A stretch of 54,852 bases of DNA from Prevotellaceae bacterium (GTDB taxonomy: Bacteria > Bacteroidota > Bacteroidia > Bacteroidales > UBA932). The stretch spans positions 1 to 54,852 of the forward strand of contig JAIRSZ010000002.1 in the NCBI GenBank assembly GCA_031255195.1, given 5' to 3'. A program made the position numbers and the translations under genes. Under the pieces are notes generated by a model. It was not told where the DNA came from and searched no databases. It saw only the letters and a list, made by a program, of their open reading frames with translations. Below, one piece after another: positions 1 through 54,852 of this stretch (within the stretch, counting starts at the first letter, position 1; the number at the start of each line of letters is the position of its first letter).

Positions 1-219
1 AACGACTTGTGGACGTGGATGGATAAAAATTTTACTGTAGACATGGCCGCATCATACGCTTTCAACAGAAATATCCGTTTATTTATTGAAGCACAAAACT
101 TGACCAACGAACCTGTACGGATGTACCTTGGCGACAAATCCCGCACCAAAGACCTTAGAACGGTCTTCGATTCGGGGGCAAGTTGGCGTTCGCTGGAATG
201 TGTTTTAGTTGACAATTAG
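1..219 (+). CDS. TonB-dependent/SusC-type outer-membrane beta-barrel, C-terminal fragment (5' end outside window)
   Basis: Frame 1 is open from the window edge. The stretch ...FIEAQNLTNEPVRMYLGD... resembles the last strands of TonB-dependent receptors. The canonical terminal ...GQVGVRWNVF* lies in the +1 frame after a G5 run (see finding). Confidence 0.5.
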   Translation, partial: NDLWTWMDKNFTVDMAASYAFNRNIRLFIEAQNLTNEPVRMYLGDKSRTKDLRTVFDSGASWRSLECVLVDN

Positions 220-248
220 CATAATCCATAAAAACAACAATTTTAATT

Positions 249-1097
249 ATGAAAACAAGAAGTAATCTATCTGCAATTTTTTTGACTAACATTTTTCTTA
301 TGCTTACATACCTGTTCGCCTCGTGCAGTAGTAGCCAGACGAGCGCATACCAGCGCGCCGAGATGCTGGTAGAAGCCCCCAACTTTCGCGACCTTGGAGG
401 CTACCCCGTGAGCGGAGGGAAGCAAACGGTTTGGAGGAAAGTATTCCGCTCGCAGTCATTTGCCGCGCTGAGCGATAGCGATGTTGAGAAGGTAAAGACG
501 CTGGGCATAAAAACCGTTATTGACTTTCGCGACGACAGCGAGGTGAAAAAAGCGCCCTCGCGCCTGCCCGCCGGCGTAAACGTAGTTCGCCTGCCCATTG
601 GCGTTGGAAACAACGAAACGGCGTTGCGGACGCTACAGGGTTCGGCATCAGGAACGCCGGACAGCGCACAGTGCGTGCGCTTTATGGAGGAGGCCAACCG
701 GAGATTTGTAGCGGAGTTTGCGCCTCAGTACAAGGCCTTTTTCGCCATTCTGCTGAAGCCCGAAAGCTACCCGCTGGTCTTTCACTGCACGGCAGGCAAA
801 GACCGCACCGGATTTGCGGCGGCTATGCTGCTTAGCGCGCTGGGCATGAGCTGGGATGCGGTAATGGATGACTACCTGCTGACCAACACCTACCTGAGAC
901 CGCAGGCTGTTATGCCTCAGACGCCTCAGCAGCGCCTGCCTGTCCTGCGGCAAATGCTGGGTGTTCAGTCTTCCTACATAGAGGCGGCAAAGGACGAAAT
1001 CGAAAAGCGCTACGGAAGCATTGACAGCTACTTGGAAAAGGCGCTGGGCGTTGGAAAGCCGGAGCGGAAAAAGCTGGCGAAGCTTCTGCTAAAGTAG
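249..1097 (+). CDS. protein-tyrosine phosphatase-like protein (CX5R family), probable lipoprotein
   Basis: HCTAGKDRTG is a CX5R P-loop. The N-terminal hydrophobic segment ends in LFASC (lipobox-like). Confidence 0.8.
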   Translation: MKTRSNLSAIFLTNIFLMLTYLFASCSSSQTSAYQRAEMLVEAPNFRDLGGYPVSGGKQTVWRKVFRSQSFAALSDSDVEKVKTLGIKTVIDFRDDSEVKKAPSRLPAGVNVVRLPIGVGNNETALRTLQGSASGTPDSAQCVRFMEEANRRFVAEFAPQYKAFFAILLKPESYPLVFHCTAGKDRTGFAAAMLLSALGMSWDAVMDDYLLTNTYLRPQAVMPQTPQQRLPVLRQMLGVQSSYIEAAKDEIEKRYGSIDSYLEKALGVGKPERKKLAKLLLK

Positions 1098-1127
1098 CTT
1101 GCGCCTCAAATCTTTTTTGCTGAATAG

Positions 1128-1166
1128 CGAAGGATTACCCGCACGGATAATCCTTCGTTTCTTTTG
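1128..1166 (+). terminator. rho-independent terminator-like hairpin downstream of the phosphatase gene
   Basis: Perfect 10-bp stem cgaaggatta/taatccttcg (1128-1137 / 1148-1157) followed by tttcttttggg. Confidence 0.55.
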
Positions 1167-1219
1167 GGCGCACCGTGCACAGGAAGCATGAACGGTGGTG
1201 GTCGGGATTGCTTGACGAG

Positions 1220-3613
1220 CTACAGCGCTTCCATTAGCGTTTTTTTGATGGCGTTACCGTCAAAGCCTGTGTTGAAGAATATTTGCTCGCCCTGCTTGTT
1301 CAAAATCAGGTAGGTCGGAATGCCTGTGATTCCGAATTTTTTCTCCAACTCGTTCATTTGGCTGTTTTTCAAGCGAAAATGTTCACCCGAAATGGAGGGT
1401 ATCATATTATGCCATACGTTTATCGGCGAGGATTCGTCCGTCAGGTAAACAAACACAACCCCTTTTTCCTTGAGCATGCCTTTGTCCGGCTCAAATTGCT
1501 TCATGGCCACACGGCATGGGCCACACCATGTTGCCCAAAAGTCAACCAAAACAACTTTACCCTCAAATGTTTTCATGATTTGGGTAAAAGTTTGCTTGCC
1601 GTCCGTTTCGGGCGTTTCGTGAATTGTGTATCCGCCCTTGCGCCTGTTCACTTCGATTTGCGCCAGCAGCTCGTTGATTTGCGCCAGCAGCTCGTTGTTT
1701 TTGGCAGTCAGGTAGTCGAGGTAAAATTGGTTATCCATCAGGGAAAGCCTCTGTAAATCGTCGGCATCCAGCGGGGTAAATTCTTCCATTTTTTGGCAGA
1801 TTAGCTGCACTTCCAGCAAATCAAATGCCACTCCGCTGTCCGTTCCTAAAAGACGCGCTAACGTGGCTGTTTTTTCTTTCACCTGCTGCTTTTTATGGGG
1901 CAACGCTAACTCTGCGGCATACTTTTCGCTAAAAGCCATTAACCGCTCTCGTGAAACTTCATTAGACGCTGTTGAGAGATTCTCCACCTCTTTTAAGATG
2001 TTATTCATCTCTTCAAAAGTCAGCACCTCTTTACTGTTTAACTCCATCATTAGCCGGAATGTTTGTTCTACTGCAGCCAGCGCGGTAACCGATGTATCCG
2101 TACATAGCGGGAGCGTGTTGTTTGCCATTTCCATCTGCTCGTGGTTCAGCTTGCCGGTATTCACTATTCCACGGATAATCAGCAGGTGTTTGAATTTCAG
2201 CCTTTCTTTGGCGGCGGGGTTATCCAGCGCCGTGCTGTCCCTCAAGAACGTCGCAGCCTCCAGCTCATCGGGCGACAGCTTGCCGGAGTTGATAAGCGCC
2301 TGGTAGGTATCTTTTGAGGTGAACGTAATGCGACTTTCGGTTTTTTTTAAATATTGGCAGGAGTTAATGATGTAGCTACAGTTGAAGTCGTACAGGAGGC
2401 GAGGGTCGTTAATAGAAGCGTCCTTCAGGAAAGAGTAGAATTCATCGTTCAAATCCGGCTCGGTAAACCCCGTTAACGGATCTTCGTGGCTCAGGTTGTG
2501 CGCCTTGCGAAAGGCCTCTCGCAGGTCGGAGTCTGCGAGCATCAAGAAATCGGCGGCAGAATACTGTATTGAACCGGTGGCAAACTCCAGCGCTTTTCGG
2601 GTCAGCCCTTTTTGCGACAGCTCGGCGGTAAGCGCGGCGACTTGACCCAGGATGTGGGCTTTGTACTGTTCGAGCGTCATCTCTGCTATAGCGGAAGATT
2701 TTTGGTTGTCGTATATTTGCTGCCGCAGCTCGGCTAAGCCGACGTCCTCCATCTGGTTGTTGATTTCGGCGTTAGCGCCGCCAAAGTAAATGTACTTGAC
2801 GGGAGGGCATTTCAGCGATGCGATTGGCGTTTCCTGGCAGCTTTTTTGCCAGAGGTCAAAGTAAATGGTCGATTCTTCTGCGGGCGACAGCAGGATGTAC
2901 TTGTTGTACCACGGAGCCGACAGGCGCAGCAGCACCTGCATGGTGACGACTAAGGGGACTTCCAGCTCGAAGCTGCCGTCACTCTGCACGTCGGTTTCGA
3001 GCATCTCCTGCACGCCGGTTACAGGGTTACTCACGTACACGTTTACTTTTGTGTTGATGGCGGGCCGGTATCCCAGCAGCGACCCCTTGAGCACAGCCTT
3101 GCCGTATTTCAGCTGCGGTGCAGGCAGCGCCTTTCCGTCGTCCTTGATGGCGGCGGCCTTTCTGACGTCTCGGGGCACAGACAGGCGTTCAAGCTGCACG
3201 TCTGGGGTTAAGGCAAGCCCGTAGATTTTGAAGCAGTGGTCGCAATCGCTCTCAATAAAATCAATTTGCCGGGTTGCAGTATCAACAGGCGGAAAAATCA
3301 GCGAAAAAACAATTTTCCCCGATTCGTCGGAGCGAATAAGCTGATTTAACGGGATGCCTTCGGAAGATTGAAGCATGTGCTTTTTGCCGTCGGCGTTGAT
3401 GTAGGTATCGGAGGAAATCCGTATCTCGGTAGCCGGATCGGCGTAAATAACCATGTCGAGAATAGTCGAAGATTCGCTCAGCACAATTCGTTCGATGGTT
3501 ACGTTGGAGTGGGTGTTGAAGGCGAAAGGAGGCTGATCAACGGTAGTTGTTCCGGCAGAAGCGGCGAGGCCGACGCCCGCCCATAGCAAAAGCGAAGCAG
3601 ATAGCTGTTTCAT
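1220..3613 (-). CDS. secreted TlpA/thioredoxin-fold protein with long N-terminal domain
   Basis: 797 aa with an N-terminal signal peptide. The C-terminal VLVDFWATWCGPCR is a thioredoxin CxxC motif. Confidence 0.75.
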   Translation of the reverse strand: MKQLSASLLLWAGVGLAASAGTTTVDQPPFAFNTHSNVTIERIVLSESSTILDMVIYADPATEIRISSDTYINADGKKHMLQSSEGIPLNQLIRSDESGKIVFSLIFPPVDTATRQIDFIESDCDHCFKIYGLALTPDVQLERLSVPRDVRKAAAIKDDGKALPAPQLKYGKAVLKGSLLGYRPAINTKVNVYVSNPVTGVQEMLETDVQSDGSFELEVPLVVTMQVLLRLSAPWYNKYILLSPAEESTIYFDLWQKSCQETPIASLKCPPVKYIYFGGANAEINNQMEDVGLAELRQQIYDNQKSSAIAEMTLEQYKAHILGQVAALTAELSQKGLTRKALEFATGSIQYSAADFLMLADSDLREAFRKAHNLSHEDPLTGFTEPDLNDEFYSFLKDASINDPRLLYDFNCSYIINSCQYLKKTESRITFTSKDTYQALINSGKLSPDELEAATFLRDSTALDNPAAKERLKFKHLLIIRGIVNTGKLNHEQMEMANNTLPLCTDTSVTALAAVEQTFRLMMELNSKEVLTFEEMNNILKEVENLSTASNEVSRERLMAFSEKYAAELALPHKKQQVKEKTATLARLLGTDSGVAFDLLEVQLICQKMEEFTPLDADDLQRLSLMDNQFYLDYLTAKNNELLAQINELLAQIEVNRRKGGYTIHETPETDGKQTFTQIMKTFEGKVVLVDFWATWCGPCRVAMKQFEPDKGMLKEKGVVFVYLTDESSPINVWHNMIPSISGEHFRLKNSQMNELEKKFGITGIPTYLILNKQGEQIFFNTGFDGNAIKKTLMEAL
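1655..1696. repeat. perfect 21-bp tandem duplication inside the thioredoxin-fold CDS
   Basis: gatttgcgccagcagctcgtt occurs twice back to back (1655-1675, 1676-1696). It is in frame and gives NELLAQI-NELLAQI. Confidence 0.9.
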
Positions 3614-3677
3614 GATTTGTTTTTGTTTTTGATTTTTTTTGATTTGGTTGTTATAATGTTTTGACAGTAATGCGAAT

Positions 3678-3685
3678 CAAAGTTA
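3678..3685 (-). promoter_or_regulatory. Bacteroidota -7 box (TAACTTTG) upstream of the thioredoxin-fold gene
   Basis: Minus-strand TAACTTTG matches TAnnTTTG, about 65 nt upstream of the start at 3613. Confidence 0.35.
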
Positions 3686-4330
3686 GACAACGCTGTTTCA
3701 GCATCCTCCCGAAGAAGAGGGTGGGTGATGTGACATTTGTGTAAATAGTTAAATATCATCAATTTCGACCTTTTATTCGTGCTATAGCACAGCGAAAAAA
3801 TACGCCTGCTCGGTTTCCTTAAGTTTTATTTAGCGGCAAATGTACGACAAATCTTTTGCAAATAGTGTAAATCAAAGGTGGAAAATTTATGCCCAACCTC
3901 ATTTACACCTGATTCTATCGGCAAAACAACTTCTTTGTCAATTGGTTGAGAGCTCCTCCGCCAGCTTCATTCAATCGCCTGCAATGGGGATTGTAAGATA
4001 AAGCTTTACACCTTGCACATAAGGTTTTTGTTGAGAAAAATAAGTGTGAATCAAAGGGCGGGGAAAAAGTTTTGTGTGTTGCCAAGGTGCGGCGAGTGGC
4101 GTTGCAGAGCAATGGCGCGTGGGGAGGAAAAGGCGGGGGGATACCTGCGTTACTTGAATCTGCGGGCTTTTCATCGTGAAACCCTTTTCTATCCGAAAGT
4201 TATCAACATAAAATGTTAAAGTCTCGTTGATATTGAGTGCATAAGCCCTCGCTGCACATTGTACATGATTGATTATGAGCGTATTGTTATTGACAGCATG
4301 GAGGCTGCCTGTAGGTGTTGAAAACTCAAC

Positions 4331-4380
4331 GCTGGAGATTTGTGGGTAAAAGTGTTGCATAATGGGAAGATATGTGTAAC
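4331..4380 (+). promoter_or_regulatory. putative MraZ operator: five 10-bp-phased TGG/TGT repeats
   Basis: Consecutive 10-mers are gcTGGAGatt / tgTGGGTaaa / agTGTTGcat / aaTGGGAaga / taTGTGTaac, located immediately upstream of mraZ. Confidence 0.45.
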
Positions 4381-4384
4381 TTTG
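4377..4384 (+). promoter_or_regulatory. Bacteroidota -7 box (TAACTTTG) upstream of mraZ
   Basis: TAACTTTG matches TAnnTTTG, 20 nt upstream of the mraZ ATG at 4405. Confidence 0.4.
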
Positions 4385-4404
4385 TACAATAAAAATCGCA
4401 GTTC

Positions 4405-4854
4405 ATGTTTATAGGAAGCCATACGTGCAAGCTCGACGATAAGGGCAGAGTCCCGTTTCCCGCAGCATTTCGCGCCACCGCCGCATCAAGCGACGGTCAG
4501 GTGCGGCTTGTTGTGCAGCGGGAGTCGTCGAAATACCTTATGGTGATGACTAAGGCAGAGGGCGACCAGGAGGTGAATTTTTACAAGGAAACGCTCGATC
4601 TGTACGACGATGAGCAGCGTCAGCTCTTTGACCACCTGCTGGAAAACATGGAGGCTACCGATTTGGACTCTGCGGGGCGCATACAGCTGCCCAAGCGATT
4701 TGTGGAGCAGGCGGGCATCGGCAAAGATGTGGTCTTTGTAGGCATGGGCAGCAAGGTGAAGCTCTGGGATAAGGCAACCTACGACAAGAGCACCATGTCC
4801 GACGACGAGGCGGCGGCGCTGCGGAGAAAGTACCTGAGAAGAAAGGAAAAGTAG
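4405..4854 (+). CDS. mraZ: transcriptional regulator MraZ
   Basis: MFIGSHTCKLDDKGRVPFPAAFR plus a second ...DSAGRIQLPKRF repeat (duplicated SpoVT/AbrB-like halves). It is the first gene of the dcw cluster. Confidence 0.9.
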   Translation: MFIGSHTCKLDDKGRVPFPAAFRATAASSDGQVRLVVQRESSKYLMVMTKAEGDQEVNFYKETLDLYDDEQRQLFDHLLENMEATDLDSAGRIQLPKRFVEQAGIGKDVVFVGMGSKVKLWDKATYDKSTMSDDEAAALRRKYLRRKEK

Positions 4855-4871
4855 CGCGTGGAGGAGGATCT

Positions 4872-5792
4872 TTGAATATGTTGAGCGCATACCATGTGCC
4901 GGTTTTGCTGAAGGAAAGCGTAGACGGGCTGGCGGTGAAGCCGGACGGCGTTTACGTTGATGTAACGTTTGGCGGCGGCGGCCACTCGCGGGAGATACTG
5001 ACCCGCCTGGGTAGCAGAGGTCGCCTGATAGCGTTTGACCAGGACGGCGACGCAGAGCAGAACGGCGCGGCGATGGACGACAGGCGGCTCACGCTGGTGA
5101 GGGGCAACTTTCGGTTTTTGCGCAGCTACCTGCGCTGCCACATGGCGGAGGAGGTTGACGGAATCATAGGCGACCTTGGGGTGTCGTGGCGTCAGCTCGA
5201 CGCTGGCGAGCGGGGTTTCTCCTTCCGGTTTGACGCGCCGCTCGACATGCGGATGAACAGGCAGGGCGGGCGCACGGCGGCAACGCTGCTCGACGTGTGC
5301 AGCGTGCAGGAGCTGAGCCGCATTTTTGCCGAATACGGCGAGCTGAACAACGCGCACAAGGCCGCCAGGCTTGTGGATGCGGCGCGGCAAAAGTCGCGCA
5401 TTGCGACAACGGGCGAGCTCGTGGAGGCGCTTCGCCCCGCGCTCCCGCCGTTTGACGAGCACAAGTATCTTGCCAGGGTCTTTCAGGCGTTGCGCATAGA
5501 GGTAAACCACGAGATGCAGGCGCTGGAGCAAATGCTGGAGCAGGCGGCAAAGGTGGTGAAAAAAGGAGGAAGGCTCTCCGTTATCACCTACCACTCGTTG
5601 GAGGACAGGATGGTGAAAAATTTTATCAGAAGCGGCAGCGCAAGCGGCAACGCCGAGAAGGATGTTTTTGGCAGCGTGCACGCCCCGTTTGAGGCCGTGA
5701 ACAAAAAGGTGGCGCTCCCCGGCGAGGAGGAGGTGCGACAAAACCCGCGGGCGCGGAGCGCAAAGCTTCGCATCGCACAAAAAGTAGCATAG
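4872..5792 (+). CDS. rsmH: 16S rRNA (cytosine1402-N4)-methyltransferase RsmH
   Basis: YHVPVLLKESVDGL and DVTFGGGGHS motifs, with conserved position after mraZ. The ATG at 4878 is a likely alternative start. Confidence 0.9.
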   Translation: MNMLSAYHVPVLLKESVDGLAVKPDGVYVDVTFGGGGHSREILTRLGSRGRLIAFDQDGDAEQNGAAMDDRRLTLVRGNFRFLRSYLRCHMAEEVDGIIGDLGVSWRQLDAGERGFSFRFDAPLDMRMNRQGGRTAATLLDVCSVQELSRIFAEYGELNNAHKAARLVDAARQKSRIATTGELVEALRPALPPFDEHKYLARVFQALRIEVNHEMQALEQMLEQAAKVVKKGGRLSVITYHSLEDRMVKNFIRSGSASGNAEKDVFGSVHAPFEAVNKKVALPGEEEVRQNPRARSAKLRIAQKVA

Positions 5793-5795
5793 CGT

Positions 5796-6167
5796 ATGTT
5801 TTTCAAGAAACCGGTGGAATTTGAGGACGTAAAAGAGCTGAAAAAAAAGACAAAGCTCAAGCTGACCGACGTGATTACGGGCAACGCCAACCTGCGCCGG
5901 ATGCTGAGCGACCACATGGGCTTTGTACTTCTTTTGGCTGCGCTTGGCTTTCTGTACATCCTCAACCACTACGCAGTGGAGAGCAAGGTGAAGCGCAAGG
6001 TGGAGCTCCAGGAAAAGGTGAGCAGCCTGAAGGACGAGGCAACCGCCGCGCGCGCGCAGCTCATAAGAATTACAAGCCAATCCAGCGTGATGCGGGAAGT
6101 TGAGCGTCGGGGGCTGAACTTGAAGGAATCGCAAACGCCGCCTGTGAGAATAGCAGGCGGCAGCTGA
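5796..6167 (+). CDS. ftsL: FtsL-like cell division protein (single TM)
   Basis: 123 aa with one TM helix (GFVLLLAALGFLYIL) followed by a coiled-coil-like segment. It occupies the ftsL slot between rsmH and ftsI. Confidence 0.65.
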   Translation: MFFKKPVEFEDVKELKKKTKLKLTDVITGNANLRRMLSDHMGFVLLLAALGFLYILNHYAVESKVKRKVELQEKVSSLKDEATAARAQLIRITSQSSVMREVERRGLNLKESQTPPVRIAGGS

Positions 6168-6214
6168 TTGTTGAACTGAAAAATTAAAACAGCGTAAAAA
6201 GTAAAGTATTTGCA

Positions 6215-8362
6215 ATGTCTGTAAAATCTACCATAATAGTTCGCTTCTTTTTCATGTACTTTTTGCTTGTCGGCTTCGCTATTGTCGTGGTGGTGCAAAT
6301 GGTGCGGATTGTTACCGGTATGGATGGCGGGCAGTATCAGAAGGACAGAATAGGGGAGAGGATACATACGGAAAAAATAATTCCGGTTAGCCGCGGCAAC
6401 ATCCTGGCGCACGACGAGAAGCTGCTCGCTACGACCATCTACAAGTACAAGATATTTATCGACCTCAACGCAAAGGGGCTTGACGACGCAACCTTTAACA
6501 AGTACGTAGACTCGGTGGCGCTGAACCTGCACAGCGTGATTGGAGAAAAAAGCGTTGAAGCCTACGCCAAAGAGCTGCGAGCCGACCGCCGGAAGGCGCT
6601 TGGCGATACTAAAAAGAAAACGTTCCGCTACCGTCCGCTGGCAGGCCGCTCCGTTAGCTACAGCGAGATGAAGGCGCTGAGCGAGACTCCGCTGCTGCGC
6701 CGCAACTCCAACAGCGGCGGGCTGATGGTGGAGACCCAAATAAGCCGCCTCCAGCCCTACGAGTCGATGGCGCGCAACACGGTAGGCCGCACCAATAGCG
6801 ATGGCAACGGGTACATAGGCATTGAGTATTTTTTCAACAAAGAGCTGGCCGGCAAGCAGGGCATGGCGAGGCTGCACAGAACGGTGGGGAAAAAGCAGTG
6901 GATACCGTTGCAGAGCAAGCCCGACGTAGAGCCGGTTGAGGGCAGCGACATTATTACAACGCTCGATGTTGATTTGCAAGAAATGGCGGAGGGCGAGGTG
7001 GTGAAAAGCCTGCTCAAAAACCCCGACTTAGAGTGGGGCACTGCCGTGATTATGGAGGTGGCTACGGGCGAGGTGCGCGCCATTGCCAACAAGAAGCGGG
7101 AGGGAAAAGATCGCATTGTAGAAAAGGAAAACTACGCGCTGTACTACAGCAAAGACCCCGGGTCAACCTTCAAGCTGGCCTCATTTATGATAATGCTGGA
7201 GAAAAACCTCAAGCTCACCGACTCGGTGGATACAAAGGACGGAAAGATAACGAGGTACGGCCATTCGTTTAGGGACGAAGGCTCAAGAGGCGGGATGCTG
7301 ACTATGCAGCAGGCGTTTGAGAAGTCGTCGAACGTGGGGACGATAGAGCTGTTGAGAAAGCTCTACGGAGACAAGGACGGCAGGCGGGATTTTGCGGAGC
7401 GCATAGAGGCGCTCAAGCTGAAGGAGGTGGTGAACTATGACATCTCGCACGGCAAAACGGGAGTTGTGCCCAACATCAAGTCGGTTGATAAATTTTCGGG
7501 GCTGACGCTCGAGATGATGAGCATTGGCTACGAGCTGGAGATAACGCCAATGCAAACGCTGGCGCTCTACAACGCCGTGGCCAATAACGGGGTGATGGTT
7601 CACCCCAAGTTCATAAAGGCGGTGCGACAGGATGGCCGGGTGGTAAAGAGGTTTTCCACGCAGGTGGTGCACGCCTCCATCTGCTCGAAAAATACGCTGA
7701 ACAACCTGCGCCTGCTGCTGGAAGGGACGGCAGAAAACGGCACGGCAAGAATGGCGCGCAGCAGCGCGTTCAAGGTAGCCGGCAAGACGGGCACCGCCTA
7801 CATTGCCGAGCCGCGCTACACCAACCAAAAGTTGTCGTCGTTTGCGGGGTACTTTCCCGCCGACAATCCGATATACAGCTGCATTGTGGCGTTCAAAACG
7901 TTCAGCACGCCCAACAACACCTACGGAGGAGCTATTGCCGCTCCGGTGTTTAAGGAAATAGCGGAGAAGGTGTACGCCCGCTCCGTTACGTGGCATCCGC
8001 CCATTACGGACAGGAGGCCGCCCCCCGAAGCGCCCTACACCAAAAGCGGCAGCTACCGCAAGCTGGAGCAGGCGCTCGCCAAACTCAACATACCCCTGAG
8101 CGCCCAGCCCAACGCAAGCGAATGGGTTACCACCGAACAGCAGGGCAACGAGGTGGTTGCCCACAATCGGGGAATGGTGAAAGATCTTGTCCCCAACGTC
8201 AAAAACATGGGGCTACAGGACGCCATTTACGTTTTGGAAAATAGCGGGTTGAGGGTGCGCTTTTCGGGGAGAGGAACGATACAGCAGCAAAGCCCGAATC
8301 CGGGAACTCCCTGCGCCGCGGGAGATGTAGTGGCGCTAACGTTGAGCTATAATGAATTTTGA
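6215..8362 (+). CDS. ftsI: penicillin-binding protein (FtsI/PBP3-type transpeptidase) with C-terminal PASTA domain
   Basis: Carries SxxK (GSTFK), SxN (KSSNVG) and KTG (AGKTGTAY) motifs. The C-terminal MGLQDAIYVLENSGLRVRFSG... is PASTA-like. Confidence 0.9.
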   Translation: MSVKSTIIVRFFFMYFLLVGFAIVVVVQMVRIVTGMDGGQYQKDRIGERIHTEKIIPVSRGNILAHDEKLLATTIYKYKIFIDLNAKGLDDATFNKYVDSVALNLHSVIGEKSVEAYAKELRADRRKALGDTKKKTFRYRPLAGRSVSYSEMKALSETPLLRRNSNSGGLMVETQISRLQPYESMARNTVGRTNSDGNGYIGIEYFFNKELAGKQGMARLHRTVGKKQWIPLQSKPDVEPVEGSDIITTLDVDLQEMAEGEVVKSLLKNPDLEWGTAVIMEVATGEVRAIANKKREGKDRIVEKENYALYYSKDPGSTFKLASFMIMLEKNLKLTDSVDTKDGKITRYGHSFRDEGSRGGMLTMQQAFEKSSNVGTIELLRKLYGDKDGRRDFAERIEALKLKEVVNYDISHGKTGVVPNIKSVDKFSGLTLEMMSIGYELEITPMQTLALYNAVANNGVMVHPKFIKAVRQDGRVVKRFSTQVVHASICSKNTLNNLRLLLEGTAENGTARMARSSAFKVAGKTGTAYIAEPRYTNQKLSSFAGYFPADNPIYSCIVAFKTFSTPNNTYGGAIAAPVFKEIAEKVYARSVTWHPPITDRRPPPEAPYTKSGSYRKLEQALAKLNIPLSAQPNASEWVTTEQQGNEVVAHNRGMVKDLVPNVKNMGLQDAIYVLENSGLRVRFSGRGTIQQQSPNPGTPCAAGDVVALTLSYNEF

Positions 8363-9858
8363 AAAATAAAAATATGGTTTTTGCAGAAATACTAAAGCAG
8401 GCAGGAGCGATGACGGTGCACGGCAACGCCAACGTTGATATTACCTCCATCAGCAACAGCAGCAGGGAATCGGGTAGGGGATGCTGCTTTGTTGCGCTCA
8501 GGGGCGCGCAAACCGACGGACACCTCTTTATCCCCGACGCTGTTGCGGGCGGCGCGGTGGCGGTTATCTGCGAGCAGCTGCCGGAGACGCTCAACCCCGA
8601 CGTTTGCTACGCCGTGGCGAAGGATAGCAGCAGCGCGGCGGGATTGGCGGCGGCGGCCTTTTACGGCAACCCTTCGCGCAAGCTGAAGCTGGTTGGCGTG
8701 ACCGGCACTAACGGCAAAACCACCACGGCAACTCTCCTCTACCGCCTTTTCAGGGCGCTGGGGTACAAGGCGGGGCTAATCTCCACGGTGGTTTACCGGG
8801 TAAACGACAGGGCAATCGAGGCTACCAACACTACGCCCGACTCCATTACCCTCAACCGGCTGATGAGCGAGATGGTGGAGGCGGGATGCACCTGCTGCTT
8901 CATGGAGGTGAGCTCGCACGCCATTGCGCAGCGGCGCATTGAGGGGCTGAACTTTGCGGGCGGCATTTTCAGCAACCTTACGCACGATCACCTCGACTAC
9001 CACAAAACGTTTGAGGAGTACCTCAAGACCAAGCAAGCGTTCTTTGACGGGCTGCCCGGAGAAGCCTTTGCGCTCACCAACGCCGACGAGCGCAACGGGC
9101 GGGTGATGGTGCAGAATACGCGGGCGCAGGTAAAAACCTACGGGCTGCGCACGCCTGCCGACTTCAAGTGCCGCATTGTGGAGCCACACATGGACGGGAT
9201 GCTGCTCGATCTGAACGGGACGGAGGTTTGGACGAAACTCATAGGCGATTTCAACGCCTACAACGTGTGCGCCGTCTACGGGGCGGCAATGCTGCTTGGC
9301 GCGCCGCACGACGAGGTGGTGCGCATCATCAGCACGCTCGACTCGGTGGCGGGGCGGTTTGAGTACGTGAAGTCGCGCACGGGCATTACCGCCATCGTTG
9401 ACTACGCGCACACCCCCGATGCGCTGGCTAACGTGCTGGGCACGATCAACAGGCTGCGCAGGGCTGGGCAAAGGCTGATAGTGGTGGTGGGCTGCGGCGG
9501 CAACCGCGACAGCACCAAACGCCCCATCATGGCGCGCGAGGCCTCCGAAAACAGCGACATGGCAATCCTCACCAGCGACAACCCGCGCAAGGAGAATCCA
9601 AAGGATATTCTGTCCGAAATGTATGTCGGCGTGAGCGCCGAGGCACGCGCGAGGACAACCGTCATTACCGATCGCCGCGAGGCTATCAAGGCGGCGGTGA
9701 TGTTTGCCCAAAAGAACGATATTATTCTGGTTGCGGGTAAAGGGCACGAGACCTACCAGATTGTAGGCACAGAAAAATTCCACTTTGACGACAGGGAAGA
9801 GCTGGCGGCCGCTTTTGCAGAGCGCGACGGCAGCGGTGGAAATGAAAACGGAAATTGA
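8359..9858 (+). CDS. murE: UDP-N-acetylmuramoyl-L-alanyl-D-glutamate--2,6-diaminopimelate ligase
   Basis: GVTGTNGKTTT P-loop and the DNPR motif (LTSDNPRKENP), which is typical of DAP-adding MurE. The probable true start is the ATG at 8374. Confidence 0.9.
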   Translation: MKNKNMVFAEILKQAGAMTVHGNANVDITSISNSSRESGRGCCFVALRGAQTDGHLFIPDAVAGGAVAVICEQLPETLNPDVCYAVAKDSSSAAGLAAAAFYGNPSRKLKLVGVTGTNGKTTTATLLYRLFRALGYKAGLISTVVYRVNDRAIEATNTTPDSITLNRLMSEMVEAGCTCCFMEVSSHAIAQRRIEGLNFAGGIFSNLTHDHLDYHKTFEEYLKTKQAFFDGLPGEAFALTNADERNGRVMVQNTRAQVKTYGLRTPADFKCRIVEPHMDGMLLDLNGTEVWTKLIGDFNAYNVCAVYGAAMLLGAPHDEVVRIISTLDSVAGRFEYVKSRTGITAIVDYAHTPDALANVLGTINRLRRAGQRLIVVVGCGGNRDSTKRPIMAREASENSDMAILTSDNPRKENPKDILSEMYVGVSAEARARTTVITDRREAIKAAVMFAQKNDIILVAGKGHETYQIVGTEKFHFDDREELAAAFAERDGSGGNENGN

Positions 9859-9910
9859 AGGTAAAATGATTTTTCAAAATGATTTTTTTTAACTCATAAC
9901 TCAAAAGGCG

Positions 9911-11164
9911 ATGCTCTACCATCTTATGACATACTTAGGGAGCGTTTACGATTTTCCTGGCCAGCGGTTGTTTAGCTACATCTCGTTTCGCGCGGGCGTG
10001 GGCGTGTTGCTGTCGCTGGTGATGGGGCTGGTGTTCGGCAAGCGCATCATCAGGCTGCTGCAAAAGAGGCTTATAGGCGAGGAGGTGCGCGACCTTGGGT
10101 TGGAGGGGCAGCTGCAAAAGCGCGGCACGCCTACTATGGGCGGGCTTATCATCCTGTTTTGCATCCTTGTGCCAACGCTGCTGCTGGCCGACCTGACCAA
10201 CATGTACACGTGGCTCATGATCATCAGCACGGTGTGGCTCGGCACGCTGGGCTTTCTGGACGACTACATCAAGGTTTTCAAGAAAAACAAGTCGGGGCTG
10301 CACGGCAAGTTTAAAATCATTGGTCAGGTGGGGCTGGGCATAATTGTGAGCCTGCTGCTCTACTCAGGCGACGCTTTTGTGGTGCGCGACCGCCTTCCCG
10401 CCGGACATCCCGAAGCCCAGCGGGTAGCGGTGGGAGGCAGCACAGACGCTCCAAGGATGATTTACCTCAGCGAGGCGCACAAGAGCACAAAGACCACCAT
10501 ACCGTTCTTCAAGAACAACGAGTTTGACTACACCATGCTCGTCCCCGCCTTCCTTGGCGAGCATCGGCAGCTGGCGGGGTGGATTATCTTTATGCTGGTA
10601 ACCATTTTCATTGTAACGGCGGTGTCCAACGGCGCTAACCTGACCGACGGCATGGACGGGCTTGCTACGGGCGTGTCTATCATCATCGGCATCACGCTGG
10701 GCATCCTTGCGTACCTGTCGAGCAACGTGATTTACGCCGACTACCTGCAAATAATGTACATTCCCAGCTCCGGCGAGATGGTCATCTTTATGGCCATCGT
10801 CATTGGGGCGCTCATAGGGTTTTTGTGGTACAACAGCTATCCGGCGCAGGTGTTTATGGGCGACACGGGAAGCCTTGCGCTCGGCGGCATCATTGCCGTG
10901 TACGCCATCATCATTCGCAAGGAGCTGCTCATTCCGGTTTTGTGCGGCATATTTTTTGCCGAAAGCCTGTCGGTGCTTATTCAGGTGTCCTACTTTAAGT
11001 ACACCAAGAGGAAGTACGGCGAAGGGCGCAGGGTGTTCAACATGGCGCCGCTGCACCACCACTACCAGAAAAAAAATATGCCGGAGGCAAAAATTGTGGT
11101 GCGCTTCTGGATCATTGCAGCGTTGCTGGCCATTACCGCCGTGCTAACGCTAAAGGTAAGGTAA
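9911..11164 (+). CDS. mraY: phospho-N-acetylmuramoyl-pentapeptide-transferase
   Basis: Polytopic membrane protein with [10 protein letters not shown] and APLHHHYQ motifs. Confidence 0.9.
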
Positions 11165-11176
11165 CGCTAAGAGTAA

Positions 11177-11221
11177 AGAGCATAAGAGTTGAGAACATAA
11201 GAGTTGAGAACATAAAAGTTG
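11177..11221. repeat. 3 x 15-bp tandem repeat in the mraY-murD spacer
   Basis: Units are agagcataagagttg / agaacataagagttg / agaacataaaagttg. Confidence 0.85.
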
Positions 11222-11287
11222 TCGCTAATGGTTGAGGGGGCTGATTCCCAAAGCTTTGGGGGCTACTTAAAATAAAGAAAAACAAAG

Positions 11288-12631
11288 TTGAAAAAAAGGC
11301 TGGTCATACTTGGAGGAGGCGAAAGCGGCGTTGGGGCGGCTATTCTTGGGCGCGCCAAGGGCTTTGACGTTTTTTTGTCCGATGCGGGGCGCATTAGTCC
11401 GGCGCACCTCGATGTGCTGCAAGCCCACCACGTCCGCTACGAGCAGGACGGGCACAGCGAATCGCTGATACTGAACGCCGACGAGGTGGTGAAAAGTCCG
11501 GGCATACCGGACAGCGCACCGCTGGTGAAGAAGCTGACGGCGGCAGGCATTCCCGTCATTGCGGAGATAGAGTTTGCGGGGCGCTACACTAAGGCCAAAA
11601 TGATTTGCGTGACGGGCAGCAACGGAAAAACTACCACCACCTCGCTTATCTACCACATGATGGCAGGCGCTGGACTGAACGTGGGGCTGGGCGGAAACAT
11701 CGGCAAGAGCTTTGCCTTGCAGGTGGCGTTCAAGCGTTACGACTACTACGTGCTGGAGCTGAGCTCGTTTCAGCTCGACAACATGTACCACTTTAAGGCC
11801 GACGTTGCCGTGCTGCTCAACATCACGCCAGACCACATGGACAGGTACGGCTACAGCCTCGAAAACTACGCGAGGTCAAAGTTTCGCATTGCGCAGAACA
11901 TGGACAAAGAGGGCTGCTTCATCTACTGCGCAGACGATGAGGTGACGATGAAATATTTGCCGGAGGCAGGAGTGCAGGCGCAGCTGCTCGGCTTTAGCCG
12001 GAAGCGCCAGCTGGCGCAGGGCGCATTTTTAAATAGCAACAACACAAAACTTGTATCAATGTATAAAAACGATGTTTTCGAGACGCTCGTGGACGAGCTA
12101 TCGCTCAAAGGTAAGCATAACCTTTACAACTCAATGGCCGCAAGCATTGCAGGGCAGGCGTTGAGGATTAAAAAGGAGAACATCCGCAACAGCTTAATTG
12201 GCTTTGAAAGCATAGAGCACCGGTTGGAGCCTGTGCTGAAGGTTGGCGGAGTGCTGTTTATCAACGACAGCAAGGCTACCAACATCAACTCCACGTGGTA
12301 CGCGCTGGAGAGTATGACCACTCCTACCGTGTGGATTGTGGGCGGGGTGGACAAGGGCAACGACTACGGCGAGCTCGCCGACCTGGTGAGGCAAAAGGTG
12401 AAGGCCATTGTTTGCCTGGGCGTTGACAACCGCAAAATTCACGAGGCTTTTGAGAGCATGGTGGGCATTATTGTAGATACGCGCTCGGCTGAGGAGGCGG
12501 TGAAGACGGCCTACAGCTTGAGCGACAGGGGCGATACGGTGCTGCTTTCGCCGGCCTGCGCCAGCTTCGACCTCTTTCACAGCTACGAGGACAGAGGCCG
12601 GCAGTTTAAAAATGCAATACGATACCTGTAG
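11288..12631 (+). CDS. murD: UDP-N-acetylmuramoylalanine--D-glutamate ligase
   Basis: VILGGGESGVGAA Rossmann-like N-terminus and VTGSNGKTTTT P-loop. The start codon is TTG. Confidence 0.9.
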   Translation: MKKRLVILGGGESGVGAAILGRAKGFDVFLSDAGRISPAHLDVLQAHHVRYEQDGHSESLILNADEVVKSPGIPDSAPLVKKLTAAGIPVIAEIEFAGRYTKAKMICVTGSNGKTTTTSLIYHMMAGAGLNVGLGGNIGKSFALQVAFKRYDYYVLELSSFQLDNMYHFKADVAVLLNITPDHMDRYGYSLENYARSKFRIAQNMDKEGCFIYCADDEVTMKYLPEAGVQAQLLGFSRKRQLAQGAFLNSNNTKLVSMYKNDVFETLVDELSLKGKHNLYNSMAASIAGQALRIKKENIRNSLIGFESIEHRLEPVLKVGGVLFINDSKATNINSTWYALESMTTPTVWIVGGVDKGNDYGELADLVRQKVKAIVCLGVDNRKIHEAFESMVGIIVDTRSAEEAVKTAYSLSDRGDTVLLSPACASFDLFHSYEDRGRQFKNAIRYL

Positions 12632-12671
12632 AAAATAAACGTTTAGCGTAAGGCAATTTGTAGTTAAAACA

Positions 12672-14006
12672 ATGAGCAACGTTGAGAAATATCTGAAAGG
12701 CGACAAAACCATCTGGTTTATTGCGCTGCTGCTGTCCATATTTTCGCTGCTGCTGGTTTACTCGTCCACGGTGGCGCTTTCGTCGCGCGCCGAGAACGCC
12801 GAGCCGTTCGACTTTTTTATGGAGCAGCTGCTGTTCGTGGCGGCGGGCTTTGCCCTCATTTACGTCACCTCGCGCACGCCCTACACGCTCTTCATGAGCA
12901 TTGCCCCCATTGCCTACGCCGTAAGCCTTGCGCTGATGACGCTCATGCTGCTCATCGGGAGCAGCCACAACCAGGCGGTGCGCACGCTGCTGTTTTTCCA
13001 GCCCGCAGAGCTGTGCAAGGTGGCGCTCATCCTCTACGTCGCGAGGCAGGTAACGCTGCGGCAAGACCGCATTAAGGATTTCCGCAAGGGCTTTCTCCCC
13101 ATCATGCTGATGATGCTTTTGATGATTTTGCCCATCTTCCTGACCAACTTTTCTACGGCAGCCATACTTGCCCTTACGTGCTTTGTCATCCTGTTTATTG
13201 GCCGCGCGCGGCTGCTGCACCTCCTTGCCACTGTAGCGGGGCTGGCGGTGATGCTGGCGTTGGCCTTGTGCCTCACAATGGTGGTGGTTGAGGCCGTAGA
13301 TGTAAAAAAGGCCAGCAAGGGAAAGGTTACCGGTATGCTCGCCGTGAGCAACAAGATTATCAACAAGACGCGGCTTGAAACGATATACCGCCGCCTGGAG
13401 GCCAAGCACGCCGACAGCGTCGACGGAAGCGTTAGCCGTGCTAGCGCGCTGGTGCAGTCGGACTATGCGCACATGGCAATAGCCTCCAGCGGGCTGATTG
13501 GCAAGGGGCCGGGCAACAGCGACATGCGCTACTACCTGCCCGAAGCTTACAGCGACTTCGTATTTGCCATTGTGGTGGAGGAGTACGGCGTGGTGGTGAC
13601 CTGCCTTCTAATCCTGTGCTACCTCATCTTGCTGTTCAGGGTGGGCGCTATGGTGCGCAAGGCAACGCACTTTTTCCCCGCTGTGCTGGCCATCGGCATT
13701 ATTACGCAAATTTTGGTGCAGGCGCTCGTGCACATGTCCGTAGCTACGGGGATTGCGCCGGTCACCGGACAAAACCTGCCCTTAGTGAGCAAGGGCGGGT
13801 CGTCAATGCTGTGCACCTTCCTCCTGCTGGGCATGTTGCTTAGCATAAGCCGCAGCCAGGAGAAGGAGACGCTTGAGCAGGCTCGCAGCGCCGCCGCCGC
13901 CGCTCAACCCACCGTTGGCCACGGCAGCGAAGAGACCGCCGCCGCTGGCGAAGAAGCGTTGGCGGTAGAAGCAATTACCAGCTTAAATCCTCGATCCACG
14001 GTATGA
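12672..14006 (+). CDS. ftsW: SEDS-family peptidoglycan polymerase/cell division protein FtsW
   Basis: Polytopic membrane protein with a QPAELCKVALILY motif, in the dcw position between murD and murG. Confidence 0.85.
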   Translation: MSNVEKYLKGDKTIWFIALLLSIFSLLLVYSSTVALSSRAENAEPFDFFMEQLLFVAAGFALIYVTSRTPYTLFMSIAPIAYAVSLALMTLMLLIGSSHNQAVRTLLFFQPAELCKVALILYVARQVTLRQDRIKDFRKGFLPIMLMMLLMILPIFLTNFSTAAILALTCFVILFIGRARLLHLLATVAGLAVMLALALCLTMVVVEAVDVKKASKGKVTGMLAVSNKIINKTRLETIYRRLEAKHADSVDGSVSRASALVQSDYAHMAIASSGLIGKGPGNSDMRYYLPEAYSDFVFAIVVEEYGVVVTCLLILCYLILLFRVGAMVRKATHFFPAVLAIGIITQILVQALVHMSVATGIAPVTGQNLPLVSKGGSSMLCTFLLLGMLLSISRSQEKETLEQARSAAAAAQPTVGHGSEETAAAGEEALAVEAITSLNPRSTV

Positions 14007-15112
14007 AAAACAAACGAATCATAGTAAGCGGCGGCGGCACGGGAGGGCACATCTTTCCGGCGATAGCCATTGCCAACGCGCTCAGGCAGCTCTGCGAGGA
14101 CGTGGAGATACTGTTTGTGGGAGCAGAAGGCAGAATGGAAATGGAGAAAGTCCCCGCGGCAGGCTACAGGATAGTTGGCCTGCCGGTTGTTGGGGTAGAG
14201 CGAAAGGCGCTTTCGAGGAAAAACCTCTCTGCACCCGTAAAGATGCTCAAAAGCCTTCGGAAGGCGGCGGCGCTAATCAGCGATTTTGCCCCCGCCGTGG
14301 TGGTAGGCGTAGGCGGATACGCCAGCGCTCCCACCCTGTGGGTGGCGCAGAACAGGCGAATACCCACGCTCGTGCAGGAGCAAAACTCCTACGCAGGCGT
14401 TACCAACAAGCTGCTTGCCCGGCGCGCCCGGAAGGTGTGCGTGGCCTACGAAGGCATGGAGCGTTTCTTTCCGGCAGAAAAAATTGTTTTCACCGGCAAC
14501 CCCGTGCGGCAAGACCTTTGCGGCGTGGCGCAGCTCCGCGGCGAGGCGCTTGCCCACTTTGGGCTGAGCCAAAACAAAAAAACCGTCCTCGTTGTGGGCG
14601 GCAGCTTGGGGGCGCGAACGCTAAACCTGAGCGTGCTGCACCACATAGCCGACATTGCGGCGGCGCGCGACGTGCAGCTTATCTGGCAAACGGGCGAGGC
14701 CTACCGGCAGCACATTCAGAGCAGGCTTGCCGGACGGGAGCCGGGCAACGTGAAGGTGATGAGCTTCATTGGGCGCATGGACTACGCATACGCCGCCGCC
14801 GACGTGGTCATTTCGCGGGCAGGCGCGAGCGCTATCGCAGAGCTCTGCGTGGCGGAGAAGCCCTGCATCCTTGTTCCGTCGCCCAACGTCGCCGAGGATC
14901 ACCAAACATCGAACGCGCGGGCGTTGGAGAGCAGGCGCGCCGCGCTGCTCGTGCCCGACGTCGAGGCGGTGCAACGCCTCGTCCCAACAGCCATGCAGCT
15001 GCTGGGCAACGAAGCCGAAAGGCAGGAGCTGGCGCTCAACATTGGTCGGCTGGCGTTGCCGGACGCCGCCGAACGCATTGCTCAAGAGACATTGAAGTTA
15101 ATGAATAATTGA
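14003..15112 (+). CDS. murG: UDP-N-acetylglucosamine--N-acetylmuramyl-(pentapeptide) pyrophosphoryl-undecaprenol GlcNAc transferase
   Basis: SGGGTGGHIFPAIAIA motif and an ATGA overlap with ftsW. Confidence 0.9.
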   Translation: MKNKRIIVSGGGTGGHIFPAIAIANALRQLCEDVEILFVGAEGRMEMEKVPAAGYRIVGLPVVGVERKALSRKNLSAPVKMLKSLRKAAALISDFAPAVVVGVGGYASAPTLWVAQNRRIPTLVQEQNSYAGVTNKLLARRARKVCVAYEGMERFFPAEKIVFTGNPVRQDLCGVAQLRGEALAHFGLSQNKKTVLVVGGSLGARTLNLSVLHHIADIAAARDVQLIWQTGEAYRQHIQSRLAGREPGNVKVMSFIGRMDYAYAAADVVISRAGASAIAELCVAEKPCILVPSPNVAEDHQTSNARALESRRAALLVPDVEAVQRLVPTAMQLLGNEAERQELALNIGRLALPDAAERIAQETLKLMNN

Positions 15113-15120
15113 TAGTGAAT

Positions 15121-15262
15121 ATTGATAATTAATAATGAATAATCCAATTGTTTTAGTTCGACAGAGGGCATATTTCTACCTCGCGTATGGACGCCTACCT
15201 GCTTCGCAGATGGACGTTTTCGCGGCGAGCAAACGGAGGAATATTCATAATTCATAATTTAT
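15121..15262. repeat. AT-rich imperfect inverted arms flanking a GC-rich 92-bp core (murG-murC spacer)
   Basis: The reverse complement of the left arm (15121-15145) is ggattattcattattaattatcaat. The right arm (15238-15262) is ggaatattcataattcataatttat. They match at 19 of 25 positions, 13 of the first 15. Confidence 0.45.
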
Positions 15263-15285
15263 AAAATGTAAATTGTAGTTCAAGG

Positions 15286-16716
15286 GTGAAGAATGTTTAT
15301 TTTATAGGTATAGGAGGCATTGGGATGAGCGCGCTGGCGCGATACTTCCTGCATCGGCAAAAGCCGGTAGCCGGATACGACCGGACGTGCACTCCGCTCA
15401 CGCAGGCGTTGGAGCGCGAGGGTGCGCTTGTTCACTACGAGGATGACGCTCTGCTGATACCCGACGTGTTCAAGAACAACGGCAACAACACGCTGGTGGT
15501 TTATACTCCGGCGGTGGGCAACGACAGCAGAGAGCTTGAATTTTTCCGCAAAAGCGGCATCCGAACGGTCAAGCGGGCGGAGGCGCTGGGCGTTATTGCC
15601 GTCGGCAAAAAGCTGCTGGCCGTGTCTGGAACGCACGGCAAAACCACAACATCCGCTATGCTGGCGCACATCCTCACGGAGGTGGGCGGCGGATGCAACG
15701 CCTTCCTGGGCGGAATATCCAAGAACTACGGCTCAAACCTCCTCCTGTCCGACGCCAACCTGATGGTGGCTGAGGCCGACGAGTACGACCGTTCGTTCCT
15801 GCACCTCTTCCCCGACGTTGCCGTGGTAACGGCCGTAGACGCAGATCATCTCGACGTGTACGGCAGCCTCGAGGAGGTGCAGCGCGCTTTCAAGGACTTT
15901 GTGAGCCACGTGAAGCCCAGCGGCGCGCTGGTCATAAAGAAAAAGCTGGTGCGCAACGGAAAACCCGCCTTCATGCAGCACTTCGACAAGCGCATATACA
16001 CCTACGCCTTCGACGAGCACGCCGACTTTTACGCCTTCAACCTGAAGCCGCTCGAGGGCGGATACTTCTCGTTCGACCTCTACCTGCGCGGTCAAACGCT
16101 GCGTGGCTGTACGCTGGGCGTACCGGGCTGGGTGAACGTGGAAAACGCTGTGGCGGCGAGCGCGGCGGCTTGGGCGGCGGGCGTAAACCTGCGCCTCCTG
16201 CCCGAAGCGCTCAAGACCTTTCGGGGCGTGCAGCGGCGGTTGGACGTTCACCTCCGAACGCCCAACTTTGCCTACATTGACGACTACGCCCACCACCCCG
16301 AAGAGCTGCGGGCTGCCATTACGTCGATACGCGGCATGTTTCCGGGTAAGAAGCTGACGGGCATTTTTCAGCCCCACCTTTACTCGCGCACGCGCGACTT
16401 TGCACCGGCCTTTGCCGAGAGCCTCAGCCTGCTCGACGAGCTCATTCTGCTCGACGTTTACCCCGCGCGCGAAGAGCCTGTCGAGGGCGTTTCCTCGGCG
16501 CTCATCTTCGACAGGGTGAGCATTGCCGACAAAACAATGTGCAGCAAGAGCGACCTGCTGGGCGTGCTAAGGGGCAAGCAGGTAGAGACGCTCGTTACGC
16601 TCGGCGCTGGCGATATTGATACGCTGGTGGAGGAGATTAGAGACGAGCTGAAGGGGAGGAGCAAAGGGTTAAGCGTAGAGAATACTACGTCCTGCGAAAG
16701 CGCGGCAACCCGATAG
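15286..16716 (+). CDS. murC: UDP-N-acetylmuramate--L-alanine ligase
   Basis: FIGIGGIGMSALA and AVSGTHGKTTT motifs. The start codon is GTG. Confidence 0.9.
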   Translation: MKNVYFIGIGGIGMSALARYFLHRQKPVAGYDRTCTPLTQALEREGALVHYEDDALLIPDVFKNNGNNTLVVYTPAVGNDSRELEFFRKSGIRTVKRAEALGVIAVGKKLLAVSGTHGKTTTSAMLAHILTEVGGGCNAFLGGISKNYGSNLLLSDANLMVAEADEYDRSFLHLFPDVAVVTAVDADHLDVYGSLEEVQRAFKDFVSHVKPSGALVIKKKLVRNGKPAFMQHFDKRIYTYAFDEHADFYAFNLKPLEGGYFSFDLYLRGQTLRGCTLGVPGWVNVENAVAASAAAWAAGVNLRLLPEALKTFRGVQRRLDVHLRTPNFAYIDDYAHHPEELRAAITSIRGMFPGKKLTGIFQPHLYSRTRDFAPAFAESLSLLDELILLDVYPAREEPVEGVSSALIFDRVSIADKTMCSKSDLLGVLRGKQVETLVTLGAGDIDTLVEEIRDELKGRSKGLSVENTTSCESAATR

Positions 16717-16754
16717 CAGACGCGCCCCGAAGGGACGGATATGAGTTTAACACG

Positions 16755-17576
16755 ATGAAGAGGATTGTAAAGATAACCCTTGCTGCGGCGTTGGCTGTGG
16801 CGGTAGTGGCAGCGGTTGCGGCCACCATGCTCCACGCCCGCCGCGAGGCCGAAAAGGTGTTGTGCACCGGCCTTCGGGTGGTTGTTGCCGACAGCGCCGT
16901 CAACCGCTTCGTGCGTAAAGAAGATATTCCGGCTATCTTTCGCAGGAGCGGCCTGTCCTACTTCGGCAGGAGGGTGGGCGAGCTGCCGACGGTGGAGATG
17001 GAGCAGGCGCTCACGAAGCGCAGCCTCATCCGGCACGCCGAGGTTTACTCCACCGCCGACGGAACGCTGCACGTGGTCGTTGAGCAGCGCAGGCCTGTGG
17101 TGCGGGTTTTCGCCCGAAACGGCCAGAACTTTTACATCGACGACGAAGGGTTTATCATCCGCCCCTACCGGAGCTACACCTCAAACGTTCCCGTGGCAAG
17201 CGGGCACATCGTGTCGCCGTTTGGCGGCGACTTCACGGGGAGTATGCTGACCTTTTTTGAGGAAAAAAAGAAGCCCGATACCCTGCTCCGGCAGCTCTAC
17301 GACTTTGCCCGCTACATCAGCGGCCACAGCTTCTGGCAGGCGCAGGTGGAGCAAATTTACGTTACCGATCGGGGCAAGGTGGAGCTGGTGCCCCGTGTGG
17401 GGGCGCACCTCATCCGCATGGGCAGCTTGGACGACTTCGAGTACAAGCTCCACAAGCTCGAGGTGATGTACGAAAAAGGAATGTCGCTGGACGGGTGGAA
17501 CGCCTACGACGTTATCGACCTCGCCTTTGGTCGGCAGGTGGTGTGCAGGCGGCGAGAATTAAAAGCTAAGAATTAA
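16755..17576 (+). CDS. ftsQ: cell division protein FtsQ (POTRA-containing)
   Basis: Single N-terminal TM helix (ITLAAALAVAVVAAVAATML), appropriate size, and position between murC and ftsA. Confidence 0.75.
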   Translation: MKRIVKITLAAALAVAVVAAVAATMLHARREAEKVLCTGLRVVVADSAVNRFVRKEDIPAIFRRSGLSYFGRRVGELPTVEMEQALTKRSLIRHAEVYSTADGTLHVVVEQRRPVVRVFARNGQNFYIDDEGFIIRPYRSYTSNVPVASGHIVSPFGGDFTGSMLTFFEEKKKPDTLLRQLYDFARYISGHSFWQAQVEQIYVTDRGKVELVPRVGAHLIRMGSLDDFEYKLHKLEVMYEKGMSLDGWNAYDVIDLAFGRQVVCRRRELKAKN

Positions 17577-17758
17577 AAACCAGAAGCTGGGAGATTAGGA
17601 GTGAAGAACTAAAAAATAAGTAACAAAGAGTTGAACGCTAAAAGGCAAAAAGTGCATTTCAAAGGCTTGCTTTACGCCATTCCGTAGCGTCCGCTAAGGA
17701 ATAAAAATTTGAAGGCAGGTACGCTTTTAGCGCTTGGCTCTTAGTTGAAAAAAAAAAG

Positions 17759-19018
17759 ATGGAACAGAGCGAATACATAACGGCAATTGACATTGGCACG
17801 ACCAAGATTGCAGCCCTCGTGGGCAAGGTTACGGGCAACGGACGAATTTTGGTGGAGGAGCAGTACTGCACCCACTCGCGCGGCGTAAGGCGCGGCTTGG
17901 TGGAGAACGTTGAGGATACGGTGGACTCCATTAAGGAGTGTCTCGGCAAGCTCTACGAAAAAACGAATGTACGCCAGGAGAAAGTGGTGGTGGGTATCGC
18001 CGGACGGCACATATCGAGCCGGCAGGACAGCGCGAAGAAGATACGCCAAAACCCCAGGGCAATCATCACCCAAAGCGAGGTCGATGAGCTGCGAAGGCAG
18101 ATGGATAACATCTCCCTGAGTCCGGGTCAGAAAATACTTCAGGTTATCCCGCAGGAGTATGTCATAGACAACATGCCGGTGGACAAGGCCGTGGGGTATC
18201 AGGGGAACGTGCTCACCGGCAACTACTACATCGTGGTGAGCGATGTCGGCGCAATGGACAGAATTAAGCTGTGCATTGAGCGCTGCGGGCTGACGCTCAA
18301 CAACCTCGTCCTGGAGCCTATTGCCTCGGCCGAGGCGGTGCTCACCGCCGAGGAGCGGGAGGCCGGCGCCGTCCTGCTCGACATTGGCGGCGGAACGAGC
18401 GATATGGTGATTTACCACAAAAACGTTGTGCGCGTGGCGGAGGTCATTCCCTGTGGCGGCGAGGTTATCACAGAGGACATTCGCAAGGTTTACAAAGTGC
18501 CTCGGCAGGTGGCCGAGAAGATAAAGTGTCGCTACGGCTCGTGTTTCGAGGAATGTTGCTCGGACGACGTCATCATTCCCTACTACAAGGACGCGGCGCG
18601 GCGCGAGGTTGGGCACATCAGCGAGCGAAACCTGGCAGGCGTTATCTACGAGCGCATGGAGCAGATTATAGATGCGGTGGTCTACATCATCGGCGAGAGC
18701 GGTTTCGAGGACAAGGTGTCGAGCCTTGTGCTCACCGGCGGCGGATCGCTGATGAAGCATCTGCCCGAGCTCTTCCTGCTGCGCACCGGCCTCGACGTGC
18801 GCATAGGCTACCCCCGCGTGCAGCAGGTGGACGGCGGCGCGCGCGGCACGCTCAGCCCCATCATGGCCACCGGCGTAGGTCTCATGATGAGCGGATACCG
18901 CTCCGATGGCGGCAGCGGCGGCGGACTTATAGGCGGCTTTATTGACAAGATTAAGGGGAAGGTGACAAAATTTGCTACTGATATATTCACCGAAAACGAC
19001 TCGCACCTGCTACAGTAG
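17759..19018 (+). CDS. ftsA: cell division protein FtsA
   Basis: Actin-fold phosphate motifs ITAIDIGTTKIAALVG and LLDIGGGTSDMVIY. Confidence 0.9.
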   Translation: MEQSEYITAIDIGTTKIAALVGKVTGNGRILVEEQYCTHSRGVRRGLVENVEDTVDSIKECLGKLYEKTNVRQEKVVVGIAGRHISSRQDSAKKIRQNPRAIITQSEVDELRRQMDNISLSPGQKILQVIPQEYVIDNMPVDKAVGYQGNVLTGNYYIVVSDVGAMDRIKLCIERCGLTLNNLVLEPIASAEAVLTAEEREAGAVLLDIGGGTSDMVIYHKNVVRVAEVIPCGGEVITEDIRKVYKVPRQVAEKIKCRYGSCFEECCSDDVIIPYYKDAARREVGHISERNLAGVIYERMEQIIDAVVYIIGESGFEDKVSSLVLTGGGSLMKHLPELFLLRTGLDVRIGYPRVQQVDGGARGTLSPIMATGVGLMMSGYRSDGGSGGGLIGGFIDKIKGKVTKFATDIFTENDSHLLQ

Positions 19019-19077
19019 CGGCAAGCGGCGGGAGACAATATTTCTTTAGTGTTAATTATAAGTTTAAATTTTAGGCA

Positions 19078-20484
19078 ATGGAAGATATGATTGAGTGGGG
19101 CGACTCCGGCAGCGGCGCATCCATCATTAAGGTAGTGGGCGTTGGCGGCGGCGGCTGCAACGCCGTTAACCACATGTACAAGCTTGGCATTAAGGACGTG
19201 GGGTTTATTGTGTGCAACACCGACATGCAGGCGCTCAGCAACAGTCCGGTGCCCGTAAAGGTGCAGCTGGGCAAAAAAATTACCGAAGGCCTTGGTGCAG
19301 GCTCGGAGCCTGAGCGGGGGCGAATGGCCGCTGAGGAGAGCCTGAACGAAATAGCAGAGCTGATGCAGGGCAACACCAAGATGGTCTTCATCACCGCAGG
19401 AATGGGCGGCGGCACCGGAACCGGCGCTGCGCCCGTCATTGCAAAGATGACCAAGAACATGGGAATCCTCACTGTGGCCATTGTCACCATACCGTTCCAG
19501 AGCATGGAGCCGCTGCGCATAGAGACCGCCTACAGCGGCATCCGCGAGCTGCGGAAGTACGTCGACTCGCTGCTGGTCATAAACAACGAAAGGCTCCTCA
19601 CCCTCTACGGCGACCTCAAATTTTCCGAATCCTTTGCCAAGGCCGACGAGGTGCTGTGCACCGCCGCCAAGAGCATTGCCGAAATCATCACCGTATCGGG
19701 GCACATCAACGTAGACTTTGCCGACGTGCGCACGGTGATGCAGGATAGCGGCGTAGCCCTCATCGGCATTGGCCGCTGTTCGGGCGAAGACCGCGCCATG
19801 AGAGCTGTCAACCAGGCCATCACCTCGCCCCTGCTGTACAACAACAGTATTCGTGGCGCAAAGAAAATGCTGGTCAACATCATGATGGGCGACGGCGATA
19901 ACGAGCTTAGCGCCAACGAAATCAAGAGCATCAACGGCGTTATCCGCGAGGAGGTGGGCGGCGACGGAATACCCAACATCAAGACCGGCGCAGGCATAAG
20001 CTCCTCGCTGGGCAACGAGGTCACGGTGAGCATCATTGCTACCGGCTTCGAGATGGGGGACATCGACATCCCCGACGACACGGGGGACAGGAAACCTCCT
20101 AAATCGAGCGCGTCCAAGGGGTCGCCCGAAATCCTCATACCTCCCATTGAGCCGGACGACGAGGATATCTTCCCCATAGAGACCATCATATCGAAAGGCG
20201 GCGATGTAAGGCGGACGGGGAGAAACCACCACTACTCGCCGGTGGACAGGGTTGCAGGCGTGGGCGTTGTGCCAAAAAACTTAGACCCGCAGGGGGTGCG
20301 CATACCCGCTTTGCTGGACAAGACAAAGCCCATCGAGGAGCTGGAGCGGCGTCCTGCTCGCTCTGCAAGGCAGACAGGGAGCAGCGGCTACGACGAAGGC
20401 GAAATTTCCAAGTATACCTTCAACAAAAACTCCAGCAGGTGGGAGACCACCGCTGCCGCATACATCAACGGAAAACCCGATTGA
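19078..20484 (+). CDS. ftsZ: cell division protein FtsZ
   Basis: VVGVGGGGCNAVNHM and the tubulin signature AGMGGGTGTGAAPVIA, with a long disordered C-terminal linker. Confidence 0.95.
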   Translation: MEDMIEWGDSGSGASIIKVVGVGGGGCNAVNHMYKLGIKDVGFIVCNTDMQALSNSPVPVKVQLGKKITEGLGAGSEPERGRMAAEESLNEIAELMQGNTKMVFITAGMGGGTGTGAAPVIAKMTKNMGILTVAIVTIPFQSMEPLRIETAYSGIRELRKYVDSLLVINNERLLTLYGDLKFSESFAKADEVLCTAAKSIAEIITVSGHINVDFADVRTVMQDSGVALIGIGRCSGEDRAMRAVNQAITSPLLYNNSIRGAKKMLVNIMMGDGDNELSANEIKSINGVIREEVGGDGIPNIKTGAGISSSLGNEVTVSIIATGFEMGDIDIPDDTGDRKPPKSSASKGSPEILIPPIEPDDEDIFPIETIISKGGDVRRTGRNHHYSPVDRVAGVGVVPKNLDPQGVRIPALLDKTKPIEELERRPARSARQTGSSGYDEGEISKYTFNKNSSRWETTAAAYINGKPD

Positions 20485-20535
20485 CAGGGAGGAATTTCAA
20501 AACAACAACAACAAATAACAAAACACACAAAAGTT

Positions 20536-20988
20536 ATGTCATTAGAGCAGCAAGTAGCGAGCGGCATCAAGGAAGCCATGCTCGCTAAGGAAGGTAAAAA
20601 GCTCGAGGCGCTGCGGGCTATTAAGGCAGCCATCCTGCTGGCAAAAACCGAAAAGAGCGGAGCCGCCGACCTCACGCCCGATGCGGAGATTAAGCTTCTG
20701 CAAAAGCTGGTGAAGCAGCGCAGGGAGTCTGCCGAAATCTACGCCCAAAACGGGCGTCCGGAGCTGGCCGAGAAGGAAACGTTCGAGGCTGGCGTTATAG
20801 AAGCCTACCTTCCCGCGCAGCTCAGCGAAAGCGAGGTGGCCGACGAGGTGAAGAAAATTGTTGCCCAGCTGGGCGCTACCTCCGCAAAGGACATGGGAAA
20901 GGTCATGGGGCTTGCCTCGAAAAACCTTTCCGGCAAGGCCGACAGCGCAGCTATAGCAAAGGCGGCAAAGGCGCTGCTCGTCGGCTGA
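20536..20988 (+). CDS. GatB/YqeY domain-containing protein
   Basis: 150 aa. MSLEQQVASGIKEAMLAKEGKKLEALRAIKAAI... is typical of the YqeY family. Confidence 0.8.
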   Translation: MSLEQQVASGIKEAMLAKEGKKLEALRAIKAAILLAKTEKSGAADLTPDAEIKLLQKLVKQRRESAEIYAQNGRPELAEKETFEAGVIEAYLPAQLSESEVADEVKKIVAQLGATSAKDMGKVMGLASKNLSGKADSAAIAKAAKALLVG

Positions 20989-21047
20989 CGAACAGGAGAG
21001 CGGAATAATGGACACGCCGCGCCGGTGGATTTTTCCTGTTAGCGTCG

Positions 21048-21074
21048 AAACATTTTCAACCTTTGATTCGCATT
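21048..21074 (+). repeat. copy A of the conserved 27-nt motif AAACAYTTTCAACCTTTGATTYGCATT
   Basis: aaacattttcaacctttgattcgcatt has only 2 mismatches to the reverse complement of 49278-49304. Confidence 0.8.
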
Positions 21075-21153
21075 GCTGAATTTGTGCGGATCAAGATAAA
21101 AAATTGCGTGACGTCAACGCGCATATACCGGCGGTGTAGCGGTTGCAAAAGTT

Positions 21154-21663
21154 CTACTTTGCTGTCAGCAAACGCTCGGCGGCGAAGACCTCCCTGATGG
21201 AAGGGTAGGAGGCGGCTAAGCAGGCGGCCGCTTTTTCGGCAGACAAAAATTCGGCCGTCTCAATTCCCTCCTCCGCCTGTGGGCGCAGCAGGCAGCGGCT
21301 GCCCGCGTAGCTCATGGCGTACCAGGTGGTTTGCTTGAGCACGTTGGTTTCCTGTAGCGTGTAGGTGTGGTAGGTAACGTGCAGCAGCCCCTGCAACGTT
21401 AGCCCGTCAATGCCGCACTCCTCCATGACCTCGCGGATGGCGGTTTGTTCCAAGCTTTCGCCCGCCTCGCGCTTGCCCTTGGGCAGGTCCCACCTGCCGT
21501 TGCGAAAAATTACCAGATACTCGCCGTCGCTGTTTTTAACCAGCCCACCGGCGGCCTCAATCAGCAGGTGGCGGCTGCAAAAGTGTGCCCATTCGCTCTC
21601 GCTCACCTGCACCTCGCTGTCGCAGGAGGACACCCTGTAGTAGTTTGCCATATAAAAAGCCAA
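21154..21663 (-). CDS. NUDIX hydrolase
   Basis: Nudix box GKREAGESLEQTAIREVMEECGI. Confidence 0.85.
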   Translation of the reverse strand: MAFYMANYYRVSSCDSEVQVSESEWAHFCSRHLLIEAAGGLVKNSDGEYLVIFRNGRWDLPKGKREAGESLEQTAIREVMEECGIDGLTLQGLLHVTYHTYTLQETNVLKQTTWYAMSYAGSRCLLRPQAEEGIETAEFLSAEKAAACLAASYPSIREVFAAERLLTAK

Positions 21664-21734
21664 AAAAAGTTTTGAAAAATTAAAGCCTCAAAAAACCTTG
21701 TAGAGTTTAAAGTTAAGCCCCTGCGCGCGGAGCG

Positions 21735-22343
21735 TCAAATCAGCACGCCGGCGCCCTCGCGCACCAGCTCGTAGGGCTGCACCGTGCAGTCGATAATGGT
21801 GGAGGGAACGTTTCCGCCCGCTCCGCCGTCTATAACGATGTCCACCAGCTTGCCGTAGCGCTCGTCCAGCTCGGCGGGGTCGGTGATGTACTCCAGCACC
21901 TCGTCCGGGCTTTTGGTGGAGGTGGTGAGCAGCGGACAGCCCAGCTGCTCGAGCAGGGCTACCACAATCCGGCTGTTGGGGATGCGCACCCCTATGCTCT
22001 TGCGGCGGTTTTGCAGCTTGTCCGGCACTTTGCCCGACGCCTTGAGGATGAAGGTAAACGCCCCCGGAAGATTTTGCTTGAGCACCTTAAAGGTTGGGTT
22101 GTCAACCTTGGCGTAGTCTGCCAGGTAGCTCAGGTTGGGAAAAACAAAAGAGAAGTTAGCGTCTTTGCTTTTCACTCCCTTTATGCGCAAAAGCGTTTCG
22201 TAGGCTTTCTTGCTGTTCAGGGCGCACATAAAGGCGTACACCGTGTCGGTAGGGCAGATAATCACGCCGTCCTGTTGCAGCGTGCAGGCTACCTGCGCAA
22301 CCTCGCGGGCGTTGGGGTTGGTGGGATGAATGTGTAGAAGCAT
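21735..22343 (-). CDS. tsaC: L-threonylcarbamoyladenylate synthase, YrdC/TsaC family
   Basis: 202 aa with the ICPTDTVYAFMC motif (PTDTVY of the YrdC/Sua5 fold). Confidence 0.75.
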   Translation of the reverse strand: MLLHIHPTNPNAREVAQVACTLQQDGVIICPTDTVYAFMCALNSKKAYETLLRIKGVKSKDANFSFVFPNLSYLADYAKVDNPTFKVLKQNLPGAFTFILKASGKVPDKLQNRRKSIGVRIPNSRIVVALLEQLGCPLLTTSTKSPDEVLEYITDPAELDERYGKLVDIVIDGGAGGNVPSTIIDCTVQPYELVREGAGVLI

Positions 22344-22422
22344 CTGTTTTTCGGGTTATGCTGATTTTGTGCCCTCGCTTTTTGCGCGAGCGTGAAGATT
22401 TTGTTCTCCTGTTTCACCGGCA

Positions 22423-22445
22423 ACAAAAAAAGGGGCAAGCCCCTT
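22423..22445 (-). terminator. rho-independent terminator following the SRP RNA
   Basis: The minus strand reads aagggg-cttg-cccctt followed by ttttttt. Confidence 0.7.
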
Positions 22446-22536
22446 ATATCGCACCGCTACAACCACCTACCCTTGCTGCCTTCCGGCCCTGGGGGAATTC
22501 GGCAGGAGCTGGTCGTATAAGACTCACCCCAAAGCG
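22446..22536 (-). ncRNA. ffs: signal recognition particle RNA (small 4.5S-type)
   Basis: The minus strand contains CCCCAGGGCCGGAAGGCAGCAAGGGTAGG, matching the conserved domain IV core (..AGG.CCGGAAGG.AGCA..) with a GGAA tetraloop. The 5' CTTATA pairs with the 3' TATAAG. A -7 box and a terminator flank it. The ends are approximate. Confidence 0.8.
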
Positions 22537-22540
22537 GGCA

Positions 22541-22548
22541 CAAAGATA
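22541..22548 (-). promoter_or_regulatory. -7 box TATCTTTG driving the SRP RNA
   Basis: Minus-strand TATCTTTG (TAnnTTTG) lies immediately upstream of the predicted RNA 5' end. Confidence 0.5.
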
Positions 22549-22580
22549 GTACAATCTTTTTATTTCACAAACAAAACCCT

Positions 22581-22588
22581 TATCTTTG
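22581..22588 (+). promoter_or_regulatory. -7 box TATCTTTG upstream of the GT2 gene (divergent from the ffs promoter)
   Basis: Plus-strand TATCTTTG, 24 nt upstream of the GTG start at 22612. Confidence 0.45.
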
Positions 22589-22611
22589 CACCAAATTTAT
22601 TCGGATAAAAC

Positions 22612-23562
22612 GTGGATGTATCAATTGTTATACCCTTGTACAACGAGGAGGAGTCGCTGCCGGAGCTCATGGCGTGGATAAAGCGCGTGGTAGATCAGAG
22701 CCAGCTTAGCTGCGAGGTAATCATGGTCGATGATGGTAGCATCGACGGCTCGTGGAGCGTGGTGCGGCAGCTTGCAAACGCCTACGGCGAAATGCTGCGC
22801 GGCATACGCTTTCAGCGCAACTACGGCAAGGCGGCTGCGCTTTTCTGCGGCTTTGAGGCGGCGCGGGGCGAGGTGGTCATCACTATGGACGCAGACCTGC
22901 AGGACAGCCCCGACGAAATTCCTGAGCTTTACCGCATGGTTGCCGTAGAGGGCTACGATGTGGCTTCGGGGTGGAAGAAAAAACGCTACGACCCGATTGA
23001 TAAGCGACTACCAAGCAAGCTCTACAACGCCACGGTGCGTTACATCACCGGCATCAAGCTGCACGACTTCAACTGCGGCCTTAAAGCCTACAGAAAGAAG
23101 GTGGTGAAAAGCATCGAAGTGTTTGGCGACATGCACCGCTACATTCCGGTGCTGGCCAAGCAGTCAGGATTCAAAAAGATTGGCGAAAAGGTGGTGCAGC
23201 ACAGGCCGCGAAAGTACGGCGAGAGCAAATTCGGCTGGAAGCGCCTCGTGACGGGCTTTCTCGACCTCATGTCGGTTGTTTTCCTGACGAGGTTTGGAAA
23301 AAAACCCATGCACTTTTTCGGGCTGCTGGGCATATTCATGGTCTTGATTGGGCTGGCAATGGCGGTGTACCTCGGTGTAGCCAAAGTTTACCGCCTGAAT
23401 CACAGCCTTCCGGCAGGCCTCATTACCAACAGCCCCTACTTCTTCATCGGGCTAACGGCAATGATTATCGGCACGCTGCTTTTCATGTCGGGCTACCTGG
23501 GCGAGCTCATTGCCCGCAACGCAGGCGACCGCAACTACTACCTGATAGAGGAAAAAATATAG
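22612..23562 (+). CDS. glycosyltransferase family 2 (polyprenyl-phosphate glycosyltransferase-like, two C-terminal TM helices)
   Basis: VSIVIPLYNEEESL, VDDGSIDGS and the DxD motif MDADLQD. The C-terminal hydrophobic pair resembles GtrB/ArnC-type enzymes. Confidence 0.85.
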   Translation: MDVSIVIPLYNEEESLPELMAWIKRVVDQSQLSCEVIMVDDGSIDGSWSVVRQLANAYGEMLRGIRFQRNYGKAAALFCGFEAARGEVVITMDADLQDSPDEIPELYRMVAVEGYDVASGWKKKRYDPIDKRLPSKLYNATVRYITGIKLHDFNCGLKAYRKKVVKSIEVFGDMHRYIPVLAKQSGFKKIGEKVVQHRPRKYGESKFGWKRLVTGFLDLMSVVFLTRFGKKPMHFFGLLGIFMVLIGLAMAVYLGVAKVYRLNHSLPAGLITNSPYFFIGLTAMIIGTLLFMSGYLGELIARNAGDRNYYLIEEKI

Positions 23563-23685
23563 CGCGACATCTAACTTGCACAGAGCAGGTGAGCGGACGG
23601 GCTTACTTTGAGTAGCATTTACTGATTGAACTTACGAAAAGTGGCTGCTGCTGCTACCCGCAGATGGATAGATATGTCGTGCGTT

Positions 23686-24387
23686 TTAGGGTGAGCAGGT
23701 AGCCGCCACGCAGCACGCCACCACGCCGGCGGTTTCGGTGCGCAGCCGGCTGTTGCCCAAGCTGACCTCCACAAATCCGTTTTGCCGCGCCAGCGCCACC
23801 TCTGTCGGGCTGAAATCACCTTCGGGGCCAATCAGCGTCAGCGTGCGTCCGCAGGGCTGCACGGCGTTTTGTAGCGGAATCTTTTGCGATGCCATGCAGT
23901 GGGCTATGCACTTAACGCCGTCGAAGGGTTGCGCCGCAAAAGCGGCAAAGCTCTGCATTGGGTGTAGCGTCGGGTGGTACGCCTTGAGCGATTGCTTTAC
24001 CGCCGCCGTAATTACCTTTTCCAGCCGCTCTGCCTTCACCACCTTGCGCTCGGAGCGTTCGCACAGCAGCGGTGTAATCTCGTCCACGCCTATTTCGGTT
24101 GCCTTTTCCAAAAACCACTCGTACCGCTCAATGTTTTTGGTAGGGGCAAGCGCCACGTGCAGGTAGCCGCTTCGCCTGCCCACTTCGCGCTGCACGTTGG
24201 TTATGCGCACCGTGCAACGCTTGGCGTGCGCGTCGGCAATCCGTGCTTCGTACAGGCCTCCGCGCCCGTCGGTGAGGTGCACGGCGTCGCCTGCGCCCAG
24301 CCGCAGCACGCGCGTGCAGTGCTGCGACTCCTCCTCGCTGAGCGTGTAGGTATCGCCGGATATGTCGGGGGTATAGAAAAGGTGCAT
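23686..24387 (-). CDS. rsmE: 16S rRNA (uracil1498-N3)-methyltransferase RsmE
   Basis: MHLFYTPDI...SEEESQHCTRVLRLGAGDAVHLTDGRG... is the typical RsmE N-terminus. The C-terminal LIGPEGDFS motif is present. Confidence 0.85.
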   Translation of the reverse strand: MHLFYTPDISGDTYTLSEEESQHCTRVLRLGAGDAVHLTDGRGGLYEARIADAHAKRCTVRITNVQREVGRRSGYLHVALAPTKNIERYEWFLEKATEIGVDEITPLLCERSERKVVKAERLEKVITAAVKQSLKAYHPTLHPMQSFAAFAAQPFDGVKCIAHCMASQKIPLQNAVQPCGRTLTLIGPEGDFSPTEVALARQNGFVEVSLGNSRLRTETAGVVACCVAATCSP

Positions 24388-24421
24388 CGGAGGTTATATT
24401 TTTGCAAGGTGAATCAAAAAA

Positions 24422-25609
24422 TTATCTTTTGCCTGTTTTAATCCACGTGGCTTTTTTCCATAGCCATTCGAGAGGGCCTTGACGATGTGAACGCATCCAC
24501 CGGCGGCTAAAAAAGAGCTGAATAAGAAACATTCCGATACCCATAAAGAAGCAGGCTGTGATACCGGTGTACCTATAAAGCCCCAATCCCCAGTTGTAGA
24601 AAAGGAATCCTCCAATAAGCGACTGTGAGAGGTAGTTTGTAAAGCTCATACGGCCATAAGGGGCTAAATGTTGAAGGATATGCCCAAAGCGCGTCAGGTA
24701 GTAGAGAAGGATTATTCCGGCAAACAGTATTCCCGTAAAGGCAGCGTTGGCAAGGGTAGACAAAGTAAGCGACAAAGGCGCAAGGACGGCTTCCCTGCTT
24801 ATAAAATCGGGAATTACGGAGTTTAATCCGTAGAGAACGAAGAATGTCGTAATTGAGATAGCAAGTACGTTTAACCACAGCTTCAAATTTTTTTCCGAGC
24901 ACGTCAGGGTCTTGCTTCGCCCGATTACCATTCCGAGCATAAACATTGCCGCCGTTTGAAGAATACGGCCATGTGTAAGCATCCACCCCATATTGGCAAC
25001 ATTTCCCGTCCATATAGCCGTTGTGCACATTTCAAGGAAAGAGCCTTCCTTTTGGACTGAATTTACAATGTCCCAATACGGCGCGTCTACAGGCGCGCCG
25101 GGAGCATAACCCGAATTGGCGAGGGCGTATACTATTTTCCCTATCTCGATGGGTTGAATGAGTAAAATCGCAGCAATCCACAACACGGAGCGGCTCGACA
25201 ATCTACACACGGCGATTAGCACATATCCCACCAAGGCATATAAAACGAGGATTTCGCCGGGGAAAAGCGTTGAGTTGATGCACGCGAAGCCCAATAGCAG
25301 TAGCAGCCGCCATGCGAAACGCCCCCGAAAATCGCGCCCTTTTTGCTTTTGGGAGTTATCCTGTATGAAGAAGCTGAATCCGAAAAGCAGCGCGAAAATG
25401 CAGTAGGCTTTGCCGGAAATGGTAAAAAATACGCTGTCCCAGATTATCTTGTCCGTAAATACCAGAAATTGGCAGGTTTCTTTCGGAAAGCTGTAGAGGC
25501 TAAACCGTTCGATAAAATGGATAAGGGTGATTCCCATTACAGCAAAGCCGCGTAGTACATCGGCAACTTTTATGCGATTATCATTGGTTAATGTCGTAGG
25601 TAAATTCAT
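24422..25609 (-). CDS. DUF418/YeiB-like polytopic membrane protein
   Basis: 395 aa and multi-TM. The N-terminal ...VADVLRGFAVMGITLIHF... is typical of DUF418/acyltransferase_3-like proteins. G+C is visibly lower than in the neighbours. Confidence 0.6.
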   Translation of the reverse strand: MNLPTTLTNDNRIKVADVLRGFAVMGITLIHFIERFSLYSFPKETCQFLVFTDKIIWDSVFFTISGKAYCIFALLFGFSFFIQDNSQKQKGRDFRGRFAWRLLLLLGFACINSTLFPGEILVLYALVGYVLIAVCRLSSRSVLWIAAILLIQPIEIGKIVYALANSGYAPGAPVDAPYWDIVNSVQKEGSFLEMCTTAIWTGNVANMGWMLTHGRILQTAAMFMLGMVIGRSKTLTCSEKNLKLWLNVLAISITTFFVLYGLNSVIPDFISREAVLAPLSLTLSTLANAAFTGILFAGIILLYYLTRFGHILQHLAPYGRMSFTNYLSQSLIGGFLFYNWGLGLYRYTGITACFFMGIGMFLIQLFFSRRWMRSHRQGPLEWLWKKATWIKTGKR

Positions 25610-25775
25610 GTGTTTTTATGGAATGTTTCGGGAAATGGGAGAGTGAATAAATCCGTATTGAAATTTGTCATTGGTATTTTTACAGCGGCAGCCAAAAGGC
25701 ACAAAAAAACACGTTTAAACGTTAGGTGCGCAGAAATGCGCATCTAACGTTTAAACGTGCCCTGAGCATGTGCAA

Positions 25776-26945
25776 TTATGCTCCAACGCTCAGCTTTCTT
25801 GCACCATCCTTGATGGCTACGTTGTATACGATAGGTTTGATGTTGAACTTCTTTTCGTATGCCTCGGTTGCTTCCTTGACGAAGCTGTCGCAGAGCTCAT
25901 CTTTTACAAGGTTTATGGTGCATCCGCCAAAGCCGCCGCCCATAACGCGCGACCCGGCTACCCCGTGCTCCTTGGCCTTTTCGTTGAGAAAGTCGAGCTC
26001 CGGGCAGCTAACGGTGTACTTCAGGCTCAAGCCGGTGTGCGTTTCGTACATCTTCCGTCCTGCGGCTTCGTAGTCGCCCTTTTTCAGCAGCTCGCAGGTG
26101 TCGAGCAGCCGCTGAATTTCCTCAATAACAAACTCGGCGCGGATATAGTCAACGGCGCTCACCTGGTTGGCCACCTCCTTTAGCATGTCAAGGTTAGCGT
26201 CGCGGAGCAGCGAAACCTTGGGGTGTTTTTTGGCGATGGCGGCAACCACTCTTTCGCACGATTCGCGCCGCTCGTTGTACTCGCCTCCGAGCATGTGCGC
26301 TACGCAAGTGTTGATGAGCACCAGCTTGTACCCTTTCGGGTCAAACGGGAAGTACTCGTACTCCAGCGATCGGCAGTCTAACCGGATGAGCGACCCCTCC
26401 TTTCCGAAGCAGGAGGCAAACTGATCCATGATGCCGCACTTTACGCCCACGTAGTTGTGCTCGGTAGCCTGACCTGCCAGCGCAAGCTGTAGGCGGTCGA
26501 AGTTGAGCTTGAAGGTATCGTTTAGCGCAAAGCCTACGCAGCTCTCCAGCGCAGCCGACGACGACATGCCTGCGCCGAGCGGCACGTTGCCGGAAATCAG
26601 GATGTCGAATCCGGGGATTTCAGCCCCCTTTTTTGCCAGCTCTCGGCACACGCCAAAGATGTACTGCGCCCACCTGTCCTTTGGCTTATCCGCCTCGTTC
26701 AGGCCAAATTCGCTGCTTAGCGACACCAGCTGCGGATTTTCGTCGGGTGCATAGGCGCGAACTTTGGCCGTGCCGTTAGGCCGGATAATGCAGTAGATGG
26801 CCTTGTCAATGGCGCCGGGCAGCACGAAGCCGCCGTTGTAGTCCGTATGCTCGCCTATCAGGTTGATGCGTCCGGGAGCGGTGTATACAGCGCCCTCTGC
26901 GCCGTACAACTCCTTGAATTTCGTTGTGATTTTTGCTATGTCCAT
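25776..26945 (-). CDS. galK: galactokinase
   Basis: GRINLIGEHTDYNGGFVLP galactokinase signature and GAGMSSSAALE GHMP motif. Confidence 0.95.
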   Translation of the reverse strand: MDIAKITTKFKELYGAEGAVYTAPGRINLIGEHTDYNGGFVLPGAIDKAIYCIIRPNGTAKVRAYAPDENPQLVSLSSEFGLNEADKPKDRWAQYIFGVCRELAKKGAEIPGFDILISGNVPLGAGMSSSAALESCVGFALNDTFKLNFDRLQLALAGQATEHNYVGVKCGIMDQFASCFGKEGSLIRLDCRSLEYEYFPFDPKGYKLVLINTCVAHMLGGEYNERRESCERVVAAIAKKHPKVSLLRDANLDMLKEVANQVSAVDYIRAEFVIEEIQRLLDTCELLKKGDYEAAGRKMYETHTGLSLKYTVSCPELDFLNEKAKEHGVAGSRVMGGGFGGCTINLVKDELCDSFVKEATEAYEKKFNIKPIVYNVAIKDGARKLSVGA

Positions 26946-26996
26946 AGTTGTATGAGTTTTAAATGGTTTTTATAAATTCAGCGGATGAAAAAATAC

Positions 26997-28316
26997 CTAC
27001 TCAACGGCAATGTTTTTGTTGACGTTCTTGCACCCCGCCAGCGCGTAGTACAGAAGGTAAAGCAGGCCTGCAACAATTACCCAGTAGCTTGTGAGGTAGT
27101 CTCCCGAAATGTCCACTACGTAGTTTTGGAACAGCGGGAGTATTCCGCCGCCGCATACCAGCACCATGAAGTATCCCGACGCTTTTTCGGTGTACTTTCC
27201 AAGCCCTTCGACGGCGAGGTTGAAAATTCCTCCCCACATGATGGAGGTGCACAGGCCGCAGAGCACAAGCAGCGCTGCGCTAACAGGCACGTTCGCTACC
27301 CCGAAGAGAGCGTCCGGCGCGTTTTTAAATACGGGCAGGCTTACAAAGCTGGTCGTGGGGCAGGCAATGGCAGACGCAACAAGCACCAGCCCTAAAGCAG
27401 AAACGCCAATCATCATCAGCTTAGAGGAGACTTTGCTTGCTATTGATGCGCCGACTAAACGGCCAACGAGCATCAGCAGCCAGTAGGTGCCGGTTACAGA
27501 GGCTGCTATTGCTTCGGCATTGCCGCCGGCAAGTTGTATGTTGAGCACATCCAAGTCAGGGTTTTGCAGCCACTTGTTTAGAATGTTGGGGATACCAACT
27601 TCAATGCCCACGTATATAAAGATGGCCACCGCGCCAAGGATGAAGTGGCGGAACGAAAGAGGTCCGTACTTCGATTTCTCGTCCGTAACGGCGTTGGCTG
27701 GTTTTCCCTTCTCTGGAATAGAAGCAATGGCAATGGCAACAAACGCTACCGCAAAAACGGCTAAGGCGGCGAACATAAGCGGGAATACGTTCTCGATTTT
27801 TGCTTCGCTAATGCTGGGTAGCAAAATTCCCGTAAGGATGATAACCGTTGTTCCGCACAGGGAGTTGAACGTCCCTCCCACCTGTATCAGCTGGTTGCCG
27901 CGGTTGCCGCCGCCGCCAAGCGTGTTGAGCATGGGGTTGACAACGGTGTTGAGCAGACACATGGAGAAGCCTGCCACAAATGCGCCAAGGATGTAAATAC
28001 CCATTGCGGAAATGTTGTCAATAACACCCGACAGCGTTTGTATCCCAACGCCGATAAAGCCGACGGCAATGGCAATCAACGCTGTTTTTTTGTAGCCCTG
28101 CCGCTGAAGCAGAAGCCCTGCCGGAACACCCATTATGGCGTAGGCAATAAAGTTGGCAAATACGCCCAGCGTACCCATCCAGTTGGGCACGGCAAACTGA
28201 TTTTTCAGCACATCCCCCATGGGCGATGCAAGGTTGGTAATAAATGAGATCATTCCAAACAGGAATATCATCATAATAATGGCAACAATGTTGCTTTGAT
28301 TTTTTTGCTGACTCAT
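26997..28316 (-). CDS. sugar MFS transporter (FucP/glucose-galactose permease family)
   Basis: 439 aa, about 12 TM helices, FucP-like N-terminus, and gal operon context. Confidence 0.8.
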   Translation of the reverse strand: MSQQKNQSNIVAIIMMIFLFGMISFITNLASPMGDVLKNQFAVPNWMGTLGVFANFIAYAIMGVPAGLLLQRQGYKKTALIAIAVGFIGVGIQTLSGVIDNISAMGIYILGAFVAGFSMCLLNTVVNPMLNTLGGGGNRGNQLIQVGGTFNSLCGTTVIILTGILLPSISEAKIENVFPLMFAALAVFAVAFVAIAIASIPEKGKPANAVTDEKSKYGPLSFRHFILGAVAIFIYVGIEVGIPNILNKWLQNPDLDVLNIQLAGGNAEAIAASVTGTYWLLMLVGRLVGASIASKVSSKLMMIGVSALGLVLVASAIACPTTSFVSLPVFKNAPDALFGVANVPVSAALLVLCGLCTSIMWGGIFNLAVEGLGKYTEKASGYFMVLVCGGGILPLFQNYVVDISGDYLTSYWVIVAGLLYLLYYALAGCKNVNKNIAVE

Positions 28317-28360
28317 AATTGATAATAGAAATTAAATAGTTAATAATAAAGTTGTTCTGG

Positions 28361-29431
28361 TTATTTGCTGAATTTAAATATAGTCCGGCTTTCAAAGGTT
28401 TCCTCTGGGCGCAACGCCACAGAGGGATACTCCGGCTTGTTGATACTGTCTGGAAAATGCTGCGTTTCGAGGCACAGCGCACACCGTTCGGGGTACTGCT
28501 GACCGTTTTTGGCGGTGTAGCTTGCCTTCATCCAGTTGCCCGTGTAGAGCTGCACGCCAGGCTCTGTGGTGAAAACATCCATCACAATGCCGGTTTTGGG
28601 TGACTTTACCTGTGCGCAAAAGGAGAGCTCACCTTCGCTCTTGTTCAGCACGTATGTGTGGTCGTAGCCCTTGCCGAAGATGAGCTGCTGGAAGTTGTCG
28701 TTGATGCGCTTTCCCACTTCGCAGGGTTGGCGGAAGTCCATAGGCGTACCTTCCACGCTTTCCGGCTTTCCGTAAGGGATGGCCGTTTCGTCCGTCGGAA
28801 GGTAAGCGTCGGCGTTGATTTGGAGCAGGTGGTCGCCAATGTACGGGTCGCCGGCTCCAGACAGGTTGAAGTAGCTGTGGTTGGTGAGGTTTACAATGGT
28901 TGCCTTGTCGGTTACAGCCTTGTAGTCAATCTGCACGGCGTTGTCGTCCGTTAGCTTGTAGGTGACGGTGGCCGTCAGGTTTCCGGGGTAGCCTTCCTCT
29001 CCGTCTTTAGACAGGTAGGTTAGCTCCACCGTCTGCCCGTCAAGCTGCCTGGCGTCCCACACCACGGCGTTGAATCCTTTGATTCCTCCGTGCAGGTTGT
29101 TTACGCCGTTGTTGACCGCAAGGGTGTATTCCTTACCGTCTATGGTAAATTTTCCCTTGGCTATCCGGTTGCACGTTCTTCCGCACACAGCGCCAAAGTA
29201 AGGCTCTTCGGAAGATAAGTATTCATCAATGCTGTCGTGTCCGGTAACCACATCTACCAGCTTGCCGTCTTTGTCTGGAACGGCAAGGGAAACTATTTTT
29301 GCCCCGTAGCTGGTAACGGTCATTTCCAGCCCGTTGCTGTTGGTCAGGATGAAAAGGTCTACCGGCTTTTCGTCTACGATTTTTTGGAAATCCTCCCTTT
29401 TCAGCCCTGTGATTGAAGTTGTCTTGCTCAT
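28361..29431 (-). CDS. galM: aldose 1-epimerase (galactose mutarotase), cytoplasmic form
   Basis: NLHGGIKGFN, NHSYFNL and CLETQHFPDS motifs. Confidence 0.9.
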   Translation of the reverse strand: MSKTTSITGLKREDFQKIVDEKPVDLFILTNSNGLEMTVTSYGAKIVSLAVPDKDGKLVDVVTGHDSIDEYLSSEEPYFGAVCGRTCNRIAKGKFTIDGKEYTLAVNNGVNNLHGGIKGFNAVVWDARQLDGQTVELTYLSKDGEEGYPGNLTATVTYKLTDDNAVQIDYKAVTDKATIVNLTNHSYFNLSGAGDPYIGDHLLQINADAYLPTDETAIPYGKPESVEGTPMDFRQPCEVGKRINDNFQQLIFGKGYDHTYVLNKSEGELSFCAQVKSPKTGIVMDVFTTEPGVQLYTGNWMKASYTAKNGQQYPERCALCLETQHFPDSINKPEYPSVALRPEETFESRTIFKFSK

Positions 29432-29472
29432 GGTCTCATATTTTTAGTTTGGGTTGTGCAAACGGTGAACAG

Positions 29473-30633
29473 CTACCTGGCAGAAAACTTGTAAACAGTT
29501 TCGCTGGAGTAGGTTTGCCCCGGCTGGAGCTCTGTGCTTGGAAAAGCCGGCTGGTTTGGCGTATCGGGGAAGTGCTGCGTTTCGAGGCAAAAGCCGTAGC
29601 GTTTTACGTATGGCACATCGCCAACGCCCACAAGAGTTCCGTCCAGGAAGTTGCCGGAGTAGAACTGCACGCCCGGCTCGGTGGTATATACCTCAAGCGT
29701 TCGTCCGCTGAGAGGCTCGTAGACCACGGCTGCCAGCGAGAGTTCGCCGCCGCCGGAGTTGAGTACCAAGTTGTGGTCGTATCCGCCGCCGTTGTTCAGC
29801 TGCTCGTTGTCGTCGTTGATGCGCTCGCCGATGGTGTGCGGCGTGCGGAAGTCAAAGGGCGTGCCCTCAACATCCACCGGCAGCCCAACGGGGATGAGTC
29901 CTGTGTCTACCGCCGTGTACTTGTCTGCAAGAATGGTGAGCTCGTGCCCCAGCACGTCGGGCGCTTTGCCTGCCGAGAGGTTAAAGTAGGCGTGGTTGGT
30001 AAGGTTGCAGTGCGTGAGCTTGTCGGATGTGGCCTTGTAGCTTATTTTGAGCTCGTTGTCTTTTGTCAGGCGGTAGGTCACCTCTACGTTCAGGTTGCCA
30101 GGGTAGCCTTCTTCGCCGTCCTTGCTCAGGTAGGTCAGCTTGAGGCCTACCGCGTCTTTTTCCATCAGCTCCTCTGCGCTCCACACCGCCTTGTCAAAAC
30201 CTTGCAGGCCGCCGTGCAGGTGGTTAACGCCGTTGTTGGCGGCGAGCGTGTACTCCACGCTGTCGAGCGTGAACTTTGCGTTGCCGATACGGTTTCCGTA
30301 GCGGCCAATCAGCGCGCCGAAGTAAGGCCCCGATTGCAGGAAGGCTTCGCTGCGGTAGCCGTCGAGCGACGGGAAGCCGAGCGTGATGTTTCCTGCCACG
30401 CCGTCTCTGTCGGGCGTCCACAGCTCTGTAATAGTACCACCGTAGGTGGCTACTTTTAGCGTTACCCCTTTCCCGTTGGCAATGTTGGTAAGGGTGTAAA
30501 GGTCAACCTGTTGACCGTTGTGCAGACCAAATGGCTCTTTCAATATTTCCATTTTGCTGCTCGTTTTGCTGCCGCCACATGAGCACATTCCCATTGCTAC
30601 GATGGCTGCGAGGTTTATAAATTTCCAATTCAT
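29473..30633 (-). CDS. aldose 1-epimerase paralogue with lipoprotein-type signal peptide
   Basis: Same mutarotase motifs (HLHGGLQGFD, NHAYFNL, CLETQHFPDT) plus the N-terminal MNWKFINLAAIVAMGMCSCGG. Confidence 0.85.
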   Translation of the reverse strand: MNWKFINLAAIVAMGMCSCGGSKTSSKMEILKEPFGLHNGQQVDLYTLTNIANGKGVTLKVATYGGTITELWTPDRDGVAGNITLGFPSLDGYRSEAFLQSGPYFGALIGRYGNRIGNAKFTLDSVEYTLAANNGVNHLHGGLQGFDKAVWSAEELMEKDAVGLKLTYLSKDGEEGYPGNLNVEVTYRLTKDNELKISYKATSDKLTHCNLTNHAYFNLSAGKAPDVLGHELTILADKYTAVDTGLIPVGLPVDVEGTPFDFRTPHTIGERINDDNEQLNNGGGYDHNLVLNSGGGELSLAAVVYEPLSGRTLEVYTTEPGVQFYSGNFLDGTLVGVGDVPYVKRYGFCLETQHFPDTPNQPAFPSTELQPGQTYSSETVYKFSAR

Positions 30634-30658
30634 GGTATAAGTGGTGATAAAATTTTGC

Positions 30659-30666
30659 CAAAAGTA
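30659..30666 (-). promoter_or_regulatory. -7 box TACTTTTG upstream of the gal operon
   Basis: Minus-strand TACTTTTG, 26 nt upstream of the start at 30633. Confidence 0.4.
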
Positions 30667-30775
30667 AACATTTCTTTGTGTAAAAAAAACTCAGAGAAAA
30701 AAATATCGAACAACATTGCTGTGATTCAGCAAGCAACCGACATGTTAATTTGCTGTGGATGTACACGTTGCATTT

Positions 30776-31816
30776 TTACTTGGTGGCAAAAAGTTTAGCG
30801 TAATTTTTTGGCTCGCGCTTTTTCCAGTCGCCCTTGTGGTAGGCGTAGCTGACAATGAGCGGCGCTACGGTGGTGGCCTCGGCGTACACCATCTGCTCGT
30901 ACACGGTGTCGACTTTTCCCCAGCTGCTGGCCTCCTTGAGCGTGGAGCTTGAACATGCGCCGTCGCGCACGTCGGCTACGGTGATTTGGATGGCGTACTT
31001 GTGCATGGGGACGTCCTTGCCTAAGCACTCGGCGCAAACAACCGTATCTTGGGCAAAGTTTTTTGGCACGCCGCCGCCTACCATGAACAGTCCCGTTACT
31101 TCGGCGGCGATTTTAATGTCGGTCAGCTCGCGAAAATCGGCCACAGAATCAATGGTGACGTAAGGCAAGCCTTGTTTTATGCGCTCCGTCTGGTGCATCA
31201 CCAGGCCAAAGCCTGCGCTACAGTCGGAGAAGGCCGGCACAAAGATGGGCACGCCATTCTCGTAGCAGGTTTGAATGAGCGATTTTTTCTTCTTTGCGTT
31301 CGTGGTAAGCCACCTCCCGATTTCGCTAATAAACTCGCGCGACGAGTAGGGGCGCGGCTCGAGCGTGTCGGCTATTGCCTTGATGGTGGCGTCGCACGCT
31401 TGCAGCTCCTCCTCGTCGATGTAGGTATCGTAGATGCGGTCGATGTAGAGGCTGCGCAACTTTGCGTCGTCTACGTGCTGCGTGCCTCGGTAGTGGCTGT
31501 AGCCGAGCGCCTCAAAAAAATCCATGTCTATGATGGAGGCGCCGGTGGCTACCACGGCATCCACCATCCTGCACTGCACCATATCGACGTACATCTGCAT
31601 ACAGCCGCCTGCGCTGGTGCTGCCCGCCAGCGTGAGGATGTTGCTGCACGAGGTTTCATTCACCATCATTTGCAGAATATCGGCGGCACGGGCGGTTTCG
31701 CGCGAGGCAAACGACATGCAGCGCATGGCGTCGATGATTTCGACGCTATTTATTTTTTTTATATCTACATGCTTTACTGCTTCGCTGAGCAGCGATTTTT
31801 TTGCTTGGTTGGACAT
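30776..31816 (-). CDS. deoxyhypusine synthase family protein (DHS-like, possible homospermidine-type synthase)
   Basis: MSNQAKK...ILTLAGSTSAGGCMQ...VVATGASIIDMDFFEALG... resembles bacterial DHS-like proteins. I prefer the ATG at 31816 over the TTG at 31828 used by the ORF track. Confidence 0.65.
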   Translation of the reverse strand: MSNQAKKSLLSEAVKHVDIKKINSVEIIDAMRCMSFASRETARAADILQMMVNETSCSNILTLAGSTSAGGCMQMYVDMVQCRMVDAVVATGASIIDMDFFEALGYSHYRGTQHVDDAKLRSLYIDRIYDTYIDEEELQACDATIKAIADTLEPRPYSSREFISEIGRWLTTNAKKKKSLIQTCYENGVPIFVPAFSDCSAGFGLVMHQTERIKQGLPYVTIDSVADFRELTDIKIAAEVTGLFMVGGGVPKNFAQDTVVCAECLGKDVPMHKYAIQITVADVRDGACSSSTLKEASSWGKVDTVYEQMVYAEATTVAPLIVSYAYHKGDWKKREPKNYAKLFATK

Positions 31817-31878
31817 TTTAAAATTCAAAAATTCAAAGATTTAAAAATTCAAGGATTCAAAAACTTAAGGATTCAAAT
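31817..31878. repeat. degenerate about 8-nt periodic TTCAAA array
   Basis: Sequence aaattcaaaaattcaaagatttaaaaattcaaggattcaaaaacttaaggattcaaatc. TTCAAA cores begin at 31824, 31832, 31856 and 31872, with variants between them. Confidence 0.8.
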
Positions 31879-32088
31879 CACGCGATACGGATAAAAGAAA
31901 GTGAATTGAAATCCTGCTTGCTTACCGCTTTCCGTTTGGGAAAAACGGATATGCAAATTATTGTACATAAAATCATTTAAACCCGAAATTCCTCCGCCGA
32001 TAATGGCGATTTTTTTCACCGGATTGTTCGCTCCTTCTTTTAATAATGTGTTTGTCAGCATTAGTACAGGGGGTCGTTCATAATTCAA
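31873..32088 (-). pseudogene. stump of a Rossmann-fold FAD/NAD(P) oxidoreductase (only the N-terminal dinucleotide-binding motif is left)
   Basis: MLTNTLLKEGANNPVKKIAIIGGGISGL has a GxGxxG motif at the expected N-terminal position. It then runs into unrelated sequence and stops after 71 codons. Confidence 0.4.
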
Positions 32089-32102
32089 ATTTTTTATCTG
32101 CG

Positions 32103-32735
32103 TTAGCCTAAAACAGGATGGTAGTAGGATATGAAGCAGAGCGATACAAGCGCAGTTCCGTACTTTTTTTGCGGAGTGATTGTTTCGTAGAGGTACTTTA
32201 TGTTCTCCAGCCGGAAATCATCCTCAAACCCGTTCACGTAAAGTTCGTTGAGGCTTGACAGCAGCAGCGCATGGAGGTCGTCCGGGCTATAGTCGCCGTA
32301 GTTTTCGCATACCAGCCCGCCGTACTTTTCGTTGGTTTTGCGGTTGTAGAGCCAGCCGTAAACGATGCCTGCGGTACCCCTCTCGCCCTTGCCCACCGTG
32401 CAGGCGCTCATGATGGACTCTACCACGCATCCGTGCGCCATGTTCGCCGGCTGTGGCACCAGGGTGGCTATGCCGGGGAGTATGGAAGAGTATGTCATAA
32501 TGTTGTATTTTTCAATATTGGCGTCCTTGAGCGCGAGGTGGTAAGAGCCTGCGTGTACGGCAATGTCGCTTTCGCCTTTTCCGTGCGTTTCAAAGTAATC
32601 TTTGGGAATACGGCAACCCAGCGTGACGCCCTTTGCCATTCCTTCGGATAAAACCTGCTCGCTTGCTCCCGACGCAATTGCTTGCATCACTTTTTCTGTA
32701 CCCGCAGCAATCGGATTGATGGTTTGATTCTTCAT
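32103..32735 (-). CDS. pyruvoyl-dependent arginine decarboxylase
   Basis: PvlArgDC-like sequence with the self-cleavage-type motif ...NIMTYSSILPG.... Confidence 0.7.
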   Translation of the reverse strand: MKNQTINPIAAGTEKVMQAIASGASEQVLSEGMAKGVTLGCRIPKDYFETHGKGESDIAVHAGSYHLALKDANIEKYNIMTYSSILPGIATLVPQPANMAHGCVVESIMSACTVGKGERGTAGIVYGWLYNRKTNEKYGGLVCENYGDYSPDDLHALLLSSLNELYVNGFEDDFRLENIKYLYETITPQKKYGTALVSLCFISYYHPVLG

Positions 32736-33254
32736 TTTCAGCTCATAAAATATAAATTGGTGAATAATCTACTTTTGTGGCCGCTCCGGTATACATCCGG
32801 TGCAACCGCGAAACAATCAGCCCCCGCTCGCCGGAGGCGTAATTATTTAGTACCATATTAGCAACGCTTGTTTTAGGTGGCTTATCAGATATTAAAGCGC
32901 ACCGCTATGCTCGCCAGAAGGGAGCATAGTACAACATTCCTGTACACGGTCAGAATGAGCGTGTTGTTCAAAAGGAAGCAGCGTGAGTAAAGGCTTTTCA
33001 TTTTAATTTATATGTTCAAAAAAAAACAGGCTTACAACCTGAAAAAACAAAAATTGACCTTTATTCTCGCACCTGATATTCTTGACTTAGGCATCAGGTT
33101 TTGAGAATGTTGTATTTCTTAGAGAAGGTCTCCCGTAGAAATTGCATGGGTGCAAAAGTAGCACAAAAAATTATTAATGCAATACCCCCTCAAAAAATAT
33201 TTATTGAACGGGCAATATTATTTTCTTTGTAAAAATTTTTGCTGCTGTATATCA

Positions 33255-33346
33255 ATGGTGTAAAAATACTATGCGGGGCGCTGTGGCGGGTTACCCGCAG
33301 GATTAAATGGGATATAATTCAATATATTTTTGTATTTTTACACCAT
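33255..33346. repeat. perfect 15-bp inverted repeat with a 62-bp spacer, upstream of the ompA-like gene
   Basis: atggtgtaaaaatac (33255-33269) and gtatttttacaccat (33332-33346). The spacer contains a GC hairpin gcggg-tta-cccgc. Confidence 0.85.
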
Positions 33347-33410
33347 CGTAAAAAGTTGCTGCCGCCAAGCAGTGTGTTTTCATTGAAAAATCAAATAAAT
33401 ACTTAATCGT

Positions 33411-34076
33411 ATGCTGGTTGTTTTTCACCATATTATTTCGACTTCGAGAAGGTCTTTTTTCCTGGTTGCCGTTGGCCTGTTGTCAGCGTGCGCTACGCAG
33501 AAAAAGGCGACTAATGAGCGCGAGCGGCCTGCCGTCAGCTTCAACGAACAAAACCTGAATGCTCCGGTAGAACCTCCTGCTCCTGCACCCACATCTGAGC
33601 CTGTCAGATCGTCCGTTGATAAAAACAGCTCGAGAGATGCCGGAAAAGGCAAAAGCGGCAGCCGTCAACCGGCGAGAAGGTCGGCAGATAGTAACGATGA
33701 CGGCAAGTCGGGCTACGACGATTTTGACGACGACGAAGCGGAGGAGGAGAGCAGCAACATCTTTTTCCAGTACGCCTCGTGGACGCTAAGCCCTGCGGCA
33801 AAGAAAGAGCTGTCGAGGGTTGCCGCCACCTTGAGGCGCAGCAAAAGCGCTCGCGTTATCCTCAAGGGGCACACGTGCAATACAAGCAGCCCGTCGGTCA
33901 ACATTCGCCTCAGCCAGAAGCGCGCCGAGGCCGCCTCCAGCTACCTGCAACAGGCAGGCGTGAGCGCGCGGCGCATAAGCGTGGAAGCCTACGGCCTTTC
34001 GCAACCCTTGGTGCCAAACACCTCGGAGCGAAATAGGGCTAAAAACAGGCGCGTGGAAATAACGATTGAGGAGTGA
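33411..34076 (+). CDS. OmpA-family peptidoglycan-binding lipoprotein
   Basis: LLSAC lipobox, a low-complexity charged linker, and a C-terminal OmpA-like domain (...RLSQKRAEAASSYL...NRRVEITIE). Confidence 0.8.
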   Translation: MLVVFHHIISTSRRSFFLVAVGLLSACATQKKATNERERPAVSFNEQNLNAPVEPPAPAPTSEPVRSSVDKNSSRDAGKGKSGSRQPARRSADSNDDGKSGYDDFDDDEAEEESSNIFFQYASWTLSPAAKKELSRVAATLRRSKSARVILKGHTCNTSSPSVNIRLSQKRAEAASSYLQQAGVSARRISVEAYGLSQPLVPNTSERNRAKNRRVEITIEE

Positions 34077-34216
34077 GAATTGAAGAGCGCAAGCTGCCCC
34101 CTTTTGTAATGCCAATTATGTCAGAGGCAATTAATTCAAAATCCAAAAATTCTGCTTACTTTTGTGGCGTTGAATACCTCTAATGACCACTTGATAACAA
34201 AAAATATATATTCAAG

Positions 34217-35812
34217 ATGAAGTTATGCTACTATCTGCTGGCTGCCGTGCTGGCATTGCAGCCGGTTACAGCGGACGCTGCCGCTGTCAGCGCTCCGGTA
34301 GTCCCGTTTGGCGATACGCTGTTTAGCGTTTACGGCAGTAGCAACGTCATGGCGGTGCAGAGGCGCGCTCAGCTTGCCACCGAAAATATTGCCCTGCTCG
34401 AAGGGGAGATGCTTTTTAACCCCGATTCGCTGGTTGTGATTGATGCGGGCGACGAGTACCTTGTTGTCTACCGCAGCTGGGTGCTTGTGGAGCTTACCGA
34501 GCAGCAGGCGGCTGCCTCAGGCCGACCTGTTCGCGAGCTGGCGCAGGCGTACCGCGACGCCATAGCCACCGCCGTTGTTGCAAAGCGCGCCGAGGACTCG
34601 TGGCTTGCCATTATCAAGCGGCTGGTGCTCGCCGTGCTCGTTGTTGCCGCAACCTACGCCATCATAAAGTATCTGAACTTGCTCTACCGCAAGCTGGTAC
34701 TGCTGCTGAGGCGGCGCCGGACGCAGCCCCTAAGATCGCTGAAGTACCTTATGGACTCCAACCGGCAAGTGGTGGTGTTCCTTATGGCGCTGAGGGTGCT
34801 GAGGTACTTCCTTCTGGTGGTGGCGCTGTACATCTGCGCGCTTATTCTCTTCCGGCTTTTTCCGGCAACGCGCTGGCTCTCGGACACCCTGATAGGCTAC
34901 ATAACAACGCCGCTGAAAAAAATTTTTGTTGCTATATGGGACTACCTGCCCAACGTTTTCTACATCGCCATCATGGTTATCCTGTTCAGGTTGATTGTCA
35001 AGGTGCTGCGGATTTTTGCCGGAAAAATTGCCAGCGGGTCGCTTACCCTCAAAGGCTTTCAACCCGAATGGACAACGCCCACCTACCGCATCCTTCGGGT
35101 GCTGGTGGTTGCCTTTGCCATCATTTTTATCTTCCCGTTTCTTCCGCGCGCCGATTCGGATATTTTTAAGGGCGTATCGGTGTTTGTGGGCGTGCTGTTT
35201 TCGCTTGGCTCAACCTCCATCGTTAGCAACGTCATATCGGGGCTGGTGATTACCTACATGAACCCCTTTAAGGAGGGCGACCGCATCAAGATGGGCGAGT
35301 ATCTGGGCGACGTAATAGAAAAAACAGCCCTTGTTACGCGCCTTAAAACCCCCAAGAACGAGATCATCACCATACCCAACTCCAACATCATGACAGCCCA
35401 GACAATCAACTACAGCAACTCGGCCAAGGATTACGGGCTGATTCTGCACGTGCAGGTGGCTATGGGCTACGAAGTGCCGTGGCGCAAAGTGCACGAGCTG
35501 CTCATGGAGGCCGGAGCAAAAACCGAGCACGTGCTGAAAGAGCCTAAACCGTTTGTTCTGCAAACAGCCCTCGACGATTTTTACGTGCAGTACCAAATCA
35601 ACGTTTACACCAACGAGGCATGCAAAATGCTCGACATCTACTCCAGCCTGTACGCCAACGTGCAGGACGTGTTCCACCGCGAGGGCGTAGAGATGGTAAT
35701 GCCCCACATCGCCTCCGTGCGCGATGCGAGCAAGGTGTCCATGCCGCCGGAGTACGTTAAGCCCGGCAAGGAGTACACGCCTCCGTTCAGGGTGTCCGTC
35801 GAAAAAAAGTAG
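34217..35812 (+). CDS. mechanosensitive ion channel (MscS family) protein
   Basis: Signal peptide and several TM helices, plus the MscS core ...VISGLVITYMNPFKEGDRIKMGEYLGDVIEKTALVTRLKTPKNEIITIPNSNI.... Confidence 0.85.
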   Translation: MKLCYYLLAAVLALQPVTADAAAVSAPVVPFGDTLFSVYGSSNVMAVQRRAQLATENIALLEGEMLFNPDSLVVIDAGDEYLVVYRSWVLVELTEQQAAASGRPVRELAQAYRDAIATAVVAKRAEDSWLAIIKRLVLAVLVVAATYAIIKYLNLLYRKLVLLLRRRRTQPLRSLKYLMDSNRQVVVFLMALRVLRYFLLVVALYICALILFRLFPATRWLSDTLIGYITTPLKKIFVAIWDYLPNVFYIAIMVILFRLIVKVLRIFAGKIASGSLTLKGFQPEWTTPTYRILRVLVVAFAIIFIFPFLPRADSDIFKGVSVFVGVLFSLGSTSIVSNVISGLVITYMNPFKEGDRIKMGEYLGDVIEKTALVTRLKTPKNEIITIPNSNIMTAQTINYSNSAKDYGLILHVQVAMGYEVPWRKVHELLMEAGAKTEHVLKEPKPFVLQTALDDFYVQYQINVYTNEACKMLDIYSSLYANVQDVFHREGVEMVMPHIASVRDASKVSMPPEYVKPGKEYTPPFRVSVEKK

Positions 35813-35890
35813 CAGCTAAAAAAGTTAGGGTAGAGTGGTGGTGTAAAAGTATGCTGCTGCAAAAAGATTTGGCAATCGCCAACATTTACG

Positions 35891-36580
35891 CTAAAGCAGC
35901 TTCTTTGTGGACTTGATGGCAACAAAATCTTTCAGGTAGAAAGGCTCAAAGTACGCCACATCCTCAAAACGTTTTTCGACAAAAAGCTGCTCCGCCAGCC
36001 TCGCCATGCCGCTTGCCGATGCCTGCACCTCTACGAAAAAAGCGTTGGCGCTTTGCAGCGTCTGCCTGCACTTGTCCGTGCCGCTGCCGAAAAACACAAC
36101 ACGCCGCTCCTTAAGCTCCTCGGCAAAGCTGTCCCCGTCCACAACCTGCGCAGCAACCTCAGTCAGCTGCGCCCCCGTTGCGTCGAACAGGGCTGTGTAG
36201 ACCTCCATGCGTCGGGCGTCGAGCAGCGGGCGCAGCAGGTCGGTGGGGTGCACCTCCGGCTTTGCCGCCGCCAGCGCCGCCAGCGCGTGCAGGCTGCCTA
36301 CCGCCACGAGCGGCTTGCCCGCGCCGTAGCATAGCCCTTTGGCGACGCTTACGCCAATGCGCAGGCTGGTGTACGAGCCGGGGCCTTTGCTCACCGCCAC
36401 AGCGTCGAGCTGCTGCGGGGTGATGCCGGCTTCGCTCAGGACGGCGGCAACGAAAGGCGCTAACTGTCTGGCGTGGTCGCGCTCTGGAGCGCTCTCCCTG
36501 AGCGCAAGCGTCTCCCCGTTGCGCGTCAGCGCAACGGAGCACACCTCGGCGGAGCTCTCTATGCAAAGCAGCAGCGCCAT
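35891..36580 (-). CDS. tsaB: tRNA threonylcarbamoyladenosine biosynthesis protein TsaB
   Basis: LLLCIESSAEVCSVAL and GPGSYTSLRIG motifs. Confidence 0.85.
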   Translation of the reverse strand: MALLLCIESSAEVCSVALTRNGETLALRESAPERDHARQLAPFVAAVLSEAGITPQQLDAVAVSKGPGSYTSLRIGVSVAKGLCYGAGKPLVAVGSLHALAALAAAKPEVHPTDLLRPLLDARRMEVYTALFDATGAQLTEVAAQVVDGDSFAEELKERRVVFFGSGTDKCRQTLQSANAFFVEVQASASGMARLAEQLFVEKRFEDVAYFEPFYLKDFVAIKSTKKLL

Positions 36581-36583
36581 GCG

Positions 36584-37126
36584 CTACTTGATTTTTTTAA
36601 TTTCTTTGTCTACGCGCCTGTCCATCTCGTGGAACGATGCGTGGAGCTTGTCGAAATCGAGGTAGGGGAGCAGCGACGGCGCTAACCGCGAGAGCGGCTT
36701 GTACAGCTTGGATTTGTGGATTTGCTTGCTCGGCATGAAGTCGAACTCGCCGTTGATGCTGTCGATGATGAACAGCGCAACGCTAATGATAAGCGACATT
36801 TTGGCCAGCGAAAAGACAATCCCCAGCAGCCTGTTGAGCCACCCCAGCATTGCTATGTGCACTATCTTGTGCACCACGTGGGCTGCCAGGCGGGCAAGGA
36901 TTACCACGCCAATAAAGGTGAGCGTAAACGAGATGATGGAAACAACCTGCGTGCCTACGCCAAGCCCTGTAATCCATCCGGCAAGCATACCCGAAAACTT
37001 AAAGGCGAGGTACACACCCAGAAGCAGGGACAGCAGCGCCGCCACCTGCATGATAAAGCCGTGCTTAAAGCCGTGGTAAATGGCAATGCAAAAAAGCAGC
37101 ACAAAGGTAATGTCGAAAACGTTCAT
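36584..37126 (-). CDS. cvpA: CvpA family membrane protein
   Basis: 180 aa with four TM helices. MNVFDITFVLLFCIAIYHGFKHGFI... is typical of the CvpA N-terminus. Confidence 0.75.
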   Translation of the reverse strand: MNVFDITFVLLFCIAIYHGFKHGFIMQVAALLSLLLGVYLAFKFSGMLAGWITGLGVGTQVVSIISFTLTFIGVVILARLAAHVVHKIVHIAMLGWLNRLLGIVFSLAKMSLIISVALFIIDSINGEFDFMPSKQIHKSKLYKPLSRLAPSLLPYLDFDKLHASFHEMDRRVDKEIKKIK

Positions 37127-37552
37127 AAAGAACTTTAGTATTTAACCGTTAGTTTAACGTAAATGTAATCAGCAATTTGTCAATACGCCTACGGCTGCGC
37201 CGCAGGCTTTCGCTTACACAGCAAAAGAAAGCGTGCAAAATTAGTAATTTTTGGCGTGGCTTGCAACGTTTGCCGAAAGTTCCTCCACCTTTTTCGCCGT
37301 AAAAAAAACTTTTTTCATCTGTACGCGCTTGGAAAGCTGAGGTTTTTCACCTAATTTTGGCAGGTATATTGGTATATATTTTTTGCGAAAGCAATTTCTC
37401 AGGGAATATCACGCGCTTTAGCCGATGGATAGCTAAAAGACTTTGTACCTGCTCAATATAGAGAGTGGCATTTCTTTACAAAATTTTCCGATGTGGCAAT
37501 TTGCGCGTGGCATTACGTTGATTAAAGTTAGAAATAAAGTTAGGAATAAAGT

Positions 37553-39550
37553 ATGAATATGGAAAGTACGAAAACTCCTGCCATTGTAGCCAGCGACGCC
37601 GGACTGAAGCCCTACGAGAGCGTGATTTGCAGGCGCATTGCCAGGGCAAGGCAGGCCGAGCAGAGGCTCACGAGCGGCAGGCCGCTGAGCGAAATTGCCA
37701 ACAGCTACCTGTACTACGGCCTGCACAACACCGGACAAGCGTGGACGCTGCGCGAGTGGGCGCCAAACGCCCTGTACGTTTACCTCATTGGCGAGTTCAA
37801 CGGGTGGAAGCCCGATAGCCGCTGGGGATTCAAGAACATTGGTGGCGGACGCTGGGAGCTGGTGCTCCCGTCGGAGTCGCTACGACACGGCGACCTCTAC
37901 AAGCTGCTCGTTGTTTGGGACAATGGCAGCGGCGAGCGTATCCCCTCGCACTGCCGCCGCGTGGTGCAGGACGAAAGCACGCATATTTTTTCGGCGCAGG
38001 TGTGGCAGCCTCCGCAGCAGTACAGCTGGAAAAATGCGTCGCCCGAACGCGCGGAAAATCCGCTTATATACGAGGCGCACGTTGGCATGGCAACCGAAGA
38101 GTACCGCGCCGGTACTTACGTCGAATTTACAAAAAATGTGCTCCCGCGCATCGCCAAGTTGGGCTACAACGTTTTGCAGCTCATGGCCATTCAGGAGCAT
38201 CCCTACTACGGCTCGTTTGGCTATCAGGTGTCCAATTTTTACGCGCCCAGCTTCAGGTTTGGAACTCCTGAGGAGCTCAAGGCGCTGGTTGACGAGGCGC
38301 ACGGGCTGGGCATTGCCGTTATCATGGACATTGTTCACTCGCACGCCGTGAAGAACGACAACGAGGGGCTGAGCCACTTCGACGGCACTGAATACCAATA
38401 CTTCCACGCCGGTGCGCGCGGACGTCACCCCGTGTGGGATTCACGCTGCTTTGACTACGGAAAGGCTGAGGTCGTGAGCTTTCTCCTCTCCAACTGCAAG
38501 TATTGGATGGAGGAGTTTCGTTTCGATGGCTTTCGCTTCGACGGGGTTACCAGCATGATGTACCTGCACCACGGCGTGGGCGTTGACTTTGTGAGCTACG
38601 ACATGTACTACGGCGAGCAGTCGGACGAGGATGCCATTACCTACCTCACCTTAGCCACCAAGCTGGTGCACGAAATCAACCCCGCCGCGCTGTGCATTGC
38701 CGAAGACGTGAGCGGAATGCCGGGGCTGGCCGCGCCCGTCGGGGACGGCGGCATGGGGTTTGACTTTCGCATGAGCATGGGCATAGCCGACTTTTGGATA
38801 AAAACGCTCAAAACAAAAAAGGACGAGCAGTGGCACGTGGGCGATATGTTCTACGAGCTCACCAACAAGCGTACCGACGAAAAAACCATATCCTACGCCG
38901 AGTGCCACGACCAAGCTATGGTGGGCGATAAAACCATTGCCTTCTGGCTGCTCGACAAGGAGATGTACACCGGCATGAGCGTGTTTGAGACAAACATGCT
39001 TGTGGATAGGGGAGTTGCCCTGCACAAGCTGATTCGCTTTGTCACGCTGTCTACGGCGGGCAACGGCTACCTCAACTTTATGGGCAACGAGTTTGGCCAC
39101 CCAGAGTGGATAGATTTTCCGCGCGAGGGGAACGGCTGGAGCTACCACTACGCCCGTCGGCAGTGGCATCTTGCCGACGACGCTAACCTGCGATACCGGT
39201 TTTTGCAGGCGTGGGACAAGGCTGCCGTGACGCTTGCAAAGGAGGAGGAAATTTACGCCGAGCGACCATTTGCCATTGTGCAGAACAACGTCGATCAGGT
39301 GCTTGTCTTCAAGCGGGGCAGCGTGGTGTTCGCGTTCAACTTTAGCCCTACGAAATCCTTTACAGGGTATGGCTTTGAGATAGACGCCGGAAAGTACGAA
39401 ACCTTGCTGTGCAGCGACGGCAAAGCGTTTGGCGGGTTTGAGCGCGTAGACGAAAAAATACCGCACTTCACCTCCGTTGTGGGCGGAAAGAACATCCTCA
39501 AGATATACCTGCCCAGCAGGGTGGCGGTGGCGCTAAAAAAAATTGATTAG
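37553..39550 (+). CDS. glgB: 1,4-alpha-glucan branching enzyme (GH13)
   Basis: GH13 catalytic regions DIVHSHAVKN, GFRFDGVTSMMY, IAEDVSGMP and YAECHDQA. Confidence 0.9.
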   Translation: MNMESTKTPAIVASDAGLKPYESVICRRIARARQAEQRLTSGRPLSEIANSYLYYGLHNTGQAWTLREWAPNALYVYLIGEFNGWKPDSRWGFKNIGGGRWELVLPSESLRHGDLYKLLVVWDNGSGERIPSHCRRVVQDESTHIFSAQVWQPPQQYSWKNASPERAENPLIYEAHVGMATEEYRAGTYVEFTKNVLPRIAKLGYNVLQLMAIQEHPYYGSFGYQVSNFYAPSFRFGTPEELKALVDEAHGLGIAVIMDIVHSHAVKNDNEGLSHFDGTEYQYFHAGARGRHPVWDSRCFDYGKAEVVSFLLSNCKYWMEEFRFDGFRFDGVTSMMYLHHGVGVDFVSYDMYYGEQSDEDAITYLTLATKLVHEINPAALCIAEDVSGMPGLAAPVGDGGMGFDFRMSMGIADFWIKTLKTKKDEQWHVGDMFYELTNKRTDEKTISYAECHDQAMVGDKTIAFWLLDKEMYTGMSVFETNMLVDRGVALHKLIRFVTLSTAGNGYLNFMGNEFGHPEWIDFPREGNGWSYHYARRQWHLADDANLRYRFLQAWDKAAVTLAKEEEIYAERPFAIVQNNVDQVLVFKRGSVVFAFNFSPTKSFTGYGFEIDAGKYETLLCSDGKAFGGFERVDEKIPHFTSVVGGKNILKIYLPSRVAVALKKID

Positions 39551-39660
39551 CAAAGATTTGAAATTCAAAGATTCAAAAATTTCAAAATTCAGAGACTTCA
39601 AAGATTCAAAAATTCAGGATTCAAAAATCTAAAAATCCGGGAAATTAAAAATTCCTGATT
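39551..39660. repeat. degenerate about 8-nt periodic (R)ATTCAAA array downstream of glgB
   Basis: TTCAAA cores begin at 39564, 39572, 39581, 39597, 39605 and 39620, with a TTCAGG variant at 39613. Spacing is mostly 7-9 nt. Confidence 0.85.
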
Positions 39661-39666
39661 AATTCC

Positions 39667-39674
39667 TATATTTG
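39667..39674 (+). promoter_or_regulatory. -7 box TATATTTG upstream of the dehydrogenase gene
   Basis: TATATTTG (TAnnTTTG), 30 nt upstream of the ATG at 39704. Confidence 0.45.
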
Positions 39675-39703
39675 CAGCTTAACAAAAAAAACATTCATCA
39701 TAC

Positions 39704-40630
39704 ATGAAAGCATTATTGGCAACCGAAAAGCCTTTTGCCAAGGCAGCCGTTGACGGCATCCGAAAAATTTTTGAAGAGGCGGGCGTCGAAATGGCGCTGC
39801 TCGAAAAGTACGGCAGCGCCAACGAGCTGCTGTCTGCCGTTGCCGATGTCGACGCGCTGATTGTGCGCAGCGACAAGGTAACCAAAGAGGTGGTGGAGGC
39901 CGCCAAAAATCTGAAGGTGGTGGTACGCGCCGGCGCAGGGTACGACAACCTCGACTTGGCCGCCTGCACAGCCGGAAACATTGTGGCCATGAACACGCCC
40001 GGACAAAACTCAAACGCCGTGGCTGAGCTGGCGTTGGGAATGATGGTCTTCATGGCGCGCAACTCGTTCACCGCAGGAACAGGAAGCGAGCTGAAAGGCA
40101 AAAAAGCGGGCATACACGCCTACGGCAACGTTGGCCGCCTGGTGGCCAAGCTTGCGCTGGGATTCGGAATGGAGCCATACGCCTTTGACCCGTTTGTGAG
40201 CAGGGAGAGCATGGAGAAGGACGGCGTAAAGGTGGCGGCAACCGTCGAGGAGCTCTACAGCACGTGCCACTATGTTTCGCTGCACATTCCGGCTACGGAG
40301 CAAACAAAAAAGTCCATCGGCTACAGCTTGCTTTCGCTCATGCCCAAAGGCGGATGCCTCGTGAACACCGCCCGCAAGGAGGTCATACACGAGGAGGAGC
40401 TCGCAAAAGCGCTGGAGGAGCGGCCTGACCTGAAGTACATCACCGACATTGCCGCCGATACGCAGGCCGCGCTGAGCGCAAAGTTCGGTGCGCGCGTGTT
40501 TGCCACGCCCAAAAAGATGGGCGCCGAAACCGCCGAAGCCAACATCAACGCTGGCCTGGCCGCCGCCAGCCAAATTGTGGCGTTCTTCAAAACAGGCGAC
40601 AAAAAATTTCAGGTGAACAGGAAGGGCTAA
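39704..40630 (+). CDS. D-isomer-specific 2-hydroxyacid dehydrogenase (3-phosphoglycerate dehydrogenase-like)
   Basis: NAD-binding motif AGIHAYGNVGRLVA and ...LVNTARKEVIHEEEL... (catalytic Arg/Glu/His region). 308 aa, with no ACT domain. Confidence 0.75.
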   Translation: MKALLATEKPFAKAAVDGIRKIFEEAGVEMALLEKYGSANELLSAVADVDALIVRSDKVTKEVVEAAKNLKVVVRAGAGYDNLDLAACTAGNIVAMNTPGQNSNAVAELALGMMVFMARNSFTAGTGSELKGKKAGIHAYGNVGRLVAKLALGFGMEPYAFDPFVSRESMEKDGVKVAATVEELYSTCHYVSLHIPATEQTKKSIGYSLLSLMPKGGCLVNTARKEVIHEEELAKALEERPDLKYITDIAADTQAALSAKFGARVFATPKKMGAETAEANINAGLAAASQIVAFFKTGDKKFQVNRKG

Positions 40631-40637
40631 GAATTAC

Positions 40638-40695
40638 TGATTATGGATTATGAATTGTGGACTACGGACACGTCACATATCTTAATCCATAATCA
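40638..40695. repeat. perfect 13-bp inverted repeat between convergent genes (bidirectional terminator candidate)
   Basis: tgattatggatta (40638-40650) and taatccataatca (40683-40695). Confidence 0.8.
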
Positions 40696-40745
40696 TTAAT
40701 CCCATTAACCAGAGCAATTAACCGTTAGCCGTTGGCTGTTTGTGG

Positions 40746-42392
40746 TTAGCTTCTTCCCCTTCTTCCTCCTCTGTACTCCTTGCGGTCTTTGCGGTCGTTG
40801 CGATCTTTTTTTGAGATTTCGGCCAGCGGTTTGTCGCCTTTTCCGCGGAGGGCGTTGAGCGAGCGCAGGGCGTCCTCGGCGTCCTCAAAGGGGACGGTGG
40901 CAAACGAGAAGGCGTCCATCACCTTTACGTCGTCAATTTTGCTGTCGGTAAGCTTGGTGTGCTTCTTGAGGAAGACGACCAGCTCTTTTGGCGTCATGCC
41001 GTCGAGCTTTCCCAGCGAGATGAACAGCCTTGCCGTTCCGCGCTTATCGACGGAGAAAGTTCGGATTTCGGCGTAGTTCTTCACGTCGAGCTCGTTCTTA
41101 AACGCCAGGCGGATGATGGCGGCCAGCGACACCTCGTCGCCGTACTCGTTGATGATTTCCCGCGCCAGCGGCAGGTAGTCGCTGTAGGTGCTGAGATCTA
41201 TGATTTCGGCCAGGTCGTCCTTAATGCGGTTTTGCTTCACCGCCACCACGTCGGCGGCGTTGGGGAGCGTCTCCTTGCGGATTTGGGTTTTGATGACCCT
41301 CTGCATCTGCATTAGCTGGCGGTACTCGTTGGGCGAAATGAACGTGATGGCCGTGCCCTCCTTCCCCGCGCGCCCCGTGCGGCCAATGCGGTGCACGTAG
41401 GCGTCGAAGTCCTGCGGGAGCGAGTAGTTGATAACGTGCGTGAGGTCAACAATGTCGATGCCTCGCGCGGCTACGTCCGTAGCCACGAGGATGTTGATAA
41501 GCTTGTTGCGGAATCGCCACAGGATTTTTTCGCGCGCTATCTGCGTAAGGTCGCCGTGCAGCCCGTCGGCCTCGTAGCCGCGCTCGAGGAGCTTGCTCAC
41601 CACCTCGTCGGTGGTAACCTTTGTGCGGCAGAATACCAGCCCGTAGAACTCCGGCTCCACGTCGATTATTCGGGTTAGCGCGTCGAAGCGGTCGCCCTGC
41701 TTCACCTCGAAATAAATTTGGTCGGTGAGGTCGGTGGTAAGCTGCTTCGCCTCCACCTTGAGGATCTCCACGTCGCGCATGTACTTTTTCGACAGCTTGG
41801 CGATGTGGTCGGGTATGGTTGCCGAAAAGAGCATGACGCGGCGGTCGGGGGGCGTTTGCTTAAAGATTTCCTCAATGTCGTCGATAAATCCCATGTTGAG
41901 CATTTCGTCGGCCTCGTCGAGGATAAACCAGCGGATGCCGCTCAGGTTGAGGCTGCCGCGCGATATGTGGTCAATGATGCGGCCGGGCGTACCCACCACG
42001 ATGTCAACGCCCTTTTTCAGCCGGCGCAGCTGCTCGCTGATGGATGCGCCGCCGTAGATGGTGGCCACGCTTAGCGGCCGGTCGTTTCGGAACGAAATAA
42101 TCTCGTCGCTCACCTGTAGCGCCAGCTCGCGGGTAGGCGCCAGCACGAGCGCCTGTACCTTTCCGTTGGGCACGAGCTGGTCTATGATGGGCAGGCCAAA
42201 CGCGGCCGTTTTGCCCGTGCCGGTTTGCGCCTGCGCAATGATGTCCTTGCCTGTTTGCAGCAGCACGGGTATGGCCAGCCGCTGGATGGGGCTGGGGGTT
42301 TCAAATCCCTTAGCGCGAATGGCGTTGAGCGTGGACTCGCTCAACCCAAGGTCGCTAAAATCAAATGAGGATTCTGCTTGTTGGTTTTCCAT
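40746..42392 (-). CDS. deaD: DEAD-box ATP-dependent RNA helicase (DeaD/CsdA-like, C-terminal DbpA-type RNA-binding domain and RG-rich tail)
   Basis: AQAQTGTGKTAAF, DEAD (FILDEADEML), SAT and HRIGRTGRAG motifs. The start is taken at MENQQAESSFDF (ATG 42392) rather than the ORF-track start at 42527. Confidence 0.9.
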   Translation of the reverse strand: MENQQAESSFDFSDLGLSESTLNAIRAKGFETPSPIQRLAIPVLLQTGKDIIAQAQTGTGKTAAFGLPIIDQLVPNGKVQALVLAPTRELALQVSDEIISFRNDRPLSVATIYGGASISEQLRRLKKGVDIVVGTPGRIIDHISRGSLNLSGIRWFILDEADEMLNMGFIDDIEEIFKQTPPDRRVMLFSATIPDHIAKLSKKYMRDVEILKVEAKQLTTDLTDQIYFEVKQGDRFDALTRIIDVEPEFYGLVFCRTKVTTDEVVSKLLERGYEADGLHGDLTQIAREKILWRFRNKLINILVATDVAARGIDIVDLTHVINYSLPQDFDAYVHRIGRTGRAGKEGTAITFISPNEYRQLMQMQRVIKTQIRKETLPNAADVVAVKQNRIKDDLAEIIDLSTYSDYLPLAREIINEYGDEVSLAAIIRLAFKNELDVKNYAEIRTFSVDKRGTARLFISLGKLDGMTPKELVVFLKKHTKLTDSKIDDVKVMDAFSFATVPFEDAEDALRSLNALRGKGDKPLAEISKKDRNDRKDRKEYRGGRRGRS

Positions 42393-42490
42393 GTTGTTTT
42401 TTTTGCTATATAAAATAAGGGGGCGAAGATAGCATAAAATTTTGGATTTTGGATTATGATTTTTGAATAGCGATGCCGAACTCAAAGAAA

Positions 42491-42525
42491 GCATCCGCAT
42501 TGCCAAGAGGCAGCTATGCGGATGC
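42491..42525 (-). terminator. 10-bp perfect hairpin: hisS terminator or deaD 5' leader element
   Basis: gcatccgcat (42491-42500) and atgcggatgc (42516-42525). On the minus strand it is followed by tttctttgag. Confidence 0.4.
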
Positions 42526-42687
42526 AAAGGTGGAAAAAGTCTACTTGAGCAAAGTTGTATAGCGAACGGTGCGCAACGGTAGCATAGTCAGCTTCTATTC
42601 GCTCTTTTAGTGAAAAATTTGTTTTAGAATTGCGAAGTTAATGATTAATGTACCAAAGCAGCGTCAGCGAGGCGGGGGAATACCGCG

Positions 42688-44052
42688 CTAAAATTCAAAG
42701 CTCAGAATTTCTGTGGCGGGTAAAATTCGCTGCTCTCCCGTCCTCATGTTTTTCACGGAAACGCTCTGTCGGGCTACCTCATCTTCACCGATAACAATCA
42801 CGTAGGGGATGGAGCGTTTGTCGGCGTACTCAAGCTGCTTTTGGAGTTTTTTGCGGTCGGGGTAAACCTCGACGCTCACGCCGCTGCCGCGCAGCTGCGC
42901 GGCCAGCGGAATGGCGTACCGCTCCTCGCGCTCGCCAAGGTTGGCAAACATCACCTGCGTGCTCACCTGCGTGCTTTCGGGGAAAAGGTTGAGCTGTAGC
43001 ATTACGTCGTAAATGCGGTCGGCGCCAAAGGAAACTCCCACGCCGGAAACGTTGGGCAGGCCAAATATGCCGGTGAGGTTGTCGTAGCGTCCGCCGCCGG
43101 TGATGCTGCCTATCGCCGCGTCGTTGGCCTTTACCTCAAAGATAGCTCCGGTGTAGTAGCTCAGCCCTCGCGCCAGCGACAGGTCGAGCTCAACGGTGCA
43201 GGCCAGCGGCAGGTCTTGCAGGTAGCCAAAGATGGCGCGCAGCTCCTGTATACCGGCCATGCCCACCGCAGAGTCGGCCAGCAGGCTGCCCAGCGATTGC
43301 AGCTTTTCCTCCGGCGTTCCGCCCAGCAGGAGTACCGGCTCCAGCAGGGCTATCGCTTCGTTGGTGACGCCCTGCTCCCGCAGCTCCTGCTTGACCCTGT
43401 CCAAGCCCACCTTTTCGATTTTGTCAATGGCCACCGTTACCTCCACCAGCTTGTCGCCTGCGCCCATAAGGTCGGCTATGCCGCTCAGCACCTTGCGGTT
43501 GTTGATTTTTAGCGTTACCGCAATGCCCAACTTTTGGTAAACGGCGTCTACGATTTGCACCAGCTCCACCTCGTTGAGCAGCGAGGTAGAGCCTACTACG
43601 TCTACGTCGCACTGGTAAAATTCGCGGTATCGGCCTTTCTGAGGTCTGTCGGCGCGCCACACGGGCTGCATCTGGTAGCGGCGAAAGGGGAAGGATATTT
43701 CGCCCTGATGCTGCACCACGTAGCGGGCAAAGGGCACGGTGAGGTCGTAGCGCAACCCTTTTTCGCACACCTTTAGCGAAGCTGCGCCTGCACCGGACGA
43801 CAGGTCGTCGGGCGTAAGTTTGGCAAAGGCGTCGCCGGAGTTGAGAATTTTGAACAGGAGCTTGTCGCCCTCCTCGCCGTACTTGCCGAGCAGGGTCGAA
43901 AGGTTTTCTAAGGCAGGCGTTTCTATCTGCTGAAAACCAAATGTTTTAAAGACGCTTCGGATAGCGTCGAAAATGTAGGTGCGCCTCGCCGTCTCTACGG
44001 GCGAGAAGTCGCGAGTGCCGGAGGGGATGGATGGCTTCATAGCGGGTTTCAT
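42688..44052 (-). CDS. hisS: histidine--tRNA ligase
   Basis: PSGTRDFSP, class II motif 2 [27 protein letters not shown], and GGGRYDNL. Confidence 0.95.
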
Positions 44053-44094
44053 GTTAAAAAAATATAATAATAGTTTACTGATATTTCAATTTGC

Positions 44095-46476
44095 TCAAAA
44101 CGGGTATCCTATGGCCAGAAAGAGCGTGTTTGTTTTGCCCAAAAACCACCGGGAGGGCGACACGAAGTACGCTCCTGAGAGCGCGGGGTCGTGCAGCCTG
44201 ATGCCGTAGTCAACTCTTGCCACCAGCACGTTGAAGTTAAACCTCAACCCCAGCCCCCAGCTGATGGCCACCTGGTCTGGGAAGTCGCGCAGGGAGAACT
44301 GCGCACCGGCGCGGGAGTCTTCCTTTCGGATAGCCCAAATGTTGCCGGCGTCGGCAAAGATGGCGCCCTCCAGCTTCCCCAGTAGCTTGAAGCGGTACTC
44401 GATGTTCATCTCCAGCCGCATGTCGGCAAGGTGGTTGAGCAGGTTGTTGCTCTCGCTGTAGGAGCCTGGTCCAAGTGTTCGTATTTGCCAACCTCTCATG
44501 CTGTTGGCGCCTCCGCTGTAGTACATCTTGTCGAACGGAAGCGAGAGCGAGTTGCCGTAGGCAATGCCCACTCCGGCCAGAGTGCGAAAGGCAACGGAGG
44601 AGGCCGTGCTGAAAGTTTTCAGGCGGGTGTAGGCGATGTCTAACTTTACGAACTGTGCAAACCTTGTGCCTCCCACCTCGTAGGCGGTGCGCCCTGTCCC
44701 GTCGGTTATCTTTGGGGTTGCGCCAAAGACCTTGTACCCAAGCCACAGCAGGTTGCCCTTGAGGTCAACGTCGAAGCGCAGGTGCTGCTGCAAGGCGCCG
44801 CCGTCGCCGCGCGTGCTGTATATGGCCGACGAGGACGACCCCAGCAGGAAAGCGTCCTGATAGGAGTTGAGCATGTAGGGGTTGGAGCGTATGCTGTTCT
44901 CGAAGGAAGATGACAGGTTAAGAATTTTTATGACGTTCATGTTCATCGTGTATATGTATATCATGTTGCCCAGGTTGCGCCACGAGTAGCCAAAGTTTAC
45001 GTCGGCCAGAGCGCGCGTGTAGTCGGGACGCTGCTGGAAGTTGCCCGAAATCGCTATTTGCGTGCGCGGGCTGTACACGTTGCGGTAAAAGTCGAAGCGG
45101 AGGGGAAAGAGTATGGTGGGCGTGTTGAGCGAAACGGAAGCCCCCAGCTCATACGAGTTTTCGGGCGCGGCGTTGGCGTAGAGCTGCACCTTCTGGAATA
45201 CCCCCGTAAAGCTCACGTCTAATATTTCGGCTCCGCGAAACAGGTTTTTGTGCTGGTGACGTCCCGTGACGGAAGCGCCGAAGAGCAGGTTTGCGCTAAG
45301 CGAAACCTCTCCGCCGTACTCGTAGCTCTGCCGCATGGAGGGTTGCAGCATGATGTCGCCGTGCAGCGGGCGGGGCAGCGTGTCGGCAAGGGACGGCGGT
45401 ACGGGCAGCTCGGCAAAGTGGATGTCCATAGACTTGAACAGGCGAAGGTTGGCAAGGTTGCGGTACGTCCGGTCAACCTCCTGCACGTTGTAGAGGTTGC
45501 CAAGCCCTATCCTGTTGTTTATGCCAATAACCTCTGGACGTAGCCCTGGTCGTTTGCCCTTGCCCGTGCAGCTGTGGCAGAGCAGGTCGAAGGATTTGCT
45601 GCGAATGGTATCCCAGCCTGCCGCCGCAGGGTCGTTGTCAACCGGCACTCTTTTGAGGCTGTTTTCGAGCGCTACCGACAGGCTTTGCACGTAGAAGCGG
45701 TGGTGGCTGCCGGAGGGGTTTTCCGGCGAAGGCTGCGCCTTTGCCACCAGAAGGGTGAGGTTGACCTCGCGGTTGCCTAAGGCGGTATCGGCGCGGTAGG
45801 TCACGTAGCCGTCGTAAAAGTTGTAGTAGCCGTGGGTGCGCATTTCGCTGGTGATGCGGCTGCTCTCCTTGCGCAGCACATCCCCGTCGAATATATCCCC
45901 AACCTTAATGAGGCTCTTCTCGGGGTTAACCACCAGCGAGGAGTCTATGCCCTCGTCCATAATGGCGTAAGACACGCTGCGAATACGGTAGGGAGTATCG
46001 AGCCTTACGCGGTAGGTGACCTCGGCTTTGCGCTTGCGGTAGGCGACCATTGCCTCGGCTGTGGAGCCGTAGTAGCCGCGGTAGCTCGCGTACTGCTCCA
46101 TGCGCTGCGCCGTGGTGATGGTCAACATGCTGTCGAAAATAACGGGCGGCTCGCCGGCGTTGCGTATCTGCCGGTTGATAAAGTTATCCTTCTCTGAGGC
46201 CATGTTGTAGAAAAGCAGGTAGAGCGGAATTTTCCAGAAAATCGTCCTGTTGGGCTGCTGCCGGATGAGCGGCGTAATATCGTTTTTGCTCAGCCCTTCG
46301 CCCTCTATTTTGAGCTTGCCCTTCGTCAGCAGATAGTCGCCCTGCGGGACGTATTTGGTGGTAGAACATGACAACGTTGCACATGCTAACACCGTTAGCA
46401 GGAACAGTCTGTGAAGTATGTGGCGTATTTGCGGTGGCGCTGACAATGTCTGCTGCAATCTTAAAAGGTTTCCCAT
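44095..46476 (-). CDS. Omp85-superfamily outer-membrane protein (BamA/TamA-like)
   Basis: 793 aa with an N-terminal signal/lipobox-like segment and a C-terminal surface-antigen-type barrel ending ...FLAIGYPF*. Confidence 0.7.
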   Translation of the reverse strand: MGNLLRLQQTLSAPPQIRHILHRLFLLTVLACATLSCSTTKYVPQGDYLLTKGKLKIEGEGLSKNDITPLIRQQPNRTIFWKIPLYLLFYNMASEKDNFINRQIRNAGEPPVIFDSMLTITTAQRMEQYASYRGYYGSTAEAMVAYRKRKAEVTYRVRLDTPYRIRSVSYAIMDEGIDSSLVVNPEKSLIKVGDIFDGDVLRKESSRITSEMRTHGYYNFYDGYVTYRADTALGNREVNLTLLVAKAQPSPENPSGSHHRFYVQSLSVALENSLKRVPVDNDPAAAGWDTIRSKSFDLLCHSCTGKGKRPGLRPEVIGINNRIGLGNLYNVQEVDRTYRNLANLRLFKSMDIHFAELPVPPSLADTLPRPLHGDIMLQPSMRQSYEYGGEVSLSANLLFGASVTGRHQHKNLFRGAEILDVSFTGVFQKVQLYANAAPENSYELGASVSLNTPTILFPLRFDFYRNVYSPRTQIAISGNFQQRPDYTRALADVNFGYSWRNLGNMIYIYTMNMNVIKILNLSSSFENSIRSNPYMLNSYQDAFLLGSSSSAIYSTRGDGGALQQHLRFDVDLKGNLLWLGYKVFGATPKITDGTGRTAYEVGGTRFAQFVKLDIAYTRLKTFSTASSVAFRTLAGVGIAYGNSLSLPFDKMYYSGGANSMRGWQIRTLGPGSYSESNNLLNHLADMRLEMNIEYRFKLLGKLEGAIFADAGNIWAIRKEDSRAGAQFSLRDFPDQVAISWGLGLRFNFNVLVARVDYGIRLHDPALSGAYFVSPSRWFLGKTNTLFLAIGYPF

Positions 46477-46606
46477 GATTCAAAAAAAATTGGCCGGCAT
46501 AGCGCGCCAATTTTTGCAGAGCAAAGATAGGAAATCAAAATCTTCTTACCCTGCTTTTTGCAAAAAATAAATCAGGCATACGGGCTAAATTGTGTAAATT
46601 TGCGGC

Positions 46607-47371
46607 ATGATAAGCAAATCAACCATAAACCTCATCGCTTCGCTGGAGCACAAAAAGTACCGCGACGAGCATGGACTGTTTGTTGCTGAGGGGGTTAAGC
46701 TGGTGAGCGAGCTCCGCGCAAGGCTCGTCCCGCACGCCATTTTTACCGTTGGCGGCAGCGTTGACGGCGGCAGCGTGGCGATTTCCGAAGCCGAGATGAA
46801 AAAAATCAGCTTTCTCAAAACCCCGTCGCCCATGCTCGGCGTTTTTCGCATCCCGCAGAGCGCTTCCCCCATCCGGCCTTCGCCCGCCAAGCTGATGCTG
46901 GCGCTCGACGGCGTGCAGGATCCCGGAAACGTGGGCGCTATCATCCGGCTGTGCGGCTGGTTTGGCGTTGACGCGCTGGCGTGCTCGCCCGGCACAGCCG
47001 ACTGCTACAGCCCAAAGGTGGTGCAGGCCTCTATGGGCGCTGTTGCGCACGTGGCGACAATCTACACCGATCTGCCCGCCTTCCTGCAGCAGGCCGCAGA
47101 AAAAAACGTACCGGTGTACGGCACGTTTCTGGAGGGGAAAAGCATCTACTGCGAGCCGCTGAGCGCCGCAGGGTGCATTGTGGTAATGGGGAGCGAGGGG
47201 AGGGGCATATCGCCCGCCGTGGCGCGGCACATCTCGCAAAGGCTGTACATACCGTCGTTCTCCGCAGGCTGCGGCGTGGAATCGCTCAACGTAACTACCG
47301 CCGCGGCGGTGGTATGCTCCGAGCTGCTAAGGAGAAGGATTGGCCGCGAATCAGGGTTTCAGGGTGCGTAG
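46607..47371 (+). CDS. TrmH/SpoU-family RNA 2'-O-methyltransferase
   Basis: SPOUT motifs LDGVQDPGNVGAIIR, VMGSEGRGIS and IPS...ESLNVTTAAAV. Confidence 0.85.
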   Translation: MISKSTINLIASLEHKKYRDEHGLFVAEGVKLVSELRARLVPHAIFTVGGSVDGGSVAISEAEMKKISFLKTPSPMLGVFRIPQSASPIRPSPAKLMLALDGVQDPGNVGAIIRLCGWFGVDALACSPGTADCYSPKVVQASMGAVAHVATIYTDLPAFLQQAAEKNVPVYGTFLEGKSIYCEPLSAAGCIVVMGSEGRGISPAVARHISQRLYIPSFSAGCGVESLNVTTAAAVVCSELLRRRIGRESGFQGA

Positions 47372-48382
47372 CGCGCCAAAGGTGCGTTTCCCGAACAAAA
47401 AGTAGCTGAGAACTATGCTGCCCCTGTAAACGCCGCTCAGGTTGCCTGCACCCGCCACGCTGAACACGCTGCGGCGACTGTTGCGCTTTCCTCTTTTCAG
47501 CTTGAAAAATGCCGCGTGCGCCTTGAATACGGCTTTGGCGTAGCTGAATTTCAGCTGTAGCAGAAATACCACTGCCGACCCCCAATCGAGCAACATGCGC
47601 AGCGCGACTACCGCAACGTGCACGCCCGAAGGCAGGTTTTTGTAGAGCATGAGCAGGTTGTTGCGGTAGTTGTAGAACAGCTTGCGGGGGTTGTTGTTGG
47701 GCAGCGTTCCGCCGCCTACGTGGAAAACCTCCGACGCTCCAACGCAAACAATATCGTATCCGGCGTTTTGCATACGCCAGCACAGGTCAATTTCCTCCAT
47801 GTGGGCAAAAAAATCGCTGTCAAATCCGCCCAGCATTTTGAACAGCTTGGTGCGCACCATCATGCAGGCGCCTGTTGCCCAAAAAATCTTGCGCGAGTCG
47901 TTGTACTGTCCCCTGTCCTGCTCTATGGTGCTCAGGATGCGCCCTCTGCAAAAGGGGTAGCCCAGCATGTCGATAAATCCGCCCGCTCCACCGGCGTACT
48001 CAAAGCATTGCGGCTGCGAGAAGGAGCGGATTTTAGGCATACATGCGCCCACTCTTTCGTATGCGTCCATGCGCTGCACCAGCGGCGTGAGCCAGCCCGG
48101 TGGTACGTTGACGTCGGAGTTGAGGAGCACGGTGTAGGTTGATTTTACCTGCGCCATAGCGCGGTTGTAGCCTCCGGTAAAGCCGAAGTTGCGGTCGAAC
48201 TTGATGAGGCGCACCTGGGGAAAGTGTTGCGCAACGTAGGCCACCGAGCCGTCGGTAGAGCCATTGTCGGCCACCACTATTTCGGCCTGCTGGTCGTCGG
48301 TGTTGGCCACGACGGAGGGCAGGAAGCGCTGCAAAAACTTTTCGCCGTTCCAGCTGAGTATTACGACAGAAATTTTGGGCAT
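47351..48382 (-). CDS. glycosyltransferase family 2
   Basis: ISVVILSWNGEKFL and VADNGSTDGS motifs. Its 3' end overlaps the convergent trmH-family gene by 21 nt. Confidence 0.85.
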   Translation of the reverse strand: MPKISVVILSWNGEKFLQRFLPSVVANTDDQQAEIVVADNGSTDGSVAYVAQHFPQVRLIKFDRNFGFTGGYNRAMAQVKSTYTVLLNSDVNVPPGWLTPLVQRMDAYERVGACMPKIRSFSQPQCFEYAGGAGGFIDMLGYPFCRGRILSTIEQDRGQYNDSRKIFWATGACMMVRTKLFKMLGGFDSDFFAHMEEIDLCWRMQNAGYDIVCVGASEVFHVGGGTLPNNNPRKLFYNYRNNLLMLYKNLPSGVHVAVVALRMLLDWGSAVVFLLQLKFSYAKAVFKAHAAFFKLKRGKRNSRRSVFSVAGAGNLSGVYRGSIVLSYFLFGKRTFGALRTLKP

Positions 48383-48390
48383 AACGAGGT

Positions 48391-49191
48391 TTAAAAGTAG
48401 CTTTCCACAATTCCCAGAAACTCCTCGTGGATGTTGGCGTTGGTGCTCACCAGCTCTTGCCCGAAGATGTAGTTATCTCCGCCCGAAAAATCGCTTACCC
48501 TGCCGCCGGCCTGCGCTACTATCAGCGATCCTGCCGCCACGTCCCAGGGCTGTAGCGAGTACTCGTAAAAGGCCTCAACGCGGCCGCAGGCAACGTAGGC
48601 CAGATCGGTAGCGGCCGACCCGAGGCGGCGCATCCCTTGCGAACGCTGCATGAAGTACGTGAGGCTTTTCATGTAGCGCTGTATCTTTTGGAAGTTGTAG
48701 TAGGGAAACCCTGTGGCAATGAGGGAATTCTCTACCGTAGTCACCTTCGACACGCTAATTTCCCGGCCGTTGAGGAAGGCTTTGCTTCCTTTCCATGCGT
48801 AGAAGCACTCGCCGGCAACGGCCTCGTACACCACGCCCAGAATGACCTCTTTGCCATCCATAAGGGCAATGCTCACGGCGTATGGCGCCAGCCCGTGGAT
48901 GAAGTTGGTTGTGCCGTCCAGCGGGTCAACCACCCAGCGGTAGCGCTCGTTGCTACAGGTGGCCGTGCCTTCTTCGGCAATAAATCCGGCTTCGGGGAGC
49001 AGGCGGCGCAGCGCGGTGACAATCTGGCGTTCTGCATTTCTATCAACGTCGCTCACGTAGTTATTCAACCCTTTTACTTCGACGCGACTTGGCGAGAAGT
49101 CCTTCCTCTCGCTGCACAAAAAAGCTCCTGTGCTGCGCGCAATGGCGCAGACGTCGGAGGTAAGTTTTTCCAAATTTTCCATAGCGTACAA
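48391..49191 (-). CDS. suhB: inositol monophosphatase family protein
   Basis: WVVDPLDGTTNF and the ...AAGSLIVAQAGG... IMPase signatures. Confidence 0.85.
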   Translation of the reverse strand: MYAMENLEKLTSDVCAIARSTGAFLCSERKDFSPSRVEVKGLNNYVSDVDRNAERQIVTALRRLLPEAGFIAEEGTATCSNERYRWVVDPLDGTTNFIHGLAPYAVSIALMDGKEVILGVVYEAVAGECFYAWKGSKAFLNGREISVSKVTTVENSLIATGFPYYNFQKIQRYMKSLTYFMQRSQGMRRLGSAATDLAYVACGRVEAFYEYSLQPWDVAAGSLIVAQAGGRVSDFSGGDNYIFGQELVSTNANIHEEFLGIVESYF

Positions 49192-49221
49192 TATGATTTA
49201 CAGCTAAGCAAGTAATTTGCA

Positions 49222-49229
49222 CAAAAATA
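49222..49229 (-). promoter_or_regulatory. -7 box TATTTTTG upstream of suhB
   Basis: Minus-strand TATTTTTG, about 31 nt upstream of the start at 49191. Confidence 0.4.
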
Positions 49230-49277
49230 GAAAGAAAAATTGAAATGCAGGCAAAAAAATTGTCCGTATTTATTCAT

Positions 49278-49304
49278 AATGCAAATCAAAGGTTGAAAGT
49301 GTTT
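49278..49304 (-). repeat. copy B of the conserved 27-nt motif AAACAYTTTCAACCTTTGATTYGCATT
   Basis: The minus strand reads aaacactttcaacctttgatttgcatt, matching 21048-21074 at 25 of 27 positions. Confidence 0.8.
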
Positions 49305-49337
49305 AGCATCAGGTGTATATACAGGCGCATAATCGTA

Positions 49338-49360
49338 TCTCCTGCAAGATTTGCAGGAGA
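49338..49360. other. perfect 10-bp stem / 3-nt loop hairpin at the island boundary
   Basis: tctcctgcaa-gat-ttgcaggaga, followed by the T-rich ctttccttcttctgccttttttt. Confidence 0.7.
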
Positions 49361-49365
49361 CTTTC

Positions 49366-49600
49366 CTTCTTCTGCCTTTTTTTCTGAGAAAGATGGTTGA
49401 ACGAATACACCAATGGCCTCATACGCCAATATATCACTAAAAAACAAATCCTTACAAATTTAAAAGGCAGTGATATCCAACTTTTTTTTAATCCAAAATC
49501 AACAAAAAACCAAGAAAATCACTTAACTTTGCTGCGCCGAAAGACAGGTTTTATAGAAAAGTTGCATTGTCTACCTTGGATATGCATTTGTTTTATTCTG
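49366..49600 (+). mobile_element. IS30-family transposase, C-terminal stump only, frameshifted (pseudogene)
   Basis: ERWLNEYTNGLIRQYITKK... matches the conserved IS30 ...W(E/Q)RG.NENTNGLLRQYFPK block. After a frame change around the T8 run (49482-49489), KINKKPRKSLNFAAPKDRFY matches ...LN.RPRK.L.F.TP.E.F. The DDE catalytic region is absent. Confidence 0.7.
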
Positions 49601-49891
49601 TTTTAACGGCAGGATTGATAACCGATGCTGTGAGCGCAAATGGAAAGATTGTGTTGGAAGTAGAAGTAGGAAGAGCGTGTGTTGGCAAACAGTTTCTCAG
49701 AGATGTATTTTAGGTTTGTATGATGCCAAGATGTAGATTACTGATGCTATTCGTCCGCAACGATTATTGTGGAAACAATGATTTTTCAAAAAATTAATTC
49801 TTTGAAATGCTGTATATTAATGGCAGATTACAGTTGTTATTAAAATGGATTGTTTTGATTGGGCATTAAAAATACATAATATAAATAAAAC

Positions 49892-51988
49892 ATGAGCATA
49901 GAAAAAGGAATTATAACACGCCGCAAAAGTGATAAAAAAGTTGAAACACAACAATTGTTTCAACAACTTATTCAACCCGAAGAATATGTTGGGGATTTGT
50001 ATTCTATTAACTACGAAACAGCACGAGTAATAATACACGACTTTCACCGTGCAAAAGTTGGCGGAATACCAAGTTTGAGTTTCTTGATTGCTACAAGAAT
50101 TGACCCAAATAATTCTGACATTGATTTTAAGGAAGAGGATGCCTCTTTTATTCTTTTGCGTGTCATGGATTCTGCGATCTTACCACAAGACGGCGAAGCG
50201 GAACGTATAAGAGTAGAAACAGCCCAAAGGATTAGTGGCGAAACGGATAAACATTGGGACGAAACAGGTTCAATGGACTCAAAAACGAAGCATTATTTGA
50301 GTTTTGCAGGTATTCAATGCAGAATTATTGGTACATTTTTTCTTGAAGAAAACCCGCAAAACAACGAATCGCCATTGAATTTAAAATTTGGCAGTGATAT
50401 TTCAAATTACTACCCAAATAGAGGATTAAAGGTTTATAAGCCCAATGGCAAAGCGCTTGAATTGATTGTAAATTATTCCGACCCTTCTAATATTCAGGCA
50501 AATATTGAAAAATATGGCGGAAATACGGAACGAGTACGTCTTGGCGAAGTTCGTTATGCCTCGACAAACAGAAAATATCAGCATATTGATGATGTTCCTG
50601 TTTATATTTATCCTGCTGATTTACTTTCTCAAAAATCCGCACTTTTTGGAATGACAAGAACCGGTAAATCCAACACTACAAAAATTATTGCAAAATCAGT
50701 ATTTGAGTTAAGACGGCAAAAAAATGGAAATGTGCCGTTAAGAATTGGACAAATTATTTTTGACCCAAATGGTGAGTATGCGAATGAAAATGTGCAGGAT
50801 AATAATTCTGCATTGAAAAATGTGTGGAATTTATTACCCGAAAAACGAAAAGAAGATGTCGTTACTTATGGAATTACGCAACACCCGAATGATCCTGATA
50901 GAATACGAATGTTGCTCAACTTCTATCTTGATGAAAATGTATCTATTGGTAAAGAAATTATCAACTCTTTGTTATCCGATGACACAACAATATACATAAA
51001 GAATTTTTCACAAGTCAATTTGGAAAAACCGGACGAAAATGGTGTTGGCGTAACGACAAGATATAAAAGGCGAATTTTAGCATATCGGTCTGTCTTGGCA
51101 AAAGCGGGTTTTCCTGTGCCTAAAAAGTTTACTGTTTCTACAAAAGATCTATTTAATAAGGACTTGTTGTCTGCAATGGATAACAGTCAAAGTGATAATT
51201 CAGTAGATTATAAATCTGCTGCAAAAGTATTTGGAACCGATAATCCTACTTTACAACAATTGGCAGGGGCTTTTGAATCGCTTGATAAGTTTATCAGGGA
51301 AAATAAGGAATATAAAACTTTTGAGAATAATTATGTGCAAAAATCAAAATCGGGCAATACTTGGGCTGATGAAGATTTGAAAAAGATTATTGGTGTTTTT
51401 CAATATCCAAATGGCACAAGAAAAATCGGCAAAGCGGTAGAGCAACATAGCGCAGATACGTCAAGTGATTATGCAGAAGATATTTACAATCATTTAATTC
51501 AGGGGAAATTGATAATTATTGACCAATCAACCGGCGATACTGAACTCAATAAATCTTCTGCAGATAGAATTATTAATAAGATATTTAATGGCAATAAAGC
51601 ACAATTTATAAAGGGTAATACAAAAATTCCCGAAATACTTGTTTATATAGAAGAAGCGCATAACATCTTACCGGCAGGAAATGATTTAGATACAAAAAAC
51701 ATTTGGGTGCGAACAGCCAAAGAAGGTGCTAAATACCGTATCGGAATGGTTTATGCCACACAGGAAGTTAGCAGTATTCAAAAGAATATTCTCAAAAATA
51801 CTGCGAATTGGTTTATAAGCCACTTAAATAATGCCGATGAAACAAAAGAATTAAGCAAATACTATGATTTTGACGATTTTGTGCCGTCAATAAGACGAGC
51901 GCAAGACAAAGGATTTTTGCGTGTAAAAACTTTGAGCAATCTATTTGTGATACCTGTTCAAGTAGATAAATTTGAAATAAACATATAG
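49892..51988 (+). CDS. HerA/FtsK-superfamily ATPase (HerA-like, DUF87-type)
   Basis: N-terminal barrel-like segment (YVGDLYSINYETARVIIHDFHRAKVGGIPSLSFLIATR). Walker A is GMTRTGKS (50648-50671). The Walker B-like motif is ILVYIEEAH (51635-51661). Downstream, RIGMVYATQEVSSIQKNILKNTANWFISHL is typical of the HerA ..TQRPS....vl.n....i..rl block. Confidence 0.8.
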   Translation: MSIEKGIITRRKSDKKVETQQLFQQLIQPEEYVGDLYSINYETARVIIHDFHRAKVGGIPSLSFLIATRIDPNNSDIDFKEEDASFILLRVMDSAILPQDGEAERIRVETAQRISGETDKHWDETGSMDSKTKHYLSFAGIQCRIIGTFFLEENPQNNESPLNLKFGSDISNYYPNRGLKVYKPNGKALELIVNYSDPSNIQANIEKYGGNTERVRLGEVRYASTNRKYQHIDDVPVYIYPADLLSQKSALFGMTRTGKSNTTKIIAKSVFELRRQKNGNVPLRIGQIIFDPNGEYANENVQDNNSALKNVWNLLPEKRKEDVVTYGITQHPNDPDRIRMLLNFYLDENVSIGKEIINSLLSDDTTIYIKNFSQVNLEKPDENGVGVTTRYKRRILAYRSVLAKAGFPVPKKFTVSTKDLFNKDLLSAMDNSQSDNSVDYKSAAKVFGTDNPTLQQLAGAFESLDKFIRENKEYKTFENNYVQKSKSGNTWADEDLKKIIGVFQYPNGTRKIGKAVEQHSADTSSDYAEDIYNHLIQGKLIIIDQSTGDTELNKSSADRIINKIFNGNKAQFIKGNTKIPEILVYIEEAHNILPAGNDLDTKNIWVRTAKEGAKYRIGMVYATQEVSSIQKNILKNTANWFISHLNNADETKELSKYYDFDDFVPSIRRAQDKGFLRVKTLSNLFVIPVQVDKFEINI

Positions 51989-51993
51989 GAAAT

Positions 51994-52839
51994 ATGAAAC
52001 CTCAGACAATACAAATTTTTCTTCCTGATGGCAATCCAACAGGTATTAAAGTCGCAGAGCTTACGAATAGAATAATAACGGCAATATTAATGCCTCGTAA
52101 TAAAATACAAGAAGCTGAAAAACGAGAAGAAATCAAAAAGCATGGTATTTATTTTCTATTCGGAGAGATAGAAGACAAGGCAAAGCCATTGGTTTATATT
52201 GGAGAGACAGATGATTGCTTGGAAAGAATAAAAACACATAATAGGAATAAGGATTTTTGGAATTATGCTGTAATGATTACTTCAAAAACTAACTCTTTTA
52301 CAAAATCACATGTGAAATATTTAGAATATTTAAGTATCAAAAGCGCCATTGACACTAGTAGATATGACACCGATAATCAAGTAACTCCAACAAAACCATT
52401 TGTAACAGAAAGTATGGAAGCAGATTTACTTGACAACTATGATACTCTTAAAGTATTACTTGCTACATTAGGATTTCCTATTTTTGAGGAGGTCAGAATA
52501 TCCTCAAAAAAATCCAAAAATTTATTTTACTGCAAAACAAGGGATATAATGGCTGAAGGAAATTTAATAGATGATGGCTTTGTTGTATATAAAAACTCAA
52601 AAGCAGTCCCAAATGCTACTAATGGATGCATGAAATGGGTAATCGAATTGAGGGAAAAATTAAAAGAAAATGGAATACTGAAAGAAGAAAAAGGAATACT
52701 ATCATTTTTATCAGATTACATTTTTAATTCGCCAAGTGCGGCATCGTCTGCAGTTTTGGGACGTCATTCAAATGGCTGGACTGAATGGAAAAATAAAGTA
52801 AACAATAAGACTTTGGATGAATTATATCGTAAATCATAA
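51994..52839 (+). CDS. GIY-YIG nuclease-fold protein with C-terminal DUF4357-like domain
   Basis: GIYFLFG (GIY) ... LVYIGETDDCLERIKTH (YIG + Arg) ... VKYLEYL (Glu). The C-terminus has GFVVYKNSKAV....FNSPSAASSAVLGRHSNGWTEWK, the DUF4357 signature. The start is 5 nt after the HerA-like stop. Confidence 0.75.
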   Translation: MKPQTIQIFLPDGNPTGIKVAELTNRIITAILMPRNKIQEAEKREEIKKHGIYFLFGEIEDKAKPLVYIGETDDCLERIKTHNRNKDFWNYAVMITSKTNSFTKSHVKYLEYLSIKSAIDTSRYDTDNQVTPTKPFVTESMEADLLDNYDTLKVLLATLGFPIFEEVRISSKKSKNLFYCKTRDIMAEGNLIDDGFVVYKNSKAVPNATNGCMKWVIELREKLKENGILKEEKGILSFLSDYIFNSPSAASSAVLGRHSNGWTEWKNKVNNKTLDELYRKS

Positions 52840-52850
52840 ATTGCAATGTT

Positions 52851-54224
52851 ATGGGCTTTGAAGGAGAATATGCAAGTTATTTACCATTGAAACGAATACG
52901 AGAGAGTGCAAAAGTAAAAGCGCTTGAAGAACGTTTTAGAATAAGGCAAAAAGAAATAAACACGGAAAATAATATCGAAAACAACATTATCTGTAAGTCT
53001 GACCTTGTTGAAAGTATGCAACAACCCGATTTAGTGCTTGCGATAGACGGCAGTTGTTTGCCTGCAAAAGCAGAAAACGGATTTCCGGGTGCTGAATTTG
53101 GCTACGTTACAATTGCTTCTGTTCTTATTGATTTGAAATTAATTGCCGAATTAGAACAAGAAAAGTTTATTGACCCTAAAAAGTTCAGAGACACCGAAAA
53201 AGCGTCAACAATAGAAAGTATTTTTCCGGGTTGTAATGTTGTATTGGACACCGAGAAAGATGCAAAGTCATCAATGCGACGGGCATTATTTGAGGAATTA
53301 AAGAGTAATGTGATTTTTTCAGACTGCGAAACCTTGCTTGATACATACGAATATCTATTCAAAAAAAAACAGGAACTTTTTGGGAACGAACACAAACCAC
53401 AAAGTCCGATAGAAAGCGTTGATAAAGAAATGACTTACGGTTATGGTGAATATGTTTGCCCACATTCGGGCGAGCCATTATTTTCAACAGATGCTTTGCG
53501 TTTGCACGAATTAATGCACGAACAAGGTGGGGGAAATGGTGAAATGTTTGGACAAATTATGTCAACTCTTGAAAAATTATGGCTTGTACATATTCTTCGT
53601 TCGTTTGAACAAAAAGATTGGCTATCAACATTAAAGCGTGTCGCTTTCATAATGGATGGCGCTTTGGCAGTATTCAGCACTTCTTCGTGGCTTGCAAAAG
53701 TAATTGATTATGAGATAAAACGAATTAATGAAAAGCAAAAGAAAATTAACGAACAAGACCTTTTGATAATTGGGATTGAAAAATCAGGCACTTTTGTCAA
53801 TCATTTTATTGATATTGATACAGCGAGAGATGGCTCAACAGACATATTTCCAAAACAATCGGCTTTACTTTTAGACGATGGTTATATTAAGCGTAACATT
53901 GTGTTTTCAGAAAGTACAAAACCATATGGACAAGACACCTATTTTGGCAGAAAACTCTTTTACAAAACGGCTTCGGGACAAAAACTTGTTCCTGTTGTTG
54001 CTTGTTATAACGACAGACAACAAAACCTAAAAACAGCACAACCCGACCAATTTTCAAGATTGGCAGATGTAATGAATTTACTGGATAGATTAGTCTCAAG
54101 CCGTTATCCCAATGCGATTTCCCCGCTTGTTTCGGCGCACGAAGAATCAGCAATACCGTTACATTTGGGCAAACGTTTTTCGGAAGATATTGCAAGAGAA
54201 ATCAGAGAAAAATCCAACTTATGA
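52851..54224 (+). CDS. NurA-like 5'-3' nuclease domain protein
   Basis: DLVLAIDGSCLP (catalytic Asp, D66), AFIMDGALAVF and LIIGIEKSGTFVNHF match the NurA DGS / DG.L / ..KSG motif series. It starts 11 nt after the upstream stop. Confidence 0.7.
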   Translation: MGFEGEYASYLPLKRIRESAKVKALEERFRIRQKEINTENNIENNIICKSDLVESMQQPDLVLAIDGSCLPAKAENGFPGAEFGYVTIASVLIDLKLIAELEQEKFIDPKKFRDTEKASTIESIFPGCNVVLDTEKDAKSSMRRALFEELKSNVIFSDCETLLDTYEYLFKKKQELFGNEHKPQSPIESVDKEMTYGYGEYVCPHSGEPLFSTDALRLHELMHEQGGGNGEMFGQIMSTLEKLWLVHILRSFEQKDWLSTLKRVAFIMDGALAVFSTSSWLAKVIDYEIKRINEKQKKINEQDLLIIGIEKSGTFVNHFIDIDTARDGSTDIFPKQSALLLDDGYIKRNIVFSESTKPYGQDTYFGRKLFYKTASGQKLVPVVACYNDRQQNLKTAQPDQFSRLADVMNLLDRLVSSRYPNAISPLVSAHEESAIPLHLGKRFSEDIAREIREKSNL

Positions 54225-54852
54225 TAAATACAGAGCAAATATTAAAAGGACATAATACCGCAGAAGCACGATGGGCGCGTTTCGGACCCTATTATGCGAT
54301 GTTTCCTGTTGATTTCGCTTTTGAGGTGGTTGAAAAATACTCAAAAAAAGGTGATTACATAATAGACCCTTTCGCCGGTAGATGTAGCAGTATTTATGCA
54401 GGCGGAGTTTTGGGGCGTAATAGTTTGGGAATAGAAATAAATCCTGTCGGGTGGTTATTTGGAACGGTAAAATTGCAACCGGCGGACAAAGATGATGTAA
54501 TTGACAGATTGCTTGAAATTTACGGAAAACGAAATGAATATGCAGAACAGGCAGAGCAAATGCCTGAATTTTACCGAATTTGTTATTGTGATGAAGTTCT
54601 AAAATTTCTTTTAGTTGCCCGTGAAAATTTAGATTGGAAAAACAATAGTGTTGATGCTACATTGATGTCAATTCTTTTAATTTATCTGCACGCAAAATTG
54701 GGCGAAGGATTATCAAATCAAATGCGTATGACAAAATCAATGGGTATGAATTATTCTGTTCAATGGTGGAAATCGAAAGAAATGAATGTCCCTCCTGAAA
54801 TAAATCCTTGTGAATTTATTCATAAAAAGATAGAATGGCGGTACGAAAAAGG
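54221..54852 (+). CDS. DNA methyltransferase (N6/N4 amino-MTase type), 3' end outside window
   Basis: Not in the ORF track because no stop lies within the window. I translated it by hand as MINTEQILKGHNTAEARWARFGPYYAMFPVDFAFEVVEKYSKKGDYIIDPFAGRCSSIYAGGVLGRNSLGIEINPVGW.... This has an AdoMet motif I (IIDPFAGRCSS, 54359-54391) followed by GR..LGIEINP. It shares an ATGA overlap with the NurA-like gene. Confidence 0.7.
   Translation, partial: MINTEQILKGHNTAEARWARFGPYYAMFPVDFAFEVVEKYSKKGDYIIDPFAGRCSSIYAGGVLGRNSLGIEINPVGWLFGTVKLQPADKDDVIDRLLEIYGKRNEYAEQAEQMPEFYRICYCDEVLKFLLVARENLDWKNNSVDATLMSILLIYLHAKLGEGLSNQMRMTKSMGMNYSVQWWKSKEMNVPPEINPCEFIHKKIEWRYEK

Follow-up and report, generated by a model that had tools for sequence, protein, structure and literature searches.

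Organization of the locus

The window analysed here, a stretch of 54,852 nucleotides, ends in four co-directional genes, which lie with their left border as follows.

49200-49891, no strand: AT-rich left island border (GC profile, IS30 remnant, hairpin)
49892-51988, + strand: g1, HerA/FtsK-type hexameric translocase ATPase, 698 aa
51980-52847, + strand: ORF-sized insertion (~866 bp), from blastn against three-gene cassettes
51994-52839, + strand: g2, GIY-YIG nuclease with C-terminal DUF4357 (RAMA-like), 281 aa, a PDC-S14 member
52851-54224, + strand: g3, NurA-family (RNase H-like fold) nuclease, 457 aa
54221-54852, + strand: g4, N-terminus of a DNA methyltransferase, 210 codons of ~376 aa, the rest lying past the window end

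The packing described in an earlier note on this DNA, with spacers of 5 nt and 11 nt followed by an ATGA overlap, was reproduced in full. The four-gene array is real and far beyond chance, because identical gene order recurs in dozens of unrelated genomes. Near position 49200, the GC content drops from 0.55-0.59 to 0.32-0.37 (GC profile), the island having 35% GC against 55-59% in the Bacteroidales flank; this, together with the occurrence of the same HerA, NurA and methyltransferase (MTase) trio across phyla, bears out the proposal of horizontal acquisition. The IS stump that had been placed beside the genes is weakly supported: the ORF concerned (49397-49606, +), a short IS30 remnant, aligns with NCBIfam transpos_IS30 along positions 229-255 of a 267-position profile (E 7e-4). 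A terminator scan located a terminator-like hairpin at 49338-49375, inside the AT-rich left border, and blastn against relatives set the left edge of cassette homology at 49865-49892, ~25 nt 5' of the HerA start codon. As had been claimed, no classical restriction endonuclease, S subunit or integrase was found within the visible part of the window.

Characteristics of the encoded proteins

Pfam analysis confirmed all four domain assignments of the earlier note, namely HerA/DUF87, GIY-YIG with DUF4357, NurA and N6_N4 methylase, and the motifs quoted in their support (GMTRTGKS, VYxEEAH, NurA D66 and DPFAGR) proved genuine and invariant across ~40 cassettes. In g1 (DUF87/HerA, 7.5e-12), the Walker A motif GMTRTGKS corresponds to G253-S260 and the Walker B motif VYxEEAH to V584-H590, both being invariant in 39-40 homologous cassettes. 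PADLOC HerA models matched g1 with a best E value of 1.8e-16. Among solved structures, this protein comes closest to TdpA (8wet_A): a single-sequence search gave E 1e-13, and the profile search gave 5.9e-23, as against 1.2e-12 for the next-best HerA structure.

The NurA match of g3 (2.1e-27) spans positions 2-253 of 254, that is, the whole profile. Residues D66, E82, D269, E310 and H430 are conserved, of which D66 and D269 are invariant across ~40 cassettes, and a degenerate, zinc-finger-like insert is present at ~aa 183-222. More than 1300 homologues of g3 were found, forming 585 clusters at 50% identity. PDB sequence and profile searches with the cassette NurA revealed no sequence-level match to solved NurA structures. 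TdpB was the only nuclease among the g3 profile hits, and by sequence the two compare at E 2.9, which is not significant. With the AF2 model of g3, Foldseek ranked chain 8wfd_G of the TdpAB complex first (prob 0.82, E 0.02), followed by NurA 3tai; the likeness to TdpB is weak, since the model itself is poor (pLDDT 51).

The visible part of g4 matched N6_N4_Mtase at 3.3e-8. Compared with the beta class, its motif order is permuted, the AdoMet motif I (DPFAGRCSS) lying near the N-terminus, and PDB 2zie as well as the N4C MTase 8s9m align to it in permuted order. Comparison with full-length cassettes and with the full-length orthologue at L007:3464-4594 (86% nucleotide identity) places the catalytic SPPY motif at ~aa 250, past the window end. 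Motif I (DPFAGR) and SPPY (motif IV) are invariant in 41 cassettes. The enzyme is predicted to be a permuted SPPY-type amino-DNA methyltransferase, with m4C or m6A as its likely product.

The conserved unit comprises three genes

In nearly all of ~43 distinct loci, HerA, NurA and MTase genes follow one another closely and in a constant order. The neighbourhood is conserved only in part, as g2 was missing in ~40 of 43 cassettes, and the earlier view of the four genes as the system needs correction: the conserved unit is the HerA-NurA-MTase trio, g2 is an insertion, and the four-gene form seen in the window is a rare variant of a three-gene cassette. The trio occurs in Bacteroidota, Ignavibacteria, Caldisericales, Cloacimonadota, a CPR genome, Alteromonas, Acinetobacter and Parabeggiatoa, and distant trios (23-34% identity) with the same permuted MTase are carried by a haloarchaeal plasmid and a Deferribacter megaplasmid. 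Vibrio prophages harbour HerA-NurA with a different MTase in an int-xis accessory slot, and in some genomes the trio forms one unit within an integron-like cassette array. Cassette genes showed dN/dS of 0.04-0.11 at dS of ~1-2; co-inheritance, mobility and integrity of the catalytic motifs are established features of the trio.

No further conserved gene was present in the cassette flanks examined. What adjoins the cassette varies from locus to locus, with Avs2, PtuA, PDC-S05, Aga-SIR2, AIPR, HNH, integrases, MobC and further MTases among the neighbours. No name for the trio was found in PADLOC 2.0, NCBIfam or the searchable literature, PADLOC being without a NurA model. The claim that the genes belong to no named system accordingly stands for the trio, which is unmatched as a multi-gene system in PADLOC 2.0 and NCBIfam, but not for g2, which by itself is PDC-S14. 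The compact trio looks like an unnamed R-M-type immune system.

g2 is a stably retained insertion

In blastn comparisons with the three-gene cassettes L001-L011, homology ended at 51975-51979 and restarted at 52845-52851, skipping g2. The HerA-NurA spacer, which is 8-15 nt in three-gene cassettes, is here filled by the ~866 bp carrying g2. The nearest relative, whose NurA is 93% identical, is also without g2, and so are the close relatives L007, L008 and L030, which indicates that g2 is dispensable for core activity. The gene is confined to one small cassette subclade.

The whole length of the g2 protein (DUF4357, 2.5e-20; GIY-YIG, 3.4e-6) is covered by four PADLOC PDC-S14 models, the strongest match having an E value of 6.7e-109. 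GIY, YIG, R78, H82, E111 and N128 are invariant among 39 g2 homologues, and the GIY-YIG domain of the AF2 model (pLDDT 75) resembles UvrC 1yd6. All g2 relatives of at least 84% identity lie between HerA and NurA of this cassette, while none of those at or below 68% adjoins HerA or NurA; members of the g2 clade are at least 81% identical to one another and at most 68% to all others. In dS, g2 matches the HerA and NurA genes on either side, and its dN/dS is 0.04-0.10, a sign of purifying selection; together these values point to long, stable co-inheritance and not to repeated fresh invasion. g2 is thus an accessory, ORF-sized insertion that has been stably retained under selection.

Proposed function and alternative explanations

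We propose, with moderate confidence, that these genes make up a candidate defence cassette that is self-contained, modification-linked (R-M-like) and spread horizontally, present here as a rare variant in which the inserted PDC-S14-type nuclease would act as an added endonuclease. The most plausible reading of the core is that the MTase marks self and the HerA motor feeds NurA. The methyltransferase would mark the host genome, and a HerA hexamer and a NurA dimer would form a motor-nuclease complex that loads at DNA ends or nicks and processively degrades both strands. In T. kodakarensis, HerA-NurA breaks down dsDNA on both strands, and it has been put forward as an antiviral agent (PMC12977600). 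The methyl mark may halt or prevent degradation of self DNA, parallel to the reported action of phosphorothioate on TdpAB. g2 would most likely open entry sites for HerA-NurA, or serve as a backup effector. Invariant catalytic motifs, the order-conserved trio with its distant plasmid and prophage versions, the 35% GC island, the varied flanks without a further conserved gene and the likeness to TdpA favour defence, and the intact catalytic residues of a PDC-S14 member that, under purifying selection, has diverged in step with the cassette favour the role given to g2. Against defence, the known HerA-NurA is end-dependent, nothing evident in the three-gene core would account for a reading of methylation, housekeeping genes flank many cassettes, and the sole experimentally studied operon of the same domain content, in Thermus ICEth1, has a DNA-donation phenotype (PMC5365140).

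A tentative and less probable alternative is that two independent systems are nested in one operon, the trio acting alone and g2 being mechanistically unlinked to HerA/NurA. g2 would then be a free-standing PDC-S14 candidate, possibly a modification-sensing Type IV-like one, or a semi-selfish endonuclease lodging in R-M-type operons. Its absence from most cassettes, nearest relatives included, its precise insertion and its full-length PDC-S14 match agree with this. So do its distant relatives, which stay away from HerA/NurA and are often nested in Type I R-M, GmrSD, PDDEXK_4 or other defence contexts, the existence of a phage-encoded family (phrog_12629; PHROG 12629 matched g2 at 7e-65), and the fusion of DUF4357 to Type IV enzymes of the GmrSD and McrB types (PMC4619093, PMC11090510). 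Nesting is harder to reconcile with the exact position shared by all close relatives of g2, with gaps of 4-15 nt that suggest translational coupling, and with the long co-inheritance indicated by its substitution rates.

It is unlikely that the cassette is a DNA-donation or export module like the tdtA operon of Thermus thermophilus ICEth1, in which an endonuclease would cut the chromosome and NurA-HerA would process DNA and pump it out for uptake by neighbours, the module thereby promoting its own spread. That operon has the same domain content, including an extra endonuclease, and its NurA-like gene, TdtA and Tth111II are each required for transjugation (PMC5365140). The cassette is likewise highly mobile across phyla, and in one locus (L048) a MobC-like gene lies directly upstream; but gene order differs, being NurA-HerA in Thermus, and most cassettes are free of ICE or conjugation genes, being either solitary units between housekeeping genes, members of integron-like arrays or occupants of a prophage slot. 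Transjugation also requires the unusually strong natural competence of Thermus, which is not a known trait of the cassette hosts.

A housekeeping pair for double-strand-break end resection, as in archaea and Deinococcus, with the methylase and GIY-YIG gene merely adjacent, is very improbable: the Pfam NurA and DUF87 matches are solid and NCBI labels homologues 'DNA double-strand break repair nuclease NurA', but the distribution is patchy and cross-phylum in a low-GC island, Mre11/Rad50 were absent at every locus examined, the genes scored 39-52 bits against NCBIfam HerA repair equivalog cut-offs of 800-970, linkage with a co-evolving MTase is strict even in archaea, and copies occur in prophages and integron-like arrays.

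Comparison with known systems

The term 'undescribed', applied to the genes in the earlier note, is overstated, as analogues exist in TdpABC and the Thermus ICEth1 operon. With canonical archaeal/Deinococcus HerA-NurA, the cassette shares Pfam families, catalytic residues and the expected HerA hexamer and NurA dimer; it differs in lacking Mre11-Rad50 linkage and sequence matches to solved NurA, in falling far below the repair equivalog cut-offs, and in being mobile, not vertical, and obligately MTase-linked. The HerA-scaffolded anti-phage systems SIR2-HerA/Nezha, DUF4297-HerA and 'Gao_Her' also combine a HerA ATPase with an effector enzyme, and their HerA models and structures (PADLOC/PDB) match the C-terminal ATPase part. 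The cassette effector is NurA, however, and not SIR2 or DUF4297, whereas those systems are without a modification enzyme and act via NAD+ depletion or abortive infection, and cassette HerA scored 31-36 bits against NCBIfam HerA_antiphage cut-offs of 800-850. PDC-S14, matched by g2 over its full length, is defined by PADLOC as a stand-alone gene, whereas the g2 clade is embedded in a HerA-NurA-MTase operon.

As described by Blesa et al. 2017 (PMC5365140), the ICEth1 operon consists of Tth111II, a NurA-like gene, TdtA (HerA-like) and a PF01555 methylase. Made up of four genes and borne by a mobile element, it combines the activities predicted for the present locus, namely an extra endonuclease, a NurA-family nuclease, a HerA/FtsK hexameric ATPase and an N4/N6 methylase. 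Its genes follow the order REase-NurA-HerA-MTase, a type IIG REase stands in place of GIY-YIG/DUF4357, its NurA-like protein has 377 aa, and the phenotype demonstrated for the operon is transjugation, a form of DNA donation, and not defence.

TdpABC of thermophiles (An et al., Nat Chem Biol 2025; PDB 8wet, 8wfd, 8y1k), described in PMC12914056 as a phosphorothioate R-M system, likewise joins a modification gene to a restriction pair, the HerA-like hexameric ATPase TdpA and the nuclease TdpB. Among solved structures, the window HerA matches TdpA far better than any other, and a TdpB chain ranks first in the fold comparison with the low-confidence NurA model. TdpC synthesises phosphorothioate, whereas the cassette has an AdoMet-dependent base methyltransferase (DPFAGR, SPPY); the HerA likeness is restricted to the ATPase core, NurA and TdpB do not match significantly by sequence, and the cassette proteins are larger (698 and 457 aa, as against 586 and 375 aa). 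Phosphorothioate reportedly blocks TdpAB translocation, and the cassette would share this logic of a self mark that restrains a translocating nuclease. The proposed self-marking by the MTase, with HerA-NurA as the restriction arm, has a structural precedent in TdpAB.

Operon structure and genomic surroundings

The last 5 kb of the window hold four co-directional open reading frames, which are separated by 5- and 11-nt gaps and joined by an ATGA overlap as described in the earlier note, and Pfam bore out all four of its domain calls (DUF87/HerA, 7.5e-12; DUF4357, 2.5e-20, with GIY-YIG, 3.4e-6; NurA, 2.1e-27 over the full profile; N6_N4_Mtase, 3.3e-8). These genes and the other features located in the window are listed below. 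The part of the methyltransferase (MTase) beyond 54852 is described from orthologues, of which L043, a locus in another genome, predicts a protein of about 375 aa with unrelated DNA after the gene.

Features located in the window
22429-22536, - strand, Bacteroidales small SRP RNA (Rfam RF04183, 101.7 bits)
49338-49375, + strand, two overlapping terminator-like hairpins followed by T-runs (terminator scan)
49397-49606, + strand, IS30-family transposase remnant ORF (E 7e-4, profile positions 229-255 of 267)
49892-51988, + strand, gene 1, HerA (698 aa)
51994-52839, + strand, gene 2, GIY-YIG/DUF4357 (281 aa)
52851-54224, + strand, gene 3, NurA (457 aa)
54221 to window end, + strand, gene 4, MTase (210 codons, incomplete at window end)

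The GC content of the window drops from 0.55-0.59 to 0.32-0.37 at about position 49200. Left of this AT-rich island lies Bacteroidales host DNA with genes for HisRS, a BamA-like protein and inositol monophosphatase, and the small SRP RNA likewise places the host lineage in Bacteroidales. The "IS stump" of the earlier note, which has the host gene for inositol monophosphatase on one side and the cassette on the other, is a 69-codon ORF which does match the C-terminus of an IS30 transposase, but the match is weak (E 7e-4). The two hairpins lie just inside the AT-rich border with nothing obvious upstream of them on the + strand, and may have been left behind by the element that carried the island in. 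The island border was searched for a tRNA or att site and showed neither, and no integrase or ICE genes were visible within the window. A sigma-70 promoter scan (31 sites against 22 expected) was uninformative, the consensus being different from that of Bacteroidales.

HerA, NurA and the MTase form a conserved three-gene core

More than 1300 homologues of the NurA-like protein exist; the best 120 share 71-93% identity with it and have a uniform length of about 455 aa. When the wider family was clustered at 50% identity, there were 585 representatives with an E-value limit of 1e-3 and 112 with a limit of 1e-30. The window was then set against the neighbourhoods of seven homologues and of 36 loci, the latter taken from contigs representing one genome per species, with tblastn. 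What proved to be conserved of the four-gene neighbourhood proposed earlier was the HerA-NurA-MTase trio, whereas gene 2 was missing from about 40 of the 43 cassettes that keep the MTase. The order HerA (~702 aa), NurA (~455 aa), MTase (~376 aa) was found in essentially every sufficiently long locus, with a HerA-NurA spacer of 6-15 nt and a 4-nt overlap or a gap of a few nt between NurA and MTase, in hosts as varied as Bacteroidota, Ignavibacteria, Caldisericales, Cloacimonadota, a CPR genome, Acinetobacter, Alteromonas and Parabeggiatoa, among others.

Across about 40 cassettes, Walker A (GMTRTGKS) and Walker B (VYxEEAH) of HerA, residues D66, E82, D269, E310 and H430 of NurA, and motifs I (DPFAGR) and IV (SPPY) of the MTase were invariant or nearly so. 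The dN/dS ratio of the trio was 0.04-0.11 at dS of about 1-2, and thus the high protein identity reflects strong constraint as well as transfer. Pfam and PADLOC analysis of the flanks of 34 cassettes revealed no further conserved gene; among the 116 nearest-neighbour ORFs, every family occurred at most three times. Some of the neighbours were housekeeping genes, and others belonged to defence or to mobile elements (Avs2, PtuA, PDC-S05, Aga-SIR2, AIPR, HNH, TOTE primase, other MTases, integrases, MobC). At one locus from an uncultured Cytophagales MAG (L047:8152-12482), HerA, NurA and MTase all gave only partial tblastn matches; this looks like a decayed copy in which the three genes were degraded together, rather than one in which the MTase survived alone.

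Gene 2 is an old but dispensable insertion

In blastn comparison with three-gene cassettes, homology to the window ended at 51975-51979 and restarted at 52845-52851. The ~866 bp in between contain exactly gene 2 and stand in place of a HerA-NurA spacer of 8-15 nt in the other cassettes, and the locus with the closest NurA relative (L007, 93% identical) is without it. Gene 2 matched the PADLOC single-gene defence candidate PDC-S14 (model PDLC04925, E 6.7e-109, residues 1-278 on profile positions 13-295 of 301), of which it has the GIY-YIG + DUF4357 architecture in Pfam, as well as phrog_12629 (E 7e-65). In a Foldseek search with its model, the GIY-YIG domain alone was matched (UvrC, 1yd6), there being no convincing match to the whole protein.

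The family of gene 2 has about 4500 members and shows a sharp identity gap between 84-100% and <=68%. Relatives at 84-100% (the window, L043, L048/L049 and L056, the L-numbers being loci from other genomes) all lie between HerA and NurA of a trio cassette, and six further relatives (P0122-P0127) probably belong with them. Those at <=68% were never near HerA, NurA or the trio MTase; their neighbours were most often Type I R-M genes (Methylase_S 8/125, HSDR_N 3/125), GmrSD or PDDEXK_4, and a PDDEXK_4 - DUF4357 protein - DUF1643 trio recurred on many of their contigs (L057-L135). The literature also reports fusions of DUF4357 with GmrSD and with Type IV enzymes of the McrB type. This distribution suggests that the GIY-YIG/DUF4357 family regularly nests within or next to loci of modification-based defence, and raises the alternative that gene 2 is an independent nested system, which we regard as possible though rather doubtful. 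In support of it are the clean boundaries of the insertion and the life of the wider family outside the trio. On the other side, within the cassette gene 2 showed dN/dS of 0.04-0.10, and its dS of 0.8-1.7 resembled that of HerA and NurA on either side. The GIY, YIG, Arg, His, Glu and Asn positions of gene 2 do not vary. In neighbour-joining trees, the cassettes bearing gene 2 fell in one subclade along with L007, L008 and L030, which lack it. The gene 2-bearing form is rare (1 of 36 loci in an unbiased genome scan, plus the window). Gene 2 is thus dispensable to the core, yet an old and selectively maintained part of a rare variant.

A second four-gene cassette was located at L043:1198-2736 (MAG Bacteroidales Cd354_bin6). 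Its identity with the window is 96% in the HerA C-terminus, 85% in gene 2 and 58% in NurA, the last lying in a longer ORF of ~513 codons, a mosaic which suggests that cassettes have recombined with one another near the site of insertion.

Features of the NurA and MTase proteins

NurA had no significant nuclease match in PDB sequence searches, whether the query was the protein alone or either of two profiles. Foldseek with the AF2 model returned TdpB from the TdpAB-DNA complex as the top match (chain 8wfd_G, prob 0.82, TM 0.34/0.41, E 0.02), followed by P. furiosus NurA, a result that is only a hint as the model is poor (pLDDT 51). Around residues 183-222 of NurA (window 53397-53516), the family profile matches C2H2 zinc-finger proteins (E 7e-5). 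Distant members carry the motif CP..C...H here, of which C203 and H219 alone are left in the clade of the window. The stretch resembles a zinc-finger or zinc-ribbon insert that has degenerated. To our knowledge, such an insert is undescribed for canonical NurA.

The MTase was matched by the PADLOC MTase_II model. In alignment with beta-class enzymes its motif order is permuted, with motif I in front and SPPY about 200 residues further on. Its structure matches were T. thermophilus TTHA0409 (2zie) and the N4-cytosine MTase 8s9m; SPPY is compatible with both m4C and m6A and does not choose between them.

Distant relatives and mobility

A tblastn search of plasmids and phages identified NurA relatives at 24-27% identity. 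On a plasmid of the archaeon Halorarius halobius, DUF87, NurA-like and DNA methyltransferase genes follow the order of the trio (HerA 34% identical; MTase 23% identical, E 3e-14), and the MTase has the trio layout, with an N-terminal DPFSG and SPPY at about residue 270. The Deferribacter desulfuricans megaplasmid pDF308 (L138:1733-8206) carries MTase, then HerA, then NurA (MTase match E 7e-28); its herA is interrupted by an IS200/IS605 element (tnpA and a TnpB-family gene), and the cassette is probably inactivated. In Vibrio temperate phages, exemplified by 10N.286.54.E5_PE002 (PQ189353.1, L139:1-6100, where HerA is annotated as two ORFs; also L140 and L141), the arrangement is integrase, HerA, NurA, an opposite-strand Dam-type MTase and excisionase. 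The int-xis slot is an accessory ('moron') slot where prophages often keep defence genes. The same arrangement was seen in two IMG/VR contigs; a scan of viral contigs gave no match with the window NurA, and with a diverse profile only two Vibrio-type prophages. A Tolypothrix plasmid has HerA-NurA with an exonuclease gene and without MTase. These contexts indicate that the trio is old and recurrent, and that this HerA/NurA clade has been tied repeatedly and persistently to a DNA methyltransferase on mobile DNA.

In a Ginsengibacter MAG (JAUCCB010000001.1, L004:1-21365) the trio, at 7881-12492, is one unit in an array of small co-oriented cassettes, which include MerT, NucS_C, Gp49/HTH toxin-antitoxin and AAA_15. 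Between the units lie about 16 structured intergenic repeats, each 130-170 nt long and bounded by AAC...GTT inverted termini; their single-strand fold z-scores are -2.0 to -2.4. The tyrosine recombinase at the array end scored 176 bits on the integron-integrase model (cut-off 265) and about equally on Xer models; since it fails to reach the IntI cut-off or to outscore Xer, we call the array 'integron-like'. Conserved non-coding flanks of this cassette recur in L010, L012, L016, L022, L029 and L033, from other phyla (Ignavibacteria, Caldisericales, a CPR genome, Cloacimonadota), and therefore integron-like capture may be one route of spread of the trio. Cassettes bearing gene 2 are without such flanks and adjoin a MobC-like gene and an IS21 element (L048) or the IS30 remnant (the window).

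Proposed function of the cassette

The best reading of the cassette is RM-like defence, as the earlier note had proposed, although the function is wholly inferred. The MTase would methylate host DNA, and a HerA6-NurA2 complex would thread DNA from ends or nicks and degrade what it threads; methylation would stop loading or progression of the complex on self DNA. In the window variant, the GIY-YIG/DUF4357 nuclease would provide endonucleolytic entry on DNA without free ends, or act as a second effector. The entry role appears reasonable by analogy with a Thermus operon that also pairs NurA-HerA-MTase with an extra endonuclease.

More broadly, and tentatively, HerA-NurA-MTase could possibly be a widespread unnamed R-M class of bacteria, archaea and prophages, in which a processive ring-translocase/nuclease gated by base methylation, at loading or in progress, takes the place of a site-specific endonuclease. 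Its scale would be that of more than 1300 close homologues and ~585 protein clusters at 50% identity. If so, the four-gene form would represent such machines recruiting a plug-in GIY-YIG/DUF4357 endonuclease, which makes its own entry sites on circular or end-protected invaders.

Should the trio be a defence system, it would add a compact, three-gene and very widely transferred member to modification-based immunity, and would tie the archaeal 'repair' pair HerA-NurA directly to immunity, a question recently raised by work on T. kodakarensis HerA-NurA and on TdpAB. It would also offer a tractable case of base-methyl sensing by a ring translocase, where the reader may be the motor, the nuclease or the MTase as a targeting subunit, while the four-gene variant is a natural experiment in how single-gene nucleases (PDC-S14) embed in larger systems. 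The trio family is large, compact and overlooked by current defence annotation: as current tools would label its members only 'NurA repair nuclease', 'DUF87' and orphan Type II methylase, the cassette would be missed in defence inventories of Bacteroidota and many uncultured phyla.

Comparison with known systems

The earlier note had put the operon forward as a candidate undescribed system. The gene set is unnamed in PADLOC 2.0 and NCBIfam, but gene 2 is already catalogued as PDC-S14, and close analogues exist. No PADLOC 2.0 model matched NurA, while HerA gave partial matches to generic HerA models and a weak one to mad8. NCBIfam had no specific model: HerA repair equivalogs scored 39-52 bits against cut-offs of 800-970, and HerA_antiphage models 31-36 bits against 800-850. 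Literature searches that joined NurA and HerA to terms for defence brought up no HerA-NurA-methylase system, and for this family no report of phage or plasmid protection or of a defined methylated motif.

One analogue is the Thermus thermophilus ICEth1 tdtA operon. It comprises the type IIG REase Tth111II, a NurA-like nuclease, the HerA/FtsK-like hexamer TdtA and a methylase of PF01555, of which the first three are all needed for DNA donation in 'transjugation' (PMC5365140). By Pfam, the window operon matches this description in domain content; the gene order is unlike. That the cassette is a DNA-export module of this kind is improbable in our judgement. Canonical HerA-NurA is resembled in that a DUF87 ATPase and NurA stand side by side with intact catalytic motifs (Pfam 7.5e-12 and 2.1e-27); a housekeeping repair role is nevertheless very improbable, as Mre11/Rad50 was found in none of the loci examined and the cassette lies in a low-GC island.

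SIR2-HerA and DUF4297-HerA (Gao_Her) were rejected, since Pfam and PADLOC detected no SIR2 or DUF4297 domain in genes 2-4. MADS (mad1-mad8) is an 8-gene operon in which MAD6, MAD7 and MAD8 are mandatory (bioRxiv 10.1101/2023.03.30.534895); the sole mad match here was the weak one of mad8 to the P-loop part of HerA (2e-12), in an operon of 3-4 genes, and MADS was therefore excluded. The 'HerA/FtsK capture systems' and the BREX-related systems of Krishnan and co-workers were also set aside, NurA being mentioned in neither paper. As regards Type II R-M, an MTase is present in the cassette; gene 2, the sole endonuclease of classical type, is mostly absent, and the constant partners of the trio MTase are HerA and NurA instead.

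The other analogue is the phosphorothioate (PT) system TdpABC. TdpA (8wet_A) was the top PDB match of the gene 1 HerA as a single sequence (E 1e-13), and by profile it reached E 5.9e-23 in two stretches including the Walker A region, while the DUF4297-associated HerA scored 1.2e-12 and Sulfolobus HerA 3e-10. Among solved structures, the trio HerA is by far closest to TdpA. On self DNA, the PT mark reportedly prevents both translocation by TdpAB and its nuclease activity. TdpB and the trio NurA did not match significantly by profile search (E 2.9). The tdpABC operon is described as a third phosphorothioate R-M system, its modification being made by tdpC alone (PMC12914056), whereas the third gene here encodes an AdoMet-dependent N6_N4 methyltransferase and not TdpC-type PT synthesis. 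If the class proposed here is real, HerA-NurA-MTase would be the methyl-reading counterpart of the phosphorothioate-gated TdpAB.
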